The notes beneath the pieces were generated by a model. The model saw nothing but the letters and a program-made list of their open reading frames with translations. It had not been told where the DNA came from and made no database searches. The translations under genes were made by a program, and so were the position numbers. This document shows, one piece after another, positions 1 through 64,000 of a stretch of DNA of 64,000 bases. Position 1 is the stretch's first letter, and the number at the start of each line of letters is the position of its first letter. This stretch comes from Octopus vulgaris (taxonomy: Eukaryota): positions 162,254,001-162,318,000 of the forward strand of contig OX597817.1 in the NCBI GenBank assembly GCA_951406725.2. Reading direction: 5' to 3'.

Positions 1-328
1 TGTTAGAATGTTCAATTTATATATATATATAAAGTCTTATTTTTCTATCTAAAAAAGTATTTTAAAAATATTTTCTTCATCAAAATGCTGAAACTACAAT
101 AATTTTTTCCCATAGATCTACTTTATTCATAGTACCTACATTGCATAAGAATTTTAATTTTTTTGATAAAAAAAGTAACAAATTATTTGTTGCTTGAATT
201 CAAATATAATCTTTTCCTCAATTTTTCTATCTGAAAATGTGGGTGAGACTTATAAAAGAATGCATATTATACGGTTGGAAACAAGATATGATGGCGTACT
301 TGGGAGTTTTTGTATGTGTGTATACATA

Positions 329-663
329 GGCGTAGGAGTGGCTGTGTGGTAAGTAGCTTGCTTACCAACCAAATGCTTCCGGGTTCAGTCCAGCTGCGTG
401 GCAGCTTGGGCAAGTGTCTTCTACTATATCCTCAGGCCGACCAAAGCCTTGTGAGTGGATTTGGTAGACGGAAACTGAAAGAAGCCTGTCGTATATATAT
501 ATATATACATATGTGTGTGTGTGTGTGTGTGCGTGTGTGTGTTTGTGTATGTTTACCTTGGGCAAGTGTCTTCTACTATAGCCTCGGGCCGACCAAAGCC
601 TTGTGAGTGGATTTGGTAGACGGAAACTGAAAGAAGTCTGTCGTATATATATATATATACATA

Positions 664-694
<31 letters not shown>

Positions 695-1071
695 GTGTGT
701 TTGTGTATGTTTACCTTGGGCAAGTGTCTTCTACTATAGCCTCGGGCCGACCAAAGCCTTGTGAGTGGATTTGGTAGAAGGAAATTGAAAGAAGCCTGTC
801 GTATATTTGTATACATATATATGTGTGTGTGTGTGCGTGTGTGTGTGTTTGTGTGTTTGTGTGTCTCTGTTTGTCCCCACAACATCGCTTGACAACCGGT
901 GCTGGTGTGTTTACATCCTCGTAACTTAGCAGTTCGGCCTAAGAGACCGATAGAATAAGTACTAGGCTTCCAAAGAATAAGTCCTGGGGTCGATTTGCTC
1001 GACTAAAGGCGGTGCTCCAGCATGGCCACAGTCAAATGACCGAAACAAGTAAAAGAATAAAAGAGTAAAAA
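329..1071 (+). mobile_element. tRNA-derived SINE family A, with an internal ~158-bp segment triplicated
   Basis: A/B-box-like head (TGGCTGTGTGG...GGTTCAGTCC), CORE-like CCTTGGGCAAG, internal microsatellite, tail GGCGGTGCTCCAGCATGGCC...GAAACAAGTAAAAGA; TSD GTATACATA at 320-328 and 1072-1080. Confidence 0.9.
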
Positions 1072-1627
1072 GTATACATAAATACATACATACATGCATG
1101 TATTCTTTCAATTGTTTCAGTCATTTGAATGTGGCCATGCTGTAGCACCGCCTTTAGTCGAAGAAACTGATGTTATTGTTACTATTATCATCATCACCCC
1201 TATCATTGCTACAACAACTACTACTTTTATTATTATTACTATTATTGTTAATAATGAGCTAATGTTCTATTATTTAATTTGCTAATTATAGAATTAAATT
1301 ACATGGATATCGTTAATTTTATTTCCTTATTGCTATTTGATATTAATTAAGTATATTTCTTTAGGATTTTATTTAATCAGCTACTCTTCTTGCTATTGTT
1401 TACTTGATTTCTATTCTAATTTCAGTATTACGTGTCATTCAATCATTTAAGTCGATTAAATGTATATTTTAACTTATGAACACATCGTACGCCTTCTCGC
1501 GTCTATGGTTTATAAATTTGTAATTTCGTGCAAGAAAAAAAGTGGCTGTGTGCTACTTACCACACAGTCACTATACATACATACATATACATACATACAT
1601 ACATACATACATACATACATACATACA

Positions 1628-1660
<33 letters not shown>

Positions 1661-2172
1661 GATTTTGATTTGATTTTGATTTTTCCAGTTTCAGCTAATG
1701 AGCTGTGGCCATGCTGGGGCACCGCCATTTGGTTTGCTACACGATTTTACCTCACGGATGCTTTTTAGCAAACGCCATCTGATGCATGAGAGAGTTCGTT
1801 GCAGCTGCCCTCATCTGCACCTCCTGCCATGAAGTTGGTTCATCCGGGACACCTGACAGGAAGAAATCCAGTCCTACTTTAAAGACATCCGCATCTACAC
1901 CATGCAGGTCCCTCAGGTTCTTCGGGAGGATATTGAAGAGCCGTGGGCCTCTGAAGCCCAGGCTATCACAATATCTTGTCCTACATCTTGATGGCAAGTT
2001 TGGAGGCCTTGGTACTACGCAGTGGCGTCCGGTTCTGGCATTTGTGTGACTCTCGATGCCAAAGTCTGGGACAAGTCCTTCCAGGATCTTCCAGATATAT
2101 ATTATGGCATATCTTTCTCGCCTACGCTCCAGGGAATAGAGCTTTAATCTCTTGAGTCTTTCCCAGTAGCTC
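1661..2172 (-). mobile_element. 3' end of a CR1-group LINE (ORF2 C-terminus, 3' UTR, short tandem tail)
   Basis: ORF 1752..2249 contains YWERLKRLKLYSLERRRERY...GPRLFNILP...FK..LD.FL, typical of the CR1/L2-group RT C-terminus; followed by a hairpin and an (AAATC)n-like tail. Confidence 0.85.
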
Positions 2173-2214
2173 ATATATATATATATATATATATATATGT
2201 ATAAAAAATATATA

Positions 2215-2509
2215 TAAAAATACAAAATGGGACAAGAACAGCAAAACATTCAATTAGACGATACGAAAACGGACGGGCCATTCGAAGCCTCTAATCTTCA
2301 GTCAAGAACCGGATCATCCTCGCAATTTCGGCTGATTAATCTTGAGATTGCTCCGATCTGGCCAGCCCCAAGGAAAAACTAAGCTATGAGCATTAGATTT
2401 CTTGGGAAAAGGATCGAATGTATACGAAACAAGGACAGAGAAACGGACGATGTTACACGAAAATAAATACAAAAAACAAAAAGTAATACGAATGTAAATA
2501 CAAAAAAAC

Positions 2510-2561
<52 letters not shown>

Positions 2562-2608
2562 GGACAAAAACAACAGGTGTCTTTCGACTTTAGACAATTC
2601 AAATTAGC

Positions 2609-2610
<2 letters not shown>
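2215..2610 (-). mobile_element. Penelope-like pLTR fragment (same family as 52538-52998)
   Basis: Aligns by eye to 52538-52998; bounded by (TA)n tracts. Confidence 0.55.
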
Positions 2611-2667
<57 letters not shown>

Positions 2668-2669
2668 TA

Positions 2670-3046
2670 GACGCAGAAGTGACTGTGTGGTAAAAAGCTT
2701 TCTTCCCAGCCACACGGTTCCAGGTTCACTGGCACTTTAGGCAAGTGTCTTCTATAGTCTCAGGCCGACCAAAACCTTATGAGTGGATCTGGTTGATGGA
2801 AACTGTAAGAATCCCGTGGTGCGTGAGTGTGTGTGTGTGCTTGTCCCCGACCGCCCCCGCCCGATATCCAATGCTGGTGTGTTTACGTCCCGTAACTTAC
2901 AGATTCGGCAAAACAGGCCGATACAATGAGTACCAGGCTTAGAAAATAAGAAAAGAGTTCTGGGGTCGATTCATTTGACTAAAATTCTTCAAGGCGGCGC
3001 CCTAGCATGGTCGCAGTCTAATGACTGAAGCAAGTAAAGAGATAAA
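2670..3046 (+). mobile_element. SINE family A, diverged copy
   Basis: Head, CORE-like block and tail recognisable. Confidence 0.8.
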
Positions 3047-3126
3047 ACACTATGTGTGTATGTATGTATGTATGTATGTATGTATGTATGCAAGCAAGTA
3101 TGCATGCATATAAGTATGTATGCATT

Positions 3127-3198
<72 letters not shown>

Positions 3199-3523
3199 GT
3201 CAGTAAATGGTGGGGTTGTGTTAACCGCGCGTGGAGAAATGATAGTAGAGGAAAAATTATAACAGGGCAGAATGCTAAATTGAAAGTAAATTGTATGGAA
3301 AATTAAAAAAATTTTCCATACACCCATTTTTATTAAAATTTACTTTCAATTTAGCATTCAACCTTATAATTTTTCCTCTCCTATATATATATATATTAAT
3401 AAAAGGAATTCCAACCTTGTCTGATTTTCACGTTTTATTTACAATCTTATAATGATATAATATAAGATAATATAATATAATAAAATAAAATAAAATAATA
3501 GAATGTTAAATGTTCATTCTGAT

Positions 3524-3568
3524 TGAACTAGTACTTTCATGCATTAAATTCTGCAGTCTTCAGGTTCA
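3524..3568 (-). ncRNA. Minimal type-I hammerhead ribozyme motif
   Basis: Minus strand TGAAC-CTGAAGA-cTGCA..TGCAt-GAAA-GTAC-TA-GTTCA: canonical core, 5-bp stem I, palindromic stem III. Confidence 0.7.
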
Positions 3569-3610
3569 TGTAGTAGTGGTGACAGTCATGCTTCACAATT
3601 TTTGACTGTC

Positions 3611-3688
<78 letters not shown>

Positions 3689-3774
3689 CATACCTAATAC
3701 GCTCGTGTGCACTTGGACGTGAGAAGACCTTTCACTGCGAAAACAGTCTCCAGAGAATATTCTTTTCTACTCTA

Positions 3775-3975
3775 TTCAGAAGGCCCGAAATTTAGGGGAG
3801 TAGTCCATTCGATTAGATCGACCCCAGTATGCAACTGGTACGTAATTTATCCACCCCGAAAGGATAAAAGGTCAAGTTGACCTCGGCGGAATTTGAACTC
3901 AGAACATAAAGACAGACGAAATACCGCTAAGCATTTCGCCCGGCGTGCTAACATATCTGCCAGCTCGTCGCCTTT
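3775..3975 (-). mobile_element. SINE family C (Meta-domain-like)
   Basis: Head GGCGACGAGCTGGCAGA, B box GAGTTCAAATTCC, central CCTTTT.TCCTTTCGGGG...AAATTACGTACCAG block. Confidence 0.8.
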
Positions 3976-4736
3976 AAGTCTCGAGAGAATATTGGCTTCA
4001 TAGTCATGTATAAAAACGCATCATCCGGCTATGAATAACGTAACAACGTTACGCACAAAATGACAGCTTCCAAAGCCTGTTTACTTATTGGGTGAAAATG
4101 ATAAAATATTAATGCTTTATAACTTTTTTAAAAACATTTTTCTGGAGAAAGTGAAATAACTCCAGCAATTCAGCTCGGAAAAGTATATTAATGTACCAAA
4201 TTTTAAAATTTTCGATTAACTTTAACTTGTGAAATGTTGGCAGCCAAAACAACTAGATCTGAGGAACCGACTCCAGTACAGGAGTGGTACTTTATTTATC
4301 GACCCTGAAGAGAAAAAGACGTGAACTCGCCCTCAGCGGGTTTTGAACTCTGAGCATAAAAAGCAGAACGATTACTGTAAAACAATCAATCTGAGACTTC
4401 AACGACTCTACCGACTGAATGCCGTGGTATGCACGCGCGCACGTACACACATACGCGTGCGCATATGGATTTATGTGTATGTGTGTGCGTATATATATTA
4501 ATTTTTTTACTATAATCATTTCTTAAATATAGCCACGAAACACGTGTCGTTATTCTACCAATTATATACGTTTTTATTATTTTTTTGCAATATACTTAAT
4601 CATCGGTATTTTATTGTTATTTCAATTTTAATATTTCTATTATATCTAATTTTCTAGATGGTGTAATTTAATTGTTCATTTTGAATTGATAAAAGGTGGT
4701 TTTTCTAATTTATATATATATATATATATATATATA

Positions 4737-4983
4737 CCGGAGTAAACACATAAATGTGAAACAAGGTGGAAAAAAGAGTACTCAAATACCAGTGGTAGAG
4801 TAATATGGTTTATTTAAAGCAGCAGAAAATTCAACAAAATCTGTTACTCTTAAAGGTGTAGCGTTTGTAAGAGTCTAGATTGAATTGATATATCGGTTCC
4901 ATTCTAGCAAAAACTGTCTGTTGAACGGCAACGAGAAACTCAGAGTAACAGATTTTGTTGAATTTTCTGCTGCTTTAAATAAA
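4737..4983. mobile_element. Penelope-like fold-back remnant with hammerhead-like motif
   Basis: Perfect 42-bp inverted repeat 4809-4850/4942-4983; motif CTGT-CTGTTGA-ACGgcaaCGA-GAAA-CTCAGAG-TA-ACAG; flanked by (TA)n; left part recurs at ~52400. Confidence 0.65.
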
Positions 4984-5015
<32 letters not shown>

Positions 5016-5560
5016 TCACACACATAAACAAAAGCTACATTGTTATGTGGTATCATTCACGCGAAATACAATTTTCCTTCAATTGCTTTCTATAATAACT
5101 TAATCTTTCCCTCTTTTTGGGTTAGACCTAATTATTTATTGTCCATTATAAACCAGAGGCTGATAGCTTTGATCCAGTTAAGTTCTTAGTATTCCCTATT
5201 GTCTTTGTGAAAAGGATTTTTTTCTCCCATTCCATCATCGAAATTAATATTCAGTAAGAAGCATTGAGTAAAGGATTAAATTTATGTTGAAGTATTCTGT
5301 ATTGTTGCACCTATTTCATTTTTCTTTTTGCTTTTCTTTTACATTGTCTGTTGAATCGCGTTTTACTAAGTATGTCACCACAAATATTATCCATACTTGA
5401 TGGTTAATTAGACGGCCTTTGTTTTTAAGGAGCAGGTATGACCGTGCAGTTAAGAGACTCGCTTTGCAGCCGCATGATTTCGGGTTCAGTTATGCTACTG
5501 TAGGTATGGGCTGACCAATGCTTTGTGAGGAAATTTGGTTGACAGAAACTGAATAGAAAC

Positions 5561-5810
<250 letters not shown>

Positions 5811-6566
5811 ATGTGTATGTATGTATGTATACATACATACATTTATATTATTATATTTATATTAGTAATAGTATAAAAATATTGGTTTCAAGTTTTGGCA
5901 CATGGCCAGCAATTTAGAGAAAGGGGTTAAGTCGATTACATCAACCCTAGTGTTCAACTGGTACGTAAAGACGGACGAAAAGCTGCTAAGCATTTTATCA
6001 GGTGAGCTAACGATTCTGCCAGCTCACCACATTAGTAATACTATAAATATATTATCTATGAGGCGTACCAATGAGAGAAGATATTAATACATTTCTATAG
6101 AAGATGGAAAAACTAACACGATACGAAACGCCTAAGTTCATACTGTGTGTGTGTGCGTGTGTGCGCGTGTGCACGAGTGTGCACGCGCACGTGCATATGT
6201 ATCAGTGAACGATATACACATCGGTGAGAAAAGGTCGATAAATCGCCGTGTCCAACAAAAAACATGTTGCATTTCTCATTCCGCTCGAATTGCACAAACA
6301 ACTTTTTTGTCACTGTTGGCATCAGAGATGCAATGAACCAATGACTGGCCAATTGCAAAAAGTCAGAACCCTACAAATGAACAATGCTGTTGTTCACAAA
6401 ATGCCTGAATGACTGATATATATATATGCATATATATTACATATGTTTATATGTGTGTATACATGATGTGTGTATGTACGTAAATATATACATACAATAT
6501 GTGCACATATATATAATGTGCGTATTTAGATGTACGTGTGTATATATATATATATATATATTATAT

Positions 6567-6627
<61 letters not shown>

Positions 6628-6840
6628 TATACATATATAAATATACACACACATGCAGAGGGAGAGACAGACAGACAGACATACAGACAGACAGACAGAC
6701 AAATAGATTGATAGTTAGATAGATAGATAGATAGATAGATTGATAGATTGATTGATTGATTGATTGATTGATATGCATACATATACACATGCACACACAC
6801 ATTCATGCACACGCACACGCATACACACACATATATATAT

Positions 6841-6915
<75 letters not shown>

Positions 6916-6993
6916 TACATATATATGAGTATATACATGCAAGTATATTTATAATCCTATATCTATCTATATAAATAAAATATATAAATACAC

Positions 6994-7243
6994 ATAGTTG
7001 CAATTATGTTAAAGTATCGGATGTCCAAATTTGGCCAAATGCGTTTTTTCTAATATTCATTTTTGCTTGCAATACCCGGTTCTTTTGATCAAATTATCGT
7101 ATCTCCAGCTGCTTCCGATGCCAAGATATCAAAAATTTCTCAAAGTGCAGTACAACAGTTTTGCTATGGAATGGTGAAACTATTTTTTCGTTTTCTAAAA
7201 AGCAAGGTTTCGGACTTACGACACTTTTGCATAATAGCAACGA
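6994..7243. mobile_element. MITE with degenerate ~36-bp TIRs
   Basis: ATAGTTGCAATTATGTTAAAGTATCGGATGTCCAAA matches the reverse complement of TTTCGGACTTACGACACTTTTGCATAATAGCAACGAT. Confidence 0.6.
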
Positions 7244-7271
7244 TACATACATACATACATACATACATACA

Positions 7272-7303
<32 letters not shown>

Positions 7304-7321
7304 CATATATATATATATATT

Positions 7322-7408
<87 letters not shown>

Positions 7409-7430
7409 TAATGCTCGGGAAGTGAATAAG

Positions 7431-7468
7431 TCTTTAACGTTTCGAGCCTGCGCTCTTCCACAGAAAGG
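7431..7468 (-). ncRNA. Minimal hammerhead-like motif (variant core CUGUGGA) in a Penelope-like fragment
   Basis: Minus strand CCTTT-CTGTGGA-A-GAGCgcagGCTC-GAAACGTT-AAAGA. Confidence 0.55.
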
Positions 7469-7819
7469 AGCTCAGAAAGAATCAGGGAGAGAAAATAAAG
7501 AATGTGTAGTGGCTAGCGATCTATCATGCCGAAGTTCGGGCAGAAGGGTCATAGCAACGATATACACACATACACACACATACGTGATGCAGAGTGAATC
7601 AAAAGTCGCGTTGCCATTCATATAAATACACAACCAAAGGACCAAGGTCATTTAAGCTTCTTAAATGTATATCTCATCTCCTTGTCTCTTTATCTTATCT
7701 AATACTTCCCGTCTCATCTACACACCCTTCAGTCACATCTCCACCACAGCCTTCCTCCACATGCCCACTGTTTTCATTAAACTCTCTAAAAAAATCTAGT
7801 CTCTAGTCCCCTCATTGAC

Positions 7820-8613
7820 TTGAACCATCGAGCGGTAGAGGATGAACAACCAACGGCGGCGCGGTGTGGTGGTGCTGATACACGATGTGGTGGTCCACGA
7901 GTGGCACGCCCCGACTGGTGATCACAGCAGCTCATTCCACACCGAGAGAGCAGCATTTAACGAAGTCCTCCGGTGGCTAGGGGCCAATGACAACTCTCTG
8001 CAGCTATAGTTTGCGATTGGAAATCATTGGTTGAAGCGGTACACAACCCGTTCCCCCAGACCCGACAATTAGAGAATTGCAACAAACAGCAGCCCTAGTA
8101 GCAGCTGGCAAGATTTTGACGGTGATCTAGGTGCCGGGCCATTGCAACCTCCGCAGCAATAAACTCCCAGATATGCAGGCGAAACGTGGCTCGGCGCTGC
8201 TACAAGCGGATGCCGCTATCGATGCAAACCATTCGTCAGGCGGTTATTCGTCGAACGTTCCAACCAACGCCAATTCAACAACCCTGTCAGAAGGAAGTCT
8301 TTACGAAGGAGCCGGATGAAAGAACCGAAGCAACCCTCTCAAAGGCAGACTTCACACACGTGATACGCTTCCGTAGTGGTCACCATCCGGCACTTAGGCG
8401 GTGGCAAAAGATGGCAGGACGCAGCGACACAGATCAATGCAGACTCTGTAACGAGGAGGTGGAATCTGCAGAACATCTCTGGCTGAGATGTCCGGCCCTG
8501 ATGGTGGAACGCTATATCCGCCAACTGGGGGCTACAATGGATGAGATGATTCGTCTCCCTTCCGCGGCTCTAGCGCTTCTGAGAGTTATACTCAGGCGCT
8601 TGAGGTTACCACC

Positions 8614-8682
<69 letters not shown>

Positions 8683-8690
8683 AATAACAA
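7820..8690 (+). mobile_element. Decayed 3' end of an RNase-H-containing LINE (I-group-like) with (CAA)n tail
   Basis: Frameshifted RNase H motifs SSFHTERAA, IVCDWKSL, (W)VPGHCNL..N...D..AK.G; CCHC knuckle CRLCNEEVESAEHLWLRC; ends in (CCA)n(CAA)n. Confidence 0.85.
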
Positions 8691-9112
8691 CAGCTACAGG
8701 CTGGAAGAGGCTTTGTGGCAGGCCTGCATCAGGTGGCTGAACGTAATTGGAGACCGCCAGCGTCGGTGAGCACTGGTGGCTCTGATTGACTCTATGGATG
8801 ATGAAGTCTCTGGGACCACAAAGCCGTGATGACTCTCCCATCAAACAAGAGCAGGAAGCAAGCAAACAAGCAGTGCGTGAGCGTGCTTTTCTGCGTGATG
8901 TAAACTTATTCAGATGATGGCATTTACAATACAAGTTGTGTTTCTTTCGTCTCCGAAATTCACAAGAAATACGACCATTCTTCATCTGAGTAAACAAATG
9001 TTTCCACCCTAATTTATAATATTGAGTATTTTACCATCAATTGCGGCTCCTCTAGGTTTTAAACAGATGTGTGTGTGTGTAAGAGAGAAAGAGAGAGAGA
9101 GAGCATAAATAA

Positions 9113-9813
9113 AAATGAGCAAAGGGAAATAATTCAGTGTCCGTTGGTATGTATTTCAACAACATAGACAAATTACAGGTATATCAAATACCACACAACA
9201 TAAATTCTTGATTTATTGAAATCTTTTTCTCTATATGTGACATAATTACTAAATAGCAATTAAAGCTTAATTCCACACGAGAAGGGGAGAGAATCTCAAG
9301 AATCAAGACCTCTCCAAAGTTGACATGTCATTAAGCAAAAGCACAGGCTAATTATCTGGAGATAAGAAGACAATCGTAGGAACATGTTTTTGTCGCAATA
9401 AGCATCATCAGCACAATAATTCTCCTAATCTATCTCTAGCAAACAAGTCGAGTAGTCGTGCTTCTGGCACTTTAACTGTCACCAGCAAAGCAATTGCCTA
9501 AGCTTATTACTTGTAGCCAAAGGAATTAGACTTATACAAAAAGAAAAGAAAACCTTTATGACCTATTTTTTTTTTAAATGAGCTAAGGAAAATAATCCGA
9601 AGTGGCGGTTGGCGTGTATTTCAACAACATAGATAAACCCAGCTGTATCAAATACAATAGATCATAAATTCTTGATTTATTAAAATGAGCTCTTCCTCTT
9701 GAGGATGTGTCATAATTACCAAATAGTGAAGATCAGCTCCACACGAGAATTTGAGGCGATCTCAAAAGACAAGTTCGCATGACATTATGGAAAGGGGTAG
9801 GTCTATTGTCTGC
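9113..9813. repeat. Diverged tandem duplication (~463-bp period) of unique non-coding DNA
   Basis: 9113-9358 versus 9576-9813 share identical blocks TGTATTTCAACAACATAGA, CATAAATTCTTGATTTATT, CATAATTAC, TCCACACGAGAA. Confidence 0.85.
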
Positions 9814-11113
9814 TGGACTGTCGTGGACTCGTGTCTCTTGCTCAATATGTGGACCATCATAATTTAGTTGACAGTGCTACGGTAGATATGTTAACCAACT
9901 GATAAATAACAACAGCTTGAATTTTTATTTTCTTCTGAAGATCTGGCGTTTCAGCGTTATTACGCAATCGTCCTCGTAACCATTACTACTAGTGAAACAC
10001 GTGTAAAGCTTATGTAATTTATGATGCAAAATATTTAAATTAACTCCCCATATATATATATGTGTGTGTTATTAGCAAACTATGTAACCGTCCAGTAAGA
10101 CTGAACTCGAAACTACGTGGTTGCAAAACGAACTTCTTAACCACACAGCCACGTCTGCGTGTAAAATATTGGGCGTGGATGATAGAAGGGATTAAGGGGA
10201 AAGAGAGATAGATATGAAGAAAAGAGAAGAGAAAGGGAAACGAGAAAAGGGAAATTAGATAAGAGAGATAAAGAGAGCGGTTGAGGGGGAGGCGAACAGA
10301 AACAAGGATGTGCTGTTTCAGTATTACAGCATAGGATCTTGTTAAGAGTAGTTATTTGTATATATTTAAGGCCAGTCATAACGTCAGATCACCCTCTGAT
10401 TGTGCAGACTTATGATAAAAAAATTTCGACCCGTGACCATCCATCCTGAGTTGATTTGAGATACATTGCATCTTGAACTTTAAAATGGATTTTTATTATT
10501 ATCGTGTTTATTAATTATTTTTGTATGACAACAGGGGTTAATTGGGATGAGATTTGACTGCTATGTCTAGTAGGGCGAGCCAGCATGTAGAAGACGACCA
10601 CAATGGCTCATTTTCAGTCGGTATTTCATGTAGCCGTGAACAAGAAACGTTGCTCTGAAAACACACAATAGCAGCCATTGTCTGTTAGAGAGAAAGAGAA
10701 AAAGAGAGAGAGGGGGAGGAGAGAAAGATAAAAGAAAGAAAGAGAGAGAGAGAGAGAAAAGGAATAAGTTGTTGTTGTTGTTTAGTTTGGTATTGCTTTT
10801 ACATTTGTGCTTGTTTTGTTGTTTTTAATGATAGAGCTGGTTTAAACCGGCTATGTGCAGTGAGTAGTGGAGGGCGAAGGAAACTTACAAAGAAGGGTGT
10901 ACACACACACACACACACATACACATGCATGTGTATGTGTGTGAGTGAGTAGAGTGTACATAGAGACATACATACACACACACACACTCGCACACATCAC
11001 ACACACACACACATAAAGACGGAAATTATCTACGGGTAATGGGTTGGGTGGTGAGTATGTGGTGTGATGTAAACCAGTTAGATTTACCATCGCCGACACT
11101 GCTGCTGCTGCCG

Positions 11114-11201
<88 letters not shown>

Positions 11202-11397
11202 ACGCATCACCTCTATCACCCATACCGCTGTCACCATAAATATCGAACGAGGGATCCGCAATCTAGTTGTTGTTGTTGTTAATATCGTTGTTTCGCCGCC
11301 CCAGGTCAAACCTGATCAAGTAAATCTGTGATCAAAGGCAATCCATCCGTGACCATCTCATCATTTCTTTTACTTACTGGGAACGTATTATAGCATT

Positions 11398-11428
<31 letters not shown>

Positions 11429-11611
11429 TTAATATTTCGATGGCGTGTGATATTAGGAAAATTTGGTTACTATTTCGGGCAGATTGAGCGACCTCGTTGA
11501 GGATCGCTCGTTGGTTCAATCCTACGTGGTAACTCTTGTTAGAAATGCTAGCCAAATGTACCTCATTTTACATAAAGGAGGTAAGGACACATACTATTCA
11601 GAAGACGTGGC

Positions 11612-12043
11612 GGCGATCTTTCGTCTCTAGTAGACCTTTCCGTCGATTTCCGTAAAAATTTTTTTTTTTTTTACATATGGGCTTGCGGGAACTTTTGAAG
11701 TAATGAGAGCGAAAAAGACTAAGAGAAAGCGATTGTATGACGAGGGAAGTTCTTTTGAAGTTACCGTGCATGGGAGCATTGATGGACATGTGTGTGTGTG
11801 TGCGTGTGTGTGTTTGATGGGGTGTGGGAGACAGACTGTTGTGTAAGTGAAGTGCTTCTGTTAGTGTGTGTGAAGAGACAGAGAGAGTAATGTGTGAAAG
11901 AAAGAGATAACTGAAATTTTTTACTCGGTGTATGTGTATATGTATGTATATTACTTCAAAAGTTCCCGCAAGCCCATATGTAAAAAAAAAAAAATTTTTT
12001 TACGGAAATCGACGGAAAGTTCTACTAGAGACGAAAGATCGCC
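11612..12043. mobile_element. Merlin-like MITE
   Basis: ~93-bp near-perfect TIRs starting GGCGA (fits GGNRM); 8-bp TSD GACGTGGC at 11604-11611 and 12044-12051. Confidence 0.85.
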
Positions 12044-12149
12044 GACGTGGCGGATCATGGTGAGAATGCCTTTTATTATCGGTCTGTTTGACTCGATTGG
12101 AGCTGACCAGGGGTTAAACAACAACACTAGGCCAGCCGGTCTGGGGGAG

Positions 12150-12303
12150 GGGCTAAGTTGATTGCATCGATGCCAGTGTTCAACTGGTACTTAATTTTAT
12201 CGATCTTCAAAGGCAAAGTCGACCTCGGCGGAATTCGAACTAAGAACGTTAAGATGCTAAGCATTTTGCCCAGCGTGCTAACGATACTGCCAGCTCACCG
12301 CCT
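12150..12303 (-). mobile_element. SINE family C, diverged
   Basis: Head and Meta-like block recognisable. Confidence 0.7.
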
Positions 12304-12676
12304 TCTCTAACAAAGTCGTATTACTAATACTACTCGTAATCCTAGTACTAAACCCCATCACCACCAACACTACTACCCATGTTACTAAAATGTCATCGCT
12401 AGCACAATTACCAATACAAACACTGTGTTCCTACATTCTGCGCCCCGAGTTCAAATCCCACCACAATCAACTTCTTTTGTCTCTTTTTTCCTTTTCTTTT
12501 TTTTTTTACTTTTTGGTGGTAATGGTGGTGGTTCTATAAAATGGCGAATTTTGGAGTAACTGTCTTTTAGGACACGAATTTGTTTTGTGTTTTTTTTTTT
12601 TTCCTTTTGTAAAATTTTTATATTCCTGCGTTTCAAGCGGCTAAGATAGCCATTATCTGTTATCTGTAATATTTAA

Positions 12677-12943
12677 GTGAAGCCACATGGCTTAGTGGTT
12701 AGAATATTCGGCACACGATCGTAAGGTCGTGAGTTCAATTCCCGGCCACGCTCCTCCAGTCCACTCGGCTGGCAAAAAAGAGTAGGAGTGGCTGTGTGGT
12801 AAGTAGCTTGCTAACCAACCACATGGTTCCGGGTTCAGTCCCACTGCGTGGCATCTTGGGCAAGTGTCTTCTGCTATAGCCCCGGGCCAACCAATGCCTT
12901 GTGAGTGGATTTGGTAGACGGAAACTGAAAGAAGCCTGTCGTA

Positions 12944-13013
<70 letters not shown>

Positions 13014-13388
13014 TGTGTATATGTTTGTGAGTCTGTGTTTGTCCCCCTAGCATTGCTTGACAACCGATGGTGGTGTTTACGTCCCCGTCACCAAGCGGTT
13101 CGGCAAAAGAGACCGATAAAATAAGTACTGGGCTTACAAAGAATAAGTCCCGGAGTCGATTTGCTCGACTAAAGGCGGTGCTCCAGCATGGCCGCAGTCA
13201 AATGACTGAAACAAGTAAAAGAGTAAAGAGTATGTCAAAGGGCCAGCCTTGTCACACTCTGCATCACGCTGAATCTCCCCGAGAACTACGTTAAGGGTAC
13301 ACGTGTCTGCACATTAGTTACACGAGTAAGCTGTTCCGTTGATCGTATCAGCTGGGACTCCCGTCTTCGTAACCGACTCAGTGCTCCT
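12677..13388 (+). mobile_element. SINE family D interrupted by a full SINE A (12781-13232)
   Basis: D head at 12677-12780; D/B-type tail resumes at ~13233; AAAGAGTA duplicated around the SINE A. Confidence 0.85.
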
Positions 13389-13922
13389 ATGATATTTTAC
13401 TTGTTTCAGTCACTAGATTGCTACCATGCTGGGGCACTTCCTTGAACATTTTTTTTTTTTTTGTGGAATGAATGTGACCCAGTACTTATTTCTTTTAAAA
13501 CCTGGTACTTATTCTATCGGCCCCTTTTGCCGATCCACTAAATAACTGGGGTGTAAACACACCAACACCGCTTACCAAGCGGTGGTGCGGGACAAACACA
13601 GACACAAAGACACCTATGTGACAGGCTTCATTCAGTGTCCATTCACCAAATCCAGAATTGACCCCCTAGACCACTGAGATCCTAATTTACTGTCCAAATG
13701 TAACCATTCGATTTCGGGGATCGAGTGGGCCTTGCGCCTCATTTTATACTCTTTTCATATTATCATTCGTTTCTTTTAAGTTTTTCTATTCTTATTTCAT
13801 CTTCTTTTGTATTTTTAAGTTCCCCGAGTTTGTCTTTGTATATGTTTGTTTTGTAATTGGATCGTTCTGTATCTAGCCCCTTGTGTGTAATAAAAGAAAT
13901 AGATCCCAACTATACCCGCGCC

Positions 13923-14398
13923 CAGCGCTGGATTAACCACTGAGCAAAATAAGCACGTGCTTAGGACATTAAGGGAAGGTGAGGCACCGCAGAATTGGTA
14001 AATGGTTACCGGCACAAAAGAAATCATTTTAAACTTATTAAATTAATATTCAAAGTGCTTTATATGATCGGAAATATAATTTCGAAGTGTTCATGGTGTC
14101 ATAGTGAGAATCTGATAAAAGACTTTGCAATTAAAAAAAGAAAACTTTTCAAATCTAAATAAAGTGGAAGTATACAAAAATATACAAAGTGGAAGTATAC
14201 AAAGTGGAAGTATACAAAGTGGAAGTATACAAAGTGGAAATATACAAAAATAAACATTATTTTCCAACTTACTGTTAGTTTTGATTCGTTTTGAAAAATA
14301 AGAATTTATTTTATGGTTTATGATTGTTTATGTTTTGGATTACATATATATGGGAACACCAAAGTGCTTAGGGCCTCCATGGGGTTAATCCGGTCCTG
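13923..14398. mobile_element. hAT-like MITE with internal 15-bp minisatellite
   Basis: TIRs CAGCGCTGGATTAACC / GGTTAATCCGGTCCTG; decayed 8-bp TSD CCCGCGCC/CCCATGTC; (AAAGTGGAAGTATAC)x~5 at 14161-14250. Confidence 0.7.
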
Positions 14399-14449
14399 CC
14401 CATGTCTTGAGACCGCACTGGACACAATCACTAGACTTCAGTGCCTTCC

Positions 14450-14920
14450 TTGTTACCACAAACACCACTACAAATATCACCACGAACACCATCGCTAACA
14501 TCAACCACAACCACCACAAACACCTCAAACATCACTACAAACACCACCTCTAACGCCACCACTAACACTACCACCAACGCCACCATACCACCAACACCAC
14601 CGCTAGCACCAACTCAAACACCGATATGAACACCAACTCTAACACAACCACAAACACCTCGAACGCCACCACAAATATCTTTATTAACATTGCTGCTATT
14701 ATTTCCGAAATCACCATCACTAACACTTCTAAGAATGTTGCCACCATCGTCTCTGTAAACGCCACCGCTAAACATTTTACGAACACAGTTACCATTGTCT
14801 TCGTAAACACCACCACTACTAACACCCCTATCAATACTGCTGCGATTGTCATCACTAACACTACCATAAACACCTTTATAAATGTTTCTGTTGTCGACGC
14901 TTTATCGACACCACCATTTT
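14450..14920. repeat. Degenerate (ACC/AAC)-rich trinucleotide repeat
   Basis: Low-complexity tract giving Thr/Asn-rich ORFs in several frames. Confidence 0.75.
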
Positions 14921-15367
14921 CACAGAAACACCAGTACCAGAGCTGTCGTAGTAATATCTGGAAAAAAATACTTCGCAATTAAAACGTAATTCTTTATTTA
15001 GTCAAAAGAATGAAACACTTTAAAATGAAATCAAGCTACAAATTGAAAAAGACAAACGAATGAATAAATACATAAATATATACATAAATGTGTTTTCTAA
15101 TTTCTCTGGACGCCGTCGTGTTTCTAGAAGTCAAACATTTATAGTACTATGGAGACACATGATGTCTTCATCAGCAAAAAGAGGGTTATAATGTGAGGGC
15201 TGTAACTGTAGATGTCTGAGATATGTGACAATAGTGCTTTTGTGCAAAGTGATTAAAATGAGAGCTGAATAAAATTTAAGTATTTAGAGTAATAATATAA
15301 GGATATGTCAGTATCGACAAAAAGGGAAAGACACTTATAAAAGAAATCAAGCTGGATAGATAGATAA

Positions 15368-15478
<111 letters not shown>

Positions 15479-15489
15479 GGCAGACAGAC

Positions 15490-15534
<45 letters not shown>

Positions 15535-15647
15535 TATTCAAGATCTTCCCCTGACACGATCGTATTTAAAGCAGTCACATGTTCATTGAAATATGTAAAC
15601 ACGTGACACCTACATTAGGTGGAAAAGCAATGTTGTGTAAAGATTTT

Positions 15648-15710
<63 letters not shown>

Positions 15711-15721
15711 TGTGTGTATAA

Positions 15722-16040
15722 CTAGAACTCCGTCGGTTACGACGACGAAGGTTTTTGTTGATCCGATCAACGGAATAGCTTGCTCGTGAAATTAACGTGC
15801 AAATTGAGCCCTCCACTGACACGTGTACCATTAACGTAGTTCTCAGGCAGATTCAGTGTGGCACAGGATGTGAAAAGGCAGGTCCTTTGAATTACAGGTA
15901 CTACTCATTTGTCAGCTGAGTGGACTGGAGCAACGTGAAATAAAGTGTTTTACACAAGAACACAACGCGTTGCTGGGTATCGAACTCACGACCTTGCGAT
16001 CGTGAGCCGAACACCCTCACCACTAAGCCACACATCTTCA
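15722..16040 (-). mobile_element. SINE family D
   Basis: tRNA-like head, CACTTTATTTCACGTTGCTCCAGTCCACTCAGCTG middle, 3' half shared with family B. Confidence 0.85.
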
Positions 16041-16749
16041 CACACACACACACACCTGCAGCCGTATGTGTATCATACTTAATACAAGTACGTCGTGAAA
16101 TGGCAAACTAACCGCGGGATTCGTCTGGAAATAATGCTTTTTATGGACGTACTGTATTTGAAAACACAAATATATATAAGTAGCAGAGGAATGTCATCCT
16201 ACAACGGCAGTGAGGATGCTAGAGGTGCATTTAGGCCTTTAAGGGATCTGTCAGTAGCATGTACCCACTGCCGTGCGTAGTATGAATGATTCAGTGTAGG
16301 TTTTTGTACCTGTGTTTGTTTCGAACCGCTTTAAAACTGATGCAGGTTCGATAATGTGCCCGTAACTTAACGGTGCGTCAAAAAAAGACTGATGGAATAA
16401 GTACCAAACTTTAAGAAATATGTACTAGGGTGATTGTTTACATCGACTACAATGGTCAAAGAGTTGCTCCAGCATGGCTGCAGCCTAATGATTGACACAA
16501 ATGAAAAGAATACATATATACCTGTATATTATCAGATAAAAGGATGAGTGCGTATAAACAGGTCATACAGGGATATGTTAACAGAAAGCTCTAGGATGAC
16601 TGCAAGATTGACAATCAAAATTAGTCACTTGTGGACCTGCGTGTGCAACCCATGAACAGGAAATAGCCTTCAAATTTCTGATGCACAAGCGAGAGAGTTC
16701 AAATCCCAACACAAACAAAGGACGTTATATAGAACTCCTTGACTCAAGT

Positions 16750-16861
16750 TATAGAAGGGATGCGTATTATACACAAGGTCTAGTTTTTTCAGAGGTACAG
16801 CCCCCTAAAAATCCCCTGCGTATTATACTCAAGGGCGGATTATACTCGAGGATTTACGGTA
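16750..16861. mobile_element. Terminus of a Tc2/pogo-like DNA transposon
   Basis: Repeated GCGTATTATAC subterminal motifs ending GAGGATTTACGG-TA. Confidence 0.6.
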
Positions 16862-17671
16862 TACATTTTTTTGTATTTCATGTATTTGATACACTTTATA
16901 TATTAATCTAGCTTATCCTTACATTTACATATTAACATATTATATATGTTTGTGTATGTACGTACGTGTATGTAAGTATTTGAGTATACATATACACATA
17001 GATATATATTATCATATATATTATCATTTATCTTTTCTCTTACTTGTTTCATAACATACGTACACTTTTTTTCTCTTTTTTCAATGTGAAAGTTTACTAA
17101 TTCGCTGAATCCATACGTGTAAGAAATTCAGAATTTTGCGTTTCTTTTGTCAAAGTTAGTATCAAATTTCTTCAGAATTTTTCACATTGCTACAGTGAAT
17201 TAGTTTAGCTCATAAAAGAAATTCTTTCCTTTGGAGAATATAATGTTTTTCCAGCTTTCATGTGTGATAATTCAACATTTCCACTGACCACGTAACTTTT
17301 AGAAATTTGAAAATTTGCCAGTTTTTATCCAACTTTAGAAAGTACGAAATTCTTTACAATTTTACACTTTATCGCTCCAGAATACAGTGGAATATTTTAT
17401 ATTTTAGTTGTTTCAGTCACTGGACTGCTGCCATGCTGGGGCACCGCCTTGAAGAACTTTTAGTTGAATAAATCGACCCCTAGAACTTTTTTCAAAAACC
17501 TACTACTTAATCTGTTAGTCTCTTTTGTCGAACCACTAAGTTACAGAGATGTAAAGCGGTGGTTCGGGACAAACACAAACAGAAAGGGAAACATACACAC
17601 ACACACACACATGATGAGCTGATATAAGGTAACAGAATACCTTTTCGCTTTCTTTCTTTTTCTTTTCTTTC

Positions 17672-17885
17672 TTTTACTTGTTTCAGTCATTTGACTGTGG
17701 CCATGCTGGAGCACCGGCTTTAGTCGAGCAAATCGACCCCAGGACTTATTCTTTGTAAGCCTAGTACTTATTCTATCGGTCTCTTTTACCGAACCGCTAA
17801 GATATGGGGACGTAAACACACCATCATCGGTTGTCAAGCGATGTTGGGGGGTGACAAACACAGACACACAAACATATACACACAC

Positions 17886-17928
<43 letters not shown>

Positions 17929-18090
17929 TACAACGGGCTTCTTTCAGTTTCCGTCTACCAAATCCACTCACAAGGCTTTGGTCGGTCCGAGGCCATAGTA
18001 GAAGACACTTACCCAATGTGTCACGCAGTGGGACAGAACCCGGAACCATGTGGTTGGTAAGAAAGCTACTTACCACACAGCCACTCATGC
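17672..18090 (-). mobile_element. SINE family A (full), preceded by a partial older copy at 17400-17610
   Basis: Collinear match to 329-1071. Confidence 0.9.
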
Positions 18091-18649
18091 GCTTCGTTAT
18101 TATTTATTCAAATCACCTTGTATGTTTTACTTAACTTCTTACCTGCACAACCTTTGCATAAACCGATGTCATTTTTCTTTTCAGTCACGTTATCTTGAAG
18201 CGTTGCTATGACTTCTGCCTCATTGACGACAGAGTTTATCATACACACCTGGTCATTAATTATGGCTTCTCTAATTTTCTTTCTTTTCTTTTTCCGTTTT
18301 TCTTTTTCCCTTTGTCTTTTCAATCCAATTTTTGCATCAACATTCTCCTCGGTTTTTTCAAGTGGTTTCTCATACACCAGCGTCTTCATTTTTCATATAG
18401 AACAAACCATGTGCTCAGAGCTTGGAGATTGCTTGGAGACACAAGGTACATTATAAAAACCTGCCATAACCACATGTTTTAATGGCAAGAAGCTTTTCGG
18501 AGCTCTTATTTTGATACAGTTTACATTAAATGATACACACACACACACACACATATATTAATAGTAATGCTAAGACAACAAAAGAATGAAAGAGACCTCG
18601 ATATTAAATAAATAGAGGAATTTATCTGTAATATAATATGTGGCCATAA

Positions 18650-18977
18650 TATGAGATACCTTTGAAGTGACAGTAGTATGTCATCTAGTCAGGGATCCAA
18701 GACCTCCTTCAGAAGATTGCCGCAAGCGGCTGCGGTCACTTTAACCTCTTCAGGCATCTTGACTGGGCCAATAAGTCTGTCCCCAATGATGCCAGCCCAC
18801 AACATGACTCTTCCACCCTGTTGTTGATGTCATAAGCGTTGGTGACGTTCATCTCCAAAATAGACCCAACCATTTGCCCGACCGTCAGGTTCTTCAAAGG
18901 TTGCCCTGGTTTCTTCAGTGAACAGAACACAACTCAAGTTTAACGTCATGTACTTTTGGGCCCATTGAAGCCTCAAA
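18650..18977 (-). pseudogene. Tc1-like transposase fragment (resembles DD37E/TRT type)
   Basis: LRLQWAQKYM...VLFTEETRATFEEPDGRANGW...QQGGRVMLWAGIIGDRLIGP with stops; family assignment is from recalled motifs. Confidence 0.8.
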
Positions 18978-20526
18978 CTATAATTTTCACAGACAATAAA
19001 TACGATATTATTTGTTATTGTCTGAGATTTTGGTGTAATTTGAGAGGATAATACAAAAGTCATGGATGATTTAGTGGTTTACTGCAAAACCCATGGCGGC
19101 CAAAATGATCAGAACGGTTGCTTTTACTCCGTGTTTTAGTATATTGAATCAGCGAACTCTAATGTTTTGAATTTGTTTACTTGACGGTTCGTTTACTAAA
19201 CGTTAGTAAGAATATCTGCAGTGTACTTTGTTTATATAATGCCACTTACTCCGTTACCAATTCGTCAGCAGATTATTAAGCTTCAAAAGAAGGATAATTT
19301 AAGTATTGGGTCTATTGCAAAGATTGTTACCAAGTCAAAAAGTGTTGTTCATGGTATTCTTAAGGTCTACGATGATTGTGGTTCGTGTGAAGCAAGAAAG
19401 TCTACAGGTAAGCCAAGAAAAACGACCAAGAGAGAAGATAGTGCTATGGTAAAGTTGGTTAAAAAGGACAGATTTAAAACTGCTGCTGCTGTTTCTCGGG
19501 AAATGAGCATTGTACTGAAGAAAACTTTATCTCGAAAAACTGTCTCGTCGTTTAGTTGAACATGACCTACAAGCAAGAGCACCTGCAGTGAAGCCACTGA
19601 TCAGCTCCAAGAATAAAAAGTGTCGTCTTACCTTTGCAACCGAACATGTGTTGTGGTCTCAAAAAAAGTGGCAAACGGTGCATTTCAGTAATGAATCTAA
19701 GTTTATGTTATTTGGCTCAGATGAGAAAATGTACGTTCGTCGAAAAGTAGGTGAAAAATTGTCGACTAAATGCCTTAAGACTAGTGTTAAATTCAGTGGA
19801 GGAAGTGTCATGGTTTGGGGGATGATATCTGGAGATGGTGTGGGCCCTTTGGTGCGATTACATGGAAAGTAAAATGCAGGAGTTTATAAACAACTTGTGA
19901 AAGATCATGTCTTGCCTGTGCTAAGAAATTCAACTAAGCGACCACCCATATTCATGCAGGACAATGCCCCATGTCACAAGGCTAAAGTGGTCATGAACTT
20001 CCTCAAGGCTGAAAAGGTTATTGTTATGGATTCGCCTGCTCAAAGCCCAGATCTCAATCCTATTGAAAATGCGTGGAATATTCTAGGAGAACGTTCGAAA
20101 GCCAGAAATCCTAAAACAACTGAGCAATTATGAAATGCCCATCAGGAAGAAAATTAAATAAGATCACCCAGCAAGAAATTGAAAATTTAATTTCCTCATG
20201 CAGTCGAAGATGTCAAAGTGTGATTGAAGCTAAAGGGCTTCACGCTAAATATTAAATAATTCCAGTATTCTCTTTCATTTTTGATTATTTTGTTATTTTT
20301 TCAACCGTTCTGATCATTTTGGCCGGCATGGGTTTTGCAGTAAATCACTAAATCATCCATAACTTTTGTATTATCCTCTCAAATTACACCAGAATCTCAA
20401 ACAATAACAAATAATATCGTATTTATTGTCTGTGAAATTTATAGAATATAAAACAACTTTGATAAAAAAATTGTACCTGCTTTTCTGACGAAAACAATGC
20501 CGTTCTGAACATTTTGGCCGCAACTG
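18978..20526 (+). mobile_element. Tc1 (DD34E) transposon with long IR/DR-type TIRs; left TIR truncated
   Basis: Right TIR 20302-20526 ends CAACTG-TA; left copy 18978-19120; motif GCGGCCAAAATG(T/A)TCAGAACGG at both inner and outer TIR ends. Confidence 0.95.
19239..20255 (+). pseudogene. Tc1 transposase pseudogene
   Basis: HTH region, GKPRKTT, FS(N)ESKF, SVMVWG, MQDNAPCH-34aa-E (SPDLNPIE); split over three ORFs by frameshifts/stops; first catalytic D mutated to N. Confidence 0.95.
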
Positions 20527-20562
20527 TATATATATGTATATATATGTTTATATGTATGTATG

Positions 20563-20709
<147 letters not shown>

Positions 20710-20734
20710 AAGGGTGAAAAGGAACACACGAGTT

Positions 20735-22114
20735 GATATATATGAAAAAACAAGTAAAAAATAGAAAATGCTAAAATAATTTTATAGTGAACATTTCAGT
20801 ACCGGTTTCGGTCATTTTGAGACCTTTTCAACTGTAACGATTAAATAATTAAATTTAGAAAAATTAGAAGAAAAGTTTTTTTAAAAGAATATTTCTATAG
20901 TAGTGTTCAGATTTAAGTGGCATTCTGCCTTTCTCTGACTCCCTTGTTTGCACTTGTGTGTTCGAGGTAGTTGTGAGTTCTTGGTAGGGTAGTAGAGGGA
21001 AGGCTGGTGAGGAAAGGGGGTGGGAGAATCTGGGAGTGCCCTGATGGTCGTATTTTGAATGGTCAGTGGCGGCTGGCAGTCTCAGTTCAATTCAGGATTG
21101 TTTATAGAATTAGCGTAGGTGTTATACTAAAAAACATTAGTGACAAACTTAAGGGGTAGGGGGTGGAGAAGTAGGGACGATACAACCTCGAGACAAAGAA
21201 TAAGTAAAGAAAATCTCTTTATTACAAAATACAAGCCACTTCTTAACGGGTCTACGACAAACAATTAATATACCTCAACTTTAGAATAAAAGAAAAAAAT
21301 ATATATACACACACAAATACTACACTCCATAGAATCCATTACTAATCAGCCCCTTCATAGCTATATTTACACCCATTCATATTCTCCCTTCTCTGTTTTT
21401 TTCTTCTTCTTCTTCTTCATCATCATCGTTATCATCATCATCGGCGTCATCATCATCACCACCATCATCACCACCATCTTCTCCTCCTCCTTCTTCTTCT
21501 TCTTCTTCTTCTTCTTCTTCTTCTTCTTCTTCTTCTTCTTCTTCTTCTTCATCATCATCGTTATCATCATCATCGTCGTCATAATCATCACCACCATCAC
21601 CATCATCTTCTCCTTCTCCTTCTTCTTCTTCTTCTCCTTCTTCTTCTTCTTCTTCTTCTTCTTCTTCTTCTTCTTCTTCTTCTCCACCCCCTACCCCTTA
21701 AGTTTGTCACTAATGTTTTTTAGTATAACACCTACGCTAATTCTATAAACAATCCTGAATTGAACTGAGACTGCCAGCCGCCACTGACCATTCAAAATAC
21801 GACCATCAGGGCACTCCCAGATTCTCCCACCCCCTTTCCTCACCAGCCTTCCCTCTACTACCCTACCAAGAACTCACAACTACCTCGAACACACAAGTGC
21901 AAACAAGGGAGTCAGAGAAAGGCAGAATGCCACTTAAATCTGAACACTACTATAGAAATATTCTTTTAAAAAAACTTTTCTTCTAATTTTTCTAAATTTA
22001 ATTATTTAATCGTTACAGTTGAAAAGGTCTCAAAATGACCGAAACCGGTACTGAAATGTTCACTATAAAATTATTTTAGCATTTTCTATTTTTTACTTGT
22101 TTTTTCATATATAT
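20735..22114 (+). mobile_element. 5'-truncated Penelope-like retroelement with inverted pLTR
   Basis: Near-perfect ~435-bp inverted repeat 20735-21171/21678-22114; spacer begins with ...RISKENLFITKYKPLLN (21173-21268), matching a GIY-YIG endonuclease C-terminus; hammerhead motif in each arm; (TA)n flanks. Confidence 0.85.
22011..22058 (+). ncRNA. Minimal type-I hammerhead ribozyme, U3-A8 core variant (mirror copy at 20792-20839, minus)
   Basis: CGTTACAG-TTGAAAA-GGTCtcaaaatGACC-GAAA-CCGG-TA-CTGAAATG. Confidence 0.7.
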
Positions 22115-22143
22115 ATATATATATATATGCATACATGTATGTG

Positions 22144-22175
<32 letters not shown>

Positions 22176-22215
22176 TATATATATGTGTGTGTATGTATGT
22201 ATATATATATTTATA

Positions 22216-22246
<31 letters not shown>

Positions 22247-22269
22247 ATGTATGTATGTATGTATAAATT

Positions 22270-22510
22270 TATAGTAGAAAATTGGATAAACCGGCTTTAA
22301 TTACAAATTACATTTGTTTCTGTGCAATGGCAACAGCTACAAATTGCTGAGTTTTCAATCTCATACCATTACATAAATTATTTTATGCAATTATTTATAA
22401 AGTAATTAACAATGGTATGAGAAACTCAGCAGCTTGCAATTGCTGCCACTGCACAAAAACAAATGTTGAGATTTGTAACTAAAGCCTGTTTATTCCATTT
22501 TCTTGCTGTA
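22270..22510. repeat. Diverged fold-back with ~100-bp arms
   Basis: 22270-22370 is the reverse complement of ~22412-22510 at moderate identity. Confidence 0.7.
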
Positions 22511-22975
22511 TAAAATTTGATATATAAATTCTATACGGAAACAGAGTTCCACGTATTTATTCAGCTCAAGGTATAACCCCGCAGTATGATAGGATATGGC
22601 AGCCGATAACAGTATAGAAGCCTTTAAAATGCACGTCACGCGGTCATTACTTACATAATATTAAATGTGTGTGTGTGTGTGTAAAGTAAAGTTAAAATCC
22701 AAGGATCAAGGTGTAGGAAGATAGTAGGTTTCTAGCAATCCGTAGAAGGTATAGCAATCAACTTTCAGGAACTATAGGGGGTTATTGACGTATAAGGTTG
22801 TAAGTTTTTCCCGTATCGAAGTTCGATGAGCTGAAAAAATTGTTTTATAGCTTATAGTTAGTAGCAGGGGTTACTGTGTATGCGAACAGAAGTTCAAATT
22901 TAGGGAAAGAAGCAGATGAGATTCAGGCTTCATATGCTTCATAGCAAGCAGAACCGCGGAAGTAGTAATTATCCA

Positions 22976-23347
22976 GTGGTTAGGGCAGCGGACTCGCGGT
23001 CGTAGGATCGCGGTTTCGATTCCCAGACCGGGCGTTGTGAGTGTTTATTGAGCGAAAACACCTAAAAGCTCCACGAGGCTCCGGCAGGGATGGTGGTGAT
23101 CCCTGCTGTACTCTTTCACCACAACTTTCTCTCACTCTTACTTCCTGTTTCTGTTGTACCTGTATTTCAAGGGCCGGTCTTGTCACTCTCTGTGTCACGC
23201 TGAACGTAGTTCTTTTTCAGAACTACGTAAAGGGTACACGTGTCTGTGGAGTGCTCAGCCACTTACACGTTAATTTCACGAGCAGGCTGTTCCGTTGATC
23301 GGATCAACCGGAACCCTCATCGTCGTAACCGACGGAGTGCTTCCTCC
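22976..23347 (+). mobile_element. SINE family B, slightly 5' truncated
   Basis: TSD TAATTATCCA at 22966-22975 and 23348-23357; interrupts one arm of an older fold-back (~22930-23560). Confidence 0.92.
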
Positions 23348-23809
23348 TAATTATCCAAACGAGGGTTAATCCGCTCGCTATTCATTGAGCCAAGGAAGCT
23401 AACATTGTCGTCAAGGGATCCGATGTTGACTCGCAGGAAGTTCGATTGAAAAAACCTTTGATCCATTGAGTAGCTAGCAGATTACCCCTCGTTCGGATAA
23501 TTGGATAATTACTACATCTGAGGTTCTGCCAGCAAAGAAACATGTGTAGCCTGGGTCTCAGGCTGAAGTTGCGTTTGACCCTCTGGCCGATGACTGATGA
23601 ACAATTGGTGACTTCTGTGATTTTTGTCCATCTGTGTATTTTGTATATATTCGTTTCTCTATTTACTAGACATGTTTTTAATTATATATATATATTATAT
23701 ATAAGTAGGTCATATTTTCCGTTTGTTGTCTATTTAATATTTTTGATATTAAATAAATATATATATATATATATATATAAATACATATACACACATATAT
23801 ATATACACA

Positions 23810-23845
<36 letters not shown>

Positions 23846-23923
23846 CATATACATACATATACATATATATATATACATATATATGTATACGTATATGTAT
23901 ATGTATATATACATATATGTATA

Positions 23924-23969
<46 letters not shown>

Positions 23970-24013
23970 TATACATATATGTATATATACATATACATAT
24001 ACGTATACATATA

Positions 24014-24097
<84 letters not shown>

Positions 24098-24705
24098 GAA
24101 ACACACATATATACACGTACACATATATACATACATACATCCTGACAAAAGTTTTCGTTTGGAGATACCTTGTAACACAATCCGCTACTTTTTGAAACTT
24201 TTTATAAAATTGATCTGGTAGAGGGCTGGTGGGTAAGAGGATTTTATAAAGTTGGAAGAGACCCTCTTGGCAACGGACCAGAAGGTTCTATTGCAAGTTG
24301 GGTGGCATCAGAGCTTACCTGCCGCGATTCTCTTATGAAGAATGCAGAAATATCGAAATACAAGAATGAGTTAAGAACGTTGGTAAAGGAAGACGATTAT
24401 AATCGAGGATTGTGGGAACGGATGGGATAGGGAGATGAGAGAAGGGGCCTAAAAGGGCTGCATAAGAAGGTGAAGGAGGAGTAGAAGGAGAAAGATAAAT
24501 GAGCATTAATGGGAGAGAGGGGGGAGAGATAGATAGATAGATAGATAGAGAGAGACAGACAGACAGACAGAGAAGAGGGAATGGTGCAGTGAAGACGGAG
24601 AAGGGAAACAAGAGTCAAAGAAAGTATAAGAGAGAAGAAAGACAGTACAAAAAAAGGAAGGTGAGAATGTGATGCCTGTATATGCACATACGGGTAGCTA
24701 TATAT

Positions 24706-24863
24706 GGCGTGGCTGTGTGGTAGGAAGCTAGCTTTCCAACCACATGGTTCCGGGTTCAGTCCCACTGCATGGCATCTTGGGGAAAGTGTCTTCTACTATA
24801 GCCTCGGGACAACCAAAGCCTTGTGAGTGTATTTGGTAGACGGAAACTGAAAGAAGCCCCTCG

Positions 24864-24896
<33 letters not shown>

Positions 24897-24970
24897 AAGT
24901 ATATGTATATAATTGTGTGCGTCTGTGTTTGTTTCCCCGTCATCGCTTGACAACCGATGATGGTGTGTTT
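24706..24970 (+). mobile_element. SINE family A, 3' truncated
   Basis: Head through TGGTGTGTTTA present. Confidence 0.85.
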
Positions 24971-25251
24971 ATCGCGGTTTACCTATCGCGGTTTACTTAT
25001 CGCAGTTTATTGTTTAAGCTTACGTCGATTCCGCTGTCGTGTTGTTTTGCATTTATAATAAAATAAAAATAATAAGCAAAAATTATACAATATATAAGCT
25101 ACCAATTTAATATGAAGAATCTTTATTAGAAATCTAACTTTGGAACCCCCCAAAGTAAAGGATGAAATAGAACTGAACCTTTTCTCATATAGCATAATTA
25201 AATCTCAGAATGAGAAGGAAGCCTTCACTTTCGTCGCATCCTGGTGGTTAC

Positions 25252-25294
25252 CGCCCGTTGACAAGGGGCAAATATCCCGAAACTAGTCCGAGCG
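25252..25294 (+). ncRNA. Minimal type-I hammerhead ribozyme, U3-A8 core variant
   Basis: CGCCCG-TTGACAA-GGGgcaaatatCCC-GAAA-CTAG-TC-CGAGCG; stem I 5/6 paired; palindromic stem III ACTAGT; GUC triplet. Confidence 0.7.
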
Positions 25295-25582
25295 TATCAC
25301 TCAGGCTTGCGAGGAAGGGATGGCCTCCCTTTGCAAATACTTCAAGGGCACTGATATGGTGTCTAAAGCCAGCTAGAGACGACGATCTCTTGGGGCTATA
25401 AAGCTACAGTAACACCCCCTCCCCTATGTGGTTAGCCATGATAAGATGGCTTCTATACTTTACATTTTCTCATATATATATATAGTTAATCCAAACATGA
25501 ACACAAGAGAAAACACAACAACGCAAGGACGTGGAACAAGTATAGTGTTATTGGACGCTAAGGAAAGGAAAGAAAGAAAGAG

Positions 25583-25618
25583 GATTTAACGTTTCGAGCG
25601 AAGCTCTTCGTCAGAAAC
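25583..25618 (-). ncRNA. Minimal hammerhead motif (canonical CUGACGA) in a Penelope-like fragment (~25480-25690)
   Basis: Minus strand TTT-CTGACGA-A-GAGCttcGCTC-GAAACGTT-AAA. Confidence 0.7.
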
Positions 25619-25895
25619 ATAGAAAAAGGAAAGATCCAAGGAAGGGAAGACGGAAAAAGAAAATCGCCAACGATACACACGCGGTCACACATACACACAC
25701 ATACATATATATTGTATTTATACAAAACTATGTTATTTTATATACGTATATGATATATATATTATATATTGTATATATATTTTTATTATATATACATATA
25801 ATATATTTATATTGTTTATACAAAATTGTGTATTACACATGTTTATATACCATATGTATGTCTCTCTCTTTCTCGCCCTCACTTACTCTCTCCCT

Positions 25896-25978
<83 letters not shown>

Positions 25979-26008
25979 ACACACATATATATATGTATAT
26001 ATATGAAC

Positions 26009-26094
<86 letters not shown>

Positions 26095-26394
26095 TTTGCA
26101 GGGAAGATTATATTTTACTTCGGGGAGTTTTTGTAATCTCCCGCAGACTGGTGAGGAGTGATCGATTTAATGCTCAACATGAACGTTATGTAGGTAGGAG
26201 GTAGACGTTTGTTGGAGGGGAGGAGTTAAAAGAGTGTATGTGTGTCTATGGGTTTGGGAGGAGAGGATACCATTCTGATGATAAAGGTTTTGTGGACGAA
26301 GCTGGTGGAAACGGGCTGTTGGACAAATAGTGCGGATAACAGGAGTAGAGAGGTGTATCTGATAGTAAAATGGCCGAGTAGAAATTTCTATGTA

Positions 26395-26595
26395 TGTATG
26401 AGTGTGTGACTGCGCTTGTGTGTTCGTGTGTTGCACTCTGTTTGTGTATGTGTGTGTGTGTGTGTGTGTGAAAGTGTGAGTGTGTGAATTCGTTTGTATG
26501 TTCATGTGTTACACTCTGCTTGTGTGTGTGTGTGTGTGTGTGTGTGAAAGTGTGAGTGTGTGAATTCGCTTGTATGTTCATGTGTTACACTCTGC

Positions 26596-26664
<69 letters not shown>

Positions 26665-26703
26665 TGTGTAATTGCGCTTGTGTGTGAGTGTGTTATACTC
26701 TGC

Positions 26704-26758
<55 letters not shown>

Positions 26759-26901
26759 TGTGTAATTGCGCTTGTGTGTTCGTGTGTTATACTCTGCTTG
26801 TGTGTGTGTGTATGTGTGTGTGTGTGTGTGTATGTGCTTATCTGTTGTACGTTTGAGAGTGTTCATGCTTATCTGTTATACCCTGGTTTGTTTATGTGTG
26901 G

Positions 26902-26981
<80 letters not shown>

Positions 26982-27186
26982 AGTGTATGTGTGTGTGTTT
27001 ATCCGTTATATCCTTGTCTGTTTGTGTGTGCATGTGTGTGTGTGAGGGAGTGTATGTGTGTGTGATTATACGTTATATTGTGTGTGTGTATGTGTGTATG
27101 TGTGTGTATGTGTGTATGTGTGTGTGTGCTTATCTGTTATATGTTTGAGAATGTTCATGTTTATCCGTTATACCCTTGTTTGTTTA

Positions 27187-27217
<31 letters not shown>

Positions 27218-27430
27218 ATGTATGTGTGCGTGTATGTGTATGTGTGTGTATGTGTTTGTGTGTGTGTGTGTTTGTGTGTACGAGCTTATCTGTGCCTTTA
27301 TCCGTTATATCATTGTCTGTGTGTGCGTGTGTGTTACGGAGTGTATGTGTGTATGATTATGTGGTTATACGTTATATCGTTTGTGTGTGTGTGTGTATGT
27401 ATGTGTGTATTATGTGTGTGTTTATCGCTT
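26395..27430. repeat. Compound minisatellite: (TG)n blocks alternating with ~35-40-bp spacers
   Basis: Recurring AATT(C)GCTTGT..GTTC.TGTGTTA.ACTCTGCTTG and TATCCGTTATA motifs. Confidence 0.85.
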
Positions 27431-27469
27431 ATCTTGAGCTGTTGTTGTAGTCGTCGTCGTTGTTCAACT

Positions 27470-27858
27470 CTTACTCTCTTTTACTTGTTTCAGTCATTTG
27501 ATTGTGCCCATGCTGGAGCACCGCCTTTAGTCGAGCAAATCGACCCCAGGACTTATTCTATCGGTCTCTTTTTGCGGAACCGCTAAGTTACGGGGACGTA
27601 AACACACCACCATCGGTTGTCAAGCGATGTTGGGGGAACAAACACAGACACACAAACATAGACACACACACATACATATATACACACATATATACAACGA
27701 GCTTCTTTCAGTTTCCGTCTACCAAATCCACTCACAAGGCTTTGGTCGGCCCAAGGCTATAGTAGAACACACTTGCCCAAGGTGCCACGCAATGGGACTG
27801 AACCCGGAACCATGTGGTTCGTAAGCAAGCTACTTACCATACAGCCACTCCTACGCCT
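27470..27858 (-). mobile_element. SINE family A (full)
   Basis: Collinear match to other copies. Confidence 0.9.
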
Positions 27859-27959
27859 CCTACATGTTAACATATTATATAGTTCATAGATGAGAATCAG
27901 ATATTCTCCGTATAAAATTCACTTAGTAGTACTCAAGAGTTTAAACTTGAGCGGGTATA

Positions 27960-28465
27960 GAAGTAAATGCAGAGATAAGCAAGTAAGACAGATCAATACA
28001 TAGAGTATATTAAATACATGAAATACAAAAAAGGTCCGACTTACAGAAAATACAGATGACATAGAGAATTGAAGGAGTTGAAGAAAAGTACTAGAAATCC
28101 AACAGCTGTTTCTAGGGGCGCAGTGGTATTAATAATGCTTGTAGGTTGATTTCATCGTAGGATGAGACGAGCCTCCGTCTTCAGAGAAGACTTCTTTTAA
28201 CATCTCAAATGTAATATCTCTTTCTGAAAGACGGAGGCTCGTTTCATCCTGCGATGGAATCAACCTACAAGCATTATTTTGGACCACTGCGCCCCTAGAA
28301 ACAGCTGTTGGATTTATAATACTTTTCTTCAACTCCATTAATTCTCTATGTCATCTGTATTCTGTGTAAGTCGGACCTTTTTGTATATAAAGATGTATAC
28401 ATTTTTTTGTATTCCATGTATTTGATATACTTTATATATTAAACTAGCTTATCCTTACATTTACA
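27960..28465. mobile_element. Penelope-like fold-back (~225-bp arms) with long-stem-II hammerhead-like motif in each arm
   Basis: 27960-28186 is the reverse complement of 28219-28465; CTGAAGA...~65 nt...GAAACAGCTGTT. Confidence 0.7.
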
Positions 28466-28815
28466 TATTAACATATTATATATGTTTGTGTATGTACGTA
28501 CGTGTATGTGAGTATTTGAGTAGACATATACACATACATATATATTATCATTTATATTATCATTTATCTATTCTCTTACTTGTTTCAGTCTTTGGACTTT
28601 TGCCATGCTGGAGCACCGCTTTGAAGGGTTTAATCGAATAGTCGAGTAAATCGACTCCTGTACTACTTTTTAGAATAAAGTACTTATTCTATCATTCTTC
28701 ATTTTGCGGAGTGCTAGCTTACGGGAACGTAAATAAACCAACAAGCGGTGGTGGGGGGAGGGACAAATACAAACACAAAGACACACACACACACACGCAT
28801 ACACACACGGGTTAA

Positions 28816-29809
28816 CATGCAGGTTACCGTCATAAAAAAAAGTGAAAATAAATTGTACTATAAAAATGAAAGTAAATTGCGATAGAAACCGGAAGTGACG
28901 ACAGTGAGATACCAAAATTTCATAAAAAAAAAAAAGAACGAATGACCTCATTCATTGTGCCACGTCCTCCGGCACTTTCGTGTATGGCACATTCTAGTGA
29001 TGTGTTAAGCAGCCCAGAAATAGCAGGTGGGACACATCATTTCAATGTACATTATTCAGCAACGAATATCGCTGAAAAGGCAATTCTGTGGCTTGTACGA
29101 CAACCAACACAGTTACATGTGAGCAATGCAGTAATTCCGCACAATTAATGAGCAGCACAAAGAGAACGGGTGGGAAACAGTGGCATTGTTCCTGTGCATT
29201 CACCGGGACTATACGAGCCAATTCCTTTTTTCCTTTTCCTTTTTTGTTTTTCCTTTGAGAAGATCCATTTCACTCGATCAATAATAATAATAATTCAACT
29301 AAGGTATATGTGGGTAGTGGAGGTGCAATGGCCCAGTGGTTAGGGGCAGCGGACTCGCGGTCATAGGATCGCGGTTTCGATTCCCAGACCGGGCGTTGTG
29401 AGTGTTTATTGAGCGAAAACACCTAAAAGCTCCACGAGGCTCCGGCAGGGGATGGTGGTGATCCCTGCTGTACTCTTTCACCACAACTTTCTCTCACTCT
29501 TACTTCCTGTTTCTGTTGTACCTGTATTTCAAGGGGCCGGCCTTGTCACTCTCTGTGTCACGCTGAATATCCCCGAGAACTACGTTAAGGGTACACGTGT
29601 CTGTGGAGTGCTCAGCCACTTACACGTTAATTTCACGAGCAGGCTGTTCCGTTGATTCGGATCAACCGGAACCCTCATCGTCGTAACCGACGGAGTGCTT
29701 CCATTCCATATGTGGGTAAGAGACTGTCGTCATTTCCGGTTTCTTTCGCAATTTACTTTTGTGTTTTAGGACAATTTACTTTCACCTTTTTACGTCGGTA
29801 AACTGCATG
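28816..29809. mobile_element. piggyBac-like non-autonomous element containing a SINE B insertion
   Basis: TTAA|CATGCAGGTTACCG ... CGGTAAACTGCATG|TTAA; ~90-bp imperfect TIRs. Confidence 0.7.
29317..29707 (+). mobile_element. SINE family B (full)
   Basis: tRNA-like head TGGCCCAGTGG/GGTTTCGATTCC; TSD ATATGTGGGTA. Confidence 0.92.
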
Positions 29810-29821
29810 TTAACTTATATA

Positions 29822-30073
29822 CTCTTTTACTCTTTGCTCCTTTACTTGTTTCAGTCATTTGACTGTAGCCATGCTGGAGCACCGCCTTTAGTCGAGCAAA
29901 TCGACCCCAGGACTTATTCTTTGTAAGCCTAGTACTTATTCTATCGGTCTTTTTTGCCGAACCGCTAAGTTACGGGGACGTAAACGCACCAGCATCGGTT
30001 GTTAAGCGATGTTGGAGGTAGGGGTGCAAACACAGACACACAAACATATACACACACAAACACACACACACAC

Positions 30074-30126
<53 letters not shown>

Positions 30127-30300
30127 CATACATACATATATACGACGGGCTTCTTTCAGTTTCGGTTTACCAAATCCACTCACAAGGCTTTAATCGAGGC
30201 TATAGTAGAAGACACTTGCCAAAGGTGCTACGCAGTGGGACTGAACCCAGAACCATGTGGATGATAAGCAAGCTACTCACCACACAGCCACTTCTGCACC
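29822..30300 (-). mobile_element. SINE family A (full)
   Basis: Collinear match. Confidence 0.9.
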
Positions 30301-30378
30301 TATACATTATAGAAATCCACGCTCACACATGCATATATACATACATACGCACAAACGCGCATAAACATATACACACGC

Positions 30379-30424
<46 letters not shown>

Positions 30425-30623
30425 ACATATAGATAATGTAAAGGAATAGGGTTTGGAATCCAGGCAGGGAGCCTATTAGCACTCTGGTATAATCCAGGTT
30501 CTGGGTAACAACATCGAATTTTAGCGAACATACAGAATTATCGAAGATAAACAATTACACGGTACTTCACTCAATAGATAAATCCCGAGTTCTTTTCAAT
30601 GGATTTTATGCAGCATACAGAGT

Positions 30624-31010
30624 GGTGGAAGCACTCCGTCGGTTACGACGATGAGGGTTCCGGTTGATCCGAATCAACGGAACAGCCTGCTCGTGAAATT
30701 AACGTGTAAGTGGCTGAGCACTCCACAGACACGTGTACCCTTAACGTAGTTCTCGGGGATATTCAGCGTGACATAGAGAGTGACAAGGCCGGCCCTTTGA
30801 AATACAGGTACAACAGAAACAGGAAGTAAGAGTGAGAGAAAGTTGTGGTGAGAGAGTACAGCAGGGATCACCACCATCCCCTGTCGGAGCCTGGTGGAGC
30901 TTTAGGTGTTTTCGCTCAATAAACACTCACAACGCCCGGTCTGGGAATCGAAACCGCGATCCTATTACCGCGAGTCCGCTGCCCTAACTACTGGGCCATT
31001 GCGCCTCCAT
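30624..31010 (-). mobile_element. SINE family B (full)
   Basis: TSD AGCATACAGAGT at 30612-30623 and 31011-31022. Confidence 0.92.
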
Positions 31011-31149
31011 AGCATACAGAGTAATATATTCAAGACTAAAGGAGGTGCTCCAGCATGGCTGCAGTCAAATGGCTGAAACAAGTAAAAGAATAAAAGAATT
31101 AAAAGAATGGAGAATTATACATCTTTAAAATGTGTTTATTATCTCTATC

Positions 31150-31500
31150 TTTTATTTGTTTCAGTCACTTGACTGCGGCCATGCTGGGGCACCGCTTTAA
31201 AGCCTAGTACTTATTCTATCGGTCTCTTTTCCGAATCACGAAAGTTACGAGGACGTAAACACACCAACACCGATTGTCGAGCGGTAGTGGGGGACACACA
31301 CATACAAAGAAACACACACACATATATACACACATACGACAGGCTTCTGTCAGTTTCCGTTTACCAAATCCACTCACAAGGCTTTGGTCAGCCCGACGCT
31401 ATAGTAGAAGATACTTGCCCAAGGTTCCACGCAGTGGGACTGAACCCGGGACCATGTGTTTGAGAAGCAAGCTTCTTACCACACAGCCATTTCTCCGCCT
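31150..31500 (-). mobile_element. SINE family A
   Basis: Collinear match. Confidence 0.85.
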
Positions 31501-31589
31501 GCATTACAGTATTATTCTCATTTACTTCACATTAGATTCCAATCCGACACGTGTCCTTTGATGTGACAATTCTGTGCATTTAGTTGGTT

Positions 31590-32410
31590 CAGTACACACG
31601 AGAAGCTATCAAAATCAAGAGGCGGGGCAAGAACAGCAAAGGTATCCACCTCCTGCAGGACAACGCTCGCGTGTCGCCTGATTAGAAGCACAGGCGTGCA
31701 GCTATGAACTCCTCCCCCATCTCCCCTCCTCTCCTGACCTTGCACCCTCTGATTTTCACTTCTTCCCAACCATGAAGTTGCTTTTGAAAGGAAAGCGTTT
31801 CCCAGATGATGCAGCCTTGATTTCTGAAGTCACATTGTGGTTGGAGGACCAAGCTGGGGTCTTCTACAAAAACGGTCTCCAGAGCTGCATCAAACGATGG
31901 GAGAAATGCGTAACTCTGAGTGGTTCCTATGTGGAAGCACTCCGTCGGTTACGACGATGAGGGTTCCGGTTGATCCGATCAACGGAACAGCCTGCTCGTG
32001 AAATTAACGTGTAAGTGGCTGAGCACTCCACAGACACGTGTACCCTTAACGTAGTTCTCGGGGATATTCAGCGTGACACAGAGTGTGACAAGGCCGACCC
32101 TTTGAAATACAGGTACAACAGAAACAGGAAGTAAGAATGAGAGAAAGTTGTGGTGAAAGAGTACAGCAGGGATCACCGCCATCCCCTGCCGGAACCACGT
32201 GGAGCTTTAGGTGTTTTCGCTCAATAAACACTCACAACGCCCGGTCTGGGAATCGAAACCGCGATCCTATGACCGCGAGTCCGCTGCCCTAACCACTGGG
32301 CCATTGCGCCTCCGGTTCCTATGTAGAAAAAGACTAATAACTGTGCCAAGTTTCGTTGCTCTACTGCTATGGGAAGTGGGTCAGGGGCATTACTTATTGA
32401 ACGCTCCTCG
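31590..32410 (+). pseudogene. mariner transposase 3' fragment plus right TIR, split by a SINE B
   Basis: LLQDNAR, SPDLAPSDFH.F, KRWEKCV..SGSYVEKD*; ends ACTTATTGAACGCTCCTCG-TA. Confidence 0.88.
31933..32313 (-). mobile_element. SINE family B (full)
   Basis: TSD GGTTCCTATGT at 31922-31932 and 32314-32324. Confidence 0.95.
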
Positions 32411-32872
32411 TATTCATCCAGTGTAGACATTCCTATGCAGCTTTGCTCAAGGTTTTACCCATCCATGAATACGTACTGCACCTGAAGCAACTAAATGCAC
32501 ATAAATAATACATCAAAGGCCATACTGGGGCACCGGTTTGAATGATTTAGTCGGAAAAGCAACCTCAGTACTCCCTTTTTAAACCTTGTACTTATTTTAT
32601 TAGAGTTCTTTTGCCGAACTGCTGGTTTACGGAGATGTAACAAACCAACAACGGTTGTTAAGGGACAAACACACACAACTTACAACATACAACACACAAC
32701 ACACACACACATACACACACACAGGGGCTTCTTTCAGTTTCCGTCAACCAAATTTCTATTAAACCTCTCAATGCGCTGCCTTGGCCTGGTAGTGGGACTG
32801 AACCCAAGACCACGTGGTTGGGAAGCAAGCTTCTTAACCACACATCCACAACTGCGCTAATTAAAATAAGAT

Positions 32873-32935
32873 GACCTCACAGAGGGACTTGAACCCGCGA
32901 CTCTCATATCACTTAAAAGTCTTAAGCTCTACTGC
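32873..32935 (-). pseudogene. tRNA-Lys(UUU)-like pseudogene or SINE head remnant
   Basis: GTAGAGC.T.AGACTTTTAA....GAG.GTCGCGGGTTCAAGTCCCT; 5' acceptor strand missing, anticodon stem disrupted. Confidence 0.55.
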
Positions 32936-33023
32936 CTTTCGTTCGAAGTTTTAATCTTATCTTTCATATTTAAGCCCCACTTCATTAATACACACACACA
33001 CACACACATGCACAGATACGCAT

Positions 33024-33062
<39 letters not shown>

Positions 33063-33507
33063 CACATACACACAAACACACACACATGCGTGTACGTGAA
33101 TACACGCACGCGGATGTATACATAGCTCTAACGTCTGCAACCACATTTTATATGCTAATATCGGCAAAAAAAGCAACAATAACAACAAAAATATTATCCT
33201 TTTCATAAGACCGAGTCTTCGGTTTCGCATGTGTCACATTCCTTGTAATATAGTCTGGTCCTTACCCTCCTGGATTTTCCGTAATTGTACATAGTAGGGA
33301 CGGCATAGAGTACAAAAAAAAAGTTATATTTTATGTACGAATGAAGTAGATATTGTACTATTGTACGATGCCTAACTGGGTCAGCAGTTGGCCTGTCTCC
33401 TGACTGTATTATTAGACATGTTTTATACACAAATACACATGCAAGCATGCACACGCGCACGTGCACTGTTGCTCACCACCCACATAACGACTATATATAT
33501 ATATATC

Positions 33508-34213
33508 AAGTGTCTTCTACTGTAGCCTCGAGCCGACCAAAGCCTTGTGAGTGGATTTGGTAGACGGAAACTGAAAGCCTGTCGTATATATGTATATATA
33601 TATATGTTTGTGTGTCTGTGTTTGTCCCCCCTCCCCCAACATCGCTTCACAACCGATGCTGGTGTGTTTACGTCCCCGTAAGTTAGCGGTTCGGCAAAAA
33701 AGACCGATAGAATAAGTACTAGGGTTACAAAGAATAAGTTCTGGGGTCGATTTGCTCGACTAAACGCGGTGCTCCAGCATGGCCGCAGTCAAAATGACTG
33801 AAACAAGTAAAAGAGTAGATAGATAGATATTCTTTTATTCTTTTATATGTTTCAGTCATTTGACTGCGGCCATGCTGGAGCACAGCCTTTAGTCGAGCAA
33901 ATCGCCCCCAGGGCTTGTTCTGTGTAAGCTTAGTACTAATTCTATCGGTATCTTTTGCCGAACCGCTAAGTTACGGGGAACGTAAACACACCACCATCGG
34001 TTGTCAAGTGATGGTTGGCGGGGGGCAAACACAAACACACAAACACACACACGCATACATACATATATATATATATACATATATACGACGGGGTTCTTTC
34101 AGTTTCCGTCTACCAAATCCACTCACAAGGCTTTGGTCAGCCCGAGGCTATAGTAGAAGACACTTGCCCAAGTTGCTACGCAGTAGGATCGAACCCGGTA
34201 CCATGCGGCTGGT
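33508..34213. mobile_element. Two SINE A copies tail-to-tail (33508-33817 +, 33830-34213 -)
   Basis: Inverted copies separated by only ~12 bp of (GATA)n. Confidence 0.88.
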
Positions 34214-34269
34214 AATAATGTCTGCCTCTCAAACCCTCTTCCATGGGGTCGAAGAGATGATAATCCAGT

Positions 34270-34512
34270 GACGAGGGAGTGAAAACTGTAGTGAAGAAGT
34301 GGCTCAAAGAACAGTCAACAGAATTTTACGGGGCAGAGATACTTGCTCTCATTCGAAGGTGGAACGTTGCTATTGAGAGAAATGGCGACTATGTTAAGAT
34401 GTAGGGATGTGATCCACAGAGGACCAGCTTCATTTTGATGTATGGTACATGTTCCTGTGTTGGTAATTATAGCTATTCTAAACAAAATGGCATTACTTTT
34501 TGACTCACCCTC

Positions 34513-34514
<2 letters not shown>
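34270..34514 (+). pseudogene. mariner transposase C-terminus plus TIR
   Basis: VKTVVKKWLKEQSTEFY...L..RW..AIERNGDYV; ends TTACTTTTTGACTCACCCTCG. Confidence 0.75.
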
Positions 34515-34543
<29 letters not shown>

Positions 34544-34967
34544 CTAACAATTTAATAAATAAAACATATGCATACATACATACATACATATATGTACATA
34601 CCTACATCTATATGTATATATACATGCATATATGAGTACAGGACACCACAAATAAACGTAGAACACAACGAGAAACGAAAACATAAAATCAAACAAGGAA
34701 ACGGACTTTTTTTAACAACGAAAAAACAGAGTACAAGACAAACAATACAAGGAACATTCCCCTTCTTCAGCTGTCCCTGTTTCGACTCAATGCGTGTTTC
34801 GAAGGTAAGGGCAGAACACGGCCACGCCGAAGCAGTCCTTCCCGCAAAATGAATTAAATAAATTTTTTTTGCGGAGGGGTAAAAAACGTGATAAGAACAG
34901 GATGTAAAAGCAATAGAAATGAAGAAAAATCCCAGTACAAATAAAGATAAAAACAGTAAAAGACAGG

Positions 34968-35019
<52 letters not shown>

Positions 35020-35850
35020 TTGTCCTGTCTTTTACTGTTTTTATCTTTATTTGTACTGTTTTTTTCTTCATATATATATATATATATATATTCTTTTACT
35101 TGTTTCACTCATTTGACTGCGATATATGAGAAGGTAACCAAATGCCTGGTGACAAATATCACCGGTTCCGGATGTGAATGAGAAATATTCTCAACAATCA
35201 AGTATTCTCCGGAAAAGATATGCTATCAGGGAAAAGTGTTTGCTTTTTATAGAAACAAAGAGGTCTGCTGTGGACACGTGTTTCTACTTCAGTGCCTAAG
35301 TTTACGTTCCAGGAACTGGTACACTCCAAAAGACAGACGGGTTATCCCTCGACTTAGTTTCACAGCTGATGTCGGTCCAAGGTTATGGCACATGACACTT
35401 GACCAAGATGATGCGCAGTGAAATCGAACCTGGAATCTCGCATCTGCAAAACAAACATCTTAACCACACGATCTCACCGTCCAATTGTGGGATTGCCAAT
35501 AAAGATCTCCTGATGTTGTGTATATACGAATGGAAAAAAATCCAAAACAATCGCACGTCACCTTTAAGCATGAAGAGACATAATCTGGTTTACTAAGTAA
35601 TAAATATGCGGAAGGGGTTGTGTTAGAGTACGTACAATTGATTGAGTCACTACTTGATTGATAAAGACTCCTTCCTTCGGTCATGAATGACCATGGGATT
35701 GCTCCTAGAAAGTTACCCTCCGAGGCACAAGTCTGGGCAAGATTGTTTATGGAAGACCAGCGGTCGCCTGTGTAGACCAGCCTCTCCACTCCACACCAAC
35801 GTTATTTCAGATCAGTTGACACCGCTACCGATCTTTATCAGATTACACAC

Positions 35851-36320
35851 TTTCCAACAGAATTTCTCAACTCCCAACATCCTCCAGGACTCTCTCCCCG
35901 TGAACTTCACTTAAAATCCGGTTGTCCTGTCATCCTCCTACGCAATCTAAATGCACCCACACCATGCAATGAAACTCGCCTTGTGGTCAAACTAATGACG
36001 GACCACACCATTGAAGCCCAAATTATCATAGGACACGCCAAAAACGATACCGTTTTTATTCCCAAAATTCCGCTAACCCCATCAGACTGTCCCTACTTTA
36101 TGCGGAGACTTCAGTTCCCTTTCAAACTCAGCTTCGCCATGACAATTAACAAAGCACAAGGTCAATCGCTGAAAGTTATCGGATTGAACCTTCGAACGTG
36201 TTGCTTTCCTCATGGACAGTTCTGCGTCGGTTTTTCCAGAGTTGGTCATCTAGACTACTTATTCATCTAAGTTCCTGAAGGAAAAACTAGAATGTCATCT
36301 ACAAAGTAGCCCTACAGTAG
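35851..36320 (+). pseudogene. Helitron RepHel PIF1-like helicase C-terminal fragment
   Basis: FPTEFLNS..PPGL..LKSGCPVILLRNLN...CN.TRL...RRLQFP.KLSFAMTINKAQGQSL...HGQ..V..SRV; in-frame from 35851, stop at 36270. Confidence 0.92.
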
Positions 36321-36889
36321 GTTATTCCTCTACTGCAATCTTCACATCTATGCCAAACTGTAGCCGTTAGCAATCAGACTTCCTACAAGCATTTCATTGA
36401 TATTTTTCTTCATTTCCGTGATTGCTGTTAAGAGTACATTACCTTCAGTGACCCTTCTTACTTCACGCACGCTGTTCGCTCACAAGCGTGCTCTGACATT
36501 TATTTTTGTACATGCCATTATTCTATTTGTGTGTTTGCTATTAAACGCTTGCTTTTGTTTGTCATACATGACTTTCATTGAGAAAAGCTTCAATGTGGTT
36601 GTCAGGCATTACGAGTAAAACAACTAAATGCTACAAAACGCTTCAGGTAGGATAACAGGATCCCCAATGCCTACTGCAATTGCGATCTCATTTTATGGAC
36701 TTTCATTTATTACTAACTGCCAAATTTGAGTTCAGAAAGCTTTATTCATTACCCAGGTTGCGTAATACCATATAATAAATTGCTAACGAAATTGGTATCT
36801 ATAAATTTTACGTTTACCAACTTGAAATGACCTCCAGCTGCGGGCTAATTCAACTTAGACCGTCCAAATGAGTACGCCATTATATTAAA

Positions 36890-37285
36890 CTAGCAGTATC
36901 GCCCGGCGTTGCTCGGGTTTGTAAGGGAAATAACTATATAAGCATTTTTAGAGAGTTATAACCAAAAAGTAGCAAAAAAATGCATTAAAAATGGAAAAAA
37001 ATGATGGTAATTTTTTTTTTAAATCGTTGACTCATCGTAGACATTTTTAGATAGTTACTTCCCTTATATAATAGCGAAAAAATGCAATAAAATGGAAAAA
37101 ATGATGGTAATTTTTTTTAAAAATCGTATACTCATCGTAGACACGCGCTAATACCCAGAAGGGCTCGATATGAATCACGACTATAAGATACCCGCTTTTG
37201 GTTAAACTGCACCGCAAAATGTGGGAGTAGTTAGGAATCTAAATCGGAATAGACAGACACACAACCTTACTTTTATATATAAAGA
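36890..37285 (-). mobile_element. Complete non-autonomous Helitron
   Basis: Minus strand A|TCTTTATATAT ... CCCGAGCAACGCCGGG hairpin ... CTAG|T; internal ~100-bp tandem duplication. Confidence 0.88.
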
Positions 37286-37330
37286 TTACACCGTCCAAAG
37301 GACGGGTGTGTTTGCTGGGGTGTGTGTGTG

Positions 37331-37371
<41 letters not shown>

Positions 37372-37375
<4 letters not shown>

Positions 37376-37755
37376 GGAAGCTTTATGAAAATAGACAAAA
37401 GACGAAGGCAGGTGGAAAACAAACGAACAATTGTATTAGTATGGCGCTCAGGAAATATAAATAAAACAAGTCTTTAACGTTTCGAGCCTACGCTCTTGAA
37501 CAGAAAGATACACAGAGAGAAAGAAAACACAGAAAGAAGGAGAGAAAAAAAAATGCGTGCAGTAGCTAACGAATCAACATGGCGATCTGATTTCGGCCAG
37601 AGGTCAAAGATCAAACATGAGACGCGAGAGCGAAATAAGGGGAGATAATAGGGTTGATAATAGGGTAGATAAAAGGGTTGAAGGACCAGCTAATAGTGCG
37701 TAGGAAGGGTCTGGACGTGTGTATGTATAGGGTTGGTGTATGTATTAGTATGTAT

Positions 37756-37796
<41 letters not shown>

Positions 37797-38020
37797 AGAG
37801 AGTATTAGTGCGTAGGATTGGTCTGGACGTGCGTATGTATGGGGTTGGTGTATGTATTAGTATGTATTAGTATGTATTAGTACGTATTAGTATGTATAAG
37901 TGTGTGTGTGTGTGTGTATGAGAGAGTATAAGTGCGTATGCGGGGTCTGGACGTGTGTATGTATAGGGTTGGTGTATGTATTAGTATGTATTAATTGGTG
38001 TATGTATTAGTATGGCACAT
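37372..38020 (-). mobile_element. Penelope-like pLTR fragment with degenerate hammerhead (37471-37507) and ~115-bp tandem repeat x3
   Basis: TCTTT-CTGTTCA-A-GAGCgtagGCTC-GAAACGTT-AAAGA on minus strand; related to the 7431 and 25583 copies; abuts (TA)n. Confidence 0.6.
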
Positions 38021-38062
38021 CATATATGATGTGATGTGTACATACATACATACATACATACA

Positions 38063-38093
<31 letters not shown>

Positions 38094-39174
38094 GTCACTA
38101 TAATACCTCTGAAACTAGGAAACTCCTCCATATTCGTTTTGAGCGTCACCTGGTAAATATATAGCAAAAAACGCCAGTCGTTTGAAAAAAAAGTTATGAG
38201 AAACACCAAGCAGCGATTCACGCAGAATCCAATTTTGAATAAATAACATTATTCCACTGTAACACCCTTACAAGAATGAGAATAATTTTCATTTAACTGC
38301 GTTTCACACCATATGAAATCTCTCAACGCCCCCCCCTCACACACACACACACATGCATATGCATGTATGAGGAGGAAAAAGAGAGAGACAGACAGATACG
38401 CGCGCGCGCGCACAAAAATCACACATAGCAATAATGGGAATGAAAATGGTAAACCAGCCATCATTTTATTTTATTTAGAATACTATCAACTAAGACCACA
38501 AACAGACCAACAATGGATTCTAGTGAACCCTCCTCCCAGCACCTAAAATATGAAGTCATCCGTTAGTCAGCCGAATGATGAGTTAAGTATTACACATCCT
38601 TCTCAGGGTCAACAGCCAGATTCTCATTGTATAAGTGTATGGTGTGTGGTATGAAGTAATGTGGCATGATATGTATGCGTGTGTGCGTGTGTGTGTACAT
38701 CCTGTAAGGTCGGCAGCGAGCTCCTCAAGAAACATCCCCTTTCTGATGGCCTCCCTTAAGCTCCATGCGTACAGGGCTTGCATATCTCAGCAAAGACCTA
38801 GAGAAGAAACACTCTACATACTACTAAAAAAAGTTATGCAATCGTGTTTCCTCGTAAACTAGACAAGGATGACAGTATTAATATGAAATCTAGTCACTTT
38901 TAAACTCGTGAACTCTATATAACGTCACATCTTGAAAGCTAAATTTTTGCAATATAAGAGCAGAAGATGTCTATAAAAAGTCTCATGAACAAAACAGTCA
39001 GCGAAGCCCTTAAAATCCTAAAATACCACCGCAAGTGTGGATTATGTCACTCTACTGTAGATGAAATAAGGCACAAAAATTTCATCGAATTACAAACTCA
39101 AACCTCGACTTAATGTTACTGTTTCAGCAATACACGATGCCAGTTGCAGAAAAGACAACTCTGCAGTAAATGTA

Positions 39175-39254
39175 GCTCCCCAGGGTTTCTTGGCCGAAAT
39201 ATTAATTTATTTTGCTCCCCAGGGTTTCTTGGCCGAAATATTAATTTATTTTGC
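39175..39254. repeat. Perfect 39-bp tandem duplication
   Basis: GCTCCCCAGGGTTTCTTGGCCGAAATATTAATTTATTTT x2. Confidence 0.95.
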
Positions 39255-39574
39255 CATATATTGAGCTTGTATTTAAAAACAAGACGGTTTAGCAACTACT
39301 TTCGGTGCAGTTGATGCTTGAATGAGCATGAGCATTTAGAAAAAAAAAAAAGACAGAGAGAAATCAAGATAATTAACTTCACACTAAATATAATGAATAC
39401 CAAAAATGATATAAACCAACAATAGAATATGTTGTGATATGCCTGATGGTTTCTTCTTAATTTCCGCTAAGATGTATTTTGTAACATGCAGACATGGAGA
39501 GAAAATCTCGCTTCTGGTATTTATACAGTCACTGGAGATTCCTAAGGTTTTTCAAAGGATAGTTTTCCAAGGTG

Positions 39575-39886
39575 CTTTGCTTAGTGGTTAGGGTATTCGG
39601 CGCACGGCCATAAGGTCGTGAGCTCAATTCCCGGCGGAGCGTTGTGTTCTTGAGCAAGACATTTATTTCAGGTTGCTCCAGTTCACTCTTCTGGCAAAAA
39701 TGAGTTGTACTTGTAATTCAAAAGGGCCAGCATTGTCACATTCTGTGTCACGTTGAATCTCCCCGAGAACTGTGTTAAAGGTATGCGTGTTTATGGGAGT
39801 GCTCAGCTACATGCAGGTCAATTTCACGAGCTGAGTGTTCCGTTGATCGGATCAGCTGGAACACTCGCCATCGTAACCGACCAGTG
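39575..39886 (+). mobile_element. SINE family D
   Basis: tRNA-like head, CTTGAGCAAGACA.TTATTTCA.GTTGCTCCAG middle, B-type tail. Confidence 0.85.
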
Positions 39887-40429
39887 TGTCAGAAAACAGA
39901 AGGAAAAAAAAAAGTAGATATGTACGTAAATATTCTTTTTATTCTTTTACTTGTTTCAGTCATTTTGACTGCGGCCATGCTGGAGCACCGCCTTTAGTCG
40001 AGCAAATCGACCCCCGGGACTTATTCTTTGTAAGCCCAGTACTTATTCTATCGGTCTCTTTTGCCGAACCGCTAGGTGACGGGGACGTAAACACACCAGC
40101 ATCGGTTGTCAAATATGTATGTATGCATGTGTGTATGTATGTATGTATGTATGTATGTATGTATGTGTGTATGTATGTATGTATGTATATATGTATGTAT
40201 GCATGTGTGTATGTGTGTATGTATGTATGAGTATGTGTATGTGTGTATGTATGTATGTATGTATGTATGTATATATGTATGTATGTGTGTATGTATGTAT
40301 GTGTGTGTATGTATGTACGTATGTATGTACCTACGTACGTATGTATGTGTGTATGTATGTATGCCTCTCTCAATCTCCGCTCTCGCTTTCTTTCTCTCTC
40401 TCTCTCTCTCTACATAAGTATATATACAT

Positions 40430-40481
<52 letters not shown>

Positions 40482-40528
40482 ATGTGTGTGCGTGTGTGCT
40501 TGTATTTGTCTGTGAGTGGAATAAAGAG

Positions 40529-40577
<49 letters not shown>

Positions 40578-40904
40578 ACAGAGTGAGTCTGATTATGAAT
40601 AGTAATACTGCGTTTCCTTCGCTGGTCTTTCCAGTTTATTCAGTTCACAAGATGTCTCTTCTGTGTCTGTCTATGTCTTTTGGCAACGTATCATTCGCCT
40701 TCTTCCACCCACCCCCCACCACCACCATCACCTGCCATTCTTACTCTTCTAATACCCCCCCCCCCCCTACAGCAACAGACACTGTGTCTCATCTTCTTAA
40801 ATCACGCTTCTCTCTGCCGATCGCCAATCGCTCGTTGCATTTTCATCTTGGAAAACACACCCACACGAACATTTGCCACACGAACACATGCCCCCCTATA
40901 CTCG

Positions 40905-40967
<63 letters not shown>

Positions 40968-41537
40968 ACGTACGTACGCACGCACATACGCACACAAACA
41001 CTCATATAAGCACATGTATCAACATACATACATACATACATACATACACGCAAAGACACATTCTTATATATTTAAATGCACAAGCATGACATAGCTGTAA
41101 ATTCATTCATTCATATACCTTTTATAGGCTTTGGCAATCTAAATCACGGTGTGAACCACAGGATTCTCTATACATATTGAACTGACAAAAACAATTCGCA
41201 AGTTTCACCTGGTTTTACCGGCTCATCAGAAGTGCTTACTTCATCCGGTGAAATAAGCACTCTTAGGAGACAGTAATTTACATCTACTTTCGGAAAAAGT
41301 GTTCAGTGGCAGACACTGCTTTTGCTCATTGCATATCAGTATATTCCTTGGCAATGCTTGTTAATTAACTAAAGTGCTGAGGCAGTACCTGTGTTAAGAA
41401 AATGTAAATAAATTCATATGCATCTATACTTATAATAAAGAACGTTGCTTATTGATTTAGCTTGAGTATGTAACTTTTACAACAAGAAAACAATTATGAA
41501 TGCCTACACTGTCCAGCAAATTCTTAAAAGTACATTT

Positions 41538-41599
<62 letters not shown>

Positions 41600-41857
41600 G
41601 TATGTATATATATATATATTTAAAAAAACTATTAGCCAAATATGTATAATATCGGTACTTATTAATATTAATATATACACTGATATATATTTTGTTTTAT
41701 TTTGTTCTGTTTACCTTCCTTTATTGTACCAATGAGTATTATATTATATAAGTGTAGCATTATGATGTATAAGTTTTTATATTTTACATTTTTATATTTT
41801 TATATTTATATGTATATGGTTATATAATATTTTTCACAATTATAACAAATTTAATTT

Positions 41858-41975
41858 AATTCTCTGAAGAGGCCGTGGGGCATCCTTGTTAATACCTCAT
41901 TTATACCTGCCTTTATGGCTTATAGGTTAAATGAGGTATGACTGCCCTCACTGCCGAAACAGCTGTCAGTTTTGA
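41858..41975 (+). ncRNA. Hammerhead ribozyme motif with ~85-nt stem II
   Basis: CTGAAGA-GGC...ATACCTCATTTA...TAAATGAGGTAT...GCC-GAAA-CAGCTG-TC; lies in an AT-rich segment between (TA)n tracts. Confidence 0.7.
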
Positions 41976-42162
41976 TTTAATTGCATATTATATTTGAAAT
42001 TTTTTACTTATATCTCTTTATCTTTTTACTATTACTGTATATCTCATTTTGTATAATGCCTTTACTCATATGTAATGGTGTATTAAAGTATTGATTGGGT
42101 ATCATCGGATAGTTGATGTTTTATTGATTTAAGTATGTTTCTCCATTCTCTAATTTTGTAGT

Positions 42163-42221
<59 letters not shown>

Positions 42222-42656
42222 TGTATGTATGTATGTATACGAGCACCCCACCCCCCCCGCGTCCAATGGACGGTGCTGAGTTGTCAAACATTTAAACCAA
42301 ATTTTCTCTCTTTGAGAAACACTGATTTAACCTAAATTTGAGACACCAGCAAAAGAAGAAATAAAGATAGACTTTCTTTTCTATTCCAAAGAAAAACGAT
42401 TTTATTCGCACAAATATGCAACCGAAGAGTTTAAAGTACCAGTAATGATACTGGGAGAACACAAACATGGTTTAAACAGTAAGCTTAGCAGGAAAGAAAC
42501 GTGCTTTTAAGCAGTACGAAAGCACCAAAAAAAATGAAGGTGCAGTTATGTACAGGTTGACGGAAGAAAAGCAGGACAAAAACGGCTTTATCAATCACAT
42601 TCTCGCCTGGAATCGATTTTTGTAATTTTTTCAAGACTTATACACGCCCTGATACC

Positions 42657-42880
42657 TATTTCTTTATTACCCACAAGGGGCTAAACACAGAGGGGACAAA
42701 CAAGGACAGACATAGGTATTAAGTCGATTACATCGACCCCAGTGCGTAACTGGTACTTAATTTATCGACCCCGAAAGGATGAAAGGCAAAGTCGACCTCG
42801 GCGGAATTTGAACTCACAACGTAACGCAGACGAAATACCGCTAAGCATTTCGCCCGGCGTGCTAACGTTTCTGCCAGCTC
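42657..42880 (-). mobile_element. SINE family C (near full)
   Basis: 14-bp TSD CACGCCCTGATACC at 42643-42656 and 42881-42894. Confidence 0.92.
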
Positions 42881-43349
42881 CACGCCCTGATACCGTCGGT
42901 ATCTACATATCAAATTTGAGCGCAATCGGGTGGAGGATGCCCGAGATCCCAGAAGACACAGATACAGACAGACAGAACGGATTTTATATAATAGATTTAT
43001 ATATATAATTTTTTATTAAGATGTGGTTTTTCAAGTTGCTTTTATTATTGAGGATTTTTAACTACAAAAAAAATCAATTTTAATTCACTGCGAGGTAGCG
43101 TTTTATTTACTCTGCGAAATGGTTATTTCCGCCTTGTCTTTTCTCCTTCTCTCATACACTTCATCATGCCACTTTCTACAGATGTATCAGCAAAAGCATT
43201 TTTCCAAACTATAAGTTTAATCCAGCGCCAGCTAAATTATGTTGATTCCAGTAAACTTTCATGTGTGTGGCGGTGCAATTGAATGCTTTTAAGGAAGAAA
43301 AGTGATATTAATTTACTTACATCAATTGTACCGAATATAAACTTGTACA

Positions 43350-43521
43350 TACGTGGTGATGCTGAAAAGTTCCCGGCTTTGGGTAACAAAAAATACAGGC
43401 GGATCCGTTAAGATTTTACACAATATATTCCTCTTTCTGTAAAGGAATTTGGAAGGTTGGACCTCCATCCAGGTCTTTCACGATACCCTAAAGCCAGAAA
43501 ATTTTCAGCACCCACCTCGTA
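43350..43521. mobile_element. mariner-type MITE
   Basis: TA-flanked imperfect TIRs TACGTGGTGATGCTGAAAAGTTCCCGGCTTTGGGTA / TACCCTAAAGCCAGAAAATTTTCAGCACCCACCTCGTA. Confidence 0.7.
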
Positions 43522-43919
43522 TATATAGCCTCGCTGTGCACATAATAGGTCTTACTGAAGATTTGTAGGTCAACGACTGTTCAGAGATTTTTTTTTTTAT
43601 TGTTATTCGAGGATGAGAAGGCACATTAGACCGCCAGGTTTAAAACTATTTCTCGATACACAAGTGTTTTTAGCAGAAATCGTTTGCATTGCAATCATTC
43701 GAGCTAGGCTTTGCCGCAGAGGTCTATCGTGACTACACGGCACACTAACACCTTCTGCACTTTATATCATAAATCAACTGGACATTTTTTTCTTTTGTCT
43801 GGTCTAACATCCGTGAATACCGATCCGTCTTAATCCTCACACAGTACCTTTTACTAATACATAAAACATCCATTTTGTTCTTCAGGACACTTACTTATCC
43901 CTCAAATTTTACACCAAGT

Positions 43920-44385
43920 CCATCATGGACGCCGCTCGGGCTCGAACGATTGGCCGTTATGTAAACCTCCTCGAGGAATGTGAAGACGCAGGCTGGAAAG
44001 CTGAGCATTTTCCAATCGAAGTCGGATGTAGAGGGTTTGTTGGACACAGTGTGAGACGACTGTTGTTATCGTTAGGCCTAACTCATCGATACCACCATGA
44101 CCGATATCCAAATTACAGTGGAGAAGGCTAGCCACTGGATTTGGTTAAAAGAGACGATGAGCGATGGCTAGAAGAATATTGAGCTTTATTTGATAACCAG
44201 TTGATCTAGCAAGCGGGGCCTCATATCAGTGAGGGGGGCCCGGTGCGTATTGATTCCGTCGAGAGGTAGGCCCCGAACGGCGTGCATTCTCTCCAGATGA
44301 CCCCAACATTGCTGGCTTCCGGTATGCGGAGTTTTTGACTGGTAGCACTTGCATGCACAAATTGTTTGCAAAACATCAAGTTACA
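43920..44385 (+). mobile_element. 3' end of an RLE-type (HERO-like) non-LTR retrotransposon
   Basis: RY.NLLEEC..AGW....FPIEVGCRGFVG.S...EKASHWIWLK, a restriction-like endonuclease C-terminus, followed by a 3' UTR. Confidence 0.8.
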
Positions 44386-44422
44386 GTCTTTATTCAAATT
44401 TCATTATGAAAGGCGATGTATA

Positions 44423-44978
44423 TATTTCTTTACTACCCACAAGGGGCTAAACACAGAGGGGACAAACAAGGACAGACAAACGGATTAAGTCGACTACATC
44501 GACCCCTGTGCGTAACTGGTACTTAATTTATCGACCTCGAAAGGATGAAAGGCAAATATTTACTTCTTTATTGCTCACAGGGGGCTAAACATAGAAGGGG
44601 CAAACAAGGACAGACAAACGGATTAAGTTGATTACATCGACCCCAGTGCGTAACTGGTACGTATTTAATCGACCCCGAAAAGGATGAAAGGCAAAGTCAA
44701 CCTCGTCGGAATTTGAACTCAGAACGTAGCAGCAGACGAAATACCTATTTCTTTACTACCCACAAGGGGCTAAACACAGAGAGGACAAACAAGGACAGAC
44801 AAACGGATTAAGTCGATTACATCGACCCCAGTGTGTAACTGGTACTTATTTAATCGACCCCCGAAAGGATGAAAGGCAAAATCGACCTCGGCGGAATTTG
44901 AACTCAGAACGTAACGGCAGACGAAATACGGCTACGCATTTCGCCCGGCGTGCTACCGTTTCTGCCAGCTCGCCGCCT
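44423..44978 (-). mobile_element. SINE family C head-to-tail trimer
   Basis: One full copy followed by two 5'-truncated units. Confidence 0.9.
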
Positions 44979-45419
44979 TTTTGTCTCTTATCCATATTTT
45001 TTTGTTTCCAATCTTTTGTTTCTTATCCATATTTTCTCCCACCTGTACTCGTTTTTGTTTCTCGTGATTTCTGTTGTTCTAGCGTTTTCTCACTGAAAAT
45101 ACATAGAGATACCATCACAGTTTGGGCTAACTTGGTTTTCATGATGTCCATGTCACATCTCACAGCCTTTACACTATTCACAGAGCATTGAGTAGCAATA
45201 ATGACCTCGACAATACGATAACCGGCGCGAATCATCATTATACAGGTAATTCTGGGTTCTAGTCCTCCGTGTCAACTAACATTTTTTTTCAACTGCAACC
45301 TTAATCTTTATGCTCTCCCACGCCGTTGACTGTTCACCGATACATGAAGCTGTTCCTGAAGAAACGGCACATAAGAATCGTCAAATTTAGCCTGAACACC
45401 CTGTAAAAGGAGATATTTT

Positions 45420-45870
45420 GGATCTTTTCGGTTTGAACGACAGTTTTTTCTAGCGGTGTCATATGAAATTGTCACCCATAATTATGAACCTAGTATTGAT
45501 CTATTGCATTTCAATCTGTTTTAGGATTAGGGTTAGAGTTAGGGTTAGTTAAGGTTGGGGTTAGGGTTAGGGGTGGGGGAAGAGTATCTTTTTTCTTCAG
45601 AAATGTAAATAAACCCAATCTGTTTCTTAAACGTGGGACATATTCATACAGCACAGAATGTTTATAACCTCAATACATGTCATTGATTGATTGAAATTGC
45701 AGAAATTGAAGAAAAAAAAACAACAAATATCTTACAAACCATAGAATTTTCTCAATAAAGCCAAGAGAAAAAGATGTTTTATAAACACATTCTACCAGTA
45801 TACGAAGTTTAAAATTTTTTAGTTACCTAGAAATTATGTTAAAAACTACCGTTCAAAACCGAAAAGATCC
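45420..45870. mobile_element. Merlin-like MITE with internal degenerate (TTAGGG)n
   Basis: TIRs GGATCTTTTCGGTTTGAACG.CAGTTTT; exact 8-bp TSD GATATTTT at 45412-45419 and 45871-45878. Confidence 0.85.
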
Positions 45871-45974
45871 GATATTTTTCTCACATACGTTAGAATCATA
45901 TAAATTGTCGTCATTATGTAGAAGTCACGAATTAACAGATAAAAAGCGACAAGAAACATGTTTAATTTATCTGT

Positions 45975-46373
45975 TACTCTTTTACTTGTTTCAGTCATTT
46001 GACTACGGCCATGCTGGAGCACCGCCTTTAGTCGAGCAAATCGACCCCGGGACTTATTCCTTGTAAGCCCAGTACTTATTCTATCGGTATCTTTTGCCGA
46101 ACCGCTAAGTGAGGGGGACGTAAATATACCAGCATCGGTTGTCAAGCAATGCTAGAGGGACAAACACAGACACACAAACATATACACACACATACATATA
46201 TACATATATACGACAGGCTTCTTTCAGTTTCCGTCGACCAAATCCACTCACAAGGCTTTGGTCTGCCCGAGGCTATAGCAGAAGACACTTGCCCAAGATG
46301 CCACGCAGTGGGACTGAACCCGGAACCATGTGGTTGGTTAGCAAGCTACTTACCACACAGCCACTCCTGCGCC
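45975..46373 (-). mobile_element. SINE family A (full)
   Basis: Collinear match. Confidence 0.9.
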
Positions 46374-46564
46374 TATTATTGATGCTATTTAAACAAAACA
46401 GCAAAGGCGAGTCGGCAGCATCGTTAGCATGCCAGATAAAAATACTTGAAGGCGTTTCGTCTGGGTTTTGCGTTCTGAGTTCAAATTTCGCTGATGCTGA
46501 TTTTACTTTTTATCCTTTTTAGAGGTTGATGAAATAATTACCAGTAACGCACTGGCGTCATGTA

Positions 46565-46954
46565 GAAGAAGGAAGCACTCCGTCGGTTACGACGATGAGG
46601 GTTCCGGTTGATCCGAATCAACGGAACAGCCTGCTCGTGAAATTAACGTGTAAGTGGCTGAGCACTCCACAGACACATGCACCCTTAACGTAGTTCTCGG
46701 GGATATTCAGCGTGACACAGAGAGTGACAAGGCCGGCCCCATGAAATACAGGTACAACAGAAACAGGAAGTAAGAGTGAGAGAAAGTTGTGGTGAAAGAG
46801 TACAGCAGGGGATCACCACCATCCCCTGCCAGAGCCTCGTGGAGCTTTTAGGTGTTTTCGCTCAATAAACACTCACAACGCCCGGTCTGGGAATCGAAAC
46901 CGCGATCCTATGACCGCGAGTCCGCTGCCCTAACCACTGGGCCATTGCGCCTCC
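46565..46954 (-). mobile_element. SINE family B inserted in an older C-type SINE (~46405-47030)
   Basis: TSD GGCGTCATGTA at 46554-46564 and 46955-46965. Confidence 0.92.
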
Positions 46955-47139
46955 GGCGTCATGTAATCGTCCGGTCCCTCCCACAAAATTCGAGGTCTTG
47001 TGCCTTAGCAGGAAGGGTCATTATTAGCTCCGTCCTCTCTCCAAAAGAAGCGTATCAGTTATTTACTTCTCGTTTGTCATTGGACTGCGGTCATACTGGA
47101 GCATCGTTTTGAAGTTTTTTAGTGGAACAAATTGACCTC

Positions 47140-47583
47140 TTTTACCCTTTTACTTGTTTCAGTCATTTGACTGCGGCCATGCTGGAGCAACGCCTTTAGT
47201 CGAGCTAATCGACCCCAGGACTTATTCTTTGGAAGCCTAGTACTTATTTTATCGTTCTCTTTTGCCGAACCGCTAAGTTACGGGGACGTAAATACACCAG
47301 CATCGGTTGTGAGGCGATGTTGGGGGGACAAACATATACACATACACACACACATATATATATACATATATGCGACGGGCTTCTTTCAGTTTCCGTCTAC
47401 CAAATCCACTCACAAGGCTTTGGTCGGCCCTGGTGTGTTTACGTCTCCGTAACTTAGCGGTTCGGTAAAAGAGACCGATAGAATAAGTACTAGGCTTACA
47501 AAGTATAAGTCCTTGGGTCAATTTGCTCGACTAAAGGCGGTGCTCCGGCATGGCCACAGTCAAATGACTGAAACTAGTAAAAG
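47140..47583. mobile_element. Two truncated SINE A copies fused head-to-head
   Basis: 47140-47429 minus joined directly to 47431-47583 plus. Confidence 0.85.
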
Positions 47584-48199
47584 CGACAGATAGATAGATC
47601 CGGCTTCCACAGTTTCCGTTAACTAAATTCATTTAGGAGGCATAAGTAGGGCTAGGGCTATAGTAGAAGACATTTTCCTATAGTGCCGCGCTGTGGGACT
47701 GAACCTGAAACCACGTGGCTGCAAGGTGAGCTTCGTAACCACACAACCAGGCCTGACATCTTGTATCCACAGCCTTGGCAACAACGCCTGACTTTCCCGC
47801 ATTTATGAGGGAAACAAAATTTCATACTAGTAGAAGAATTCATTGTGTGAAGTGTCAACTGACCATAATAACGTTTTTTGTTCTTTTCACTTTTTGTTCA
47901 AGTTTATAATTAAACTGCAATACAATGCTTTCAAGGATAAAATTTAACTCCATTTCCTTAGTGTAGCAATTCGAATTTACGAGTGACTCCCTGGCTTCGC
48001 TGATAATTTTACATCCTGTTATGAAAATAACTGAAAAAACATAAAAATTCTGCGTTGTCTTCCCGCTTTTCATTAATGGGACAACATGCCATATACATCA
48101 GAGATTGCTGTACATGTATTTGCGCCTAAGTATCTATACGTGTTTAATGATGCGTGTTGATATATATATTACCAGTGTGTAGCAGTATTTCGTCTGCCA

Positions 48200-48430
48200 G
48201 GGCGACGAGCTGGCAGAATCGTTAGCATGCCGGGCGAAATGCTTAGCAGTATTTCGTCTGCCGCTACGTTCTGAGTTCAAATTCCGCCGAGGTCGACTTT
48301 GCCTTTCATCCTTTCGGAGTCGATTAAATAAGTACCAGTTACACACTGGGTTCCACACACTGTAATCGACTTAATCCCTTTGTCTGTCCTTGTTTGTCCC
48401 TTCTATGCTTAGCTGCCCTGTGGGCAATAA

Positions 48431-48432
<2 letters not shown>
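48200..48432 (+). mobile_element. SINE family C
   Basis: Full head-to-tail match. Confidence 0.88.
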
Positions 48433-48469
<37 letters not shown>

Positions 48470-48936
48470 AGTGTGTGTGTGCGTGTGTGAAAGTGAGTGT
48501 GTACACGTGTGTAAGTCTGTGAGTGTACGTATGTGAAATACTGAGTGTGAGTGACCCTGAATGTGAGTGCGAGTGAGTGTGCGCGAGTCTATGTGTATGC
48601 GTGTGTGTGTGAAGGTGAATGCTTGTATGTTTGGACCACTAATGTGATAATGAGCATGTGACCATATTTATGTGTATTTGCATATATCCATATATCTATA
48701 TATATTTATGTATATTTGGTTATATGTCTGAATGTATTTGACACGAGTATAGAGCGTGTCTGTTTTGCCTGTATGTAGAGTGTGTGCGTATTCCGGTACA
48801 GGCGCATTAAGACAGCAGGCTCTCTCCTCACCCTTCTCTGTATTCCTTTCACTGTCTCTCTCCCTCCATGTGTATGTGTATATATGTGTGTGTAAATGTG
48901 TGAGTATGTGTGTGTATATATATATATATATACACT

Positions 48937-48973
<37 letters not shown>

Positions 48974-49101
48974 CCGACGCCGGTGTGTTAACGTCCCCGT
49001 ACCTTAGCGGTTCGGCAAAAGGGACCGATAAAATTAGTACTAGGCTTACTAAAGGCGGGGCTCCAGCATGACCACAGTCAAATAACTGAAACAAGTAAAA
49101 G

Positions 49102-49177
<76 letters not shown>

Positions 49178-50506
49178 CCGGCTTCCATAGTTTCCGTCAA
49201 CTATATATATATATATATATATATATATTGTGTGTCCACACTTTTATCACAGACCAACGCCTTCTAAGCACAGATGATATTTCACAAACATATAAACGTC
49301 TGTTCAAAAACAGTTTGCAATATCTTCTTTATATTCCATCGTGATAAAAAAAAAAAATTTTTTAAAAGACAAAGGCTTTATCCTTCGAGTTACGTAAGTA
49401 ATTGACATCATTACAGCACAGAGTAGATACTGTGAGAACCACAAAGAATTGGAAATTCAAATACGAAAACCCAAAATACAAGACAGAGATTCTGCGACAA
49501 TCATGCCTGTCCAAACAACATAAATAACATAAGTTAAGGCAGTTCCAAAGAAGATCCGAAAGCTGTTCTTGGTTCTTGTGAGTTTAAAAAGCTGCATTTA
49601 TATTTATCCACATGGTGCGTGAAGGGGAAAAAGAAAATAAAGATAAAGCATTCAATATAAAAACCGTTCTGATCTAAGGGAAGTAACTCTGTCGATATAT
49701 ATATATATATATATATATAAAAGGTTTTATTTACATTTATTCTTAATCTCTGCATTTTGCTGTTAAAGCCGAACATTTTATGAGTTTTTTTCTTTCACTG
49801 GTTTCAGTCAGTGGATTACAGTCCTTATGGGATTTAGTTAATCGTATTAATCCCAAAACTTATTTTACTTAACGTAGATATTTTATTGAGTTGCTAAGCT
49901 GGTCTCTAACATAAAAGGGACGTAACTCAAGACAGCAGTATACGCACACACGCACGCACACACACACAGACACACACACACACACACACACATACACGGG
50001 GGGGGGGCATGCACGTATGCACCAACATAAACATTTCACAAACATAAACACGCACACATACACGCGCACGCACAGAAAAAATAGATAGAGAGAGAGGGAA
50101 GGAGAGAGAGAGGGGGCGAGAAAGAGAGAATAGGGTATTCTTTCGGTTTGTGTGCAAATATTCACATTATTTCTCTCTCTCCTTCTCACTCTCCCCTCTC
50201 TCCCATCTCCCTCACCGTCTCCCTCTTTCTCTCCTCCGTGTCACTCCCTTTCCCCATTTCTCCCCTCCACGACTCTCTCTGGAAGAAATTAGGTCAAAAC
50301 TAGGCAGGAATGGTCTCTTCCTGGTTTAAAATACTCAAAACAAGCCTCTGTTATGTTGCTTTCTCCATTAGGGGTTAAAGGCTCAATCCCATCTCTGCTA
50401 AGTTCACCGTCATCAATTCACCGTTGGGAAAGTTCATGGTCTTTTTTCAATAAAATAGTTTGTAACTATTAATGGTGAGATAATACGGAATATACTTTCT
50501 CGATAT

Positions 50507-51985
<1,479 letters not shown>

Positions 51986-52246
51986 ACTTTTCTTGCAGTG
52001 AAGTTTCCACATGGTGAACTTTCTTCATGGTGAATTGATGGCAGTGAACTTACCTGTAATTGCCCAAACCAAGTCATATACATGTAAATATATAAATGTA
52101 CAAAGAAGCTTGCATACCAACTATATGTTTCTGGGTTTTTACTTGCCACCCTGGGCAAATGTTTTTTTCGATAGCCTTAGGCCCACCAAATCTTTGTGAG
52201 TGTAGTGAATTTGGTAGATGGGAAATGAAAGAAGCATGCCCTATAA

Positions 52247-52303
<57 letters not shown>

Positions 52304-52399
52304 CATATATATATACATACATATATATATATGTATATATATATACATACATACATATATATTTATATATATATATATATATATATACATACATATATA

Positions 52400-52998
52400 C
52401 TGGAGTAAGCACATAAATGTGAAACAAGGTGTAAAAAAAAGTACTCAAATAGCAGAGGTAGAGTAATATGCTTTATTTAAAAGCAGCAGAAATATAGCAA
52501 AAGCTGTTACTCAGAGTTTCACATGCCCATTTGTCGGGAATACAAAAATTGGGACAAGAACGCAAAACATCCAGACAGTTAGATGATGCAAAAAAGGGAC
52601 AATAAATCATCCAGACAGATGATACAAAAAGGAATGAAAAAAAAACAAGGATGGGGTCATTTGGAATTTTCTTTCCTCAGTCGAGTTCCACATTATCTTT
52701 GCAATTTCAGCTGGTTATACTCGAGATTGGTCCAATCTGGCCAGCAGCGAATGAAAGCAGCGAATGTATTCGCTGCTTTCTTCCAAGGAATCTAGTGCTC
52801 TTAGCTTAGTTTTTTTGCTTTGGGGCTGGCCAGATTGGAGCTATCTCGAGTATAACCAGCCGAAATTGCAAAGATAATCTGGAACTCGACTGAGGATAGA
52901 AAACTCCAAATGACCCCATCCTTGTTTTTTCTTGTCCCTTTTTTTGTATCATCTAACTGTCTGGATGTTTTGGATTCTTGTCCCATTTTTTGTATTCC
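52400..52998. mobile_element. Composite of Penelope-like fragments including a fold-back (52538-52745 / 52825-52998)
   Basis: Inverted arms; homology to 2215-2430 and 4737-4850. Confidence 0.65.
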
Positions 52999-53196
52999 TT
53001 TTTATATACATATGGCAGCACACGTACACTTTGGCCTCTTATATATATGTGTATGTGTGTGTGTGTGTGTTTTATACTCAACATACCCTGAGGATTTCCT
53101 GAGGTAGACCCAGTGACAATTGTGTAATCATCATGAATGAAGCTAGGTAGCCGTAGACAGTGAATATGGCATACTACTACAGATATACCTAACATG

Positions 53197-53366
53197 CAGG
53201 AGTGGCTGCGTGGTAAGCAGCTTGCTTGCCAACAACATGGTTCTGGGTTCAGTCCCACTGCATGGCACCTTGGACAAGTGTCTTCTACTTTAACCTCAGG
53301 CCAACCAAAGCATTGCGAGTGGATTTGGTAGATGGAAACTGAAAGAAACCTGTCATGCGTGCGTGT

Positions 53367-53441
<75 letters not shown>

Positions 53442-53648
53442 TGTGTGTGTGTGTATGGTTGTGTGTCTCTGTTTGTCCCCCACCACCATCACTTGACAAC
53501 TGATGTTGGTGTGTTTACGTCCCCATAACTTAGTGGTTCAGGAAAAGAGACAGATAGAATAAGTTCTGGGGTTGATTTGTTCAACTAAAGGCGGTGCTCC
53601 AGCATGTCTGCAGTCAAATGACTGAAACAAGTAAAAGAGAGTAAAGAG
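53197..53648 (+). mobile_element. SINE family A
   Basis: Collinear match. Confidence 0.88.
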
Positions 53649-54417
53649 AGCTATTCCAAACCTGGTGAAACCTATGCCTCTAAGAGAGAGAGAGGAAGAG
53701 AGAAACAGACAGACAGATAGACAGAGACAGAAAGAAGCAAAATTTGCCACAGTACTGAACTGGTATGTGTGTTTATATATAATCAAAAGTTGCTGAACCA
53801 AACATCTCCCTGGAATGCAAAGGTGAATAATGAAAAGAAAAAAAAAAAAAGAAAAAGAAAGAGAAAAAGAAACAAGCAAACCATATTTAGAGGAGAGGAG
53901 AAAGAGGTTGTAAACAATACAATAACAATAGACAGTGATGGATTAATGTAAATCCTAGCTTAAGAATAGCTATTCAGCTCTTCACAAATATCTAATACTC
54001 ACAAATCAACAAAATATAGCAACAATGAAGCCAGCCAACAGGAGGGATTCTAAGTGGTTGATAAAGTTGCTGAAAATAGCAGTCAAATCCCTCTCTGTCT
54101 ACTGCTATCTAAAATAACAAAGGGATACATTGCTTATAAAGGGATGCATTGCTTAAGGGGGATACATTGCTTAATTTAGTCCTGGATATACGTGATATAT
54201 GTAAGAATGAGGGTGGCTTGAATACTTTTGATCGTCTGGTTGACTTGATGCGAGGTGGGTGTCCTGTAGCTAAACAAGAGTATTATGACAACATTCTTCT
54301 AAATATGCTTGCATTAAAATTTAAAAAAAAAAGTCATACAGTAACATTATAACCAAAAGCATAACCTGGATCGGATCCCGTTTTATAAATATTGCACCAA
54401 TACCTGGCACAATTATT

Positions 54418-54898
<481 letters not shown>

Positions 54899-55600
54899 TT
54901 AAAGTTTGTTTTCCATGCTTGGCATGGGTTGGATGGTTTGGCAGGATTTGACGACCACAGAGCACGTCAGACCCCAATGCCAACCTTGGCATTGTTTTCA
55001 GTGGCTGGATACCTTTCCTAACACTAAACCACTTCACAGTTGTATACTGGGGGTTTTATTATCTTTTATTATATTTTTTTTTTTTGGTGACACCAGCATT
55101 AAAGAGGTCATCATATAACTTGCAAAACAAAGTAAAGAAAGGAAATAAATAATCACAAACCTCCTCAGCTGAGGAGGTGGCTTTATACCAGGGTCTGAAG
55201 GCTAAAGTATGGCCTTAAAGTATTATTCTTTTCAGAGCCCCCTTGGCACCTGGACCACATTCCCAGCACCCCACCCACTATTCACCATCATAAACATAGA
55301 CCACCTTTCTGCAGCAAATTCAAAACAACTGCATTTCACAAGCAAAACCTAACCTATTTAACCCATCATTTTGGAAGTTTTTACATCCATTGCTCTTTTG
55401 TGGCCACCCCCATTATCAACCCACTTTTCTTCAATACCCTCCTGGATCTTTCCGCCCATTTTAGGAACCACTGGTGTACACTATAGGAGATATACCTCTA
55501 GATGCTTTGGCCACCCCATTATCAACCCACTTTTTGTCAAAGCCCTCCTGGTTCTTCCCACTCATTTTAGGAACCCCTGGTGCAGTCTTTAGGAGATATT

Positions 55601-55936
55601 GAGACCCCCTTTGGTCATGATTGACCGTGGGATTGCACTTAGAAAGTTAACCTCCCAGGCACAAGTCTGGGCAAGGTTGTTTATGGAAGACCAGCAGTCG
55701 CCCATGCATACCAGCTTTCCCTCTCCACACCACTGATGATATCCAACGGATAGGCAAAGGTAAATACAGCTGGGCACCAGTGACGTCGCAACTCATTTCT
55801 ACAGCTGAGCGAACTGGAGCAATGTGAAATAAAGTGTCTTGCTCGAGAACACAATACACAACCCAGTTCGGGATTCGAACTCACAACCTCATGATCATAA
55901 GCCCAACACTCTAACCACTGAGCCATGCGCCTTCAC
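55601..55936 (-). mobile_element. SINE with D-type head and middle but a different 3' tail (tail also at ~35665-35790)
   Basis: Inserted in the second unit of a ~108-bp tandem duplication (55400-55600); TSD CT(A/T)TAGGAGATAT. Confidence 0.85.
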
Positions 55937-56030
55937 TATAGGAGATATACCTCTAGATATTTCATTCTTATTCAGAAGTCTACAATGGAAATGTATTCTA
56001 TCTCTCCTTTTCGTGCCTGGTGGCACTTAA

Positions 56031-56250
56031 CCCTTTAGCATTTAAACCGGCCATATCCGGCCCCAATTTTCTCCTTCTTTTATGTTCAAACCATCCAGAT
56101 CTGGCCTCTCACTCATATCCTACAATGACATCCTCAAAATAAAGCATCACATCATCAAATTCTCAGAGCGACAAGATAATGCAGGATTGATTGAAAACAA
56201 TGTGAATGAAAAAGCATTATATTTGACAGAGTAATCTGAACACTAAAGGG
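56031..56250. mobile_element. piggyBac-type MITE
   Basis: TTAA|CCCTTTAG ... CTAAAGGG|TTAA. Confidence 0.85.
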
Positions 56251-56461
56251 TTAAAGCTTCCACTCTCTCTTTCCATGCTGCCCTGTCGATGGCTGTGATT
56301 CACACCTACTTCCACATCCTCCATCCATCAGCCTGCCTCTCCTTTGCAACGGTTCTTCACCAGGTATTAAATGGGTCTTCCACACTTCTTCTTTCCTTCA
56401 GAGGCCCATGTTGTTGCTGTCATACAGTCATTGATAGGTTCTTTGAATATAATCTGATGAA

Positions 56462-56679
56462 ACTCTTTTACTCTTTTACTCTTTTACTTGTTTCAGTCAT
56501 TTGACTGCGGCCATGCTGGAGCACCGCCTTTAGTCGAGCAAATCGACCCCGGGACTTATTCTTTGTAAGCCCAGTACTTATTCTATCGGTCTCTTTTGCC
56601 GAACCGCTAAGTAACGGGGACATAAACACACCAGCATCGATTGTCAAGCAATGCTAGGGGGACAAATACAGACACACGA

Positions 56680-56720
<41 letters not shown>

Positions 56721-57085
56721 CAATTAGTAATATAATAATAAGGGTAAATAATTTCTATAATGGTTTTTAAAAAACTGTTACATATAGCCCCATATCATCA
56801 TCATCTTCTTCATCATCATCATCATTATCATCATCACCACCACTACCACCTCCACCACCATCATATTCATCCTCACCACCACCACCACCACCACCACTAC
56901 CACCACCACCGTATACATATATACGACGGGCTTCTTTCAGTTTCCCTCTACCAAATCCACTCACAAGGCTTTGGTCAGCCCGAGGCTATAGTAGAAGACA
57001 CTTGCCCAAGGTGCCATGCAGTAGGACTGAACCCGGAACCATGTGGTTGGTAAGCAAGCTACTTACCACACAGCCACTCATGCGC
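56462..57085 (-). mobile_element. SINE family A carrying an internal foreign insertion (~56720-56910)
   Basis: Both SINE halves intact around the insert. Confidence 0.88.
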
Positions 57086-57439
57086 CTTGTTCAAAATTTA
57101 AAACTGTTTAAAACTGTTTAAAATTTTATCAACTCGAACTGCTTAATTCATTTCTGGCAGTTCTTCCAGTCAATCTTTAAAGAGACCCTACTTAGAATTC
57201 AGTTTCACACCTGCATTCCTAAGTGTTCCAGATTCAGCTTGATCCAAATGGATCCAAATTGTTATGTGCCAGTGCCATGTATAAAGCATTCAGTACACAC
57301 TGTGAAGTGGTTGGCATTAAGAAGGGCATCCGGCCATAGAAACCATGCAAAAACAGACAAGTGGAGCAAAGACAACTTTCTGGCTGGCCAACTCCTGGCA
57401 AACTGTCCAACCCGTGCCAGCATGGAAAATGGATGTCAA

Positions 57440-57440
<1 letters not shown>

Positions 57441-57471
<31 letters not shown>

Positions 57472-57592
57472 GGTGGTGGTGGTGGTGGTGGTGGTGGTGG
57501 TGATGATGATGATGATGATGGTGATGGTGATGATGGTGGTGGTGGTGGTGGTGGTGGTGGTGGTGGTGTGGTGGTGGTGGTGGTGGTGATGA

Positions 57593-57626
<34 letters not shown>

Positions 57627-57770
57627 GGTGGTGGTGATGGTGGTGGTGGTGGTGGTGGTGGTGGTGGTGGTGGTGGTGGTGGTGGTGGTGGTGGTGGTGG
57701 TGATGGTGGTGGTGGTGGTAGTGGTGGTAATGATGATAATGATGATGATGATGAAGAAGATGATGATGAT
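57441..57770. repeat. (GAT)/(GGT) trinucleotide array extending from a SINE E tail
   Basis: Direct reading. Confidence 0.9.
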
Positions 57771-57927
57771 ATGGGGCTATATGTAACAGTTTTATTCCAT
57801 GTCAAACTCATCTTGGCATTTGTCAGCAAATCCACAGCCTTTCATTATTTTCAGATTGTTGGATCTTATTAGTAGGCTATGGGCTTGTTCTACATTGTAT
57901 CAGCTAAGGTGGTCAAAAAAAAAAAAG

Positions 57928-58104
57928 CCTGGTTGTGTGGTTAAGAAGTTCACTTTGCAACCATATCATTTCGGGTTCAATCCTACTGTGAAGCACCTTG
58001 GGCAAAAGTCTTCTACTACAGCCCCAGGCCAACTAAAACTGTGTAAGTGGATCTGGTAGATGGAAACTAACTGAAAGAATCCCATCAGGTATATACATAT
58101 ACAT

Positions 58105-58164
<60 letters not shown>

Positions 58165-58442
58165 TTGTGTGTCTGTCTTTGTCTCCCCACCATCACTTGG
58201 CAACCAATGTTGGTGTGTTTATGTTCCCTGTAACTTATATGCATGTATGTAGGTGTGTCTGTGTTTGTCCCTCACAACTGCTTGAAAACCAATGTTGGTT
58301 TGTTTACATCACTTTAACTTATCGATTTGGCAGAAGAAAACAATAGAATATGTACCAGAATATGCACTGGGGTTGATTTGTTTGACTAAACCCTTCAGGG
58401 CGGTGCCCCAGCATGGTCAGTCCAATGACTGGAACAAGTAAA
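57928..58442 (+). mobile_element. SINE family A, diverged
   Basis: Collinear match with internal duplication. Confidence 0.8.
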
Positions 58443-58797
58443 TGACAAGCTATTGACAGTTGCGAATAATGAAAGCAGGTGAAGCAACATTATTTTAAAA
58501 GGGAATTGAGCCCTTATTGTAGGCACAGTTTGTCAGGAGGTTCCCCCATTCTCAATTACTAATACGCAATAGAAATAACTACAAGTGTATTTTTATATAT
58601 ACAGGATGTTTGGGCAAATATTTGATAATTTTCATGAAAGGATAAAGATGAAGAAGTGGCTGTGTGGTAAGTAGCTTGCTTACCAACCACAAGGTTCTGG
58701 GTTCAGTCCCACTGCATAGCACCTTAGGCAAGTGTCTTCTACTATAGCCTTGGGCTGACCAAAGCCTTGTGAGTGGATTTGGTAGAGGGAAATTGAA

Positions 58798-59214
58798 GGC
58801 GGCGCGCTGGCAGAAATGTTAGTGCACCGGGCGAAATACTTAGTGGTATTTTGTCTGCAGCTACGTTCTGAGTTCAAATTCCACTGAAGTCGACTTTGCT
58901 TTCCATCCTTTCAGGGTCGATTAAATAAGTACCAGTTACGCACTTGGGTCGATATAATCGACTTAATCTGTTTGTCTGTCCTTGTTTGTCCCCTCTGTGT
59001 TTGGCCCCTTGTGGGTAGTAAAGAAATAGGTATTTCGTCTCTCTTCACGTTCTGAGTTCAAATTCCGCCGAGGTCAACTTTGCCTTTCATCCTTTCGGGG
59101 TCGATTAAATAAGTACCAGTTACGCACGTGGGTCGATATAATCGACTTAATCTGTTTGTCTGTCCTTGTTTGTCCCCTCTGTGTGTAGCCCCTTTTGGGC
59201 AGTTAAAGAAATAA
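58798..59214 (+). mobile_element. SINE family C dimer, joined to a SINE A 5' half (58655-58797)
   Basis: Full copy plus a second unit starting GGTATTTCGTCT at 59029. Confidence 0.9.
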
Positions 59215-59288
59215 GATAGATGGATAGAAGAAGATCTGGAGTTAAGTTTTCGAGGAAAGGCATGTCAGAGAGACAAAGGGAAAGATGG

Positions 59289-59331
<43 letters not shown>

Positions 59332-59613
59332 TGTATGTGTGTGTGTATGTGTGTGTGTGTTCATATACATAAAGAGAGGAAGAGGGAGAAATGGAAAGGA
59401 AGAGAGAGTGGAAAGAGAAGGGAAAGAGAAGGGAAAGAGAGAGAGAGAGAGGGACAAACAGACAGACAAGTCTACAGTTAACTAGTCAGAAGTAGACAAA
59501 GAAATCGGGCCTTGGAGGAGGACAGAGAGATAAACTGATAAATACAAGCAGAAAGAGAGAGAGGCAGAGAAAATGTCTGTGCGAGAGAGGGAGTTAGATA
59601 GATAGAAAGATAG

Positions 59614-59659
<46 letters not shown>

Positions 59660-59857
59660 GGAGAGAGAGAATGCTTGTGTGTGAGTTAGATAGACAGAGA
59701 CAAAAAGAGAAAGTGTGTCAGGCAGAAAGTAGAAGAGAGATTGTCAGACCAACAGAGAGAGGGGGGGAGGGAGAGTGTGGGGGAGGGAGAGTGTGGGGGA
59801 GGAAAAGTGAGAAAGACAGACAGTCAAATACAGATAGTCAGAGAAAAAGGGGAGAGG

Positions 59858-59899
<42 letters not shown>

Positions 59900-60504
59900 T
59901 CAGAGAGAAAGGCAGACAGACAGGGAGTCAAACAGAGATAGTCAGAGAGAGGGGTAGGGATTGGGGGAGAGAGAAAGAGAGAGAGAGAGAGTGTAAACCA
60001 AACAATATTTCTGCGTATCTGGATGTATTAATGACTTTCTAATCCTACTGTGTGCAGCAATGAAGCAGCCAGGGTGCATTGGAAGTGCAGCGATGCATAA
60101 TTGTAAATGGCAGCAATGCAGTGATGTTTGAGAAGAGAAAGCAGCAGTGCAGGATGCATGCATTGACAATGCTGTAATATGACACTGGCGCAGTAGTAGC
60201 AATTAGATGCTGCAACAGGGGTTGCAGCAGTTATTTAGTGTTCGAGTTTGTATAGTCGTGTTGATGGTGGTGATGTTGGCGGCACCTCTACTATGCAACA
60301 GTGGTGCAACTAGACAGCAGGAATACAGGGACTATTTGACTATGAAGTGGCGTCTATGTTGCAGTAAGGAAGCATGATTTCAGCAGCAGAAATGTTGAAA
60401 GTGCAGTAGAAAATGCAGAAAAATGCAGTAGCAAATCAGTAGAAAATGCAGTATGAACATGCAACAAAATGCAATGCTAATGCACAGATGTATTTATTAT
60501 AAGC

Positions 60505-61420
60505 AATGAGCTGGCGGAATTGTAAGAGCATCAGACGAAATGCGTTGCAGTATTTTTTCCGGTTCGTTACATTCTGAGTTCAAATTCCACCATTGCCAAC
60601 TTTAATTTTCCACCTTCTGGGGTTGATAAAACAAAGTACCTGTTAAATAGTGGGGTTGGAGGTATTGACAAAACCGATTCCCATCAAAACTACTGGCTTT
60701 CTGATAAAACAAAACTACTGGCTTTCTGACAAAACTATTGGCTTTGTAATAAAACAAAGTACCTGTTAAATAGTGGGGTTGGAGGTATTGACTGACCGAT
60801 TCTAATCAAAACTACTGGCTTTGTGCTAAATTTCAAACCATTATTCACATTATTGCATCTCTTGAAGAATGTGACTTTAGAATCACTTGTACAGCATTCC
60901 AGAGACATTAACATGTTTTAATTTCCCACCTGGGTCTTTTCACTGCAATTAGGCTCATCATTATTATTCTTATCGTTAAGGATGTGAGCTGGTAGAATCG
61001 TTAGCATGCTGAGAAAAATGCTTAGCAGCATCTTTACATTCTGAGTTCAAATTCTGCCATGGTTTACTTTGCCTTTCATTCTTTCTGGGTCGATAAAATA
61101 AGTACCAGACAAACACTGGAGTCAATGTAATCGACTTAAACCCTCCTCCAAAATTGCCGGCCTTGTGCCAAAATTTGAAATCATTATTATTCTTATTGAT
61201 AAGGCAATGAGATGGCAGATTCATTAGCATGCCAGGCAAAATGCTTAGTGGCATTTCACCTGTGCTTGGAGTTCAAATTCCACTGAGGTCCACTTTGCTT
61301 TTTATCCTTTCTAGGTCAATTGAATAAGTACCAGTTGACCACTGGGTTTGACATAATCGACTTACCCCCTCCCCACAAATTGCCGGTCTTGTGACAAAAT
61401 TTGGAAGCATTATTATTCTT
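60505..61420 (+). mobile_element. Three C-headed SINEs with the alternative tail GGCCTTGTGCCAAAATTTGAAA(ATT)n
   Basis: Copies at ~60505-60845, 60978-61190 and 61202-61420. Confidence 0.8.
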
Positions 61421-61849
61421 ATTGTAAGCACTTTGTCTTCGGAATCAATAGTGATATTCTTAGCAACAATGTCTGGTACTTCTCTCTTTAATACTTTCCT
61501 TTGTAGTTATGTCTAACATCATCATCATCATCATCATCATCATTATCATCATCATCATCAACTTCATCATCATCATCATCATCTAACCCATCGTCATTAT
61601 TCCAGGTGACAGAATGGTTAGTGCACTGGACAAAATGCTTAGCAGCATTTCTTCTGGATCTTTAGACTCTGTGTTCAAATCCAGCCAACTTTGCTTTTCA
61701 TCCCTCCGAGATAAAGGACCCACTCTATGACACCTTGGGTAATTGTCTTTTCATATAGCCCGGACTCAACTAAGTGGATTTGACTGACAGAAACTGAAAG
61801 AAGCTTATCATATATATATATATAAATATATGTATGTGTGTGAAAATTA

Positions 61850-62773
61850 CATGAAAATATCTTGAAATACAAAAGAGTAAATTTATTCAATAAAATCGCC
61901 ATTGGATTCGACCACAGCCTCCAGACGACTTAACAATCTCTTGTAACTCTTCTGGATGGTTTCCTTGTTTAAGTTGGTGGATGCTGTCATAATCCTTGCA
62001 TTCAGTTCATCTTTGGTGTTACAAGGAGTTTTATTGGCCTTTCACAGTCTGGGGAGATAGGTGGCCAGATGTTAGGGGTGATGTGGTCAGAGAAATTGTC
62101 TGACAGCCATGACTGGGTTCTACTTGTGTGACATGGTGCAGAGTCCTGTTGCCAGACATAGGGTTTTCCAGTAGCCACCCTCTTGACCCGGGGCAGCACT
62201 CACTACCTCCTCCAGGCACTTGATTTAGGCCTCCATGTTGAGTCTGAGGCCGTGTGGGAAGATGAATGGAGGCATTACGTCACCATCACTAGTGATCACT
62301 CCAAATACCATGATGTTGACTGAATGTTTGATTCTTATCTTGGACACTAGCGTAGCTGAGAGGGAGCGGTCCACTCCGGGCGGCACTTTTAAAGAGGCAC
62401 CAGTTTGGGGTCTGCTGCAGGCAATATGTATTTTTTGTGGGGTCCAGGGGCGGCAAAAGGAAGGGTCGCCCAGGGCAGCACATACTCTAGCTACGCTAGT
62501 GCTCTCGGTACATGTCCTCAGATTGCGCTGTCCTCAGATTGACACTCAAACACTCTGAAATGTTCGAAATTGGAGCTCCCAGCACGAATACCAAGCAGTA
62601 CAACATATCGTTTCCAAATTTCTGGCAGAGTGAATTGCGTCATGATGCTGTTTTACTCACAGACGGTGCCCAACTGACCCTACTATACTGTGTAGTCGAC
62701 AAAATCAGAAACAAACGATGCGCAGCGCGAAATTAAAAATATACAATGGCGACAATTTACCCATCGCACCCTG
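61850..62773 (-). pseudogene. maT/DD37D-like mariner transposase remnant with one TIR, internally deleted
   Basis: MTQFTLPEIWKR... N-terminus; MVFGVITSDGDVMPPFIF; YVWQQDSAPCHTS; WPPISPDC; terminus CACCCTG-TA at 62767-62775. Confidence 0.85.
62345..62501. mobile_element. Small hAT-like MITE nested in the maT element
   Basis: Perfect 13-bp TIR CACTAGCGTAGCT / AGCTACGCTAGTG; TSD only 5/8. Confidence 0.7.
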
Positions 62774-62965
62774 TATATGTGTATATCTATGTTTGTATGT
62801 ATGTATGTATATGTGTGCATGTGTGTGTCTGTGTATTATGTATATATGCAATATATAAATATTCATTTGTATATGTATGTATGCATATTTATGTATACAC
62901 TCTCACACACAACCACACACACATTTCTTCTCTTTCTCTTTTCTCTCTCTCTCTCTCTCTCTCGC

Positions 62966-62999
<34 letters not shown>

Positions 63000-63167
63000 A
63001 TACACCACCTCTGAAGCACGCACGTATGCGTGTATGTATATATAGATATGAATGTGTGTGCATAGGATAAAAACAGCAACAACGTCAATCACCTACTCTC
63101 CACCATCACCATTATCATTATTGTCGTGATCATAATCAACATTACCACTACCATCACCATAATCACC

Positions 63168-63249
<82 letters not shown>

Positions 63250-63591
63250 ACACGATCTCCATCACATTTCTATAGTCCTTACTGTCACTGTTATTTTTAA
63301 TCTCTTCAGTTTCCTTTATCTCAACAAAGATTTTTCCTTTGAAAAGAAGCTGGAATGACTGACTGATAGATAGATAGACAGACAGACAGATAAGTACATA
63401 CACACAGAGATAGACATACCGATAGATAGACAGACACAGAGATAGACGTACATACAGACAGAATGCTACAATTAGCTAAAGTGAGAGAGATGGATCTACG
63501 GAGACGATAGACATACGTGGATGGATATCTACAGACTGCCAGACGAACACAGATAGACAAACAGAGAGTGAGAAAGAGTGTGTATATGTGG

Positions 63592-63639
<48 letters not shown>

Positions 63640-64000
63640 GGCAGGTAGACAGACAGACAGACAAGAAGACAGACATAGACAGCCAGACAAACAGACAGAC
63701 AAGCAGACAGAGTGACAGACAAACATACAGACAAGCAGACAGACAAGCAGACATGATCAGACAGACGGATAAAAAGACAGACAGACAGACAGACAGGCAG
63801 GCAGAAGAACTGAAAGAGAGGAGGAAGGTGAACACAGCAAGAGGAAGATGAAAGAGAAAAACAAGATGAGAAAGATAAGAAATAGAAGAGGAAGGAGAAG
63901 AAAGTGTGGTGTTCTCATATGTCTTCTGGTAGCTTCCTTTATAGGGTGTCACACTTCATAGGTCATATTTTCATGGTGTGTGTGTGTGTGTGTATGCCTG

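Follow-up and report, generated by a model that had tools for sequence, protein, structure and literature searches.

Hammerhead motifs in the window

The window analysed in this study, a stretch of 64,000 nucleotides from the Octopus vulgaris genome (contig OX597817.1, positions 162,254,001 to 162,318,000), contains three minimal type I hammerhead motifs located in two elements, designated A and B. The following features were assigned:

20702..21174, minus strand: second arm of element A, inverted and 5'-truncated, forming one insertion with the right arm (439-nt inverted repeat of 100% identity)
20792..20839, minus strand: identical mirror of hammerhead A, in the inverted arm
21172..22114, plus strand: 5'-truncated copy of family A, the right arm (blastn to the full-length element L061)
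22011..22058, plus strand: minimal type I hammerhead A, predicted cut after GUA at 22050 (A17)
25180..25191, plus strand: 12-bp target-site duplication flanking element B, left copy (the right one lies at 25465-25476)
25192..25217, minus strand: inverted arm of element B, short and derived from the tail region of the unit
25215..25466, plus strand: copy, truncated at its 5' end, of a retrozyme-like non-coding unit of 357 nt belonging to group B (U3-A8/C17 subfamily)
25252..25294, plus strand: minimal type I hammerhead B, predicted cut after GUC at 25288

Motif A is characterized by the core UUGAAAA (22019-22025), stem II GGUC/GACC, the palindrome ACCGGU and the triplet GUA (22048-22050), and motif B by the core UUGACAA (25258-25264), the palindrome ACUAGU and the triplet GUC (25286-25288). 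The type I core positions U4 G5 A6 N7, A9, G12 A13 A14, A15.1-U16.1 and H17 are present along with stems I and II, and all three motifs have a Watson-Crick 3-8 pair. A relaxed descriptor with any base at positions 3, 7 and 8 gave exactly three matches in the window, all of them U3-A8, and a similar descriptor gave none in 150 windows simulated with a dinucleotide-Markov model. The variant hammerheads and the mirror that an earlier, sequence-only reading had described are thus present as read. Its statement that the stems are intact holds for stem II, the palindrome and the triplet but not for stem I, which forms 7 of 8 pairs in A (single A-A mismatch) and 5 of 6 in B (single C-A mismatch, common to most of the B family); moreover, at the fourth pair of stem II B carries G-U in place of the A-U found in most relatives. 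Likewise, the mirror is an identical copy but belongs to the same insertion and is not an independent element. Stem III, with 2 bp closing a 2-nt loop, requires two copies to form, and a long extended stem I carries hammerhead B at its tip. The Rfam hammerhead models yielded no match at gathering score in the window, a score that minimal variants would be expected to miss. Chance or an assembly artefact was ruled out by the inverted-arm layout, which recurs in many of the 40 matches listed for family A, with the tail on one arm only. Apart from the core, A and B are unrelated, as had been claimed: a blastn comparison of retrozyme units with 19 loci, representing Penelope-like elements (PLEs) or other hammerheads, detected no match.

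Element A belongs to a Penelope-like family

The element that terminates in motif A is a truncated and inverted copy of a young Penelope-like retrotransposon encoding a reverse transcriptase (RT) and a GIY-YIG endonuclease. The right arm comprises the last ~34 codons of the GIY-YIG end (tblastn, query positions 751-784 at 21164-21265, 91%), the 3' UTR with a (CTT)n/(CAT)n tract and the pseudo-LTR (pLTR), and it stops at the first of two 3' ends of the family. The inverted arm carries a Penelope 'tail' of ~31 nt (20702-20735), which the right arm lacks, and (TA)n flanks the insertion on both outer sides. The locus L064 provides a frame of 784 aa with RT and C-terminal GIY-YIG in one ORF according to Pfam (RVT_1 above the cut-off; GIY-YIG with 21.1 bits just below the cut-off of 22.6), and an ORF1 of ~390 aa overlaps the RT ORF of the family in the -1 frame. 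Partial tandem pLTRs, an inverted 5'-truncated arm and an optional tail of 30-40 bp, all Penelope traits, were found in L061, L109 and the window. The CX2-5CxxC linker preceding the endonuclease and the (TA)n targeting are Neptune traits as defined in PMC8557442, and these motifs suggest a Neptune-type family, with the linker also occurring in Nematis.

A genome-wide count of 3-8 states revealed U3-A8 in 1912 of the 1921 hammerhead copies of family A (99.5%), and discrete 3' ends were present in 18/31 and 10/31 copies. The U3-A8 state is common to six related autonomous elements with protein identities of 46-91%. The young autonomous family H, in turn, is almost uniformly U3-G8 (99 of the first 100 copies listed, out of 116), with the palindrome ACCGGU as in A and a different stem I.

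Element B is a retrozyme-like unit with Penelope-type ends

The copy of B in the window is a truncated monomer that ends 174-181 nt past the predicted cut and has Penelope-type ends. The B family shows two discrete 3' ends (43/80 and 29/80); those of both A and B match the Penelope tail (PMC11167929, PMC8557442). Both motifs are Penelope-associated, as the sequence-only reading had supposed. The units occur as head-to-tail repeats of 353-360 nt (14 units), and 357-359 nt dimers of the non-coding unit, with one type I hammerhead each, were found in the loci L099-L103 and L107. A circular fold of the units is predicted to be stable (z of -3.3 to -4.8; five units with 40 shuffles each). Among the first 100 listed of 341 copies 76 are U3-G8, and about three quarters of the family are U3-G8/U17; in the U3-G8 copies, position 17 has changed as well, from C17 to U17.

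A search by blastn among the 19 loci gave no pLTR partner for B, and an origin of B in the end repeats of A and related elements was rejected, with no match at E<=0.1 in these loci. The B family is present in contigs of sequencing runs (sets of six and four, of a type guessed to be RNA or unrecorded), which indicate presence and cannot show RNA level or ends, and three guessed-RNA runs gave no enrichment of the retrozyme family over a neighbouring SINE.

Covariation and dimer folding

In 32 diverse retrozyme rows that were chosen, 94.6% of 448 cells pair, and both partners have changed in 9 of the 14 pairs. The two loop-III bases are complementary in all 32 rows (UA 16, CG 11, GC 4 and GU 1), and this palindromic complementarity was not imposed by the search pattern; G10.1-C11.1 is likewise present in 32/32 rows, G10.1 and C11.1 having been imposed. 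Across groups that are 38-51% divergent, the dimer palindrome and both stems, I and II, show compensatory changes. The minimum free energy (MFE) structure of the A dimer is a double hammerhead, and explicit dimers scored -23.5 and -19.2 kcal/mol. In this geometry, core and cut site are placed on different strands. The U3 of A can also pair with A17, and the dimer MFE structure contains this pairing, which mirrors the inhibitory C3-G17 trap (PMC3884650).

States of the 3-8 pair in the genome and in the tree

A total of 6283 motifs of one pattern type, limited to a fixed G10.1, spacer and 2-nt loop, was detected genome-wide, with 84% U3-A8, 7% C3-G8, 6% U3-G8 and 2% C3-A8. Watson-Crick states account for 91%, and the odds ratio for paired over unpaired states is 39, the copies not being independent. 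Transitions alone were amplified at positions 3 and 8, with one T8 among 400 listed rows with open positions, and no C3 occurs among the listed A or B rows. Decay of G8 at CpG in individual copies was ruled out as the main cause of A8 in B; about 60 of the first 100 listed B rows have UUGACAA versus 2 with UUGAUGA.

A tree built from 106 retrozyme copies places U3-A8 at the base of each of the three retrozyme groups, and the core states cluster on it (7 changes versus a shuffled mean of 42.9), a further point against CpG decay. The topology suggests that U3-A8 is likely the ancestral state of the retrozymes and that one branch, within group C, likely returned to C3-G8 via an amplified C3-A8 subfamily. 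In the lineages of both A and B, U3-A8 was likely inherited from old ancestors. AU tests did not reject the U-A rows as clades (p 0.23 for B, p 0.33 for C), so the nesting order is unproven. The U3-G8 and U3-A8 members of group B have ACUAGU and stem I in common, the C3-A8 and C3-G8 members of group C have ACCGGU in common, and the U3-G8/U17 retrozymes were amplified with nested sub-subfamilies. The amplified U3-G8 families indicate that the 3-8 pair can be lost.

The possibility that paired cores lead to longer tandem arrays was also rejected. Tandem insertions are more frequent in C-G copies of group C (8/18) than in U-G copies of group B (3/35, p 0.004). However, tandem arrangement is rare in the U-A copies of B as well, and the contrasts within group C are not significant (8/18 versus 1/11, p 0.10; versus 4/15, p 0.47; all counted by hand in listed rows), indicating a group effect.

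These data suggest a long-term preference for a 3-8 pair that moves among U-A, U-G, C-A and C-G. The sequence-only reading had taken the same double change in two elements as a sign of selected, active variants. A preference for the pair is retained from this claim, but strict selection is not supported and the pair is not required for spread, as the B family and family H demonstrate, and the double change is replaced by likely inheritance.

Proposed mechanism and alternative explanations

The best explanation, to which we assign a probability of roughly 0.68, is that A lies in a Penelope end repeat, that B is a unit likely copied by a Penelope enzyme, that both would be weak, dimer-dependent hammerheads, and that U3-A8 is a likely inherited stand-in for C3-G8. 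It builds on what was directly observed, namely the identities and copy numbers of the elements, the states of their families, the covariation of stems and palindromes and two fixed 3' ends per family. A and B are predicted to be weak ribozymes that would cut only when two copies pair. The 6-nt palindrome and stem I would hold two motifs together as a double hammerhead, which may trim tandem transcripts to unit length, and the trimmed B RNA would probably be circularised. A Penelope RT-endonuclease, the likely copying enzyme of B, would then begin cDNA synthesis at internal sites downstream of the cut, at +64-67 or +95-98 nt in A and at +174-181 or about +217 in B. The copying would cross the hammerhead and would need an uncut or circular template, so that strong cleavage is unnecessary for each jump. 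In favour of this explanation are the predicted circular fold of the B units, the covariation, the double-hammerhead MFE structure of the A dimer, the discrete 3' ends, the predominance of Watson-Crick states and the description of U3-A8 as active in vitro (PMC3088659). Against it stand the strong rescue of a type III hammerhead by the G3-C8 swap only, other doubles in the region having low activity (PMC9901934), the poor cleavage of minimal PLE hammerheads in vitro (PMC4209133), the core mutants without effect on insertion by an Anolis PLE protein in vitro (PMC11167929), the U3-A17 pairing in A, the amplified U3-G8 families and the lack of a pLTR partner of B among the 19 loci.

A tentative extension, which we consider rather unlikely, is that lineages may cross a fitness valley openly, from U-A to U-G in two families and from U-A via C-A to C-G in a third, with dimers tolerating weak cores or allowing their cleavage in trans by relatives with the matching palindrome, and with U3-A8 as the default. 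Somewhat less probable is the view that by now these motifs are little more than inert passengers, or serve the Penelope protein merely as structural marks, with U3-A8 inherited and U-G and C-A spreading freely since nothing depends on cutting. The amplified U3-G8/U17 retrozymes, family H and the U3-A17 trap in A agree with this view, as do the Anolis PLE protein, for which core mutants were without effect on insertion in vitro (PMC11167929), and the hammerhead-free Naiads, which proliferate well (PMC8557442). However, the compensatory changes across divergent groups, the restriction to transitions at positions 3 and 8 and the likely return to C3-G8 in group C argue against inert motifs. Complementation, by which a mismatched core would have its cut site served by the catalytic half of a relative with U3-A8 or C3-G8, the two forming a mixed double hammerhead, appears improbable. 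It requires a partner with matching palindrome and stem I; the motifs in common within group B and the palindrome within group C, along with the strand geometry of the dimer, would permit such partners, but co-expression would be needed, the U3-G8 copies also changed position 17, and the uniformly U3-G8 family H differs from A in stem I. An independent recent C3U plus G8A change in each family, strictly selected as a fully active ribozyme, would suit the near-uniform A family, the otherwise unrelated sequences of the two elements and the odds ratio among non-independent copies, but is very improbable in view of the basal U3-A8 in all retrozyme groups and in the related autonomous elements, the lack of C3 in listed A or B rows and the prevalence of U3-G8 in B.

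Implications and comparison with known systems

The U3-A8 variant, regarded as rare in the sequence-only reading, is already known from PLEs, with ~1,300 matches in Schistosoma (PMC4209133), and from other natural hammerheads (PMC3088659). New here is that U3-A8 is the commonest state of the pattern class genome-wide and likely ancestral, with relatives in which the pair is broken or likely restored. The prediction that searches with CUGANGA only would miss such motifs proved correct, about 93% of the pattern class in the genome being affected. The high-copy U-G, C-A, U-A and C-G families on a near-identical background represent a ready test series for the role of PLE hammerheads, which could show whether the cleavage rate matters for mobility. 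The case for retrozymes copied by Penelope enzymes is strengthened by the 357-nt unit with its fixed ends, its tail and its inverted arm. If lineages do cross the fitness valley, the families would document, in nature and with dates, how the catalytic pair of a ribozyme evolved by compensatory steps, since each intermediate was amplified as a separate subfamily and can be assayed. Concerning natural U3-G8 or C3-A8 families, or rescue data, the main text of the open-access literature yielded nothing beyond the cited papers.

The closest system is represented by the Cercyon PLE hammerheads of Schistosoma mansoni (Cervera and De la Pena 2014, PMC4209133), which likewise show U3-A8 for C3-G8, a type I motif in PLE end repeats with a small palindromic helix III, G10.1-C11.1 and a dimer model, and opposite-strand motifs 100-700 bp apart. 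In Cercyon, however, U3-A8 motifs are fewer than the minimal C3-G8 set (~2,000), whereas they dominate the pattern class here, and the portion of the account considered here includes neither U-G or C-A families nor a direction of change. Element A resembles the C-terminal EN+ PLEs of the Neptune type (Craig et al. 2021, PMC8557442) in the order of RT and GIY-YIG, the DKG and GxKF motifs, the zinc-finger linker, the CCHH endonuclease, partial tandems, the inverted 5'-truncated arm, a tail of 30-40 bp, (TA)n targets and a hammerhead near the 3' end, and differs by its U3-A8 core with A17 and by the overlapping ORF1.

In common with metazoan non-LTR retrozymes (Cervera and de la Pena 2020, PMC7229834; Li et al. 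2026, 10.64898/2026.07.22.740005), element B has units of 170-400 nt that are non-coding and arranged in tandem, a GC content under 50%, one type I hammerhead per unit, a self-paired circular fold and proposed mobilisation by PLEs. In contrast to these, B has a PLE-style minimal core with a 2-nt palindromic loop, and its superfamily displays four core states, fixed 3' ends with tail and 5' inversions, and its circular RNA form is a predicted one. Finally, the natural U3-A8 covariants of canonical hammerheads (Perreault et al. 2011, PMC3088659) have the same pair, stated to be active in vitro, but comprise few examples in a broad survey, whereas high-copy lineages carry it here.

Two U3-A8 hammerheads and the elements that carry them

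A search of the window with a descriptor open at positions 3, 7 and 8 yielded exactly hammerhead A, its mirror and hammerhead B, at the positions and with the U3 and A8 residues given by the sequence-only reading, and a similar descriptor produced 0 matches in 150 simulated windows. An Rfam scan returned no match. The stems had also been described as intact, which needs correction for stem I, as it carries one mismatch each in A and B. Pairing of helix III, a 6-nt palindrome, is possible only between two copies.

Features of the window
20702-21174, minus strand: element A, inverted arm
20792-20839, minus strand: mirror of hammerhead A, identical, U3...A8 core
21172-22114, plus strand: element A, plus arm
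22011-22058, plus strand: hammerhead A, U3...A8 core
22960-23350, 29426-29703, 30626-30903 and 46571-46810: SINE-like family 1, high-copy, young since several copies are 97-99% identical
24700-24970: SINE-like family 2, high-copy
25192-25466: element B, between 12-bp target duplications, with a 26-nt inverted arm
25252-25294, plus strand: hammerhead B, U3...A8 core
35776-36267, plus strand: frame that we take, by motif, to resemble a Helitron/PIF1 helicase fragment

Element A, a single insertion into (TA)n, is assigned by its motifs to the Neptune-type Penelope-like elements, and 1912 of the 1921 exact-pattern copies of its family in the genome contain U3-A8. The distinct 3' ends of family A mostly lie 64-67 nt (18/31) or 95-98 nt (10/31) past the predicted cut, paired positions that correspond to the optional 30-40 bp tail marking two internal reverse transcriptase start sites of Penelope-like elements in the available text of PMC8557442 and PMC11167929. 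In family A, ORF1 overlaps in -1 the RT-endonuclease frame, the head of which contains no start codon. The overlap includes a U UUU UUA slippery heptamer in all three copies scanned, which is also visible in locus L109 and is followed by little predicted structure; this junction is possibly a programmed frameshift.

Family A ORF overlaps with the slippery heptamer
L061:4568-4631
L063:4222-4282
L064:4065-4128

The family B unit comprises 357-359 nt, is non-coding and occurs head-to-tail, and circular folds predicted for five units place the hammerhead at the tip of a long stem (z -3.3 to -4.8). Eighty distinct ends fall before the end of the unit, 43 of them at +174-181 and 29 at +217-228; these two preferred ends are about 40 nt apart, and element A likewise has two. 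The features of element B fit those of a non-LTR retrozyme as outlined in the accessible part of PMC7229834. We infer that B is copied by a Penelope enzyme, as was proposed for retrozymes in the portions at hand of PMC7229834 and 10.64898/2026.07.22.740005; a sequence link of B to A or to 18 other loci was not found. A 162-nt contig related to retrozyme group B (L102:2836-2999) reached a depth of about 2800 in run X7, other listed pieces remaining below 40, and possibly represents abundant retrozyme RNA; the run comes from another organism and was guessed to be of RNA type.

States of core positions 3 and 8

The animal-type genome that contains the window (G000; 2.8 Gb in 227 contigs) was searched with one class of pattern, N3 UGA N N8 A G, 8-20 nt, C GAAA C NN G U H. 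Among 6283 matches, which are non-independent copies counted irrespective of stems and partly decayed or misparsed, U3-A8 accounted for 1835 + 3464 = 5299 (84%; reversed-pattern control 49), C3-G8 for 441 (7%; control 69), U3-G8 for 391 (6%; control 41) and C3-A8 for 152 (2%; control 28). The C3-G8 state may be under-counted, since hammerheads of other architectures, with an extra base after A9, without loop III or with a very short stem II, fall outside this pattern. At the two loop bases left open by the pattern, about 91 of the 100 U3-A8 matches listed (one search, counted by hand) formed a perfect palindrome, with 25% expected.

The motif at L221:6746 (minus strand) is better read as a minimal hammerhead of the C3-G8 state that lacks loop III and has a 4-bp stem II and a U in position 6, and similar rows occur among the U3-G8 matches. 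At G000:C5:125262556-125262895, eight listed C3-A8 motifs follow head-to-tail with a 31-nt period, forming a minisatellite built of the hammerhead-like motif alone. Autonomous-type U3-A8 motifs often end in GUA (window 22019/22050; L221, L224, L225, L229, L230), which permits a competing U3-A17 pair; U3-A8 retrozymes mostly end in GUC.

Direction of change

In an eight-row unrooted tree of autonomous relatives, U3-A8 was found in six rows with 46-91% protein identity, and the nearest row to family H is one decayed C3-G8 copy. Family H, with a full-length copy in L220, has U3-G8 in 99 of the 100 copies listed out of 116 near-identical ones; its protein is 55-58% identical to that of A, and its hammerhead has a 2-bp stem II and the best stem I fit with A17 paired.

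Family H hammerheads
L220:5782 and 9759, minus strand: U3-G8 core

The retrozyme tree was computed with positions 3, 7, 8 and 17 masked from 106 of 171 distinct hammerhead contexts, namely those matching any of four retrozyme references along a downstream stretch of 140 nt or more; it is rooted at the midpoint only, and its bootstrap values are not fully settled. State proportions on this tree do not represent frequencies, since loci were sampled by state. Groups B, C and D are 38-51% apart, with a within-subfamily diversity of 1-7% in B and C and 20% in D. U3-A8 occupies 10 of the 12 D rows and also the deepest rows of B and C. In AU tests, clades made up of the U-A rows were not rejected in either B (p 0.23) or C (p 0.33), and the polarity from U3-A8 is based on U-A in the outgroups and not on nesting.

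In group C, three C3-A8 and 12 C3-G8 rows form one branch (100/97), within which the C3-G8 rows nest as a clade (98/88), and the order U3C, then A8G would need the fewest changes; the alternative, a full swap followed by G8 loss at a CpG, takes one extra step. The C3-A8 subfamily has at least 16 motifs at no fewer than 11 loci among 100 matches listed, including one three-unit array. In group B, U3-G8 with U17 is derived on the tree, with several supported sub-branches, and was present in 76 of the 100 copies listed out of 341, none of those listed having C3; a narrower B pattern search gave 37 of 100 matches listed. With U3-A8 in the outgroups, a strict version of the sequence-only proposal, with a recent C3U and G8A double change in each family and a fully active ribozyme under strict selection, is very improbable, even though U3-A8 dominates family A.

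Predicted activity of the dimeric hammerheads

Among 32 retrozyme rows, picked from the 106 for diversity and intact flanks, 94.6% of 448 cells were paired (slid controls at most 52%), both-sided changes occurred at 9 of 14 pairs and the dimer palindrome was complementary in 32/32; RNAalifold reported two-sided changes at 18 of 24 pairs, kinship among rows inflating these counts. The palindrome and stem I would join two copies into a double hammerhead, which would cut after 22050 (A) or 25288 (B) and so trim tandem transcripts. The minimum free energy structure of the A dimer is this double hammerhead, the explicit folds of A and B having -23.5 and -19.2 kcal/mol, and the unconstrained structure of a short B fragment differs from it. 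Every insert reads through the predicted cut site and ends well 3' of this site, which suggests an uncut or circular template, to which a weak ribozyme would be suited.

We favour, with a probability of about 0.68, a model of weak, dimer-dependent activity in which the 3-8 pair is favoured yet non-essential. That the hammerheads are inert passengers appears unlikely beside the covariation; the normal in vitro insertion of core mutants of the Anolis Penelope-like hammerhead, which cleaves only with protein (PMC11167929, in part), would agree with it. Trans-complementation, slightly less probable still, overlaps with the weak dimer-dependent model.

Comparison with known systems

Dimer cleavage of such short hammerhead variants was reportedly described by Lunse et al. 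in 2017. The accessible text of PMC4209133 describes poor cleavage by minimal Penelope-like hammerheads, and that of PMC3088659, citing an earlier study, lists U3-A8 as natural and active in vitro; in a type III hammerhead scanned with pairwise mutants, strong rescue was seen for G3-C8 only, as far as the excerpted PMC9901934 goes. A17 of hammerhead A can pair with U3, mirroring the inactive C3-G17 state in the consulted part of PMC3884650. Searches of open-access main texts found no description of amplified U3-G8 or C3-A8 families or of a return to C3-G8; the supplements of PMC4209133 and PMC3088659 hold further variants. U3-A8 in Penelope-like elements was published in 2014 with about 1,300 Schistosoma matches (PMC4209133, in part). 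The window variant is real and of kinds already known, and its worth lies in the allelic series of core states rather than in the U3-A8 swap.
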